DNA of 64,000 bases. Source: Spizellomyces punctatus DAOM BR117 (taxonomy: Eukaryota). The position numbers were made by a program, and so were the translations under genes. Shown one piece after another: positions 1 to 64,000 of the stretch; position 1 is the first letter of the stretch; each line of letters starts with the position of its first letter. Below the pieces are notes generated by a model. The model was not told where the DNA came from and searched no databases. It saw nothing but the letters and a program-made list of their open reading frames with translations. Location: assembly GCA_000182565.2 (NCBI GenBank), contig KQ257450.1. One strand, written 5' to 3'.

Positions 1-712
1 GATGATTGAGATCAGGAAACGCGGTGGCGGGTGGGGACGGTTGGTGGAACGCTGTCGTGGCCGGACCATTTTGATGGTTATTTCCAGGTTTTGGCACCGG
101 CAATTTCGGTAGTATCAATGGCCCCACGGCTATCGGCTTTGCTTCTACTTCATCCGTTTTGATGTAAACTAGTGGCTGGCTTTCATGTTCTTCTTTCTCC
201 ACCTTCTGTTCGCCAGACACAGAACAGTTTACAAACTTCCAAGATACTGAGTTATCAGAGCCGGTCACAGCGGGTATGGGTATATCGACGAGGCTGTCAG
301 GGGACTTCAGACATGGAGTAAATTCTTGCAGCAACGGTGGTGGTGGAGATAACAGGTTTGCTAGTTGGGCCTGTGGATGAGAACCAGTTGGTATAAGCAA
401 ACCATAACGCAAAGGTAACTCCGCTAAGCCCAACTCCACCTCATCAAAGTCTAGTCTCCAGTTGGGGGTAGGTGAGGCCACAGAAGATGCAGACGAAGGC
501 GACGACGGTGTGAAGCCGCATATCTCGCTCCTTGGACTTTTCGGGGATGTCAGGCAAGCAGCGGACAGATATTTAACTGTATTGTCGGCACAATGTTCTT
601 TCTGATCGCTGCCTAAATTCTGAGGTTCCTGTCCTTCCAAGACATCTTCGTTTAAGAAAGATCGAAAGAGCTCGTCGTCCGCAGCAGGGCAGAAAGTAAG
701 CTCCGCTTCCAT
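1..712 (-). CDS. 5' part of an uncharacterised Pro/Ser-rich protein, running off the left edge
   Basis: ATG at 712 opens an uninterrupted frame of 237 codons (MEAELTFCPAADDELFRSFLNEDV...PSSPSSASSVASPTP...) to position 1. Absent from the ORF track because there is no stop in the window. No family motif recognised. Confidence 0.6.
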   Translation of the reverse strand, partial: MEAELTFCPAADDELFRSFLNEDVLEGQEPQNLGSDQKEHCADNTVKYLSAACLTSPKSPRSEICGFTPSSPSSASSVASPTPNWRLDFDEVELGLAELPLRYGLLIPTGSHPQAQLANLLSPPPPLLQEFTPCLKSPDSLVDIPIPAVTGSDNSVSWKFVNCSVSGEQKVEKEEHESQPLVYIKTDEVEAKPIAVGPLILPKLPVPKPGNNHQNGPATTAFHQPSPPATAFPDLNH

Positions 713-1005
713 GTTACGAGAAGAGATATTGCAGCAGTATTAAGCGCAAAGGAACGATAAGGATGTGACGCTATCAGAGAATGTCAATGTTCAAATATTA
801 TGGTTAGATCTTTCATGAACCTTCCTCAACGACTGTCCTTCACACTTGAACAGATCCCCAAACAGCAGCGCCAAACAGTCTCAGCCTGTCCACGTGACGG
901 CACCCTGTTCTGTGTGTCACGAGCGTCCCAGCGCCATTTCATTATACATTCGCACTGTATGGAATATAAGATACATTATATTATAATAAAATAGATCTGG
1001 TAGCA

Positions 1006-1567
1006 TCAATCGTCCTCCGCCTCCTCTTCTTGTCGTCGTTTAGCTATGTCCGCAAAATGCGTGGGATACTGTGTACCGACTTTGGTTCGAAGGGCTCTAA
1101 TCGGCACTTACTTCAGATTGCTAGAGCAGCGTTATCCTTAAGCATAAGTCGCTGTACCTTATTCTCTTGAAAATAATGTCCAAGTCCCCTTTCATGTCTC
1201 GGAGTAGTCGTGTGTGGTTTTCCAGATTCTTAGCACATTGAGCATAGCGTACGGCAGAGAAGTCGTTAAACTTCGTAAGACTGTGATTGGTGCTTTGCAA
1301 GGTTTGCAACCTTTGAGGGGATAAGAATGTGAGAGAACTATCAGCGCGCACTTCGTATTAGAAACACACGCCGTACGTTTCTCCCTGACATTCCAAGATC
1401 TTCGACATGGTTGCGTCGTCCACCATGTCGCAAAGCATGCTGGTCAACTTTTTCGGTCCAGAAGGAGCAGAGTTCTCCAGGATGCTGCTCGAGCTTGACC
1501 CCGATCGGGTCATGCATGTGTCCAGCCGAGGCGGATTTGCAGTTGTTTGTTCAAGTGGCGAGTCCAT
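1006..1567 (-). CDS. KXD1: KxDL-motif protein (KXD1/BORCS4-like, BLOC-1/BORC subunit), 3 exons
   Basis: Spliced product ...LQSTNHSLTKFNDFSAVRY...HTRLLRDMKGDLDIIFKRIR/ALRTKVGTQYP...EEEAEDD* carries the KxDL signature. Confidence 0.85.
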
Positions 1568-1661
1568 TCTGAAGACCTAACGTTGATTATCCCAGCACGA
1601 TTCGATCGTGGCTGCGCGTCTTTCCTGACACTGGCTGACGCAGCAAAAAGTAGTTTCAGCA

Positions 1662-2655
1662 ATGTCGCGACGACGAGTAGGAATACACGGCCTGCAGCAA
1701 CAAGCCCGCACAAATGCCGAATTCCAAAGAGCGGGAGAGGCACTTGCACACCAACAGCTAGAACAGGTGAGATGTTGCAGCATTGCCAAAGAAATCTCCC
1801 TTTTCCTTGCACTCAGACATCCATTATTAGCTGAAAACGCAGCTGTCAGTGTTCAAAACAAATCTAGAGGACTTTGCTCGCAAATACCGAAAAGATATCA
1901 AGCGTGACCCAAAGTTTCGGATGCATTTTCAGCGAATGTGCACGAATATTGGCATTGACCCACTCGCTTGTATGTGACCACGTCGACACTTGAGTTTTTT
2001 GCACACGCAGCTCTCTGTGATATGCTAATTAACTTTCCATATTAGCAAATAAAGGGTTCTGGTCGGAACTTTTAGGTGTTGGAGACTTCTACTATGAATT
2101 GGGTGTACAGATCGCCGAAATATGTATCGCTACGCGTGAACGGAACGGCGGGCTCATTGATATCACTGATCTTAAGCGCCTTCTGGAGAGACTACGTGGG
2201 CGCAATGCGCAGGAAATTAGCGAGTATGATGTGCGTTATGGTGATTCTCCTTCTCTCTCTGTTAATCGCTTGTGTGTTGGCGGTTTAGGGACGACATCGT
2301 CCGCAGCATCAAAAATCTCAAACCGCTGGGGAATGGGTTTGATGTAGTGCAAATTGGATCTCGAAAGCTCGTACAATCCGTCCCAAGAGAGCTGAACGTT
2401 GACTTCTCCACTGTACTGAATTTGGCGCAAGTTGTCGGATTTACAACTATTCGGGAAGTCACTTCTAAGCTGAACTGGGATGCGGATCGGTCTCAAAGGG
2501 TTTTGGTACGTCATGGTCTTACAACGGGCCTATGTCAAGACTCGTATCTGATTGCTTTTCTACAGGACGACTTACTGAAAGACGGTATATGTTGGATTGA
2601 TATGCAAACAGAGCCGGCGGAGTACTGGGTCGCAGGATTCTTCGCGGATTCATGA
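1662..2655 (+). CDS. SNF8: ESCRT-II subunit Vps22/Snf8 (EAP30), multi-exon
   Basis: MSRRRVGIHGLQ start; FQRMCTNIGIDPLA; GFWSELLGVGDFYYELGVQIAEICIATRERNGGLI; KLVQSVPRELN; GICWIDMQ. Confidence 0.93.
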
Positions 2656-2830
2656 GAATGGGTTCCCTGCAATGTATATATTTATCTTGTATACCATACA
2701 GCTAGCTACTACTTGGTCAGCATTTTCTGGCATATTGGAAAGCTTTGAGTCGTACAGAGGGCCATCTTTCGACAAGTTCTATTCACTGGACAACAATTTA
2801 AATGACATTCATGTATGATGACAAATCTGA

Positions 2831-5272
2831 TCATTCATCAGTTGTACATCCCATTGATGCATTATTTACCTATGTAAGAAAGACTCATTAGGAACCCATT
2901 CTGTCCAACCTTCGCATGCAAAGAACTCACGTTCTTAATGAACTTATACAGGGTCCCCTTGGTGGCCTTGTAGGGTGGTGCCGACCATGACTTCCGCCGG
3001 TTTTCAAACTCGGCTTCAGAAACGTTTACGGAAATGGATTTAGAGTTTGCGTCGATGGAGATGATATCTCCGTCGCGAATGTGAGCAATGGGACCTCCGA
3101 CCTGAGCTTCAGGGGTGATGTGGCCAATGATGAAGCCCTGTGCAAGGATGCATAAGCCAGGTGAACCAGACCATGAGAATAGCACGTCCGGCTCTTACGT
3201 GGCTTCCACCAGAGAATCGTCCGTCCGTCAAAAGGGCAACATCTTTGCCCAATCCCGCACCCATTACCGCACTGGTTGGAGTCACTTTAAGCAGGAAGAA
3301 GATTCAGGCGAATTTACGACTAATATGAATTTAGTTGTTTGTTCCTTACACATTTCGGGCATGCCAGGACCCCCTTTAGGGCCCTCATATCGGATGACGA
3401 CGACGTCCCCCTTTCCAATTTTCTTGTTCTCTAAGGCAGCAAGCATATCCTCCTCGCAGTCAAAGACCTTGGCAGGCCCCTCAAAGGCTATCCCTTCTTT
3501 ACCAGTGATCTTCGCTACCGAACCTTCCGGAGCTAAGTTACCCTTCAAAATCTGGATGTGACCAGTTGATTTGATAGGTTTGGACAGAGGGCGGATGATT
3601 TCTTGGCCAGGTTTAAGCCCGGGAAGGTCCTTCAAGTTCTCTGCTAACGTCTTTCCGGTCACCGTAAGACAGTCACCGTTCAATAATCCCTCTTCAAGAA
3701 GGTACTTCATCACTGCGGGAATGCCACCGATTTCGTGAAGGTCCGCGAATACATACTTTCCACTAGGGTAAATTGAAGTAAGCCAACTGTCACATAAAAC
3801 AGTCGACGAGCATTGACATATACCTAGGTTTCAAGTCAGCAATCAAAGGAACACGGTCGCTAACAGCCTGGAAGTCATCGATGGTGAGGGTCACGCCGAG
3901 CGCACGGGCGATAGCAATGAAATGCAAGACAACATTTGTCGAGCCTGGTCAATCAAAGGAATAGCTTGAGTATATCTACCAAAGTAAACACCGAAGGGTT
4001 TCCTCATACCCCCAAGCGCCATTGTGAGCACCATTGCGTTTTCGAACGCTTCTCGAGTCATGATGTCCTTCGGAGTGATGTTGTTCTCAAGCAGGTATTT
4101 GATTGCCTCGCCCGCTCTGACGCATTCCTCCATTTTCTGAGGGTGTTCCGCAGGTGTGGATGAACTGTACGGTAAACTCATACCCATTGCCTCGATTGCG
4201 CTAGACACTTCAATTCAAATGGCAATGAGCAGTGGAAATACTTCGAATCACAACAAATGCTTCCTTACTGGAATTAGCTGTGTACATGCCCCCGCAGGCG
4301 CCTGCACCCGGGCAAGAATGTCTTACGACATCAATTCGTTCCTCCTCTGTCACACGGCCGGCAATATACTCTCCATAGACCTGGAACGCGGATACGATAT
4401 CCAAGGGTTCGCCACCGCATGATTTCCCAGCTTTTATCGAACCGCCGTAGACAATAAGGGATGGACGGTTTAAGCGAGCCAATGCAATGAGACATCCCGG
4501 CATGTTTTTGTCGCACCCTTATGATAATTTATATGCTTTGAGTACCATATCCCTTCCAATAAAAAATCCACATAATTCGTACCAGGGATGGATATATTGC
4601 CATCGTACCACTGCGCAGCCATCACCGTTTCGATGGAGTCTGCAATTATCTCTCTTGATTGAAGAGAATAACTCATTCCCTCCGTACCCATGCTAATACC
4701 GTCACTGACGCCGATTGTGTTGAACCGATATCCGACCAGCCCCGCCTTTTTGACACCTTCCTTAACTTTACCGGCGAGATCAAGAAGGTGCATGTTGCAC
4801 GGGTTCCCTTCATACCATCTGCATATCAAGCTCTTGCGTTGAGTTGTTGGCTGCTCACGTTTCCATAAACGAGCTCAGTAAACTTACACGCTAGAAATTC
4901 CAACTTGGGGCAAGTTGAGGTCTTCGGGCGTCAGTCCTGTAGCGTGCACTGTTGTCCCACGACGTTAAAAAGGGAATGCCTGTTCCATCGTACAACAGCG
5001 TCGGCAAGGTGGACTTACACATAGCCTGCGAAGCACCCTGTGATTTTGGTTGTGTAATCCTCGCACTGTATCGGTTTGGGGCGGTGTCATTTGCTGGACT
5101 TGCATAACGGCGCACAAGGGCTGGAAGACTGTGATGTAAGGGAGAATAAGCATCAAAAACGGCCATTGCAGGACCAATAAGCCCTTTACCTTCGTACGCA
5201 TGCCGTCCGTTTTCTGGCAGCAGACGCTGACGTCAGCGCTCGAGCACTGCATGTGGATATTTGAAGCTGCAT
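2831..5272 (-). CDS. ILV3: Dihydroxy-acid dehydratase, mitochondrial, multi-exon
   Basis: [64 protein letters not shown]. First exon (ATG 5272) encodes an Arg/Ser/Ala-rich transit peptide [22 protein letters not shown]. Confidence 0.96.
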
Positions 5273-5680
5273 GTTTTCTTAAGCCAGTGTAGATTCCCAA
5301 CTCTGACCTTTTAACAACAACGGGCTTGAAGCCTTGAAGGGGGACTATCAGACTAAGCAATAGATCTTTTCTGATAATCTTCTGAATGAGTCACAAGAGT
5401 CATCCAACCGACACGTGGGCGCAGCACTTGGTTCTTCAAGCGCCCGTTGAACTGACTGCGAGCATTTCTGCAAGGGTACTTTCTGTTGCCCCATTTCCTA
5501 TTGCTCAGATAACTGCCATGGACTCTGTTTCCAACGACTGAATATGAGGAAACTGGCATTAGGTGGAATTTTCGTCAGGTACCATACATTGCCGTGCTGT
5601 AATGTTACCATGTCAACAGTGAGTCCTACATCTGGTGAATACTGCCGAAGAGCCTGCTGTTGGCTGTTGCTTATTGTACA

Positions 5681-6375
5681 ATGATGGATCGACGGCAACA
5701 TGGTCGTTTTGGGTCTTTTGTTCGAAGGAGAATTGTCGCTCCCTTCAAGGCTGCCCTACGTGGTATGGTATGCAAGTTACGCTGTGGATTTTGTATCTGC
5801 GCCTGTTCCTCAATCTTCCTTGACGATGCCAAACAGCCGGCATGTCCCCCGACAAGCTGTCGCTGACAATAACGCTAGCGGTTGTATGTGGTCTCTTCCC
5901 TGTCCTCGGGGTTACCTCACTACTCTGCCTAGCTGCTGCGTGGCGTTTCGGCTTGAACACACCGGTTATGCAAGCTATCAACCTTCTCCTTACTCCTGCT
6001 GATGTCGCTTTGTACGCTGGCTGATATGTCTTTCGTGCTCTTGGGTCTTAACTCACTTACCCATAAACCAGGTCACTTCCATTTATGCGCTTTGGGGAAC
6101 GTATCTTGCACCGAGATCCTCTCCCACTTTCTCCCGCGGACCTTATTGCTCATTTGAAGCAAGTTGGATTTTGGAGTGGGGCGTCTACCATTATCACTGG
6201 CCTTGGGTGCGCGATATTGGGCTGGGCAGTCGCCATGGGGCCTGTAGGAACCGTTATCTATTACGCCTTGCGACCTATCGTCCGGAAAATTATGCTGAAA
6301 AAGGACGCAGCAGCTGAATTGGAAGATCCATTGCTGCGGGCAAGACATCGGTCGAGTCCGGGCGTCGATGATTGA
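5681..6375 (+). CDS. DUF2062-family membrane protein, 3 exons
   Basis: FVRRRIVAPFKAALR/GMSPDKLSLTITLAVVCGLFPVLGVTSLLC...NTPVMQAINLLLTP...PFMRFGERIL resembles DUF2062; several hydrophobic helices. Confidence 0.72.
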
Positions 6376-6498
6376 CGAGCTACGCATGAGTTAGTTTTCG
6401 CCTTTGCATCTAGGGCTTTGAGTATGCACTAGCATTTTGAGACCAGTAGTACACATTATATCCGGCGATGTCCAGCGAGCTAACAACATAAAATTATA

Positions 6499-8477
<1,979 letters not shown>

Positions 8478-8679
8478 TGCAAGTGTCCGCTTAAATGGAA
8501 TTCACAACTTGAATGATGGGAAGTTGAAGTACAAGGAGGTTGGAGCCAATGGAACATGCCAATTTAACCATATCTGTCGTTTGTCCATTCTTTCGGACCG
8601 TCACATGACCTACACGAGAGGATCCTCAACTTCTAGGATTGATACACCTTTGATTGCTCCGCGATTGTGATTGCGCACG

Positions 8680-10488
8680 ATGCGCATTGTATTTCAAGAG
8701 GAGCCTGACACACAGGCAGACTCCGATACATCCGATCAATGGCTTGACGAGGATATATGGGGGTTGCCTGACGACGGATTTCCTACCGAAACATCCGAAA
8801 TGCAGGAGGAAGTGGAAGCCGCGGTGATGCCCCTCTATGCACGGTACAAGTGGAAAGTACCACCTGAACCCTTAACAAGGTGGGTTTACTAGAGCAGCCC
8901 AGGTAAACCAGATGTCAGCCATGGATAGAGAGGATCGATTACAAGCGCTTACTGTCGTTCCTGCAGTGTCAGATTGCAACGAACCCTACACATACGGTAT
9001 CTCAAGTCTGGTTTGGAAGGTCTTTCGAAGCGCTTCGTAGTCCTAGATGCCAGTCAGCCTTGGCTTGTATACTGGATGCTACATGGGTTAGATCTCCTCG
9101 ATGAACCATTGTCGCAAGAGGTAGCATCGCGGGCAGTCAAAACATTGGCTCGGTGTCAGAATTCCACTGGTGGATTCGGGGGAGGACCTGGCCAAATATC
9201 ACATGTGGCAACAACATATGCTGCTGTAAATGCGTTGGCTATTGTTGGGACACAAGAGGCGTATGATTTGATTGACAGGTGAACACTTTCCTTATCCCAT
9301 CGATTAAGGAACCCAGCTGATCTTTGGATTAGATCGGCACTGCTGGATTGGCTCCGGCGACTAAAGCAAGCGGACGGATCTTTTCTCATGCATGAAGGGG
9401 GCGAATTGGATGTTAGGTACATTTCGCCAAACCTATGATTGTTCGTCTCCGGGCCCTTCTAAGTGATACATATTCAGGGGAATTTATTGCGTATTAGCAA
9501 CAGTCAAACTTCTAAATATCGTAAGTCCCGACCTGGCCGCAAATTCAGAACAGTTCATTGCTTGGTAAGAACTTTGCGTCTGAACAATTGTGCCAGCATA
9601 GTCTCATGGCCTATCTGCAGCTCTCAAACCTATGAAGGAGGAATTGGTGGAATTCCAGGTGTAGAAGCTCATGGTGGTTATACATTCTGCGCCTTTGCAG
9701 CGATGGAACTTTTAGGAAAAACAGAGCTCCTGGACCTTGACAAATTGTCAAGATGGCTGTGTTTCCGACAACTAGCAGTCGAAAAGGGATTCCAAGGCAG
9801 GACAAATAAGCTTGTGGATGGGTGCTATTCATTCTGGCAAGGGGGGGCTTTCCCGTTGCTTGAATGTGCATTAGCTAGACGTGATGGCGATGAAGCGGGG
9901 AAAGGTGCGTCGCATATACCTGCGCGGGACGTCATACATTTCGTTTCTTCTTTAATTAACTCACTGCTCTGCATGCAGTGGATCTCTTCAATCGAGGTAG
10001 TTGCTCAAGAGTCAATATCAACAGTACTATGGGCTAACTGTGTCTCTTTGTCTGATAACAGAGGCCTTACAGGAATATATTCTTATATGCTGTCAAGGAG
10101 AGCGTGGAGGATTGAAGGATAAACCGGACAAGTGCGTCGCAACTGTACTAAGCTCTTGAATGGCTTTTATAATGACCGATCTTCCATCAATCAGGAATCC
10201 TGATTATTATCACACTTGCTACGTCCTCTCTGGTCTCTCTATAGCTCAACACCGATATGCATGGGATCCTGTACAGGAGGACATTATTGTGGCGGATGGA
10301 GAACGGGGGCCCGTGGTTGTAGGGAATGGGCAAAATTTGTTGGTGCGTCTTGCCCAGTCAGTCTTCCATAAAGCATCTCCTAATGTACAATCTTTTTGCA
10401 GCCTGCAACGCATCCTGTACATAACATCCTTCCTCGACATGTAACGCGCATACGAGCGCATTTTGCTCAGGAGCTTCCTGATGCTTAA
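8680..10488 (+). CDS. RAM1: Protein farnesyltransferase beta subunit, multi-exon
   Basis: LDASQPWLVYW, GGFGGGPGQISHVATTYAA, EAHGGYTFC, GRTNKLVDGCYSFWQG, DYYHTCYVLSGLS. Confidence 0.95.
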
Positions 10489-10635
10489 AATAGACTATAA
10501 TTCTCAGATGGCCTTATCAGAAAACCCTGAGAGGACCAAGAAAGACTTCTTCTGGATTATCTGCCAGCTGGACCTATTACTCCAAAACATGAGTCGGACA
10601 TTTCAATGAGTCTTCATGCTATTAACAAGTCCCCC

Positions 10636-12814
10636 TCAATCCAGCGAAGGCATAGTGAGAGGATTTATCGATGACCTTAACGCCGCTCTCTCCCCATGAT
10701 TTAGATACGACGACAAATCAAACGATATTGTGACTATACCAATGATGATCTCGAATGCTACGGTGCATGATAGGGATAAGCAAAGATTGCAATGCACAAG
10801 GTCAGAGGAAGTCCATCCTTACCAATCAGGATGATAACGATCCATTCGAGCTGTTCCCCATGTGAACTTGTTTGATGTTCTTTCAACATATCCAAGAGAT
10901 CGGATATTACAGAAACTCGTTGATTAAGAAGGTCAACTCTAAATGAATCATTGTTTGAGATATACCGACAACGAATTGGAAATTACAATTACCGACCGTT
11001 GTGAAATTTCAAGATACCCCCGAATAGCCATATACAATGGTTCTAGCGCGGGTTCACTCCTACAAGTACCATGTTAGTATTCAGAGTATCACAGCAGCAT
11101 GATAATTCAACTATACCAGAAAATTTCGGGAATATCTTAATTGAGAACATTCTGATCAGGAAAGTTCCCATATCACGTCCATTTAAAAGATTTCTCTTAC
11201 CTAGCACATTGGACACAAGATTCACATTGATCCGCATGATGAACAACTGTCCAATCTTCTTGTTCACCGATTTCCTGTTTCCATGTCAGCATGCCTTAAA
11301 GGTGAGAAAATGACATCTGTCGCACCACAAACCTTGACATTCGGATTTTGCCCGTCTCTGCAAGGATTTGAGGAACATGTTTTGTGCTCTCAATAGTCTC
11401 CTCGATCAATCCTTCAAAGAGCGCCAGTTTTACGGATTGAGCGATGGCATGGGAAATAGTCAATTTGATCATATAATTTGCGGGATTCTTTGGACACGTT
11501 GTCAGCATGGTCTTGTATGTTGGAGTGTTTCTACAAGGCACACTGGGCATTCATACCTTCAAAGTGATGATATCATTGTAGATTCGCGGTTGGTAGTACG
11601 CTAAGAGGGTCAGACGACTATGAGTAACCACCAAGGTTGACAAATTCACATGCGCCATCTACCGTTGTAATGGAACACAAATTCTTCAATCTCAATGTCA
11701 TCCTCCCCTACAAAAAAAAGAACAAACAATCAACGCATTGAGTATATCACCCTCCCCAACCTTAGAGCAAACTCCTTCTCTTACCTAATTTTTCCTCCTC
11801 AAAAGGTTCCAACTCTTTCAACACAACCTGCTCTTCAGCCTCCGATAGACCCCACATGACGACTACTCCATATGCAAAAAACAAGCACTCTCCAATTGGA
11901 GCTATTCGTTTCGCTAGATTATCATATGGTATATTGCTCGGTATCGTCCTCCCGGATGCGTCAATATTTTGCTCAAAAAAGGAGTCGATGTTGTCAATTG
12001 CTGCTTCGTGTCGAGGACTTTGGATTTCACCCGCAATATCCTCTGTAGATAAGTTGATCAAATCGGGAGTAGGTTCGCTGCTTACATGCGGATGGCCGTT
12101 GGGCGCAAACACCATGTATGGGGTGTGAATTGCTGAAGTTTGAAATAGTTAGATTGGTGGATAGACTGCTAGCCTTGAAGTAAGGCATCCAAACTGGGAC
12201 GGCCTGTGTTTACCTTCATCAAACTTCTTGGGAGCGGTCCGATTTCGATTGGCTCGACTTTTCAGGTAATCCATCAACGCGTCCATCTTATAGGAACTAT
12301 CAAAGATGGTGCGAACATGAGTTACAGAACGTCTCTTCACTCATGAATATCACCGTATTATTGATACATACTTTGCGGTACAGTATGCGGTGACTCTCGG
12401 TAACCACTTCTTCTCCAGTCTGCTCAACCATCGTTCTTTTTGTGTCTTGGCGGTGACGTGTGGGAGTTGTGGTATGTTATCTAGTTGCTCATCGAGATCG
12501 ATTGTCGGTTCGTGTACAGTAGGTACATCGGCAGGGAAGAGGGTGAGCTTTTGGGAAGTTTTGGTGGTGCTGTCGCAAGCGTCATCCAGTTAGCCTCAAT
12601 TGGGTCCAGAGACAAGAATATCTACCCTTTACCGCTTGGGCATCCTAGCATCGGCCTTCCCGGCCTTTGCTTGGGTTGTTGTTATTGATGCGGGCTGCGG
12701 ATTTGCTGGAACGGAAGTCACTGAGGTGACAGGCGCTGGCAATAGTGGCTGGGTAGCATCGTCGGAAGATCCCTGTCGGGATGGCCTTCCAGATCTCTTA
12801 TTAGTCATGCTCAT
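10636..12814 (-). CDS. RMD1: Rmd1/DUF155 family protein with C-terminal TM helix, multi-exon
   Basis: RTTKTSQKLTLFP, PRVTAYCTA, FFAYGVVVMWGLSEAEE, ISHAIAQSVKL, LFIMRINVNLVSNVL. Confidence 0.92.
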
Positions 12815-13148
12815 ATCTATTAGGTTGATGAGGAATTTAGGCTTCCGCGAGATCTGTGAGACAAAGTGGGAAAGTTGGGGCTTTGAGTCGAACGAGACTG
12901 TTACTTGGATGCGTTGCCTGTACTGTAACTGGATATTGCATTGTTGGGAAGCTTCTGAGATGAAGCATCCGTCATACGCGGTCACATGACTCAGTGAACG
13001 AGCGCAATATCTGATCTGATCCAATTATTGTAGTGCACATGAAGTTACAAAACCCCCAATTGCAAAACTATGGATGAAAATTGATATTTGCATATTTAGA
13101 CATTTAAAGTGAGCGTCTCAACCTAGATTGTAGATTTAACTTCAACTG

Positions 13149-14802
13149 TTACGGGCGCAAGATGTCCATCAGCGCTCTTTCTGCGCATTTCCGTGTAGAT
13201 GACTTAACGAACGGCCCGTCACGGATTCCAACAAGTTGTTTTTCCACCTCTTGCTTTCTTCGTTCGCTCCAGGTCACGTTCGGATGACGTAAAAGCAACG
13301 GTAAAAGGCGAATGTAGCTATGGTGTAGCTTAGAGGGACAACGAAGTGAGGACATAATATTGACATGGCATGCAAACCTCAACAGATCATACCATTTCAT
13401 CTTCTGCGTCCACGTTATTTGTCTCGCGGATCACTACGTCCAAGATTATTCCCAGGTCATTTGTGTACCACAAATTTCGCGCACTCGTCGATGATAGGAC
13501 GATTTCCAGAAAACGAGCCATTATAATGCGCCGCTTTCGGTCCTCTATTTTGTAGCGGAGTGTTCAAATCAGTTCGGCACCTGGGCACGGATTGAGCCCT
13601 GTGCAAAACATTGGTACCTTCCCGATTGAATATGAAAATAAAGTTTTCTGAGAGGGTTTTGCTTTGGTCAATTCTCTTCTGCAAGACCTCTATGACCCGA
13701 TTAGGAATGACAGATCTTGCAAAGTTCTTTTGAGCAAACTGATCGTGTATTGCAAGCTATGAATCGCATATGATCAAGATCGCAAAAAAGAAGAGATGTG
13801 ACTGCCACCAATTAACTTACCAGTGCTCTCACCAACGTGTAGTTCTCTTCCTCATTCTCCGCGCTGCCAGTTTGTTCAATCATTTCCGCAAGATTGTTGA
13901 GGAACGATGCATCGAAGGTTTCTTGGGGGCAACAATCTCAGCTTAAACCGACGCATTGGATAACAGCGAATTGAGTTTACCAACCAAGATCCGACAATGA
14001 GAGTTCTCTCGTCTCGCAGATCTCACACATGAGTAACGCTGCCATTTGATGACATCGTTCGCCTAAACATTCAACTAAGTAAGAAGCGAGGAGAGTAGTT
14101 GAGGGTTACACGCTTACCCGATCGCTTCAAAAGAACAGTCTTGAGTCTCGCTAACCATTCGTCATCTAGACGCCGAAACGCGTTAGGCCAAGCATGACCA
14201 AGATGGTGTAAAAGCGAGTAAACTATATAAGCCGCATCGTCTTCCTTGTTTAGGGAGCAAGGCACTGCGAGTTAGGGGCAGGATTTGATGCACTAAACAA
14301 TGGCATGGCCACGTGGAAGCGGCAGTGACCAAGACGCATACATGGTCTTGTAGACCTATGACATTGCGTCTAAGACAAGATGCCACTATGCACGGAGGCT
14401 AGTAAGCGCTCAAAACACGTACCGAATTCTCGTAATTCCCTAGCAGGTCCACTACCTCGTCTGGATCGTCTTCGAGACGGCCGGAAAGGACTTGGGCGCA
14501 CAGCAATTGGATATTACGTGTAGATAGATCTGATGCAGAACTAACTAAGATTGTCTGCTCGCGCAAGAGCAAAGGATAGATGGAAGCGACGAAACACACA
14601 CGGAACCGCAGGTTGCAAACATTTGATGACACCTTGCACAACGTCGGCGAAGGGAGTATCTTTGTCTTCAAGCAGTCTGTCCACTCCTGAAAGACCCCCA
14701 CCATAGCATCAGTGGCAGGACGAAAGAGGAAGGATACTATCTCCGCGTTAGCTTACTCTTCACCAGCGACTCACAGTATATCGCCTGTTCTTCGCCATTC
14801 AT
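13149..14802 (-). CDS. SPIN90/Ldb17/Dip1 (WDS-family Arp2/3 activator)-like protein, multi-exon
   Basis: Spliced C-terminal half reads SENFIFIFNRE/EDRKRRIIMARFLEIVLSS...NLWYTNDLGIILDVVIRE...HSYIRLLPLLL, matching the SPIN90/Ldb17 leucine-rich domain (YTNDL motif). Start codon tentative. Confidence 0.78.
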
Positions 14803-15249
14803 CGTTGCGCGATGTTTTGAGTTAAGTGTTGAGTGTCAGATAAACTTTGTGCTCTGTCACACATCTGTCACATATTACGTTATGTGGCTTATCGTAGCGC
14901 GAAACCTTACACGACCTTCCCAAGTCTTGCATTCAAATGTCGCTGAAACGTTGACTCCACTTTCTCTTAACGCCTTTTCCACGGAACACTTGAAAGTCGG
15001 TCATTTGGAGACAGCTAGGTATCAATTTTAGACGATCGAGAGATTTGGTCGTACTGCATTGGATTACCATTTGGCGTCCTCCCTGCTTTAACCATACTTG
15101 CGCGCTGTCGTTTTTCATATAGTTGCAGCTAAAGGGTTAGCTGTAAACTATCTCAGCACCTCCCACCGAATACTGTAAAGTTGGCGCGTGCAGACTCCTA
15201 GGTGTTAAAATTGGGATACTTAAGGTCATCCAGTGGTCAAGTGCACACC

Positions 15250-16593
15250 ATGTCATCACCCAGACCCCCAACGTCATCACCCAAACCCTCAACAAAACGC
15301 TGCACAAATCGCAAGTCCATTATCATCTCTTTCGTAGTCAGTCTATTACTATTGGCTCTCATACTGGGTCTCTCTCTCGGTCTGACCCGACCGAAGAACA
15401 ACGACAGTACCGGGACACCCATGACAACGTATTCGGGTTTACAGTCTGCCAAAGGCTCGGTCGACCTTGTCGCAAGCAGGTTAACGGGCGTACGATCGTT
15501 GCTGTTTGACCGCGCGACTGGGAAAGTTCTAAGTCTTGTTCGAGGGAAGCAGCAGGTTGTAGCGATTGCAGTAGTCCAGCCGTCAACTGCGGATTTTTCG
15601 CAGAATGTGATTCTCGATGTTTCGTCCTTAAATATTGGACTCAACCATGGTATGGCAATACACGAAGGGTACATCTACGCCAGCAGCGCATCATCCGTAT
15701 ATCGGTGGAAATATTCTGGCCAACCGATCGCGAAACCCGGTGAATACGAAACGTTTGTTAGTAACATTGACAGCGGCTTCCTACCTGGCGACACTGCAGC
15801 AGGGCACATTACTCGCACAATTCTCTTGGATTCCAATTGGCTCTATATCTCTGTAGGAAGCCTAGGTAATGTTGACCCGACCCCGTTCCGCTCCCGAATT
15901 CGGCGGGTGCCGTACAAAACATACAACTCGACCGCATTCAATTTCCAAACCGCAGAAGTATTTGCTGATGGTGTGCGCAATGCTGTGGCCATGGCTTTTG
16001 ATTCGAGAGGAAAGCTGTGGACAGCGGTAAACGGCCCGGATAATCTCGCGAGGCCCGATATCGGCAATGATATCGTTCAAGATAGCCCTATAGAACCCAT
16101 ATATCTGCTTGAGCAGCCTGGCCGTTTTTACGGCTACCCGTACTGCTTCACTCTAGGGAACGTTTCGGGGTCATTTGCTACAGACCCCTCCGTAGGCACA
16201 CAGTACGCTTGGCCGGACTCTATGAATGACGGTACCCACACCGATGCATGGTGCCGCGATCCTGCTAATGTGGTAACTCCCTCTGCCATGATCCAGGCCC
16301 ATAGTGCGCCGCTTGACATGGAATTCGGGCCTTCAGGGATGCTGTATGTGGCATTACATGGTAGTTGGAATCGGAACGTTCCAGCGGGATACTCTATCGT
16401 ACGCCTACCATTCAAGCCTGATGGATCTCCGACAGTGGACCGTGTGACAGATCGGGTGCTTTGGTTGTCGGACCAATTGTGCCCTGCAACTTCCGTAACC
16501 ACATGTTTCAGACCAGCAGGATTGGCCATCGTGGACAAGTATGTGTACGTCTCTAGTGATGCTACTGGGGAGATAGTCAGGTTTGAGTATTAG
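15250..16593 (+). CDS. Intronless soluble quinoprotein glucose/sorbosone dehydrogenase-like (AA12-like PQQ-dependent beta-propeller) with N-terminal TM anchor
   Basis: GHITRT, GSLGNVD, GVRNAV, YGYPYC, AHSAPLD, HGSWNR and CFRP motifs; hydrophobic IIISFVVSLLLLALILGLSLGL near the N-terminus. Confidence 0.85.
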   Translation: MSSPRPPTSSPKPSTKRCTNRKSIIISFVVSLLLLALILGLSLGLTRPKNNDSTGTPMTTYSGLQSAKGSVDLVASRLTGVRSLLFDRATGKVLSLVRGKQQVVAIAVVQPSTADFSQNVILDVSSLNIGLNHGMAIHEGYIYASSASSVYRWKYSGQPIAKPGEYETFVSNIDSGFLPGDTAAGHITRTILLDSNWLYISVGSLGNVDPTPFRSRIRRVPYKTYNSTAFNFQTAEVFADGVRNAVAMAFDSRGKLWTAVNGPDNLARPDIGNDIVQDSPIEPIYLLEQPGRFYGYPYCFTLGNVSGSFATDPSVGTQYAWPDSMNDGTHTDAWCRDPANVVTPSAMIQAHSAPLDMEFGPSGMLYVALHGSWNRNVPAGYSIVRLPFKPDGSPTVDRVTDRVLWLSDQLCPATSVTTCFRPAGLAIVDKYVYVSSDATGEIVRFEY

Positions 16594-17331
16594 GACATTC
16601 TTCAGGGGTGCTCTTTTTTGTAACAATGTATATGCTTGGTGGAGGAGGTGAAGGGTTTAGAAAGACATGTTACGTAGCTGTATATAGGAAGGATTGTAGG
16701 CTGTATTTCGGGCTGGATTTTTTCTATCCAATTGTCGTGACACGTAGCCGGGCACAGAATGTTTATTAACGTAGCATCCAGAATAATGACGAATATTGAA
16801 GTGACATTTTGTAGCTTCTATAGTTTGTTTCCAGCGTCTCCAAAAAGGATAAGGGCACGTACAAAATCGTGCCTCAACCTTCGTCATTATTTCGGACAAG
16901 TCTATCGATGCATTCAACGAAGTGGATCGGTTTGAATTATATATGTAAATGTGTGGCATACTTAATATCAGGTAAATACATATAAGTTAAATCGAACGAG
17001 TGCTGATTTTGTCCGGACACAAGTTGTACATTATTCGACATGCTGGAAACACACTGAGGTCCAGGTCGCTCCTATGTAGAAAAGACCTCCTCGTCCTAGC
17101 AACGCGCGCCGTTTTAGCTGCGCTCTTCCAATTGATTCCTTATCCCACAACAAATTTCTACTTGCCTCATAGCTTACGGATTCAGCAGATCAACGCCCTA
17201 TCAATCTTCGCCTCAAGCTAGTCGACTGGGTGTTCGGAACTCCACATCAGGAACCTCTCTTTTTTCTGCTTCGAAAATTCACGCTAGGAGGATGAGGCGG
17301 GGAGGTCCATCATCGCTCGCTTTTATTACGG

Positions 17332-17490
17332 CCGACCGACCGACAGGCAGGCAGGCAGACAAACATGGCAGGCAGGCAGACAAACATGGCAGGCAGGCAG
17401 ACAAAACACGGCAGGCAGGCAGACAAAACACGGCAGGCAGGCAGGCAGGCAGGCAGGCAGACAAAACACGGCAGGCAGGCAGGCAGGCAG
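17332..17490. repeat. Compound microsatellite: (CCGA)3, then (GGCA)n blocks interrupted by GACAAACAT/GACAAAACAC
   Basis: Directly visible: (GGCA)3-GACAAACAT x2, (GGCA)3-GACAAAACAC x2, (GGCA)7-GACAAAACAC, (GGCA)5. Confidence 0.95.
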
Positions 17491-17773
17491 TGTATGGCAC
17501 GAAAACAAGGGGGAGAGGTGGAAGAACCCTTTCGCGTTCCGTTCCATTCACGTCACGTGAGTCACTCTGCCATATGTTCGTTTTAATTGGCTTATTCAAT
17601 ACTCATGAGAATCAAACCTGGATCATTAACTATTCAACTTTACCAGTGGGTCGAACCAGGCTGATTCCAGTCATTTACGCGCTAAGTACTGGTTATGGCA
17701 TCTCCACATCTGGTCAGCATTTGACGTTGTCACACTTCCTCTTCTCAAGTGCCGCCAGGAAGGCATCTCAAAC

Positions 17774-20635
17774 ATGGCGACGGCGGCCACTGCCAGCCCT
17801 GTACCGGGTGACAAGTAAGCTCCCTCGCTGCCTTCCCATCCGGAAGATTCCCTTCCAACTATTAAATTACAATTTCCCTGTAGCAATTTTTTGACTGTCA
17901 CCGATCCGCGAACGAACACTACCATCACCGTTCCTATCAATACCAAGACCAAAACCATTCCAGGAACCGCTTTTGCACAATTGAAAATAACTCCTACTAA
18001 ACCGCCATCAGACGATCCCACCGACAAGGTACCGATTCGCCTGTATGATCCGGGATTCAAGAATACCACTGTGTGCAGGTCAAAAGTATCCAAAATCGAC
18101 CCTGACAATGGAAAATTGTACTATCGCGGGTACGATGTGGAAGAGCTAGTGGAAAAGAGCACGTATTTAGAAGTGGCATATCTTCTTATTTACGGAAATC
18201 TACCCACCAAGGTACTTTTTCCTGATGTTGCGGAGCTCATTCCCAGTTGACATTGACGACTGACGCCACAGGCTGAGCATGAACACTTTACGAAAGCTGT
18301 GATGACCCATACCTATATGCATACGGAGCTGGAACGACAGGTAGGCGAAACATTTAAGTGATGTCTGATACCACCTGGATGCTGTTCTGACCTGTCTGAT
18401 CTAGATGCTGACTTTTCGATACGATGCGCATCCCCATGGAATGCTTATTGCTACCATTGCATCACTCTCTACTTTTCATCCAGAAGCCAATCCGGCTCTT
18501 CATGGTGTCGACATGTACATGATGCCCAAGACAGCTCCTGGCAAGGAATTGTCTGCGGATGAACAGGAAAAAGCTGAAGCTGTTCGCTCAGTGCGCAACC
18601 GCGCAATCTTCCGTATGCTCGGTAAAGTTCCAACCATTGCTGCGAACGTGTACCGTCATAGATTGGGTAAGGACCATGCTGTCTGGATTGGAACAGTTTG
18701 TACTCCAACGGAGACCTGTAATATCCGTTGCATCCTTACCTTCAGGGCGACCATACAACCATCCGATGCCAAATTGTCTTGACTATTGTGAGAATGTTCT
18801 TTACATGATGGACAAGGTGTGCCTTTTGTGCTAAGGAGTCACGCGTACATTCAAACTCAACTCGTGGAGCTGTTAGCTGAACGAGCCCAATTTCAAACCC
18901 GATCCGCGTCTCATTAAGATTCTAAACTCCATGTTCATTTTGCTGGCGGGTAAGTGCCTGGACGTCTGTCCGAAGTGGGTTTCTCGTTGCTCAGTTCGTG
19001 ACCCACATAGAGCACGGCAGTAATTGCTCGACCGTTTTAATGCGACACTTGATTTCATCGGGGGTCGACCCATACACGGCTCTCTCCGGCGCAGCTGGCG
19101 CTCTGTTTGGTGAACGAAAAGCGTGAGTTTCAGCTGCGCGGATTTATGTTCCTTGGGTTCACCAAAGAAGACAAGGAGTGAATGAACGGTTACTTTATCC
19201 CAGGTCAGCGGTGATTGACATGTTAAAGCAGATTGGGAAGGTCGAGAAGATCCAGCTTTTCTTGAGTATGGTCAAAAGAAAAGAGACAGATGCGGCAGCC
19301 CTTTACGCCTCAAATGGTTTGGGCGGTGGGAAGAAAGCTACGCAAAAGAACACCCGCCCGCTCCGGCTTATGGGTTTTGGCCACAGGATCTATAAAACTG
19401 GTGATCCACGAGTCCGAGTTGCAAAAAAAGTGGCATTTGAGGTAAATTGTTTGATAGCTACTGGATCCTGGCGATGCATACTTGAGTGTTAACGTATATT
19501 TTAGCTGTTTGAGCTTATGGGCAAGGACAAATTGGTGGAGATAGCGATTGCTCTGGAGGAGGCGGTGATGGGGGACGAATGGTTTGTGCAGGTACATGTT
19601 CTACCGTTTCCCTTTGTCCAGTTTTCTGCAATGCCACTAACATCTGCGTTATTTAGCGGGGCCTCTATGCAAACATCGATTTCTGGACTGCCATTGTATT
19701 TCATACGCTGCGATTTCCTCCAGACATGTTCCCTGTATTGATGACCGTTCCAAGGTGTGTCTATAACGTCCCGTTGTTTGTGTACGACGATCCCTAAAAC
19801 AGTTGCAATAATGTAGAGTGGCGGGATTCATTGCAAACTGCTTGGAGAGCCTTGACGATCCAGAGTACAAGATATATCGTCCACGACAGGTATGATTCAC
19901 ACCGCGAGTGGAATCGCCAGAGTATCTGCTAAGGAGCCAGGCTTGCTAGATTTATATCGGAGAGACGCTCCGCAGCTATGCGCCAACCCGCACAAGGCGA
20001 CTGACAAACGTAACGCCCGCCTTGGAGGCACAGTATGTCCGAAGTGACCCGCTTGCAGCTAAGCGACGGAATGTCGCAGGTACACATTGAGCCATATCGT
20101 TGGATCGTGCCCGATTTACACTGACCATTCTCTCAGATCCAAATACTTTAGCTGAGGTGGACGATCTTATTTCACGTACCCAGAAGTCATTAGAAGATCT
20201 GAATGACAGGCTACTGGAAATTGAAGGTGCAGGAGTTGAGGTCGTAAACGAGAGCGGTATTCGTAACCGCTTCAGTACTTGGGTCGCTAGTCGACTGTTT
20301 GGAAACCCGAGCGGAGTGGGGCATACGATGCATCTGACAGAGGTAAGGCCCGGGTCCCTCTGCTGAGACTTTTCGTATTCTCACGCGGCTTTATGCTGTA
20401 AAAACAGCGACTGCATCAAACCCAAGCCGAGCTCACTCGACTGCTAGATCGGCAACGTGAGATCCTCGTCGCCGAAACGGCCGCAGAGGAGCCAGCGAGT
20501 GAGCCCCCACGCCATCTGCCCGTGTCCGCTGATCGTCAGCTGGGTGCCAGGTCTCCTGATTTGTCATCTGGAAGTCGCAGTCCGAGACCAATCTTGGTAC
20601 CAGAACGGCCAGGGTCAGCTCTGGGCAAAAAGTGA
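17774..20635 (+). CDS. Citrate synthase homolog (plant peroxisomal/bacterial type II-like), probable pseudoenzyme with C-terminal extension, multi-exon
   Basis: [82 protein letters not shown] is replaced by GERKAS. Confidence 0.92.
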
Positions 20636-21302
20636 AACTATTCTAGTTAGTATGTTTATTTCATAAACGCTTCAGTTATGGTAGCAAAATGGCACATGTG
20701 TGGCAAGGTCATCGAGCATTTGTGGAAAGCTGGGAATTCTCTGCGAACTCTACATGAAACCGACAATACAAGCCATCTGCCTTGCAAAATTCATACTTCT
20801 TTAGAACATAACTGCACGCTTACCTGGGTAGAGGTAGTTTCAATGACCAGATCCAGGGTTGTGGACACGCACCAGTATCCTTACGTCAGTGAACTTCATT
20901 TGGAATCCCATCATTGCCATTGGCCGCACATGTCCATCATGCTACATCAGCCGATGAAATCCAGGACCAATAGTAGCTGCAATTGGAGCGCATAAACTTG
21001 ATATGAAGGATATTGGACGACGCATGAATCTATTCCGACTTTCAGTGATTCGATCTTAACTTGGCCTGCGAGGCAAAGGTTACTGTGTGACGATCTGCTG
21101 CGCCAGCGACAATTTGCATTCTATGACAGCCATAGCCCAAACATAAAATGGCAAGTTGTAAAATCGGGTGCTTCATAGCTCATCGCCACCCATCATGCTC
21201 CTCAGTGCCCAATCTGCTTATATAATCCTACCTGAATCGCGTTCCGCAGCATCAGATCTTGTTCACCAGATCCTGTCCCGCTGCCACAGAAAAAGCAACA
21301 GC

Positions 21303-21864
21303 ATGACAGACTTGGGCAGCACGGCCAACCTTGCAGCGCCAGACAAAAGCGCCGGAGCAAGCGCCGACAAAGGCGAAGACAAGGACCCCAAGAAGAATTT
21401 CAACTATCCACTTGTTAGAGTAATGTCTCCCATTTTTTGCATGCATTCTTGATGCCATGCCGTTAATTACCGCATTCTATCTTTGATAGGTTTGTGATAT
21501 GGCAGAGGAACTTCGAGTGGAAGCTGTAGATATGGTGGTAACAGCAGTAGAAAAGCATCCAGGAAATTTTGAGGTCCGTGAACGTCCATGCCTACTGGAG
21601 CGTCCGTCAGTCATAACTAATTCGCGGAATAGGCTGCAGCACAAAATATTAAAGAGTTAATGGATAAGAGATGTGGAAATTCTTGGCATGCTGTGGTAGG
21701 AGAAGGTTACGGATTTGAAGTCACACATGAGATGCGGAACTTGCTTTACATGTACTTCGGTGGAAACCTCGTATGTCTCGCCGTACGCATTTTGAGTGAT
21801 CGCGTCCCCGTCTCATGACTATCCATATTTGCTGCAGGGTGTGCTCGTGTGGAAAGCCTCCTAG
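21303..21864 (+). CDS. DNAL4: Axonemal dynein light chain 4 (LC8-like), 4 exons
   Basis: NYPLVR/VCDMAEELRVEAVDMVVTAVEKH...IKELMDKRCGNSWHAVVGEGYGFEVTHEMRNLLYMYFGGNL/GVLVWKAS*. Confidence 0.93.
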
Positions 21865-22069
21865 CTGCGGATACACATATTCCAGGATCACCATGGGGAT
21901 TGAATTGCAGGAGCTCCTCTATTTCCTCGAAATAAGGGCCTAATAACGGGCATAGTTCTTGTATAGGTTGCCATCGCTGCAGCATATCTAATTTAAATGT
22001 ATGTACTCGGGTTGATAATGCTTCACTATCTACACTGCTTCTATGTACCTTTGGTGTATATGACGGAGG

Positions 22070-25000
22070 CTACGCTGTGGAAAACGGTACGCTAAATAAC
22101 CGGACGGAGTGATCTTCGCTGCAAGTAGCCAGCTGGAGGACTTCAGTCGACGTGGAACTCCGCTCGTCTGCTTGTATTCTTCGTGTTCGCCATGCTACTG
22201 ATTTCACGGGGCCTGCGTGGCAATCGCTACAAATAGTCTGATTTCAGCATGAACAACTGGAAACTGGAGACAGTTCAGGTCTTACTCAAGCGGTATAGAA
22301 ACAGATTCCGTCCATGACGCGTTGTTGTCTTCTAGCGAGAGTTGGAATACTTGTATCCGCCCGTCTTCCAGTCCCGCGGCAAGAATGTAGCTGGAGTTAA
22401 TGAGGGGAAATTCGAAGTATTAACTTCTCTACAATACTGGCCATCGTCGAGTTTATCTGTGATAATCATACCTGTTGGCAATCAGGCGAGGGGCAAAATC
22501 TACAGCCGTCACTCCCTCCCCAAATTTCAGCGTGGTGAGTGCTTTCCAAGAGGTACCATCGAATTGTTTAGCCCATATTTTCACAGTCTTGTCCCGAGAT
22601 CCAGTGGCAAAGAAGCGCACATCATGAGACCATGCGCCGTCCCAGATGATGCGCATATGCGCCTTCGCTTGGAAAGCCACAGGACTGTAGGACTGTAGGT
22701 CGTCCGTGCGTTGAAACAAGGCCCAGGCGCGATCACGGCCGACCGTCAAAATATAACGATCGTCGGGAGAAAAGCGGATGCCTGCAACCGTTAGGTTATG
22801 TGCGGCTAGAGGAGCACATACTTCCTTCCAGGTTTTTGTCGACCAGAGACGGATCGCAGCATGCTCTGCTTTAGCAGCCTGAAAGCGAACGCAGCTAAGA
22901 ATTGGAGAGGGTCGTTCAAGCCACAGGCAAAGTTCATTCATACCTTGCAAGCAGAGGCTACGAAATTGCCGTCATGACTGGCAGCAACGCTGATGATTTC
23001 ATAGCCATGCCCGTAAAGTTTGTTTGTCTCCGGCCACAATGTATGTTGCAAAAGGTGTTGTTCGAATGGTGGTTGAGTCAGCGCTTCAAGTAAGGATGTC
23101 GGTGTGCTAGCTACGGCTGTGTATGCTGACAGATTTCTGAAGTCATGGGACGCTTCAGCTGTTTTCATGTCCCCTATTATTTCCAATTGGTCACAAATGC
23201 ATATGATTTATTCGCCGTTAGCATTTAGTTTCACATACCTTCAAATACCGCCTTGTTGGAAAGTCCCAGAGCTGGTACGCTGGCGCCAATCGGTAGTTGT
23301 TCTATGGACGTCGGTTGCTCAGTTTCTTGGGTCAAGCCTTGCAACGACTGAACAAAGGTTCGTGGTGCCTCGAACACGCGAAGAACCTGTAAAGAGGTCA
23401 GTCAGGTGGCCAGATGAATTATGCTTTCCGGACAATAATACCCAATATTATCGAGCATACCTTTTCATCAGCACCGCTTACAAACTGATATTTGTGGACA
23501 AATGCTAGACAATGCAAGTCGTACCCATGTATCTGCGGCCGCGCAACTTCGTGCCATGTGGTTGCAGTATCCCGCTTCCATGGCGCGAACAATCGCGTCG
23601 TCTGGTCCAAGCTGGCAAGATTTGTAAGGCTTGCTGTCTCCGTCGGAAATTGCTGTGATGGACACTGAAACAAACCTTGTGCTGACAAAGAACTGTCCCG
23701 ATGGGTCCCAGCTCAGATCTTCAACAGATTTAAAATGACCACTGATCCCGATCCGCGGTGTCCATTCTAATGCAGGGTTAACAGCGAATTCCTTGTCACC
23801 CAATGCACAAGCGACCTTACCATTTTCACTCGCCTGTGACCAGACATGAAGGGCTCCATTGTAACCGTTGGCCAGCACCCAGTTCCCATTGGGGCTGAAC
23901 AAGCTCCCGTAGAAGCCAAGGGTGCTACCGCCAATTTCACCAAGCCGCACCTGATATCCAGAGCCAATTGAAGTGAGCAGCGCCATGCCGAACATCAATG
24001 TCAGTCGCGACCACCAGTACCTCATTGATCCAAGTGCCACTTATTGGGTCTGGTCGCCAAATCATTATGGATTTATCGGCTGACGCCGATACAAGTGCCA
24101 TTGGTTGATGGTAGGAGTTGCTCGCCTCGACTATATAGCATGCAACATCGATGGGTATCACTTGCCATTTATTGTCAACAACTGGTCACTTACCTCCGAT
24201 GAGCGGTGCTTGCCATGCGGCACTATGGACCCAATCATCGTGTCCCATGAGCAGGGCATCAAACATAATTGTGTATTTGCGCTTGCTGAGACGATTTTAG
24301 GAGATAAGGGAGGTATGATAAAGAATATTTCGTTCGAACCTGATCAAACTGTCATTGATGTCCTCCACCTCTATAAGATGGGCTTTCGTGCTGAGTTGGA
24401 ACCCTCCATCTTCCCTTCACAGGGTAAGCCGTAAGAATCTATTTGTTGATCACAAACGAATTCTCCAACAGAACTTACAATCCGGCATCCGCTAACGCGT
24501 TCATCATTTGATTTGTAAAATCATCTACGTCTCCGTTGGTGGCAACATCCCCAGCTGCATCAGATATTTTCCAAATACGAATATATTTGTCCTGTGAGGC
24601 ACTTGCAAGCATCAAGTCGCCATCCCGGAAGTGCGGCTGCTGTCTGTCATCATCATCTGCTGATGTGTACGTCGCTATATCCAGTGATCGGATCCAATCG
24701 GAATGACCCTGCAACTCAAGCGCTTTGGCAAACTTTGACAGGGCATCAGTCTACCGTGAAACAGATTGACGAAGAGGAGTAAACGGATACCACACCTGCT
24801 TTCGCTCCCTTATGTATACAGTCATCCGGCTATCTGTGCCGCCGCTAATGAGAACAGGTACTGTTAGAGGAAGGTCAGTAAACGTGAAGTAAACAACTAA
24901 ACATGTATACATGCGATACATGTGAGCACATTGGATACAGGCATTTTTTAACCATACCTGTCGAATTTGGGAGGTATGCTAGGGCAAGACACATCGCATA

Positions 25001-25727
25001 TCTAGCACCCACCGAGAGAACTTGAACGCAGCGGACGATATCCTCTAAAGGCCCTGGATGATTAATGGTGCTGTCTCAATCATGTCACCATATAGCAGTC
25101 GCTTTACCATTTCCCTCTAATCTCTCCCATATTCTTATTGTCCCATCAGATGCCGCAGAGGCGATCAAGTCCAAGTCTCCAGGTATGTTTCGTCCCCTTA
25201 CAACGCCGATACTCGTTATTCCAGCAGTATGTCCTTCCAAGACTGCCGAACAAATCCACTGAGAGCCTTGATTAGTTCAACGCCTACAGTAAAATCGGTA
25301 CGAACCAACCTGGTCATCACCAATCTTCTTCCATATTCGAAGGGTCTTATCAGCAGATCCCGAAACAAGTCCTACATCACGCTGTCCGCTCCCGGATCCT
25401 ATCCAGTTTTCCATCAGCCGCATTGAAAATGACTTTAAGGCTTCTGTGTGTATTACCTCTTCTTAGATACTTGAGGCAGTTAACACGGTCCCTGTGACCA
25501 CGCAACGTGGAAATAGTGCCGTGAGATGTCGCAGCCTAGGAAACAATTTTAACGTCCTCCTCAAAGCAAATTTACTTCGATTACGGAAAACTAACTTCTG
25601 GTCTATACAATGCGACAAAGTGGTTGGCAGCAAAAGCAACAAGTCCGTCTGCCGCCGCATCTGCCGCCTGGCTGACTCGGTTACAACCAATGCCCACAAA
25701 GTCAAGCGACGCTTTTGCGGACGCCAT
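22070..25727 (-). CDS. ELP2: Elongator complex subunit Elp2 (WD40), multi-exon
   Basis: GIGCNR start, [60 protein letters not shown]. Confidence 0.95.
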
Positions 25728-25992
25728 GCGAACTGGACTGCAATTAACAACGTTTTACAATACGCGCACGTACAACAGGTGAGTGAGCGTAGAGCAGAAA
25801 GCCTCTTGACCCAGGTTTCTTAAGCTAGGATTGCCAGTGATCTCTGGAGTGTAGATCACAGTGGGTGGGTGCTGGAGTTCTTACTCAGCTTGCTGTTGCC
25901 ATGGCATCAAATTCACCGACCTTCAGGCGAAGGTCGAAGAGTGTATCTAGAGGTTGCAAGAATTCGACTTCACCCTTCCATCACACGCAAAC

Positions 25993-26596
25993 ATGAACTT
26001 CGGAAACTTTGGTCAGCAGACGCAGGTTCAGAGCAACGTCAACATGTCCATGGCCGAGCAGGAACTGGTAAGAGCGACATATGCGCCCCGATGTCCGTCC
26101 AACGCATAATACCGTGATCAATTGTCCACCGTTGTAATCCCTGTGGGAAACCTTGATCGTTGGATACTAAGCCGCGGAAGAACAAACTGAAACTAGTCAA
26201 AGCTGCCTTTGAAGGACATGGGCACCGCTTTGCATCATTTGTCGAACTCAGGAAAATGAGTTTTCATGCTCGAGCTTTGTGATCTGTAGTGCTATAGCAG
26301 TAACTGATCCCGTGCCTTTCCATGTTTGCATCTCTTTAATTAGGAAATGGTGACTACGTTGTTCAACAAGTGAGTTTCCTATTTTACTTCGTCAGAATCG
26401 TTCATGGGCTAATCTGGCCGTTGTCAGCATCGTCGATTCATGCTATAGAAAGTGCGTACCCCCGAAATACCAAGACGGCGAGCTGAATAAAGGAGAATCC
26501 GTCTGCATTGACCGTTGTGTTGCGAAATACTTCGAAGTGAACATGAAAGTAGGACAGAAGCTTACAGCGCAAGCAAACCAAGGGCAACTGCGATAG
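25993..26596 (+). CDS. TIM10: Mitochondrial intermembrane-space chaperone Tim10, 3 exons
   Basis: AEQEL/EMVTTLFN/IVDSCYRKCVPPKYQDGELNKGESVCIDRCVAKYFE; twin CX3C motif. Confidence 0.94.
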
Positions 26597-26866
26597 TCCT
26601 ATCGATCAGCACCATTACCCTATATAGATAAAGAGGCGCAGGGAATCGCAGAGGCTGGAAGCAATACAGCCGATCAGCAACACACAGATCACCCGCGAGC
26701 GTAATATGGCTCTGTGTGATAGTCTACGTAGGAGACCTCGGCGAGCAGGGCCACCCACGTGGAGTAATTTGTTCTTAACATTGTAGATTTCATGCACAAT
26801 ATATACCGCATTCGTTCCGTCGTCAGGTGACTTCCATAGTCGTCTGGTGCGTAGTCTAATGTACAA

Positions 26867-29800
26867 TTAGGTTCTATTTTCATTCTCCTTCACTGCTGGA
26901 TGATTTGGGGAATTCAGATCTATCACTCCGCCGCTCACGTCTGCCCCCGCCTCGCGTCCTCCAAAGGCACCAGGAGACCCTGCTCCTCCTGACTCAGTCA
27001 AAGTGAGGGACGTCCTTGGTGTGCTATCGAACCCAGGAATAGCTGCATCGTCAACAAATAAAAATTCAGCCTCCAACATATTTTCTACGAGTTCGATGTC
27101 GGGCTTCGCTAGTGAATATGTGGTCTCGTAGATGTATCTGCTCGCCGACTGGAAGAAAGGAAGTAGCTCACGCTTGTCCGAAATGGATCGAGCCGTCAGT
27201 AGAGGTCGTCGTCGTACTTGATGATGCAAGGACGTTGCTAGATCATCTGACACTGGGCGAAGCCCCTCAAGTGGATAACTATCGATTGACGGTTGGGTCC
27301 ACATTGACGAATCGTTCAGTTGCCCACTCCACTTCGTGTAGAGTTTGTCCACAAATGCCACCGGTCGCACCGCTGCGTTATTGGCATCTTGCAATACTTC
27401 CAATGTTTCCGTGATGAAGATCCATTGATGCCTGCGTCTCATTATATAAGACATGTCACAATTGCTTTGCTTTAACACTCTCTTACCATTGAAATTCCTC
27501 AATCTGCAAAACTAACAGCAGATCCAAAAATTTGCAAGCAGCCAAAAAGGCTGCCGTGCTCTCCGCGCTGCGAGCTTCATCGCCCCTTAAATACATTTCA
27601 AACACACGTATCTGACCAGGCCCATTTTGGTTAGGGACAAATGGATTGGTGCAAGCTGATGCAATAGAGCTTACCAATTCTGTCAAAACGGTTGGCCAAA
27701 AATTTGCCAAATGATGCGTAGAAATCCTGCAAAGCAGAACCCGCAAGCACAAATACGCCTACATAGAGCGTTAGTTTGTAATTCTCTGTGAATGTCCTTG
27801 ATAATGCTTCACACCTCAATATGCATGACATCCGATTTTACTTTGAAAATGTCCACCAGTTTCTCTTGTATACCTGGCAATTGAGGAACATACTGATCCA
27901 TCGTCCCACTGAAAATGACAAAGGACAGGCGTCGAACTGCATATGCCCGTATTGTTGTCTCCTGATCCTTTGACATAAAGAGCGTGGCGGACGGAACAGC
28001 CGATATCCGCCCTAAATCAGTCCGTCAAAAATGGGATACGGAGAAATCGAGAGTGAACAGTCCTGGGTTACCTATAAGATCAGCTATCTTCTCCTTATCT
28101 GACGACACCATTGCTTGTACTATCACACGCCATTTCCTACTTGCCACGATGCCCATCTCAAAGAACTTCGGGTCTAGAAATGCATCCCATGCCTCCCGAC
28201 GCCAAGCTCTGTGCGCAGCAGGCAAGGTCGTCATGGCACAAACAAGCTCCAAAATGGGATTGAGCAGTGCCTTCACGCTGAAAATATTCAGTCAGCACTC
28301 GCATGTCAATTATGATTGCAGCTCTTCCCACCTTTGCTTATTTCTGAACAGGGGTGCGACGATGTAGTATACCATGTTACTTAGAATTGATAATATACGG
28401 TCTTGATCTAGCAGAAATCTGCGTAGTGATGGTACAAGAGAGCTGCCAAAAAACACCACCACCTTCCCAATTCGTTATTTATATGGTAAACGTCAATTCG
28501 GACAGAACAGATACTCCTCACCTCCTGCACCAGCGATTCATCAGAAACCTTGCTCAAGCGTTTTACCATATGGTCTATCTCCGGCAATGGCAAAACTGCA
28601 GTTGCATCTCCGCGCCCTCCGATGCCAATGCCGACCTGATCTGCAATCCGATCCTCTTCAGTGAGGGAATTCCGGCCGGCGAACAAATGACTGCATACAG
28701 CTCTTACCAGCGTTGGCAGTATCTGTGTCGGCCGCTTGAACACTTTTCCGCCATGATCCCTGGTCAAAAGATCGCCCGGCTATTAAGATGCAATAATCGC
28801 AGACCTTCTGGTACAAGTCCTGAGGATACAATTGTCTGAGACAACCTAGCTATCATATTGTCACCCCAATGCAGTGACCAACCTCTGCTTCGCGCAAAAT
28901 ACGCTTGTCTTCAAACTGTGGTAGAGTGGCGAACTTTTCAAAGTACACGTTCAAAAGTCTACTCGAAGGCAGAGTATCGCATGCGCTGAGCACAACTGCT
29001 GAGGAAATCGTTGTAGAGTTTTCTACTCACCTCAAGATAGGCAAAAACAAATGTTTATATGCAGACGCTTGGGCGCTAGCCTCTTTCACGTATGCGGCCA
29101 CATAGGGCCACGTCTCTTTGAGGGTTTCCGCTGGAGCCCAAAGCGCGCAGTATTTCTCCAGAAATAGCACCAATGATATGTCTGGTCTGTAACACGACAT
29201 TAATGAGGGCACCATTTCACTCGATTGCGAAAATGAGACATACAAAGTCCGCGCTTTCAGAGATGCCTTCTTTATGCGATCTCTTTGACTGGTTCCTTGA
29301 AGAATTACCCCGCGTTCCTTCAATATGTCAAGGACTGTGGTCACTATCGACCTTGGAGTACTTCCGTGAATCACCTCCATCATTGCGATAGCGGTTCGCT
29401 TCAGCGCCTTCTCCTGGATAGCAGCTGTGAGCATAATGCACTGCCGTGCTCTGGCGGACATGCTGCATACGCTCACCTCCTTGTCAACGTGACCCCCATT
29501 TTCCGCGAGCCATACCTCAATTAACGACTCGATGGTATCTGCCGAATGTAATTTGTAAGTGGCTTCCAAGACTTTACGGATTCGAAAACGTAAACGATCC
29601 CTCAGAAATGTGAAGGACATGCCCATGCTTTCTTGAGCGTTGCTTTGATCGAGCTGGTTACGGGATTCCATGGATTGCCCTTCAGTCGAACATACGTCAA
29701 ACAACCCATACAGCTCCTGCAAATTCCTCAAGATTGACGGCAGTAGGTTCAAAACTACTTCCGTCATCCGTTGCTGCGCCGTCTCTGCTTCCAGACCCCT

Positions 29801-32800
29801 TTCATCGCTACCAAAGACGCTGGCAACGTAGCCTGTGAAAAATTTGAAGCTGGTCCCTCCCGCTCCCGGTGGCCCGCCTTTCGCTCCGGTACTATCCAAA
29901 CCACCTTCCGCCAAACAAAATGCGATAAGTTTCTCCAACCCATACAATAGGACTAGCGCATCTAGCTCGGGGTACGCTTGCATTGACAATTGCTCATCTC
30001 CTGGGTCGATTCCATTGCTTTGTAACCGCTCGAAACTATATGACATATACTTTCTCATTCCATCTTGATACTTCCGTAGCTCGTCACAAAGACATTGTAT
30101 TATGGGGAGCAAAATCCTTCTGAAAGAGTTTCGAAGATGGGGAAGGGAAGAAAGGATGAAGTCCATGTAATGTTGGAGCACGGGCCGATTGGTGCGTATT
30201 GAAAGGGCATCGAGCAAAGTGCGAACCAGGATTGGAGATGAGCCTTCGCAAAACAAACGATGAATGGGCGTTAATCGCACATTTTTCTAAGGCATCTTCT
30301 TACCAATAGTGCGCAAGCGAGGAAAAGTAGCATTGGAATTTGGCTTTGTTTCGCTGCTCTCCGTGTGCTCTTGCGATTCCGTTCTCATCTCCGCTGCTAA
30401 CATACTGTCCATTGCCGCTGACACAGGCACATCCGCTTTGGTAGAGACGGGCACCGTTCCAACTTCGTGAACCACTCGCTGAGAACTGAGCAAGCCTGCA
30501 ATGCCATGCAGTACCTGAAGCATTCGTGGCTGCACATCTAGTTTGCAAGCGAATATGCAATACAGCAACTTGCGAATGACTATTCCTTGGACGACGGACA
30601 CTAGCTGATAATTCGCGTAATCGGACCGGGATAACACAATAAGTAGGAACTCAGCCGCACGAGCTTGAATCGATTCTATCAGGTTGATCTCGCTGGTCGA
30701 GGCATGCGGGAGTGGTTCGCTCTGAAGGTACCTAAGTGGATTGACAGTTACTCGCATTGAATCATCTAAGATGCACAGAGAACGCACCTCAGACTAAGCG
30801 TTATCAGCAGTTCCGCGTACGTGAAATGGTTGCTTGGAATATTATAGTCTGAGAAATGTATATATCAGTGGCGGTGGGCGCGAGATATCGAAAGCTGCGC
30901 ACGTAATACCCTCTTCCATCCAGCGACAAGCGTTAACAAGATCAGGTAGTTTAACTGTGGCCATCCATATAGATCGTAGGAACAGCCGATCTCCAAAACT
31001 TAAGATCCCTAGCAAAGTCTGGTAGGCGTAGTCCACTTGCGCTTGATTGAAGGGCGCTGTGTAATAAAAGAGGGCCACGTCTTCGCCACTGACGCGAACG
31101 TTTTTTGAAATACGGCGGATGTCCCGATGAAGCAGAATCGCCAACAACGGATCAAGAATTCTTCAAAGTAGAATGAGCGATTTAATCACCTTCATTCGCA
31201 TCATGCTAATGAGACGGCGCTTACCGGATATATGATTTGACATAGGATCTGAACCACGTTTCTCCACCTCTGCGAATGAGAGGATCCTTGCTTCGCAATG
31301 CGTCAAGCATTATAAATAAGGGGCGGGAGAAAAGCATACTAGCGTGACTCGCAGCTTCTTCTGCACGAGAGACTGAGAATTCGATGATAGCGTAGCAAAC
31401 TAGCTGATTCTTCATACCCGACAGCCTCCAGAAAATGCCAAACTTCTCGAAGCGTCCTAGCCGCTCCGACGATGTTCCGCTTGTTAACTGTTGAGCCATG
31501 ACATTTTCCATTATATAGGAGCTCGATACAGAACAGAGAGCCCATATTAGCTCCACAGCACGAGAGTGATATCGGACCTCCTCAGGGCCTAGGAACATCC
31601 ATAACTACAATGGTGTCAGGACAGCTTTCTCAACCATTCCCATCCGCGCCAACACATACTTTTTGCATAACTGCACACACAAAATGATTGAACTGCGGTG
31701 GCTCAGGAATTGGATAGAGCTTGCTGGTGAGCAGGCTTAGCAAACAGCTCAAAGCAGCGTTGAGGACGGGAAAGTCATTGACCTACGGGACATAGATCAA
31801 TCCCTCTACCGCCATAGCATGACAAGCAAAATCACATAACAGGCGTACCATATGTGCTGCATTCATCAATGGCACAAGCCACATCGTTCCCGTTCCTTCT
31901 GACACTGACGGCAGTGGAACACCCTCTTCTGTACAGTGTTGTTGTACATCGCCTTGTGACATTCGCCGCAATTGGGCCTCGCGATCCAGGGGATCTAGAT
32001 GGGCGGCAAGACTTTGAATGATCGTTGTTACTTGTCCGAATACGCTTGTTATCCGGCGTCTGCCATGATAAGATGATACCGGCGCATTCACCACTGTTCG
32101 GTCCAGTGCTTCGTTCGCAGGTTTTTCAACTTGGTGGTCATGAAAAATCCCATCCGTTATCAACCGGGCCACGAAAGCGAGCAAGTCACTGAAACCTGAT
32201 TGAAGAATATTCCTTCCCACTAGAATGTTTTGCTGACGAAAGGGGTCCAATGCACCGGATGCATTGTCAGCCATCTCATAAAACTCATCAATTTCCACTA
32301 CCATATCCCTTTTAGTTTGCTCTACGCCTGTACGCTTTGCCGCCGATGAAAGCCCTCCATTCCCGTCACCGGCTGCATCTGTCGGCGGTAATTCTTCCAT
32401 GCTGGCACCACCGAAATCACGCAATGACCAGGAGTGGGATAGGACGTCATCGCCAATGAGAAATTCAAGTTTACCGATCAGCTTTAAGTATAATGGTAAA
32501 TTAGCAAGAGTTTCGGGAAGAGACGGTAACGTCTAAAAGAAGAATTCACGCGTTAGATGTTGATGATAAGCATAATCTTGTATGAATTACCGTAAGTCGA
32601 TTGGTCATGGTTTTGAACAAAAACGGCAAATGAACACGTTGGGTCTCGTCGTCACTCCATTTGAAGGTCGAAAGCGCAAAATCGAAGAGCTCATAACCCT
32701 GAGGATGATTCATTATCAAGGTCGTTTGCGATGCCTGCTTGCCAAGAAGTGTTACCTCGACTTTGTCCATGGATTCGAGCGAGGCTTTGCGTACAATGCG

Positions 32801-34749
32801 GTACAATTGCGTCCAAATCAGCAGAGGGTCTACCATATCTAAAAACATCGTCGCCGTTTGCAATAGCTAGCACCCATTGTAGATTTGTTGAGTCGTGGGA
32901 ATCAAATAGGGCAATAAAACTACGGTTACCTCTGTCTGATGGGTTGAAGACTCCATCTGCTTTTTCAGGGAGTGGAAAATGATAGGAAAAAGATCGCGCA
33001 GCAAAGGTTGTCCGATTTCAGTCTTGTCCATTAAAGATATCATTATTTTATACGGTTTGGAGATCTCAGAAAAATCGGCGCTGGGAGTATAGAACATAGC
33101 CTTCCCGAGAAGTGTCAGGTAGCCTGCTCATCACGGAAACTGACACTCCTTGTCTTACTTACCCTCAATGCCGAAGTCAGAGGAAATCTACAATCATCTG
33201 CCAAAAGTTTACTGTCGGCTGACCCTATGTCGAATGTCATTCAATGAGGATCAACGAAAAGTGTGAACACTTAACCCATACCTAGTAGCCATGCGTAAAG
33301 CCGGCGATTGAGAGACATGTCTTTGCGTAAAACAACGCCTGCCGATGCACCGAGCAGTAAAACCAGGTCGGGCCCGTGAAAGAGGCTAGCCAAGTTCACT
33401 CCGATTAGCGAACTGCCAGGAGTAGATCCCATTGCATATCCCGTACCCATATTTCAAAGGGAAATGGACCAGCAGCAATTCTAATGCCCCCCTTTGCACC
33501 AGCAGGACTCTGTCTTCCAACACTGCGGATAATGCCCTCGCCAACAAGCTCGTATCGTTTCCAAGCACCACAGCGACGTCTAAACCACAGGCGATGACTG
33601 ATTTACAGAAGGCCACGTCGAACTTGACTGCTCATGCATACCTTCTGCGGAGGATACTTTTGGCATTCGCCGAAGTAGATAGTTTACAGCGGCTAAGCGC
33701 AAGTGCGGCACGGATATCAACGAAAGCCAAATACAATGGTAGAAATATCCTTGACCAACGCTGCGTACGAGGCCATCCAAAATTCCCATAACCTATACCA
33801 TAAGCGTTAGCCTATTCCCTAAATACTTAGGTTAGTATGTCAAACGTTACCCACCCTGTCGAAATATTCATTATTCTCTTCCTCTAAACTGGGAAGAAGT
33901 GCTAATATCAATGCTTTAAGACTTGGTTTTAAACGCAAGCCCAAGGGTAGATAATATTTTTCGTACAGAGCCAGAACTTGCGGCTATGCACAGAGTGAGC
34001 ACTCCATTTAGCAGCCACTCTATTGATGGACGACTACTGTGCTCCTGTACCTTCACCGTTGTTGGCGAATTCTGCAAGAATGGAAATAGTCCACACGACC
34101 AAAGGGGTAGATCCTCCGCTAATTGCGTCGTCTATTAGATCGCCGGCCATCTACATGAGTCCTCAAGACGTTCTGCTAGTAAGATGGACATGCACTCACA
34201 CCAGTGGCCTCGAAAATCAGTCCGTAAACATCCAACGTCTTTTGATGTACCCCCGCTGGTAGCGCAGGATTCAGACATTGCGCCAAACGTTTTGCAATCA
34301 CTAGCTTCTGTGGTATAGCTGAATGGCTGGAGTGCGCTTGAAGCGTCTGAAGAAATTTGGTGATAAGAGTCACCCGGTGACATGGTTGAATTGTTGTACT
34401 AGGAATGTACCTTAGCGAGTCGGGTCAAGAAGCCTATCACGTCAGCCCATTCGCTAATTGTGTCAAATGATAGAAGAATCTTGTCCACCGCATTGAGGTA
34501 TCTCCTGTACTTGGGATCTTTACGCAAATCTACCAGGGCATGTTCTCATTAATCATGCAGTAACCGCAGAGTGCATAGGATCTGCCCTAACTTTGGACAA
34601 AACCAAGAGCGTTGCCAGTTGCAGCATACATAACCATCATTCTCACCTTCTGAGCTTGTACTCTCATATGTATCGCCAATGGGAAATTCAGTAGACGCAG
34701 AAGCCCGCAGCGCACCAGGCTCACTGATGTTGCCTGAGGACTCCGCCAT
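26867..34749 (-). CDS. DOP1: Dopey/Dop1 endosome-Golgi trafficking protein, many exons
   Basis: DPKYRRY...EWAD, AKRLAQCLNPALPAGVHQKTLDVY, DMSLNRRLYAWLL, KIMISLMDKTEIG, C-terminal HLANFWPTVLTEL...ACKFLDLLL...EEFQ. Confidence 0.93.
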
Positions 34750-35213
34750 ATATCCTCCCTCCTATGTCTTGCAGCTACTCAGTAGCGAACCGCGATAAAG
34801 GCGCATGGGTGGGAAACCAACAATTGTCGTGGGGTGGAGACAAGTAGGAGGTGCAACTGGATTGCAGCCAGCACGAAAAGATACAATGACCAGTGCTGGA
34901 GCTTCGAAGCTCTGTTTAATAACTATTGGCCGCACTCCTAAACATTCGCAACACTTAGCCGCGATCTTGCCGATCTCTGCTGACACGAAGTGCGGCTTTT
35001 TGGATTGGACGACGTTCTGTTGGATGAGTCATTATGACTCATTCACATTACCAGTTAGTGTACAAGATCATCCTGAGATATCTTGAAAAATGAACGTTTG
35101 CCTGCTGCTTCGTTTTTACGAAATTCAAACAGACTAGCGTATACCTCTACATTCTGGCGACTAGAAGTCTAAGTCCCTTCACGCTGCCGCCTGGCGTCCG
35201 GCAGATAAGCAAG

Positions 35214-36577
35214 ATGGCTTACAAGTGTATTGGTAGGTATGATATGTGGCCAGAAAGGAAAAAGCAGAGAACCGCAATGCTTTTCTATTATAGATATCGG
35301 TGTAAATTTGACGGACCCCATGTTTCGCGGCACATATCGGGGAAAGCCGGTGCACACAGGTACGCTGGCATCAACCTCTCAAAGTTCGACACATCGCCCA
35401 TTATCGCGCAGATGACCTCGAGCAGGTACTTCAACGGGCTCGTGACGCTGGCGTAGAACGCATTATGGTGACCGGTGCGTTTCTCCTGCTCAAGTTCAAC
35501 TATCATATGGTTGACAATCTCTGTTGTATTAGGAGGAAATCTCAAAGAAAGTCAAGAGGCGCTCCATCTAGCTCGCCGGCATGGTAAAGACATAATTAAC
35601 CCGCTGTTGCCTGCAGAAGAATAAATGCTGGACCTTTCCAGATTTTCTCTTTTCAACCGTGGGATGTCATCCTACACGATGTCAAGAGTTTGAAACATCA
35701 TCAGACGGAACACCCCAGGATCCGGACGCTTACTTCACCTCCTTATTGAGTATTATTAAGGAAGATGCAGCATCTCCTTCTGCAAAGGTGGTTGCAGTTG
35801 GCGAATGTGGGCTTGATTATGATCGGTTAGAATTTTGTCCGAAGGAACTCCAGCTACGGTTAGTGGCGCTTTGGCACGATTTGCACGCTGGCGATCACGG
35901 AAACTAACATTCACGTAGATACTATGAACGTCAGTTTGACCTTGCTCAGCAAACAGGTCTTCCAATGTTCCTGCACAATCGAAACACAGGTTCTGATTTC
36001 ATTGAATTGACCAAACGTAATCGATCAAAATTCGTGGGTGGGGTCGTTCATTCGTTTGATGGCTCAATAGAGGAAATGAAGGTAATAGTCGGAGAGCTGG
36101 ACCTGTTCGTTGGTATAAATGGATGGTACGTCTACTGGACGTCTAAGCAGTCGTGGACGGGCTTTAGACTTAAGACTTACATTCCGGCAGTTCCTTGAAG
36201 ACGCAACGTAATCTGGATGTAGTAAAAGAAATACCTGTTGACCGGCTAATGATTGAAACAGACGCTCCATGGTGCGACGTTAGGCCGACGCACGCATCCT
36301 ACAAATATATCAAAGATACTGAATTTGCAAATGCAAGTTCCCACAAGAAAAAAGAAAAGTTTGAGATGGGTTGCATGGTAAAGGGACGCAACGAGCCCTG
36401 CCAAATAAGGTGGGCCCCTCGCATAGTGTCATTATCCGCTCATGCTGTGTGATATTAACTGACATGTTTAGGCAAGTCTTAAAAGTTATTGCTGATCTGA
36501 AAAGCATGGATATAAGGGAATTATCAGAGATTGTGTATCACAATACAAGAAAGATGTTTTTTCTGGGAAGATCTTAG
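35214..36577 (+). CDS. TATDN1: TatD-family DNase (TATDN1-like), multi-exon
   Basis: [69 protein letters not shown]. Confidence 0.93.
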
Positions 36578-37622
36578 TAAACATACAATCTCAATAGAAT
36601 TTAAGTAGATCTGAGATGCGTACGGTCGATGGAAAGCTTGTAACTATCAAACGTCAATGTTGCACGGGATACTATTGGGCGAAGGAGATGGAATCAAAGC
36701 ACTTACAGAAATTCGCCTTACCGAGTAGATGCATCCATTAACTCCAGTAGTGAAAATGAAAGCCAGAAAACTCTGATCTGCTGGTCAAAACTTTGAAGCT
36801 TCAGCTGCAACAGTCTTCGGGGCTCGCCACGATCCACGATCGATGATGCGTGATCGTACAGACATGGAACGTGTCAACCTCATCGCTTGATGGCCATTTC
36901 AACACGCTTCTACCTCGCAACATTCTTCGCTTATTTCTTTCTACGGAAGCGCCTGAAGAATAGTAAACCGATTTTTTTTATCCTTGCGGTTCTTCTCGGG
37001 TTGGTAGTCCTTCATTACCTGGCTCTTCCCTTCCCGCACCTCCCACACGGCGCACGTTCTGCACCAGGGCAGTTGCCCTCAACCCCACAGCCATCACCGA
37101 GCGAATAAAGCATGGATAGGGAAAGCTCAAAAGTGAACGTTGGATTGTAGCAGACGCAGAGCTCTGTCGTCGCGCTGTGGAGATGGGCGCCAGGTTGACC
37201 AGTCAGAACGGAAACGCAGGCAAACCTAATAAGTGGGCTCGAGCGAATCAAACATTCCTGCGATACTTTATTATCATTATGGCCTCTGGGATAGTGGGCC
37301 GTGAAAATGGGAGGTTCACCATGTACCCGGCATCCAACCAGAGGCCTAGAATAGTGTCGGATAAAGGATGAAGCTACACGAGGTCGGCCGTGCGCCATCA
37401 ATGGCTTATATTCTTCTCGTTCCCCCTCTATTTGCGATTCACCCTGGAGAGGCCACTTGAGCGAGATAGACTGTTGGAGTTGCAGAAAAAATGGGCTTTG
37501 GTTAATGACGTGTACGGTCATTGAGAATCACGGATGGACAACTGATATTGACAATAACAAAAGAGGTGTACATGGTCATAAACATGGGTATCAGACGAAT
37601 TGTAACTAGTCATCAAAGACTG

Positions 37623-39922
37623 TCAATGCTTGGCGAGGGCAAGACCAACGCGTGGCTGCAGCGAGTTGCTCTGCACATTATAATCGTATATCTGATAGTA
37701 CTGTGCGAAATTTAGGAACGATAAGTACAACCAATACCTCAAGCCATAAGTTAAACTCGTCTTACCTTCCGAAGGAAAACTTCCCCAAGAATCCACTTGT
37801 CAGTAACATCTTGCTAATTGCACATCCCAATCAAATGGTTCTGTCAGAAACTGGAATGTGTTGACGATAGCATATTATTTGAACCTACGTTTTGGCGAGC
37901 CTGAAATGGAGCGTAACAGGTATTCGGGTCATCAGGCCAGACTCGAGTAGGCAAATCCGCAGCTGATGGAGAGATGTTGAACTTGGAAAGCGGCAGGTGC
38001 AAATACCATTTTGAACATACCATCAAGCGTGAACTTGTTTCCTTGCAAGGTGAAGGTGATCTTGACACCACTGTTTTTGGCCTTATTGCAGCTCACCGCC
38101 CACAATCCGCGGACCCCGGCACCGTATGCTCCCAAGAGGCCATTCAGTCTTGCAGCCACGGCATAGTCCACGACAATCAGGGTTGTTCCTGGATAGTTAG
38201 CAAGGAACGCAAATGATATTTTTTAATTGCAAAGAAACAGTCCTTCCTGTAAATCGGCGGGTCACGTACCAGTATCCACAATTCCTCTAATGGCTCTTCC
38301 GCTTGGCACCAAATTTACCCCATCCGGACCCGCAATCCCGTTCAGTTGAACGTGCCACCAGTTGGCGGTATTAGGGACGCTCAGCCACGTAATCGGTCCA
38401 GTATATCTAGCAGGGTTGCCTGTAGTGCTGCCCAGAGCCAATTCACCACCGACAGTCGAACCAGGTGCAGCACTCCAAGATACATATTTATCCAGCCATA
38501 CCCCAAAAGCGGGTTGCTGCAGCTTTCGCCCGTAATAAAGGTTCTCAATTATCGACGATTTTCCAACGAGATTATCAGGAACCACAGAGTTTGCCCAAGA
38601 GAGGGACGAGAAACCTGTGAACACACTGTTAGAGATTGCGTCGGATAGTACTTCAATCGGTTCGACCTACTTAATCCGAGCAACCCGTCGACATTAGCTG
38701 GCTGTACATTATTCATCTGATCTGCCTGAATGAACACCTGTGACGTAGCGATCAAATTTCCAATGCGCACGTAATCCTAGATAGTAGCAAGGAAGGCTTC
38801 ACTACAAAGTACATCGGTATGTGATCTGTCTTGCTTACCGTGACAACGCTACCCGAAGCGGAACCGAGACTATACTTTTGTTTTTATTGACGAGATCGAG
38901 CGTCAAAGTTTGGAACAGAAACAGCGTGAACAAAATGGAGGAAAGTAACTTACATAGGTAGTGACCGGAATGCCAAGCTGGTAAGCTGTCCTTGATTGCG
39001 TTGCGTCGTACCTTCTTCTTTGTGAACAGGGGCTGCCGCATTTCATAGAAGGAATCCACAGGTCAGCAGAACCTGACAGTGTTGATGAGTATATGACGAG
39101 TCCAAGCAATACGTGAGGGCGGCCACAAACCAGTATCAATGACTACGGAGAACCATTTTCCCGGAGTTCCAACCAGGATACTCGTGTAATACTGATATAG
39201 AATTTCCAAAGTAGAGTACGTTCATTTGTGATTCGCCGATGACGAAGAGAAGCACTTTTCCTTACCATTGTGTCATAATTGTTGGAAATATCAGCCACGT
39301 TTGGGGTTGAAGGCGCAACATACTGCCTCCTACTTTTTGATTCTCCCATTCCACGCCGCCTGAGATTGAGAGGGGGTTCATCCTCGTCCTCTTCACCGAC
39401 GTAGTACTGCAACATCTCATCTTCATCTGGCTCGCCAATATAATCTGGGTCTCCGTCAACATCGGTAGTACCCCCTTCATCCCTGGCACGCAAGTTTTGA
39501 ATCAAATCGTCTGCGGCTTCCGGAATACCGGCAGTAACATTTTTCTCCACAAAATGGAGGGACGCCATCGCCTTAGCAATGTCTTCTGCGGTGACATCCT
39601 CTTTCAACGTAACCAAACCGTCGTCACTACGACGAAGGAGACTACGCCTGAACGCAAGGCGGCCCTCAGGGTGGCGGATCATTGGAATGCTATATAATTG
39701 AAACCAGGTCGTCGTTGTGAATGTAGGAACAGTGCAGGCAAACCATTAATCACTGTAAATGGGGCTAAGAATACAGGAGATCTCTTACATGGCGGGTCCA
39801 GTGGGTGCGTCACCAGAGCCTCCTGCAAGAACGTCCGCTCCTGCCGGGTTCTGGCCCACTAAAGTAGCCGCAACAGCGGCTCCAAGTAGTGGCAGAGCGT
39901 ACTGTTGCAGATGCATCCACAT
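37623..39922 (-). CDS. Secreted pepsin-like aspartic protease (A1) with long propeptide, multi-exon
   Basis: Signal peptide (ALPLLGAAVAATLVG), YYTSILVGTPG...VVIDTGSADLWIP, DGLLGL, second motif IVDTGTT, WILGEVFLRKYYQIYD...RVGLA. Confidence 0.9.
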
Positions 39923-40247
39923 GATGGAGATATGTAACGTCTTAGATCTTGCTGGCTTTTGCCTAGAATTTCAGTGTTTGATGGCCTCTTCAAAATTGGT
40001 TTGAATTGTGCGAAAGATGTCCTTGCTCAGTCAGCTCAATAATAACCATTTTCCATTGTACAGTGCGCACGAATATCCAGCAGATGGAGAAGCGGTGAAG
40101 AGACGCGCCTCGATTACGGCATCATGGGATGGTCTATCACGTGAGGATGAGGACGTGAAGATGGAGACTAAAGCAGGTTTCGACGAAGCAAACATCGACA
40201 AGATTCGTATTTTATATACAGAAATACATTATTCCTACACGTTAATC

Positions 40248-40875
40248 TCAGGCCATGGACCCTCCAAGCTGCTGTACAGAAACTTGGATCATATCGTTAT
40301 CTTCCATGTCCAGCTAAAAAAAAAAGGAAGCCGCACTTGAGCAAACTGATATCCATTTGTATCCTCAGAAGAGCTATTCCGCTATAGTGCGGAGTCGCAA
40401 TCAACATACCTCATCCGGAGTTTCATGGCCGTTAATACGTTGCCCATCGTACAAAAATCGTACGGAGTTCTTGTCCTAACGCAATTAATATTTAATGGGT
40501 CGGTTCATTCTGATGATATGCAATACTCTTCTTATTTGAATGGCAAGGATCGACATACCTGTCCGGTTTTGGCAACATAGGCATCCATCAACCGCTGCAG
40601 AGGGGTTGTTCTCTTGATCTTGAAGGCTATGTGGGAGTGCGGGATGAGACTGTAGCTTCCGTGTGCCGTCACAGGACCAACGTACCAATTTCGGACTGAT
40701 CTTGTCCTAGCACCTTGAGATTGATATGCTGAACAGTTTCAGGCTGTTCACACAAACCAGTGATCGCAATTAGCATATGTGACGTGAAGACGAATCATCC
40801 GCGTTGTGAAAATTGCAGATTCAGCTTTACAGTACATACTTTGCGTTCGTCCTGAGCGTCGTTTGCATCTGTCAT
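40248..40875 (-). CDS. SMT3: SUMO precursor, 5 exons
   Basis: HINLKVLGQDQSEI/AFKIKRTTPLQRLMDAY/...RFLYDGQRI...TPDE/LDMEDNDMIQVSVQQLGG-SMA*. Confidence 0.94.
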
Positions 40876-41128
40876 GGTGAGATGTTTTTTTCTTTTTTTG
40901 GTTTTGTACAGTGGAAGACAAGGAAGCTTTAGCGTGCAGGACCAGTACGCCAACCTGATTCGGATGGAAGCAAGGGACAGTGATGGAAGGCAGTAGAGTC
41001 ACGTGTTTGTCTGGACGCGTACTAAGCAAGCGGAAATCGTCTGGACGTCGCAGTTGCGCGATCTTGACAGCATGCGCTTATAGATGCTCAACCTTAACGG
41101 CTAAGGAGCAAGGGAGCGCAGATATATC

Positions 41129-44100
41129 ATGGTTGACTCTACTCCTTCTTTAAGGGACGAGGCTGTCCTTCAACCAGTACTGTCTCTGAAGAGGAAGGCA
41201 TCTGGTGATCTCAAGAAGGATCTGTCAGACAATGCTTCACTTATGCCCGTAAGTAATAAAGTTCATAGTTCGCCCCTTTGGTAGCTGAAGATGCTGCTTG
41301 ATAGGTATACTTGCGCGTACGACCAACAGCAGATGAAGACCGTTATGTGAACGTTTTAAGTGAAACCGAGGTGGAGATAACAGGTGGCAGCAGGGTAAGG
41401 ATATATCTGCGCAACTATACCACCTTCTACGTATTTCAATTTTGAGTCTACGTAGGCAGAGAGAGGACGATTGAAGGCACTGAAGGCAGAGCGCTACGCA
41501 TTTTCGCACGTCTTCAAAGAAACTGCCACTCAAAAGGAAGTCTACGACAGTGTCGTTGGACCTATGGTAGACGAGATATTCTCACCTGGTGAATCTTCGG
41601 CCTTGCTAATGGCTTACGGTGCATCAAGTAGTGGGAAGGTCTGCAGATGATATTTGACGTATGCTAGCTGCTGTTCGGAGCTAACGTCTTCGATGTTAAT
41701 ATCACCAGACTTTCACAACAAAGGGAACACCTGACCAGCCGGGGATCCTTCTACGGACAATTGAAACGATATTGAACCGAGTGAAGGGGGCGCCAACAAA
41801 ATTAGGGATTAAACCAGTGCGGTGGAATGATATTCAGACGACTACGGGGACCATGCCCAGGAAGATATCGATCGCTCCCAATGAAGGTACCTTCGTTGCG
41901 CATACAGATGTCAAAAAGTTGATCGGTAGATCTCATGCAGCCTTGTTAAGGAGTTAGATACGAGTATGCGATTTATCTTTCGTTTGCAGAGGTAATGTCG
42001 TGTTTTTAAGTGTCTTTTGCGTGCGACCTGTAAGCTCAATTTCTCTTCGAACGTTCAATAGATTTACATAGAGCAGGTTGCTGTCCTGAGTCTGGAGAGT
42101 GTCAACGCTTGTTAACCACCCTCCGACAGGTTTATGATTTGCAAAATGCGACAGCAGAAGCTGTAAACGCAGATTCAAATGATAGAATCTTCCGCAAAGT
42201 CTCAGAAACTGCGTCCAAGCGTCCAATAGCCCAATTGAAGGAAGACGTGGAAGGCCGCAAGGTGGGACCAAATTGGACACTTTTCTCGTTCATATGTACT
42301 GACGACTGACGACTTGACCTTGGAGCAGTATATCAATGGTCAGGTAGAAGTTCGAATAAAGGATATGGACCACGCTCGACAGGTCGTCGAAGACGTGATG
42401 CGTAATCGAAGTGTTCTGAGCACTCGAATGAACGAAGCTAGTTCGCGGTCCCATCTTTTGTCTGTCGTGAAAGTTTTGCGAATTCCAGTTGCAGATGGAA
42501 CATCCAAGGTCTGTCAGCAGTACGCCACAATATCGACGCAACGTTTGCTGAAAGACGAAGACTTGCCTAGATTGCAGGGACAGAGATTAGTCGGGTTGCT
42601 GTAGTGGACCTAGCCGGGGCTGAGCGAATTGGGCAATCGGGTGTTGAGGGGAAAGCGCATCGAGAGACCAAGAACATCAACAAGAGTTTGCATGTGCGTA
42701 AATTGTATCTGTTTGTTTCTCTCATATGGGCAGCGTGCTGACAGCCGTTTTCTTTTTATCAAGACTTTGGCCATGTGCATCGAAGGTATGCGCGAAAATC
42801 AAAGCCGGACTGCTAAGAAGGTCGTGATCCCCTGGCGAGAAAGCAAGTTGACAATGCTCATTCAGCCATACTTTGAGCATGGACAAGTTGTGAGTATTTT
42901 GCTCCATACTCAGAGCACGCCGGATTGACAACTGATTCATCTGAATTGACCTGCAGGGGTTCATCGTGAATGGTTAGTATGGGACAATTTCACTATTTCC
43001 CTGCTCTGCCGTACGTGTGCTGCCGTTGAAGAAGAGCTAAATAGCCATGTCTAGTAAATCCATCCATGCAGCACTTCCGAGTCACCTCCGAAGTTTTCCG
43101 TTTTGCTCAAAGAGCCGGTGCTTTGCATGCTGGGGTGAATGGTAAGGGCTCCGTTCAATACAGAACACTTGTGTAGTCAACCAATTGACATCCTTATGAT
43201 CAGGCAAGGCCGAAGCTAACGGTAAGATGCACTTACATCTTACGTTCTCACCCTCGAGACGTTCCACTAAGATTACGCGATGAAAGACGTTGATCCGGAT
43301 CCGGCCATGAGCATTCTGAACGCCGAACTTTTACAGCAAGTGTCATCACTTCGTCAGCAACTTCGCGAAACTGAATGCCGACTAGTTGAGCAAGAATTGG
43401 CGGTACGACAGGATTGCGCCAGGGAGATGAGTAAGCGATTACAGGAAATGGAGTTAAAACATCGGGAGCGTCGAAAGCAGGCAGAACGGCATGAGCAAGA
43501 GAAATTGGACAGAAAGCTAGATATGGCAAATGCAATGCACAAGGGTACGTTTGGTGTGTTGCTGGTCTGCTGGTGGGCATAATGAGCTAATCGATTTTTC
43601 CAGACAAGATTGATAAGGTGAAACGGTACTTACGATTTCCCCTCTTCTGCTGCATACTCAAATGTACAATTTCATGCACACGTCCAGCTTCAGCGTCGCC
43701 TTGCTGAGCAAAGCAGGCTCATTGAGGAACAAGAGCGACAGCTTCACGATGTGGCAGTTGAGAACGGGGAGTCCGGAGTTCTGCAGAGACAGGTTCACGA
43801 TGATATCTTTGTTGTTTCCATTGTTCTTGTCTAAAAGAATCGTAATCGCTTAGATATCATACTTGAGCAAAGAACTGGAGCTTCGTACTTCTGCGTTGGA
43901 GGTTGAGCGAGATACCGTCATCAAATTACGGCAGAGGATCAGAGAAATGGAGATGAGCAACGGACTTGGGGAAAAACTTCCATTGAGCGGTTCCTCTGAA
44001 GTTCTTGGAGAGAAGGTGGCCATCACAGGTCGCAAGGCGTGACATATCCCATTCTCATATTCTGGTCATGGCTCCTCCATTAGATCCGCAATCTTGAAGA

Positions 44101-45532
44101 TCAGTTGGCGCGAACCATCGAGGAAGGTATCGCAGCCAAAGAAGCTGCCAAAGTTGTTCAGGAAATGTATCAACAGAAGATTGCCCAGGTGCGAGGAACA
44201 GGAAAATATGCCAAGCATGGGATCCAGGCGTTGATAACCTCTCCTTCCCTTCCTAGCTGAGTGACCAACTAGTAATCCAAGAGGGCAAAGCAAGAAAGCT
44301 TGAACTCGACTTTTGGGAACTTAAGAGGATGGAAGAACGGCATGACGCCAACAGTGTAAATGAAACAACCGAGATACTACCATCCGAGGAGTCGATGCAG
44401 GATCTAGACGACCAGTCAATAACAGTGGAAAATACCACCAGTCACCCTCTTTCAGCGTCACATGAAACAACTTCAAAGCGAAGGATATTGTGAGGGATCG
44501 CGTTCTCATCTTTGAGTGACCCTGCGTGCTTTACCTAACGTCGCACATTCTTGGTATTTCAAAGGAGATACTCTACAGAATATCTTGAAGCCAAGGCTGC
44601 TGAAGAACACGCTACGTCAGACGGCAGCGTTTCTAAAGGATCAACTCCTGAAGTCATGATTTTGCCAGGACATGGCTCAAAGAATGCGAAAAAGCGACAC
44701 AGCGCAGTTCCACCTAGGCGACGAATATCTCGTACAAAGGAAAAGCGATTATCAGAACCGGCTATGGGGACTTTGCATTCCACACGTGAGAAAAAACGGA
44801 AAGCCGCGCGAGACACGACTGACGGGACATTCGAAGCGGAAGGGTTGGAAGCACAGGAACCGTCATTCCCAGAGACAATCGTTGAAGATGTGACCTTGGG
44901 CGACGAAAATCGGCACACATATGTGAAACAATCGGTGGGCCGAAAAAAGAAGGTTGATGGGCCACTAGTAAAGGAATCCCAATCTGGAAATGAGGACATG
45001 GATGCCACCGTCGAATCAGTTGCTGCTGAAGTGGTATGGTTCCAGTATCAGTATCGCAGCGACGCAATTACGAGTCTGATATTGATACCAAATCGTCCAA
45101 TATCCAAAGAACTCAAGTCCCACCTACGAAGCCCAAATTGACCAGCCAATAACATCGTCCCCCTCCTCTGACCACATTCTTAAGCCACAGAATGTCGAAG
45201 AAAATCAAGCCTCGGTATGTTCTTATAGGTTCTTTGACGGCTTTTAAAATCGGGATTAATGTGGAATTCTCTGTGGATCCCGTAAGATGACCCGCGACCC
45301 ATCTGGCATTGACGATGACAATAAATCCAAACCTGAAGAACCCATTAAAAAGAAGAGGTGAGATTTCCGCGAATACATCATATACACGAGCATGAAGTTG
45401 CTAATACTGCTAATAACTGTAAGAAAATTGAGAAGTAAAAAGATTGTAGATCTTCAAGAGATTGAGGCACCTGTGGGGAGATCTGGGAAGAGATATTCTA
45501 CTATAGTACAGAGACTGCCCAAGCGTGGATAG
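41129..45532 (+). CDS. N-terminal-motor kinesin, probably kinesin-6 (MKLP/KIF20/KIF23-like), many exons
   Basis: VYLRVRP, YAFSHVF, P-loop YGASSSGKT, NEASSRSH, VVDLAGAER, NINKSL, IPWRESKLT; coiled-coil stalk and basic tail. Subfamily is inferred. Confidence 0.85.
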
Positions 45533-45637
45533 TTTAGTTAGCTGTCGCCCTAGTAGTATGGTTTATCATGGATGGTATTCAAGTAATTGTTTTAATTTGT
45601 ACAGACATGGATAACAGAATTGTGCACTAGTATGTGT

Positions 45638-47376
45638 TTATAGATATTCATCATCTTCCTCATCCGACCAATCGAGGTCTTCGTCCTTGATAGTTAAGGA
45701 GGCAATAGCTCCTTCCTTACCTTTCGCCTCCGTGGTGAAGATGAGTTCAGCGATTTCACCTGGGCGTCCTGCGGGAGGTGTTCTAAGCACCGCTCCGGCC
45801 GAAACACCCCGAGTTCCTGCCCACTCAGTCATCTTCTCTCTTTCTGCTGCCATCCGGACCACCTTCTCCATTGCTCTTTTTCTTTCCAATTTTTCCAAAT
45901 CCCTTCTCTTGTCTCGCCCTCTTTCTCGCCGTTTTTCGGATTGGACCACCTTTTGAAGTCGGATATTCAGCATATCCTGACGAACAGTTGAATCACGCAG
46001 CAGTTGGATATTTTGAGCTTCCAGCTTGTGCTTCTGGTCAAGGAGATCCTGTGTTCGGGTTATAAGTGCTCGCAGTTGAGTCGACAAACGCTGGTTCTCT
46101 GAGTCAAGAGCGCTAATGTGGGTGGTTAAATACTTGTGGGCTTTCTGTATGCCAAGAGGCGCATTAAGAGTCCTATTCGGGGAATGTGATGGCTGTAATG
46201 GTAAATTACCTCATGTGCCGCGCTCTCCATCTCCTTGATCTTTGCATCTGTCTCTTTCTGAACTTTAATGCGCTCTTCCAGTAACGTTCTTTCGAGCTCT
46301 GCTACTCGGATTTGGTGCTGATGCTCGGCTTCCTGCATTTCTTTGTGGAGGTGGGCGATATCAGATTCGTGTCGGGCGCGACGGGACTGAGAATGGTGAT
46401 GCTGATGAGCTACCAAGTTTTCGTTAGAGAAGACGTTCTAGTTTGCATACCATAACATCTGAAAGACTTTGGACTTCTTGTTGTTTGGTGTCAATTTTGT
46501 CTTCAAGATCTAAGATCTGCTTGCGTAGGTCTGGCCCGCCACGAAGGTGAAAATATTAGGCCGAGTTCATGACTTGCGATGGAGGTGCTCGGGGCTAACC
46601 TTCCATCTTGGCCTCGTTTTCCACTTCTTTGGCCTTCTTCTTGGCAACAAAGCTCTCCAAATCTAGTTTGCTGCTTTCAATCAGCTGGTCGATGGCACTT
46701 TGTTTCTCAGACTTTTTTGACTCTAGGTATGAAATGTATTCGGCCTGTGAGGAAGTGTACGGTCAGCATACATGAGTTGCACTGATGATATGAGACCATG
46801 ATAACATCAATTTATACGTACGGTGTCCCGCTGACAGGCTTCAATCTCTTCTCGATACCAGTCATTCTCTTTTTTACTATTAGAACAGCAATAAAGGGCA
46901 TGAACAAGGTGAGTGGTGATTAAAGACGTCTTGAGGAACATCCTTGGAGTACCTGAAAGACAGGGATCTGAGGAGGCACTTACTGTCGCTCGCATTTAGC
47001 CTTATAATCTGCTAGCTCTGTCTCTAACGTCTCTAATCTGTTCACATTGGGAAGGGCGTAAGTGTCAACCGTAAACCATAATTGAAAACACGCCGACATC
47101 TAACCTTCGTCTTAAGACAGCTTCATCCAAATCTTCAAGTTTAAGGTCGCCTTGCCCTTGACCACGCTTTCCTCCCTTCATCAATTGTTTTGCAATTGTG
47201 GTTCCTATTGCCACTTTCTTCTTTCCTTCTGTTTTTGAGGATTTGCCGGTTCTGTCCACGGAACCGGAATCTGCTGGTTGAGCAGGAGTTTCGGCAAACC
47301 GTACAGAGGGAGGGTCAGCAGCAACAGCATCTGGCGGATTGCGCAGCTTTTGTCGGGATCTTGTGATAGCGGCCAT
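45638..47376 (-). CDS. Coiled-coil protein, CCDC166/CCDC121 (DUF4515)-like, multi-exon
   Basis: KKENDWYREEIEACQRDT/..YISYL...AHKYLTTHISALDSENQRLSTQLRALITRTQDLLDQKHKLEAQNIQLLR resembles DUF4515 proteins. Confidence 0.62.
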
Positions 47377-47602
47377 CCTTATTGTGGTTAACAGACAACA
47401 ATATTGTAGCGAGTGATACTACAATCATGCTAATGGTCGGAGTCTGGCGACAAGCCACGTTCTGGATGACTCATCCGATCACTTCCATTCGATGACTCAT
47501 GCATTTCACGATCGAGTGAAATCCACGGTGTGCGAAAACACATGCTTTAAACCTCACCGTCAAAATGACCTTCTCCAGAGCACTGCATCGGCCGAAAAAG
47601 AT

Positions 47603-48286
47603 ATGCAGTCCGAAGAACCAAAGTTTGTCGTCCAACCTTTCCATAACTGGAATGGCAGCTGTACGTTGTTCGAACCAGTTCAGCTCGAAGGTCCACGCCT
47701 TCGACTGACGCCGACGACCGCGGACGACCTACCGGAGCTGTATTCGCTATCTCATAATCAGGGACAGAACGTATTCGAACACTTTCCGTGGGGACCATTT
47801 GAAAGTGTTGAAGAGTTTGAGCGTTTTCACCTGGGACCAAAACTGTTGGGAAGTCCCAATGCCATGATGTTTACTGTGTGGCTATTGCCACACGGTGACA
47901 ATAAAAACGAGGAGCTTAAGCGCATCGGGGTCTTTGGATATATCAACATTGTTCCACAGCACAAGAATATCGAAATTGGACCTGTTTGGTTGAATCCCGG
48001 TACGCACGGTGCTGGGTTCGCTACAGAGGCAGGTTACCTCCTAATTCGACACGCTTTCGAGAATCTACAGTATGTTCATGTTGAATGGAGAGCACATCAT
48101 CTCAATGTCGCCTCCAGGCAATGTGCTGCATCGATAGGATTCCAGCAAGATGGATATTTGAGAAAGCACATGTTGTTGCACGGGCAATGGCGCCATACTG
48201 TGATTCTAACGATCACGGACGATGATTGGAAGGAGGGAGTGAAAGATAGACTTGAAGTAAAACTGTTAGCCAAGCTGCGGAACTGA
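47603..48286 (+). CDS. Intronless GNAT acetyltransferase, RimJ/RimL (Acetyltransf_3) family
   Basis: LEGPRLRLTP, IEIGPVW, GAGFATEAGYLLIRHAFE, EWRAHHLNVASRQCAASIGFQQDGYLR. Start could be at 47492. Confidence 0.88.
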   Translation: MQSEEPKFVVQPFHNWNGSCTLFEPVQLEGPRLRLTPTTADDLPELYSLSHNQGQNVFEHFPWGPFESVEEFERFHLGPKLLGSPNAMMFTVWLLPHGDNKNEELKRIGVFGYINIVPQHKNIEIGPVWLNPGTHGAGFATEAGYLLIRHAFENLQYVHVEWRAHHLNVASRQCAASIGFQQDGYLRKHMLLHGQWRHTVILTITDDDWKEGVKDRLEVKLLAKLRN

Positions 48287-48876
48287 GTAATTTGTCTTAG
48301 AGGCTCACTTTATACCGACTAGTTTTGGACATCAGATGTAGAGCAATGGGTCTAATAAAATACCAAAGTCCGCAAATGTTCTACAATAGTCAATAGACCC
48401 GGATAATGGGCTCCATGCAGCAGTATGTGGTGTAGGATATCGCTTGAGGGCAGACTTGCGCGCAGTAACAAAGCCTTACTAAGCCCCGAGTGTCAGTGAA
48501 AGAGCAGGAAAAAATCAAACCCACGCGAGTTATTTACACTCGACAGTTGTTTTGTCGTAGTTGACAACTCGACACCATTGCCAGGTTCTCAGCGAATCTC
48601 TCCTTTGCCCAAGATACCTTACTCTCACTACCCGTAATCCTCAGTTCGTAATTCAAACAACAATTGATAGGTCGTCACGATTTCAACCTGCAACACCGCA
48701 TGCACTGCACCTCAAAACCGAACACTTGCCCACACCAGGAATCAAAATCTCCCAGTGCCGACTTTATTGGCCGAATATTCTTTCCTTAATTCTGCTGCGG
48801 GCTTTCATTGCAGATTTGTAGTTGCTGGAGTCACAGTCATTTCTCTCCAAATCTCGAAATCTTTGTCGCTTTGCCA

Positions 48877-51103
48877 ATGCCTGTCAGTTTGCATTCTTCG
48901 GGAAGTGAGATAGCACAGAATCATACACACGAGCACACAAGCACGATCACTGCAACAACTCCCATATCCTGCCGTAAGCCTCCCTCTCAGGTACCAGTTT
49001 TCTCGCCAAGTCCAATGCAAATGCGAAGTCAAGAGCCCAGTGGTCAGCCTGCAGTCGCACTGGCTGCCCATGGAGTTGGAGAGAGAGGAGGCAATCTATC
49101 TGACGCACCAGAGGTACGGCAGGCACCGACCCAGTCTGCTCCACCTAGAGGGCAATCCTTGCATAAGGGTATAAATGGGCAGACACCAAACGGTATACCG
49201 CCGAGTTCAGCCGTTCATCGACAATCCTCACCCACCAGAAGTAGTGGACCTGTCAATACCCCTCCATCCGCATCTGTTACTGTCTCGCAAGCGTCATCAC
49301 CAGCATCTAACGCAGCCGGAATAAAAAAGGCACCAAAACCACAGAAGAAGGCACTGGCACCTGAGGAGTTATCATCGATGATCCAATCAAAGATCGTTCA
49401 ACTGGAGACTGAGTCAACACTGGAGGAAGAGGAGGAGAAGGCTATTGGTAGATTCCCTCTGATCGATTGATAGGCGTTTATATGTGATGACTGATGCGTG
49501 TTGGAATTTGGTTAGCCAAGGCGGTGAAAAAGGCGTCAAAAGATATCAGCCAACTCATGGAGAACCAAACTAGTACAGAGAAACTAGAACTGATCCAAAC
49601 TAAATATATGGACTTGGTGAGTTACGCCAAGACGCGCTGGAAGAATCGTATCGACGGTACTGACTAGCCTGTGACTGTCCTTGACTAGTTCCAAGAGAAC
49701 AAACGCCTGGAACGAGACCACGGAAAACTCAAACGGAAACTAGAACAATCGAATAAAGAGAAAGATTCCTGTAGGTCGGAGGTTTGACCTTTTGCCACAC
49801 TACATCTCGTCTGACTGCGGCTATCCAGCAAAGGCCGAGTACACAAAGCTTCATGCCCAAAAGCAGAAAATTGAGGCTCTTTGTAGAGAATTACAAAAAG
49901 AAAATAAACGAGTAAAGGTATGATGCCGCCCCCAGACCGGCTTGGTTCCCTGTTACTCTTTTCTTTCGTGATCGCTGATATGCCACACGGTAATATCAGG
50001 AGGAAAGCAAGCGCTTGGCCGTCAGCGAGCAGCAAAAGAGGGAAGAACTGTCTTCAAAGTTTGAAAGCACCATTTGGGAGATAAAATCAAAGATGGAGGA
50101 AGACAGCGACGAGAAGAAGCGAAGAGCAGAGGACAGTGAAATGTATGTTCCACTAAACTCCCGAACCGCCCCTAGCACATTACACCGTTGAGCTTTTTGG
50201 CTGACAAGTAATCCACCACAGGCTGAAGGATAAATTCAAAAGTTTCCTTGAGCAATATGAACTGCGAGAGAAGCATTACAACTCAATGGTGAAATCACGG
50301 GAGATTGAGATCCAGCTCTTGGAGGCGAAACTTGAGCAACAACGACGTGCGACGGAGGAGGAAACTATAAAAGGCACTGCTTTAAAGGCTCAAGTGGCGT
50401 CTTTTGTGAAGACGGAGACGGACTTGCGGAAGCAGCTGTCTATATATGTGGAAAAGTTCAAGCAGGTTGAGGAGACGCTGAATAAAAGCAATGAGCTGTT
50501 TATAACGTTTCGGAAAGAAATGGAGCAGGTACGTTGGCACATTGCAGAGTTCACGGCAGATGTTGTTATTTAGCGGTACTACCAGATGACGAAAAAGACG
50601 AGGAAGCTAGAAAAAGAAAACACTGCCGCCAAACTAAAATGTGAAAAGATGAACAAAAATATATTAGAAATGGCGGAGGAGGCAAGTATTACTGGTTCGG
50701 GGCAACTCACAAATGTATTAAACGGCTAATTTCTTCCCAACAGCGAACAAAAAATCACAAAGCCCTAGAGAACGCTCTAGCAGGGAAAGCAAAAATGGAA
50801 AATCTGTGCCGTGCCCTCCAAACGGAGCGAAATACACTTCGAAAAAGACTATCGCAGTACGAAAGTCGATCCCCATCGCCATCAGTAGGCTCACGGAATT
50901 CAGTGAGCGGGGATGACGAGAGAGGGAGTGGGGACACAGGGAGTGCGAATGGAAGGGAGGTGGGGGAAGGTGATACGGGGTCAAGCAGTAATGATGAATT
51001 TTTGGAAGTTGAAAGCACTGAAGGCGAAGAGGACTTTACCGATGAAGAAGGTCATGGGCCGAATGGAGTGGATGTTGTGCAAAGTACCCCAGAAACGGCC
51101 TAA
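48877..51103 (+). CDS. Taxilin-family coiled-coil protein, multi-exon
   Basis: ALCRELQKENKR, LSIYVEKFKQVEETLNKSNELFITFRKEMEQMTKKTRKLEKEN, MENLCRALQTER. Confidence 0.9.
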
Positions 51104-51493
51104 ATTTCTCAACAAGGGAGATGGCGGGTGATCTGCGGCGTGTTTTCGGCGTCAAGCAAGTTGTCTTTTGTGCATTGTCGTGAAAGTTTTACGTGGGCTT
51201 GCATGGTGGGCTTTGCACGTAGCTCTTTCTCTGGCGCTAAACACGAGTTCCGGCTGCCTATCTCACTTGTGTACTTTTGAGACTCGCATTATAGTCACTT
51301 CTTTTGCACAGATTATTGTACATTATCTTTTTTTTCATTCAAAAGTCCTATATCTAAATACAGTTTTTCTTTTGGTGTTGTTTGCATGTGGGTGACTATC
51401 GACAGCATTGTTACGATCGCCTCTACGAGGACGTTGCTATGCCAACACCGTCTGTAGGCAAGCGTAATCATTCCGCTCTTGAGCAAGAAGCTA

Positions 51494-52601
51494 ATGCTGC
51501 GATATTTCGGGCTGCAGCACCACACATTCCGCTCTGTAGCAAAACATGCGATGACAGCGATATTTCAGCGGGCAGGTGCGCTCCCTCTCGTAGCCAACCG
51601 AGGCTCTACCACCGTCCGCTGGTCTACGACAAAGTGAGAACCAGAGACTTTTGGCCATGACAGAGGGTAGTTGCATTGAAGCCTGTTCACTCACGACCCT
51701 CTTTCATGGACATTCAAAAGCACAAAACAATGGCATGCTCGACAATCCCGTGACATGTACGTAAAACAGCGTGCACAGGATGGATACCGTAGTCGAGCGG
51801 CCTACAAACTGGAAGAGGTTCAAAAGCGGTTTGGATTAATTCGAAAGGGAATGGTTGTATTGGATTTGGGGGGATGTCCTGGTGGATGGGCACAGGTATG
51901 TTTTTATTGAATCTGCAGAGAGATGCAGGTCAAGATGGTTAATGGTGTGGGATGTGTGCAGGTCGCTGTAAAATATGCCATTAGAAAGGATACAGGTGGG
52001 ACACGCTTGTCGTCGACGGATAGGGACCAGACGGTTTCCATTCGACCCAAATCACAAGGAAAGGTCATTTCCATCGATCTCTTGCCTATTGATCCGATAC
52101 CAAATGTTCAAATTTTGACTGGAGACATGTGCGATCCAATGATCCTCGACAAGGTCTGCACTTTGGTTCACGGCAGTCAAGATGCACCAAACCGTACGGA
52201 CCAGGATGCGGTGGATGTTGTTTTATCTGATATGGCGCATCCGTTTACTGGATCCCGAACTGCGGATGTGGCCAGGGTGTTTGAGCTCTGTCAAGTTGCA
52301 CTGCGGGTTGCCGAGACACCTGGGATATTGAAGAGAGGAGGTGGATTTGTATGCAAGTTTTTTCAAGGAGAGGGTGAACAAGGTAAGCCTCTAGATCCAT
52401 TGGATATTGTGCCTTATCGTTATTTGTACAGCGTGTGGAATCTAATATGACTTGTCCTTGCTGTGTTTTTAAATATCAGAGTTGAGAACAGAGCTGAAAG
52501 CCAAATTTGATCGTGTGGTATATGAAAAGCCCAACGCTAGTCGGAAAGCGTCTGCGGAGGGCTATCTAATTTGTTTAGGCTATAAAGGCCGGACGACGTA
52601 A
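51494..52601 (+). CDS. MRM2: FtsJ/RlmE-family rRNA 2'-O-methyltransferase, mitochondrial Mrm2-like
   Basis: [12 protein letters not shown]...[50 protein letters not shown]-terminus [17 protein letters not shown] resembles a transit peptide. Confidence 0.88.
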
Positions 52602-53653
52602 TAGAAATCCTGAGCTGCGCGGCTCCGCATTGCAAAATTCATGATGTATTATGGGCTTTGGGAGATGCCTTTGCCATGTTCAATTCATAAAGAGTGGAGA
52701 AAACAAACTCGCGTAGCTTACCAACCATCTTCTACCAGTTTGTTGACAACAAATACCGTGGGATGGCAATTTGGGGGTCGATTGCTTAAGCCATCAAGGG
52801 AAAACCATCTGAATATCCGCGGTAAAAAAATGGGATCTCAAAGGGGGGTTTTCAACACCGTTTGGCAAGGATCAAAGATTACGCATCAATTAAACATCTT
52901 TTAAAAGTTGATATGCAAAATGTCTCATCCATCTCCCATTATCTCATCTTTAACATTCCCCCCCATCTGACCATCAAAAATTTCGCAACTGTTCATCATG
53001 TTTGGGAATGTAAAAAAAAAACTGATAATCAAACTCTATCACACACGCCACGAGATTTCATTTCTTGCCATTGGCACACAACGACAAAGAAAATTTCAAC
53101 CGTTTGACTATGCCACATTTTTGCTACTAGAAAATTTATCTTGTATTCGCCGCTTTCCCACACATTCACACACTCTCTCTTTTAGCAAATCTTTTACATC
53201 TCTCTCTCCCATCTCTCTCTTGCGTAACCACGGCATTTGACAAGGAGAAACACACACGGCAACTTTCGGAAAGACTTGTCTCATCTGACATAACCATGTC
53301 TAACAGTGATGCCCAGCCCTTGTTCATTCCCCCCCCTTTTACCCTCACCCGCCCTCTTCCTCCCTTCCACTCGCCCTCTCTCTCTCTCGCCGACTTGCCC
53401 GCATTTTGCTTTTTTCTTTTTTGCGCCCTGTGACACACCGCCCAACATATATATATATATAATAGGATTATTCAGGGGGGCAAGAATCAAAGATTTCAAC
53501 CCACGGGGGAGTCCCATCTCTCTCTCAGGACTAAGGCTTTGTAACGTTCTTTTTTACGTGAACAGTTTTTGATTTTTGGCTTGCCTCGCCGTATTGAACA
53601 TCTAAAAGGAGATAACCCCTACGCACACACACACTTGTATTTATGCTAGTGCA

Positions 53654-54709
53654 ATGGTATCCATTGGTGAGCTTTTAAACCACGACAACGGCCGACAGCA
53701 GCAGGACAGCCATATAACATCTTGGTGTGCTCTCGGCGACACTGTGCACAAGTGCCTTGATGCTTGCAGTCGATGGGGGAATGGATGTGTTAGACACTCG
53801 GATTCACATGGCATCGCTACCGCTCAAGACTGTAGCAGCAAGTCTTGTTCTTCTTCTTCTTGCCAAGTGTCTGGGAATTCTGAGCGTCCCATACCGGTAG
53901 CCCTCCCAGGTTTATCAACCCTTCTCCCATGGTCTACTCTCCCACCCGCTCCGCTCCCAGCGCGCTCTCCACAACCATCTTCTCCCATATCTCATACGTG
54001 GCCTAAAGGCCAACCCACAGTTTCTCAATGCGTATCTCCACCGCTGTCGGCTGTGCGTCCACACCCCGCATCCCCTGTCCGAATACCGTGGAACCAGCAT
54101 CACATCCCCCACACATTCCCACCTCACAGTATGCCCCTTTCCCCACCCAACTCTCAACCTCATTCCTACGGCTCTACAGCGGACTGCGCTAGTTCGTGCT
54201 CATCGTCTGTGGGATCGTACTCGGATACCGCATCTCCAACCATGACACCGCGAGATCAGCAGCCGATGGAGGAGTCTGGAGTGGAAAACCAAAATGGTCA
54301 AACGGAGGAAGGTGGAGGGAAAGCTGCAAAATCCTATCTTTGCCCCATTTGTTCGCGCCCGTTTTCTCGCATGTGTAAGTGTTCTAGGAGACAGGACGCC
54401 CTACGTTCAACTGTGACCTGACTCTTGCTTGTTTCAACAGACAACCTCCGCACCCACATTGAACGCCACTCTGTACGCCGTACTTTTGAATGCGATCTCT
54501 GCCCAGCTAAAATTCTCTCNNNNNNNNNNNNNNNNNNNNNNNNNNNNNNNNNNNNNNNNNNNNNNNNNNNNNNNNNNNNNNNNNNNNNNNNNNNNNNNNN
54601 NNNNNNNNNNNNNNNNNNNNNNNNNNNNNNNNNNNNNNNNNNNNNNNNNNNNNNNNNNNNNNNNNNNNNNNNNNNNNNNCGGCAAGTCAATGCCGATACC
54701 ACCGCATGA
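53654..54709 (+). CDS. C2H2 zinc-finger transcription factor interrupted by an assembly gap
   Basis: MVSIGELLN start, Pro/Ser-rich region, YLCPICSRPFSRM/YNLRTHIERH then FECDLC before the N run. 3' end uncertain. Confidence 0.8.
54520..54679. other. Assembly gap (160 N)
   Basis: Run of N. Confidence 1.
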
Positions 54710-55037
54710 AAATCAAGATTTTTTACATAGCTCGTAATTTTGTTGTCTTGGATTGATAGTCGAGGCTGGCCCTCATTTTTACTTTTTGTTTTCATAGTTT
54801 AGCACTTTTTTTTTTTTTCTGTCACTTGTACCTTAATCTTTAGCATAATTGTGTAATTGTTTTGATCAGTAATCCTATACGATAAGGACACTTTTGAACA
54901 TCATTTTCATATAGAGTACTGGAGCCACATTGGAACACATGCATTTATGGACTAGTGACAATGTGCAATGCACTCATATTGTGAAATACAACATTACAAG
55001 TAGAGTAAATAAATAAATCCAACATCCCCATCGTTTC

Positions 55038-58000
55038 TCACTTTGCAATCGTCGGCGGTCGATACAATTTGAGGGCTAGACTGCTCACTACTACACAGAC
55101 ACTACTTGCAGCCATTGCCAAGCCTGCCATCCACGGTGCCAACATGATCCTCGCAGCCGGGTAGAGGACACCCGCTGCCAACGGGATTCCGATGGAATTA
55201 TACCCAAACGCCCAAAGAAAGTTTAGTTTTATTCTGTTGAATGTTGTACGGGAGAGGTCGAGCAGAGTGAGGACGTCGCGGAGATCAGATTTCATGAGAA
55301 CAGCTTGCGCCGACTCGATCGCCACGTCTGAACCCGTGCCAATGGCGATACTAATTGGATATACTAAAGTGAGTACCCTCGAAACATGAATCGTTTGAGA
55401 AATGTAGATATCACACTTACCCAACGTCAGATTGTGCCAATGCAACAGAATCATTGATTCCATCGCCGGTCATGGCCACTCTTGCCTTCTTGTCTTGCGC
55501 TCTGACGGCACATTGCAGCCATTTGACCTTTTCCGCCTTCTCGCCAGGTAAGATTTGGCTCAACACCTGATCTTCATGTATGCCCAACTGTCTAGCAACA
55601 GCTTGTGCCGTCCGCGTATTGTCACCTGTGATCATCCATACCGCCACCCCGCGTCGTTGCAGTGCCTGGATGACCGCTGGAGCTTCGGGGCGGATCACAT
55701 CTGAAATGGCTAGGATGCCAAGTAGGTGGCCCGCGGCTGGGGTGCTGGGGTACGGTGTGATTGGTCTGATGCCAACGTAGACCATCGATTTACCATCGGA
55801 TTGCCAGTTGTCTGTGGTTGTATCTACTATGGAAGCATCAACGGGTATACAAGCGTTTTCTTCCATCCAACGACGCGATCCAACGTATGCCATGTACTTT
55901 TCGTTTGCTGAGGCTTCAATGACTGCTCCAAGACCCTTGCCGGCAGATTCAACAATTTCTTGGACGGAAATGGTGCTCGCTCCAGTGACATTTGCACCTT
56001 TCTCTTCCGTGGCATACTGCACAACCGCACGTGCTAGAGGATGGTCACTTGCTGCTTCGACAGTTGCGACGAGCGTCCAGAAATCAGATTCATTCACGAT
56101 TCGGCCGTTGGGTTCAGGGAAGAATTTAGAGTCAGTTAGACTTGGCTTTCCTTGTGTCAGTGTACCAGTCTTGTCGAATGCGATGGCTTTGACGTTGTGG
56201 GCCATTTCTAGGGCTGCTCCACCGCCTTTAACTAGAATACCGTATTTCGCGCCAACTGGCAAGATACCCATAATAATTAGCTCTACTCACACAATGCCGT
56301 GTATGATGCAAAAAAAACCTACCTCCAGTTCCAACCATCACAGCAGTTGGAGTCGCCAATCCCAGGGAACATGGGCAAGCAATGACCAGCACAGCAATGG
56401 CAAAGTCTAGTGCAAAGGCTGCTTTTCCTTTACCCCACCACTCCTCTGGCACCGCTCCTGAATACACGGCAGAGACCCACACAATCAATGTCACGAGGGC
56501 AATGATGACTACCGCAGGAACAAAGTAACGGGATATCTTATCAGCAACGGCTTGAATAGGGGCACGAGACGTTTGGGCATCCTCCACCAGTCGAATGATG
56601 CGAGATAGAGCGGTTTCCGAACCAACTTTGACGGCTTTGACGTATATTACTGCGTTTTGGTTCACCGTTCCCCCCATGATGTCGTCGCCGACCGTTTTGG
56701 TGACCGGTACTGGTTCACCTGTGAGCATACTTTCGTCAATGAAACTTGTGCCGCGGACTATTACGCCGTCGCAAGGGATTCGGCCTCCTGCGGTGACTTT
56801 GAGAACATCACCAACTACAAGTACGTCATATGAGAGTCAACAAAAATGATGGTAAAGAATGGCGTTTTTTGGTAAAGCCTTTGCAATTCTTTACCTTGTA
56901 CCAGAGCAATATCTACTTCTTGCTCGGTAGTCGTTCTTGGGTCATTGTAATCCGACAGTACGAGGGTAGCAGTGTCTGGGGCGAGACCCATTAATTTGGT
57001 GATAGCATCTGACGTTTTGCCTGTAGATATCGGATCCCAATGTTATACTTGTGCCTATGTTATCAAATTACACAAACAATTTCTTACCTTTTGCATAAGC
57101 TTCCATGTATTTTCCCAAAAGAATAAAGAAAATGAGGAGAATGGATGTCTCAAAAAACTGTGCTTCGGCTTCTGTTTTGGTAACAATGCCATAGATGACG
57201 GCGTATACAGAGTAGAAATACGCTGCGCTGGTTCCTAATGCTACCAGCACGTCCATCTGCAAGCGAAATGTTTGTAAATTTTGTTACTGCGGTGACGTTT
57301 AACAATTAAAACTTACATTTGCAGATTTTGCGTAAACCAAACTTTTCCAAGCACCAACGTAAAACCTCTTTCCCAACCAGAACTGCACCGGTGTAGCCGT
57401 AATCCACAACACCAGGGCATTAACGCTCAAACCAGGTACAATTTCCATCATCATGGACTGGCGAATAGGTTGATCTGGCGCCAGCGCCATCATGAAAATC
57501 ATGGCAATGATAAAAGTCGGTACCGCAAAGAAAAAAGCCCAAAGAAGCTGACGGCCATACATGCGACGCTCCGCCGCTTCACGGGCCTTGACGAGATCCA
57601 TTCTGTTTGTATGAGGGGCGAGTTCTGCCGTGTAGCCCAAACCCTCGACGAGAGCAATGAGATCACGGGGTCCAATGATGGTCGGATCATGCTTGATGCT
57701 AGCTTGCCCTGTTATCAAGTTTACGGCAACGTCTTGAACCCCTGGTTTTTGGGTTAGGTTGGTCTCGATGGCTGAAACACACGAAGCGCATGTCATGCCA
57801 CCGACATTCAACTTGGTAGTAGTTTGAGCGGGTTCATGAGGGTAATCTGTGACAATTTCAAGGTTGTCATCGACAACTTTCTGGTTGGATTCCGCAGTGG
57901 CTCGCAGTGTTTCTACATCGGTAGCGAGGACTTCGTAGCCCATGTCGTCAATTGCGCTGACGAGCTTTTCCGATGGGAGGACTGTGGAGTCATGCAAGAC

Positions 58001-59171
58001 GATCGCTCGTTGAGGTAAGAGGGTGACGACTACCGACGACGTTTCCACACCGGGTAGGCGTTTGAGCATGTCTTCAAGGGTGCCCACGCAGGAAGCGCAT
58101 GTCATTCCATGTATTGTCAACATTGTTTTGGTTCGTACGGACGTGCTTGAACTTGTGCGCAGACTCGTTTCCGTAGGCTTGGTAGCATGCGTCGTGGCAT
58201 TTAATACTTCATACCCGATGCCCTCAATTCTGTCAATCAGAGTTTGAGCTGACACTACTGAAGCATCGTGCAGAATGACTGCTTGCTGTGGGTCCAATGT
58301 TACTTGAAGCCCATCTTTACTTATTCCTTCCACCTTTTTCAACGCCCCTTCGATGGCCCGTACACAGGATCCACAAGTGAGTCCGTTCAACTCAAGTACT
58401 GTCTGTGTGAACAATGAGGGAGATGTTTGAGGAAACTTGCTGGGAAAGACATCCGATGAAGCGGCGACAATCTCAACGAATCGATACCCACGAGCAAGCA
58501 AAATGTTGCGACAATGGGCAGCCAATTCGGTGGACAAGTCGCATTTAAAGTAGACGTCCACTAACAGCGCTTCTCGTTCTCCGCCATCACCATCGGCAAC
58601 CGTTACTCCCCTAACTTCTGGTACCTCAACAGCCAACAGGTTACCGACATTACGAAGCGCACAGCGGCGCCCATGAGCACAACGCGCTCGGGCTTCGGGG
58701 TCCGCTATGCAAGCTGGTAGGAGCTCTGAAGGCCTGGATGGAGTATACCCCGTCGGCAATCCCACTCGAAACCTTGCAGAACGGGGATGATTTGGAGCCG
58801 AAAGCAACTTTGACGGTAAAAGAGCTCTGCATGTGCAATGAGTGCAATGGCATGCGATACATGTTGAGCAGAGCCGCGCAAGGTCAACCTTTACTTTCAA
58901 AGGTTCGTTTTGGGAGATGAGATCCGTTTCGTCAAATGCGAGTAGGGTATCCTCGGACGAATCGGAATTTGTTGTATTGTCGCAACCGCCTCCGCTGCAG
59001 CTTTAAAGTAAATCAAATAGATGGGAGAAGATCATTAGTATCATATTTTTTGGAAACAAAAAAAAAGCCGAAAAAAATGTCTACATACCATCCTCCATTA
59101 TCACTTGTAGGACCACAGCAACATCTCGCACCTGCACTATCGTCAACGTTCGGTCCGCAGCAGGATTGCAT
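55038..59171 (-). CDS. Copper-transporting P1B-1 ATPase (Ccc2/ATP7-like) with Cys-rich N-terminus, multi-exon
   Basis: Three HMA motifs (GLTCGSC, GMTCASC x2), TGE, CPC, DKTGT, SDHPL, GDGIND, YN and MAASS. First exon starts at ATG 59171. Confidence 0.93.
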
Positions 59172-60104
59172 GCTTGAATGAAATCAAATCTAGTTGATAT
59201 AAATGTTTTAAAACCAATGCGATCATCCACGGTATTTGTATGTGTCGCTTCCAAAAGGCCTTCTGATCCTGAACCGCTCGTCGTCGAAAAAGTAAAAACT
59301 CGTTGCATGATTCCCTTTTTATAATCCGTTACTTGCAACGAAAAGGAACACTGACCAAAGTTGAGAGTTTGAGCAAATCAGAAACGGGGGGCGTATTTCC
59401 CTCATCATCATAGTTTGCTAAAATGTCTCAACTTGTAGTCGCGTTTCTTTTTGAGGGGGGAGCCAGCAGCGGAAACATCTCACACACAAACGTATTGGGG
59501 CAAATATAAGCAAGGTTTAAGGTTCAAGGCATTTTGTATAAACGGTTGAATGATGAATAAAAGCATTGCTGAATATGATGTAACGAGAACCTTCTCCATT
59601 TATCTACGCAGATTCCTGTAGCATCTATTAGAACCTTGATACGGTTTACTATTGCCAACTGCAGTGACATGTATGCGATGCACACACATAATGTGCCAAC
59701 GCATACGCAAAAGCCTGCGGTATATCCAATGTTTGATTAAGAGCCAATGTTTAGGTAAACCCTATCTGTCAATTTTGATTTGAAATACCCCATTTCCATT
59801 CCGACTAGCAGTGTCATATTCTGTTGCCCTTAACAAAGATACCTGAGACCACTATGTTGGGATGCTGACCTTGCTATTCTTACCCTCAACATTGTCGTTC
59901 AGGCTGCTCCATCGAGGCTTAGAGACTTCACCCTGGTAACAGTTTTCTTATTCTTCATATTAGACGTTGCGAAAAGCCAAAACCATGCTACATATTAGCT
60001 CTTAACACTGGGATGCGACATGGGACCTGCAAAGAGGTTTCGGAAATGCACCAGCGCCGAAAGACGTATGGGAGACAAATCACTTTACCCCTTGAGAAAT
60101 ACGC

Positions 60105-60186
60105 GCCAAGGTAGTATAGTGGTAGTACACTGCGTTGTGGAAGACACAGTACCGCAATGACCCCGGTTCGATTCCGGGCCTTGGCA
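60105..60186 (+). tRNA. tRNA-His(GTG) with an 11-nt intron (60141-60151)
   Basis: Acceptor stem GCCAAGG/CCTTGGC, D-arm GTATAGTGGTAGTAC, anticodon loop TTGTGG, T-arm CCCGG-TTCGATT-CCGGG, oligo-T terminator near 60209-60215. Confidence 0.93.
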
Positions 60187-60508
60187 ATCACTCACACACT
60201 CTCACAGATTTTTTTCACTGTTCGTACTCCCTATATGGACTAGCACAATTTTTGAAAAGACGTGAACATAAAGTATCCGTAGGGGCCTTTATCAAAAATA
60301 ACGAAGCATCTCCAGCTCTTTGCCCTTGCGAGATGTAGTAGGATATACGGTATAAAAACTGGGCATGCACAGTACTCAACAAGAATGCCAAAAAAGCAAG
60401 AGTCCACACATTCAAACACCATGTAAACCCAAAACACAAAAAAAAAGAGCATTCACTAAATACAAATTAAAACACCCTTCCTCATGCACCAACAACAAAA
60501 AGACCTTT

Positions 60509-63500
60509 CTAAATCTCAATAGGCTTAATAACCGGTTTCCGAAAGAACCGCATACTCGCTCCCTTCTCCATTGGACGAAATGGAGCGTGTCCACCATAAG
60601 GTTTGGGTATCGGGAGGTCGCCTATGAGGCCTTTTCCGGTTGTATCGGGGATGTAGGCGTTGGGACGGGGTTCGGCTGTTGTGCGGATGTTATTGTAAAT
60701 ATAAAAGTCGTCGTCGCTGAAATATGGAGAGATGTTGTGAGAAACATGTATTGTAAGAGGGACGGAGAGCGAGGGTGAAAGGAAACGTACGCTTCAATGT
60801 ATCCCCCGGCAACAGCCTTTTGTCGTTCCATTTCCAATTGTTTTACTTGCTTTTCGTGCTGGAGACGACGTTTTTCAGCTCGTATGAATTCGCGTTCGAT
60901 TTCTGGGGTGGGTGGCTCGCCGTTTGCGAGGCGGGCTTTGGCTTCTTCCAAGAGTTGTTCCTAAAAAAATGTCGTGTGTTGAGATGACATGTAAAATACA
61001 TTTTCTGTTTATTTATATTTTATTTACCTTGTCGCATTTTTCTTGATAGAGTCCCATGGCCATTGCTTGATGCATAGCCAATTCCGAGACACGAGCCATC
61101 ATGGCTTTTGTTAAATGTTTGATGCGTTTGGAGAGGTCATTGACTTGAGCTGCTACATGATGGCTTTCGGTACGTCCATCCATGGTTTGGCGTTTCAGTC
61201 GATCAGTAAGCGTCGTAACTTCTTCCAAGACAAGGTCTTTTTCCAAGATGCGTTCCTCTTTTTCTGCGAGTGTTTCTTCTACGGAACGGATCTTTTCGAG
61301 GAGGGTTGTAGTGGGTGGGTCACTTCCGCCTAGGTCGCGGGTTCGACCGGGAGATTCGGGGGTTTCCATGTGAGCAGAAAGGGAAGCGACACGGGTGCGA
61401 GCAAGGTCGAGTTGGGATTTAACGGTTTGGAGGCGGGTTTGGGTTTCATGGAGAGTTTGACGGTTTGTAAGAGTTTTACCGAGTTCGACTTGGCGTTCAA
61501 GGTCGGATGCTATAATGGTGAGTTTACGAATTTCGTCGTCCTTTGCGGCGAGTTCGGCGTCTCCGCGCTGCATGACCTCTTGTTGGAGGTTGAGTTTTTC
61601 GTAGAGGATGCACAGCTCGTCGTTACGATCCAAAAGCTGCATTCCTGTTGCGTTGCGGGTTTTGAGAAGAGTGCCGTGTCGGGTGCGCAAAGCTACGAGG
61701 TCGGATTCTGCGGCGTTGATGAGGAGTTGGAGGGTTTCGATTCTGGAGAGGTTTTGGTCGATTTCGTCTTTTTTTGGTTGTTTTGTCCGGATGCGGGATA
61801 TTTGAAAACACATTCATGTAGAAAAAGTGAGTTCATCGTACAAGAATGCAAAACCATTGAAATCATTACAGAATGGGAACGTGCGTATAGATTGAAGAAT
61901 AACAGTTAGGTATCGATCTTGATAGAATCCACTGAAAAAGACTTGTTTTACCTCGACGTTCCCGATATTGTAACAATAACTTGTTTGCCTCATTCTTTGC
62001 TGAATCCCGTTGAGCATATGCCGCAGTATTTTCTTGTCGTTTTTTCTAGACAAAAACAGAAATTTTAAAAAAAGAGCATAACCAATGCTACAAGTTTCAA
62101 TAAAAACTCACAGTTAATTCTCGTCCCTTTTTAGCAATCTCGAGACGAAGAATCTCAATCTCGTTCGACAAGATCTTGATCTTTTCCTTCATTTCCGCCG
62201 CACGTTGGGTCGTTGCTTGAATTTGGTTCAACTGCGTCATTGTAATTAAACATCATGAGCATTTGTTGCAAACGAATACCAAATATCAATACCACAACAA
62301 GAAAAATAACGTACATATTTATTTCGCTCATTCTTGACGACATCGTAAAGCGTTGCAAATTCCTTGAGACGGGTAACAGCTTCTTGACATCGTTTGGAAG
62401 CGTCCAAAACAGAGATTTCTTTAACGCCAAGGTTATCTTTGATGGTTTTCAGTTTGTTTCGAATGCGAATGAGTTCTCGAGCCTTTTTGTTTTTAAAAGC
62501 AAAGTAATTTTGGTGAACTCTTTTTGAGTTACAAACCCACATTTTTTGTTTTTCTTTTACCTTGAGTTCCTTTTCAACATTTAATTCCTCAACTTGCTTT
62601 TCAAATCCCTGAGCTCTCGTCATTTTCTCCTCCAACTCTTCATCAAGCCGTTGATTCACGCCAATCTCCCTCGCCAAATTCTCACCCAGCGTCCGCTCCC
62701 CATTTTCCGTTTTCAAATACTCGTACAGCATCAAATCAATTTCTTTACGGAGTTGAGAGGATTGTTTACGGTAATGCCGTTCATCGCGTTTCGTTTGCTC
62801 GAGTTGGCGGGTGTGTTCTGTTAGTTGTTGGTGGAGGAGGGGAGTGGAGAGGCGGATGTTGTTGACGGTTGTTTCGAGGCGGCGGAAGGATTTTAGGAGG
62901 GCGTCTTTTTCGCGGAGGGAGCGGAGAAGGAGGTCGTGTTCGCGTTTGATCTGTTTGGGTTTTTTGTTATGTGTTTTTGGTGCGTTGTGCGAGCGTGTAT
63001 GTATAATGGTGGCCATGCCATAGTGGTGTTTGTTATGATCGCGGTAGTGGTTGTGTATAGGCAATGGCGATTGCATGTACGATAAATATCGGTGGTTTTG
63101 CGTGAAGAAGTTTATGTATGTGTTGATGGTATGGTAGGGATCGTCCATTGTACCAAAGATGATGATTGGCAATGGTGGTCACAGTGGATGATAATGAATA
63201 AACCAATAAAATAAAAACAAATGTCAAAAGCGAAAGGCTGCAACAAAATAATCAAAGATCTCCACACACATTACCTCAAAAACACACTTTTTCAACCCCA
63301 ACTCCAACCGAACCCTCTCCCCCTTTTGCACCGCCAACTGTTCCTTGGCCATCTCATGCTGCTTAAAAATCTCATCACACTGTCGCTCCATTTCATGAAT
63401 TTCCGCACGACGTTGTTCGTACTCGGCTGCTTGATCCAATTTATGTTCCTCTAAATCCTATATATAAAGTTGAGTATGCAGTACATGCCCAATGGGTGAT

Positions 63501-64000
63501 AAGATTTTTTTGTGGGTTACCTTTCGTCGTTTGGCAAGTCGCTCGAGTTCCTTGTCGAGTTGTTGGGAGAGGGTACCTTGTTTGACGTTTTCAATGACGA
63601 GGGATCCAATGGCGTCTCGAAGGACCTCGGATTGCTTTCTAATAACCAACCCAAAAAAGAATATGTTAAATATCGAATGTCAGCATACCACAAAAAAAAC
63701 ATCAAAACCATTACATGATTTTCTGGGGCATCTCATTTGCTTGCGAAAACGCCGCTGCATGTCGTTCCCGATCCATTTCCAATCTCTCAACTTGTTGCAT
63801 AATCATTTCATACGTTGCATCTTTTTCTTCTTGGTCTTTTTCAAGGTTTTCTACTTGGTGTCTTCGTTGTATGACTTCCAACTATACTAAAAACATTAGC
63901 GCAAAATGATGCTATTTGTAATGTACTGATATCTTACTTTGAGTTCTTTACTTGATGCAATTAGTTGTGGCTCGAGCATATCGGCCTTGTGCCGTCGAAT
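60509..64000 (-). CDS. CCDC146: CCDC146 (MBO2-like) flagellar coiled-coil protein, 3' part; 5' end outside the window
   Basis: YDVVKNERNKY, RNDELCILYEK, MMARVSELAM, C-terminus TTAEPRPNAYIPD...LPIPKPYGGHAPFRP...MRFFRKPVIKPIEI*. Confidence 0.88.

Follow-up and report, generated by a model that had tools for sequence, protein, structure and literature searches.

The window, a stretch of 64,000 nucleotides of contig KQ257450.1 of Spizellomyces punctatus DAOM BR117, contains an ancient and expressed gene whose product is a paralogue of the non-mitochondrial citrate synthase (CS) of eukaryotes (glyoxysomal, type II-derived) and no longer a canonical CS. The gene is located at 17774-20635 on the + strand. 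Its spliced model comprises 14 exons, with a reading frame uninterrupted across all of them, and encodes a protein of 671 aa. The model aligns without any gap to the orthologue P0001 (671 aa), which was annotated independently, and 647/671 residues are identical. The features of the gene are the following:

17774..17814, + strand: exon 1, start codon and residues 1-13; the N-terminus agrees with P0001
17884..18211, + strand: exon 2, N-terminal beta-rich segment as in type II/non-mitochondrial CS; PF00285 begins (63.5 bits), in line with orthologues
18272..18340, + strand: exon 3, aligned to P0001 without gaps
18405..18666, + strand: exon 4, clade-specific insertion of ~20 aa after HPEANPAL
18746..18816, + strand: exon 5, from the gene model
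18877..18949, + strand: exon 6, ends in ...FILLA; Leu280 in place of the first His of HADHE
19011..19122, + strand: exon 7, starts with (E)HGSNCST; remodelled oxaloacetate-side motif and GERK loop; PF00285 (33.5 bits)
19123..19203, + strand: intron 7, 81 nt, GT..AG; immediate TGA if retained
19204..19441, + strand: exon 8, SAVIDML, clade-specific insertion, then CoA/adenine loop, H379 and R388
19505..19591, + strand: exon 9, from the gene model
19657..19754, + strand: exon 10, D435, equivalent of the catalytic Asp; VPR, with R460 across the junction
19817..19889, + strand: exon 11, R483, corresponding to the Arg that the partner subunit contributes
19950..20079, + strand: exon 12, where the CS domain ends and the tail starts; RRxT-like basic site and a conserved motif, SDPxAAKRR
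20137..20342, + strand: exon 13, tail; first long predicted helix (531-558), FSTWV motif
20408..20635, + strand: exon 14, tail; second long predicted helix (588-624), disordered end, PDL(L)xGSxSPR, stop codon
20636..20793, + strand: 3' UTR, poly(A) addition at ~20789-20793

The first catalytic histidine corresponds to His274 of pig CS, a member of the His-His-Asp catalytic triad, and was present in all 41 active homologues compared. In the S. punctatus protein it is replaced. The GPLHGGAN loop of active relatives reads GERKAS here, is three residues shorter, and Lys318 is aligned with the catalytic histidine. The shortening was seen when the protein was aligned with active homologues and with the plant enzyme 9x0i, in agreement with the earlier note on this DNA, which had described the absence of the His274-equivalent and a loop three residues shorter. 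The exon 7/exon 8 junction of the spliced model predicts GERKASAVIDML in the mRNA, and the protein letters that result from removal of the 19123-19203 intron are those that had been given before. The codons of G315 (19109-19111), E316 (19112-19114), R317 (19115-19117) and K318 (19118-19120) are all within exon 7, continuous with AAGALF, and only the next residue (GC/G) crosses the junction. Therefore, the loss of the histidine is independent of splice choice. The previous description of an intron without HGG, leading immediately to TGA when retained, was confirmed: retention of intron 7 gives GERKA and then a stop, and no frame of the intron has coding potential for His-Gly-Gly. Likewise, none of the 52 in-frame, stop-free alternative GT/GC..AG introns enumerated between 19050 and 19260 produces a His-Gly-Gly-type loop.

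Individual exons match PF00285, and P0001 reaches 326.4 bits (cut-off 27) over profile positions 1-357. Within type II CS, the protein falls among the eukaryotic non-mitochondrial enzymes, in a eukaryote-rich group of 35 rows (SH-aLRT 98), and strands predicted at residues 16-31 and 83-94 correspond to the N-terminal beta segment of type II CS. The best sequence matches are the plant non-mitochondrial enzymes, Arabidopsis CSY3 (9x0i) and the Ananas comosus enzyme (8qzp), with E-values of 3.4e-114 and 1.9e-110. These are also the best fold matches (TM-score normalised to target 0.78-0.82, 40-43% identity). The AlphaFold2 monomer model of P0001, which is of moderate quality (mean pLDDT only 63.9, with the tail at low confidence), matched 9x0i with a Foldseek E-value of 6.7e-30 and a TM-score (target) of 0.78. 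Chytrid and plant proteins share the N-terminal beta segment and the motifs GFGHR, DPR, N(V/I)DF, PR and RPRQ. They differ in that the chytrid protein has GERKxx for GPLHGGAN, LAEHG for HAEHE, two insertions, and no PTS-like signal that could be seen. All 20 NCBIfam models scored below their cut-offs, the best being NF004126 with 360.1 bits versus 505; these models were built on prokaryotes, and the His-bearing protein of Mrakia also misses the NF004126 cut-off (481.2 versus 505). Citryl-CoA lyase and the CS-homology module of ATP-citrate lyase belong to the same superfamily, with a CoA-thioester and tricarboxylate chemistry in which no free citrate is formed from acetyl-CoA. An assignment as citryl-CoA lyase was rejected, as the matches were weak and partial (51-75 bits versus cut-offs of 193-261) and both domains of the type II architecture are present in full, in contrast to the short lyase core.

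The gene is expressed and polyadenylated. RNA reads cover the 3' UTR at a depth of 58-106, with the first mate on the + strand, and read ends with loose A-runs were found at 20789 (seven reads) and 20793 (four reads). These reads come from one run of the same species label, of which ~6/100 was read, and are strongly biased to the 3' end. Depth at 19098-19204 is ~0.25 with no joints listed, so that these reads speak neither for nor against the 19122/19204 junction. DNA contigs from two runs are identical to the window over the loop (0 differences), although they may derive from the assembled sample.

The earlier note had proposed to check whether GERK is conserved in chytrid orthologues, and GERK was found in 25/25 chytrid and blastoclad orthologue rows covering the loop. 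A His loop was present in 5/6 outgroup rows. In the representative search, 18 out of 151 aligned rows possess a short G-E-[R/N/H]-[K/R] loop, including Paraphysoderma, Catenaria, Blastocladiella and a transcript of the nucleariid Parvularia, which reads GERR with the same deletion. Metagenomic ORFs without interruption (P0132, P0154, P0266) read GERKST.VI over the junction site, and the unspliced metagenomic ORFs P0018, P0021, P0026 and P0219 are interrupted at the same point as the end of exon 6. The loop clade is monophyletic (19/66 tree rows, SH-aLRT 100). The nucleariid branches first, followed by blastoclads and chytrids, with supports of 91 and 92. The occurrence of GERK-type proteins in zoosporic fungi and a nucleariid, together with the presence of only the His-bearing form among the listed Dikarya and a possible red-algal sister, would point to an old duplication. 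Selection was judged by tree path lengths and protein conservation. The path between chytrids and blastoclads is ~1.06 changes/site, versus ~0.85 between the active enzymes of ascomycetes and basidiomycetes, so that the pace of evolution in the clade is about as slow as that of active CS in fungi. The gene is intact, expressed and strongly maintained, which bears out the previous view of a maintained gene with an intact frame.

Beyond the loop, the alignment and the gene model confirmed that LAEHG takes the place of HADHE/HAEHE of active homologues, and that the other active-site motifs and the multi-exon frame are intact, as had been noted before. These motifs are GFGHR (H379, 19382-19384), DPR, NIDF (D435, 19678-19680), PR (R460) and RPRQ (R483, 19884-19886). 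H379 and D435 correspond to His320 and Asp375 of active CS, and R388, R460 and R483 to its oxaloacetate/citrate ligands Arg329, Arg401 and, from the partner subunit, Arg421. Residues E316, R317, K318, H379, D435, R460 and R483 are invariant in 20/20 named orthologues, R388 is kept in at least 90%, and the CoA/adenine loop (RLMGFGHR) is unchanged in the named species. Seventy-two positions are at least 90% conserved in the 41 active homologues. The clade keeps 49 of them; at five, a different residue has become fixed (H>L280, D>E282, E>G284, H>K318 and Y>W437), and 18 are relaxed, including the His238-equivalent and neighbours of the catalytic Asp. The oxaloacetate-side motif, LAE(H/N/S/Q/G)G within the clade, is thus altered at three fixed positions and one variable position. 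The variable one is His283 in this protein, which we take to be the equivalent of the oxaloacetate ligand His238; it is H, N, S, Q or G in the clade, with His in 65% of 26 rows. In the wider set, the second histidine (H379) is lost in four out of 17 loop-bearing rows covering GFGH (P0130, P0134, P0139 and P0266); these four are environmental sequences and could be further-degenerate copies.

The protein also possesses a conserved C-terminal tail of ~170 aa, in which long helices are predicted at 531-558 and 588-624 and the remainder is disordered. L608, Q612, L648 and G651 are invariant among the orthologues compared. No Pfam family was detected on exons 12-14, nor in P0001 outside PF00285, and a search of the ESM Atlas with residues 500-671 returned no usable match. 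Plant non-mitochondrial CS have an extended C-terminus as well, which comprises only a few tens of aa, and according to the account of the pineapple enzyme consulted here, the dimers of that enzyme are linked by this extension (PMC11615384). Two insertions are specific to the clade, one in exon 4 (~20 aa) and one in exon 8; that of exon 4 is missing from active CS, Cyanidium and Parvularia. Inspection of the termini revealed no PTS1- or PTS2-like signal at the N-terminus or the C-terminus (...SALGKK), nor at the termini of orthologues. The earlier note mentioned neither the conserved tail nor how old the clade is, which spans Chytridiomycota, Blastocladiomycota and a nucleariid, with a His-less group of red algae as a possible sister.

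The replacement of the catalytic His loop by a shorter fixed loop, together with the long tail, suggests that the protein is probably not a working CS. The reading we favour, tentatively and with slightly less than even confidence, is that of a non-canonical oligomer which binds a ligand and is probably crippled as a catalyst. The protein fits the general definition of a pseudoenzyme in so far as a key catalytic residue is missing from a sequence that is related to an enzyme and conserved under selection. A crippled binder of this kind would keep the CS dimer, perhaps as part of a higher oligomer. A homodimer was predicted with an ipSAE of 0.76, versus 0.00 for the best of three controls; this mark is reached by 21/30 proteins with a solved homodimer structure and by 0/23 solved as single chains, and passing it may reflect memory because CS dimers have already been solved. 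The dimer runs have at least 88% of contacts in common, with a partner pLDDT of at least 84, and the predicted interface contains residues 311-317 and 476-498, where the active site of CS is completed. The pocket might still bind a CoA thioester and/or a carboxylate, whereas acetyl-CoA and oxaloacetate would be turned over poorly or not at all. The earlier proposal of oxaloacetate/citrate binding is in part consistent with this, since the three Arg and the His320-equivalent are kept, but the His238-equivalent varies and its neighbours are switched. For the earlier proposal of a partnership with an active CS no evidence was found, and no active chytrid copy was among the named matches listed for the His-bearing Mrakia protein. 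The ligand-binding protein may serve as a metabolite-binding sensor or scaffold, with an output via the C-terminal tail through assembly, partner binding or phosphorylation. By analogy, the tail could be a much longer version of the dimer-linking extension of the plant enzymes. The loss of the second histidine in 4/17 rows fits a function without need for catalysis. However, the loop, the Asp and the second His, invariant in 20/20 named species, are not obviously needed by a pure non-catalytic binder. A thioester carbonyl can in principle be polarised by Lys or Arg, which also weighs against a crippled enzyme.

The substitute loop is itself invariant, as are, in the named species, the CoA loop, the three Arg, the second His and the catalytic Asp. 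This pattern fits a repurposed enzyme too, and the previous designation as a probable pseudoenzyme stands only in part: the key His is gone and the gene is conserved, but the pattern leaves room for altered catalysis. The main alternative, a possible one but less probable than the crippled binder, is a CoA-dependent reaction on other substrates, for example as a Claisen-type condensing enzyme, a lyase or a thioesterase. The Glu-Arg-Lys loop would polarise the thioester in place of the histidine, and a different acid substrate would follow from the remodelling of the oxaloacetate-side motif. In favour of it, the clade keeps 49/72 conserved CS positions and moves five to a new fixed residue instead of freeing them, its evolutionary rate resembles that of active enzymes, and residues 311-317 and 476-498 lie where the two subunits of the predicted dimer meet. 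Nonetheless, the variable His238-equivalent and the relaxed flanks of the catalytic Asp argue against it, as do the rows without the second histidine and the scores below every NCBIfam citrate synthase and citryl-CoA lyase cut-off. A CS-family enzyme lacking the first His is not known to us, nor was one found in the literature searched, which we also count against a repurposed enzyme.

An ordinary, perhaps slow, CS of the glyoxylate cycle, with Lys318 replacing the histidine, is unlikely. The protein is a member of the non-mitochondrial CS branch, every other named motif is intact, and no active chytrid copy of the branch was among the matches listed: in a search with the His-bearing Mrakia protein, the named matches among the best 120 of 8000 were all from Dikarya or plants, with none from chytrids. 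However, the histidine present in 41/41 active homologues binds the acetyl group together with the Asp, as far as the structural work consulted describes (10.1101/2024.11.06.622199). The three-residue deletion, the changes at three fixed and one variable position of the oxaloacetate-side motif and the termini without PTS-like signals also disagree with such a role. Furthermore, Dikarya possess a separate clade of His-bearing proteins, labelled 'peroxysomal citrate synthase' (P0127 of Mrakia, P0269 of Truncatella, and many from Basidiomycota; SH-aLRT 100), which belong to the same branch with 45-50% domain identity. These retain G-P-(T/S/L)-H-G-G-A-N and HADHE, have ~490 aa, and lack the long tail.

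A mis-spliced model, an intron-encoded loop, an assembly error or a recent pseudogene is highly improbable, for although the 19122/19204 junction lacks RNA read support in this organism, GERK is exonic, 0/52 alternative splices bring back a His loop, P0001 aligns over 671 aa without gaps, the frame is open over 14 exons, the transcript is polyadenylated, the DNA contigs equal the window, and the loop recurs in the nucleariid transcript, the unspliced metagenomic ORFs and 25/25 rows, a conservation that refutes recent decay and assembly error.

His-less paralogues were also found in the red alga Cyanidium (P0136, P0169 and P0202), as sister to the holomycotan clade (SH-aLRT 94). They share derived states with the chytrid protein, namely Leu where HADHE has its first His, Gly in place of the Glu, and a loop starting with G-E-R, and they have terminal extensions as well. 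In contrast, their loop is full-length (GERISGvgk) with Ile and not Lys aligned with the histidine, GFGHV and NVDLY take the place of GFGHR and NIDFW, and identity to the chytrid protein is 39%. With a long stem of 1.11, the sister relation is possibly due to long-branch attraction or convergence. A broader interpretation, which we regard as doubtful, is that the GER(K/R) proteins, possibly with the red-algal GERISG proteins, are a very old offshoot of the glyoxylate-cycle CS, with an active site rebuilt around the invariant Glu-Arg-Lys loop and a function not known from any CS relative. This function might be a new CoA-dependent reaction or the sensing of acetyl-CoA/dicarboxylate; a sensor might, through assembly by a coiled-coil tail, control lipid and glyoxylate metabolism of zoospores.

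No description of the GERK-type clade was found in the literature searched. The main text of the study on non-mitochondrial CS (PMC11615384), as far as consulted, does not contain the words 'fungi', 'fungal', 'chytrid' or 'inactive'; its supplementary tree may contain such sequences. Through the whole history of Fungi, the clade has retained the CoA loop and the three Arg along with the Asp and the second His, while Glu-Arg-Lys became fixed where the textbook histidine had been, and it thus provides a clean natural experiment on the capacity of the CS fold without the catalytic His. Proteins of this type are labelled 'citrate synthase' or 'citrate synthase-like' in ~30 genomes of chytrids and blastoclads, among them two pathogens of amphibians, Batrachochytrium dendrobatidis and B. 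salamandrivorans, and metabolic reconstructions that take the GERK protein as the extra-mitochondrial or glyoxylate-cycle CS are probably wrong.

The citrate synthase (CS)-like gene was modelled on the plus strand, and the region 19010-19225 falls within it. All 13 introns are of the GT..AG type and 57-81 nt long. The encoded protein aligns with the independently annotated orthologue of Spizellomyces sp. 'palustris' (P0001, 671 aa) with zero gaps and 647 of 671 residues identical, which corroborates every exon junction and shows the window to derive from a very close relative.

17774-20635, plus strand: CS-like gene as modelled, 14 exons encoding 671 residues
19011-19122, plus strand: exon 7, ending in the loop and GC
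19109-19120, plus strand: G-E-R-K loop, exonic, joined directly to the preceding helix
19123-19203, plus strand: intron 7, between exons 7 and 8
after 19203, plus strand: exon 8, starting G-SAVIDML

The first catalytic His has disappeared together with its loop. Since G-E-R-K is exonic and contiguous with the helix, this absence is independent of splice choice; read-through of intron 7 adds one further residue and then a stop, and none of the 52 alternative in-frame, stop-free introns within 19050-19260 gave a His-containing loop. The loss of the His and the near-immediate stop upon intron retention, both proposed in the earlier note, are thereby borne out. Translation and alignment also confirmed that HADHE is replaced by LAEHG and that GFGHR, DPR, NIDF, PR and RPRQ are all intact, as the same note had claimed.

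The replacement is fixed among relatives. With exon 2 as the query, full-length orthologues (633-745 aa) came up in a blastoclad and in about 25 species of chytrids, both Batrachochytrium species among them. The earlier note had raised the question whether GERK is kept in chytrid orthologues, and it is: of 28 aligned chytrid-family rows, 25 extend to the loop and every one of these carries F-G-E-R-K, and G315, E316, R317 and K318 showed no variation across 20 named orthologues. Among the six outgroup rows (plant, bacteria), five carry G-P-L-H-G-G-A. When 1.84 billion representatives were searched with a profile, 15,289 matches resulted; among the 151 rows aligned, eighteen possess the short G-E-[R/N/H]-[K/R] loop, with Chytriomyces, Clydaea/Lobulomyces, Homolaphlyctis, Paraphysoderma, Catenaria and Blastocladiella as named additions. 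In the nucleariid Parvularia atlantis, a transcriptome sequence reads GERR with no gap across the loop. Three uninterrupted ORFs from metagenomic contigs (P0132, P0154, P0266) read GERKST.VI straight across the window's intron position; elsewhere, then, the shortened loop is encoded with no need of splicing. The unspliced ORFs P0016, P0018, P0021 and P0026 break precisely at the window's intron sites.

Degenerate His loops were also found in CS homologues outside this clade (P0041, P0135, P0138, P0142, P0149, P0261), such as a Leptospiraceae protein with GSRESDAN and P0135 with GPLGGA, GFGS and NVYFY. The catalytic His seems to have been lost several times within the CS family.

The remaining pocket is largely retained. 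In CS, His274 and Asp375 bind the acetyl group, and oxaloacetate is bound by His320 together with Arg329, Arg401 and, from the partner subunit, Arg421. These roles are echoed in a preprint (10.1101/2024.11.06.622199). Across 357 columns, 26 clade members were set against 41 homologues that bear the His, and 72 positions reach at least 90% conservation among the active sequences. Forty-nine of them are kept in the clade, including the CoA/adenine loop and DPR (L374, G376, F377, G378, H379, R380, Y382, K383, D386, P387, R388) as well as N433, D435, R460, R481, P482, R483 and Q484. Five changed to another fixed residue (H>L280, D>E282, E>G284, H>K318, Y>W437), all in active-site motifs; the remodelling is thus concentrated on the part of the pocket that faces acetyl and oxaloacetate. 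The other 18 are relaxed, among them the Asn following the His238-equivalent, four residues beside the catalytic Asp, and the His238-equivalent itself (His in 65% of clade rows). The CoA side and the carboxylate-binding Arg are preserved. The chytrid-blastoclad path length is about 1.06, against about 0.85 for ascomycete-basidiomycete in the active clade; a comparable length over an older split argues that purifying selection here matches in strength that on active enzymes. In the wider set, the GFGH His is also lost in 4 of 17 loop-bearing rows covering GFGH.

Two clade insertions, after HPEANPAL and before RLMGFGH, are absent from active enzymes, Cyanidium and Parvularia. The C-terminal tail comprises about 170 residues, and the AF2 model of P0001 (mean pLDDT 63.9) predicts long helices at 531-558 and 588-624, with the remainder disordered. 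The tail carries short conserved motifs, namely SDPxAA(K/R)RR, a helix in which L608 and Q612 do not vary, and PDL(L)xGSxSPR at the end. It matched no Pfam family and had no usable match in Atlas; inspection of the protein termini showed no PTS1- or PTS2-like signal. Two-copy prediction with residues 56-500 scored 0.76, against 0.00 for the best of three controls. Among proteins solved as pairs, 21 of 30 attain the mark, and among those solved as single chains 0 of 23 do. At least 88% of contacts were shared between runs, with pLDDT of at least 84, and the predicted interface takes in residues 311-317 and 476-498. The model supports the usual CS dimer, as a likeness rather than proof because CS dimers are already solved.

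We tentatively favour a catalytically crippled, metabolite-binding oligomer. Such a protein would still form dimers and bind a CoA thioester and/or carboxylate, would probably not be competent as CS, and would exert its effect via the tail, whether by assembly, partners or phosphorylation. Three features argue for it: the His238-equivalent and residues around the Asp vary freely, some members have lost the second His as well, and the tail looks regulatory. The main rival, an enzyme repurposed so that Glu-Arg-Lys takes over, is possible, though less probable; in its favour, the Glu-Arg-Lys loop, the Asp and the second His are invariant in all named species.

The CS-like protein belongs to PF00285, and its closest solved structures in sequence and fold are Arabidopsis glyoxysomal CS3 and pineapple non-mitochondrial CS. 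According to Sendker et al. (PMC11615384), the eukaryotic non-mitochondrial branch is nested in bacterial type II CS and its extended C-terminus can join dimers. The protein was not assigned to CS proper because it lacks the defining catalytic His and falls under all curated CS and citryl-CoA lyase cut-offs; an ordinary but slow CS is unlikely. We regard it as deriving from, and working like, non-mitochondrial CS, minus the catalytic His. Among the matches listed, many 868-aa metagenomic 'citrate synthase' proteins (P0299-P0312), about twice the normal length, score above 790 bits against a single-domain query and may be tandem double-domain forms. The over-long entries P0010, P0012 and P0294 (1278 aa with PF00285 and PF00926; 911-aa Eruca with two CS copies; 1166-aa Cladochytrium) look like merged gene models.

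Proteins lacking the His loop form a single clade (19 of 66 tree rows, SH-aLRT 100, stem 0.39), divided into blastoclads and chytrids. The His-bearing 'peroxysomal citrate synthases' of Dikarya form a clade of their own (SH-aLRT 100). With more eukaryotes, a quick search placed a red-algal group first, then Parvularia, then blastoclads plus chytrids (supports 94, 91, 92). Similar to the clade, the red-algal group (Cyanidium and relatives) has Leu at the first His and Gly at the Glu of HADHE, and its loop opens G-E-R; it retains the full loop length, with Ile at the His position. Its long stem (1.11) leaves convergence or long-branch attraction as possible sources of this kinship.

The clade is neither a new fold nor a new system. 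Literature searches returned no account of it, and the supplementary trees of PMC11615384 may hold such sequences uncommented. It represents a deep, clean and unstudied departure from the textbook active site, and means that the 'citrate synthase' label needs correcting in many genomes of early-diverging fungi, amphibian chytrid pathogens included.

The gene is ancient, under constraint and expressed. In a run that bears the same species label (X7), RNA reads concentrate at its 3' end (depth 58-106) and carry plus-strand A-tails near 20789 and 20793, so the gene is transcribed and polyadenylated; the library is 3'-biased and its coverage excludes the intron 7 junction. Chance, decay or artefact was rejected in view of GERK conservation, the unspliced GERKST ORFs and expression, an artefact being extremely improbable. 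A small X7 pile at 19740-19953 (depth 6.4 and 1.9), with the first mate on the minus strand, runs against the direction of the sense reads at the gene's 3' end; antisense transcription or an artefact of the library could account for it.

Upstream, about 290 nt before the start codon, is a CAGG-rich tandem array at 17344-17490, in which the 22-nt unit GGCAGGCAGGCAGACAAACAC is repeated about 6.6 times; it may belong to the promoter or the 5' UTR. The neighbouring genes are as follows.

15202-16593, plus strand: upstream ORF, uninterrupted, 462 aa, TrAA12-like domain (PF22807, 112.6 bits)
about 21314-21770, plus strand: downstream gene of several exons, one of them matching dynein light chain type 1 (PF01221, 54.6 bits), with an N-terminal extension
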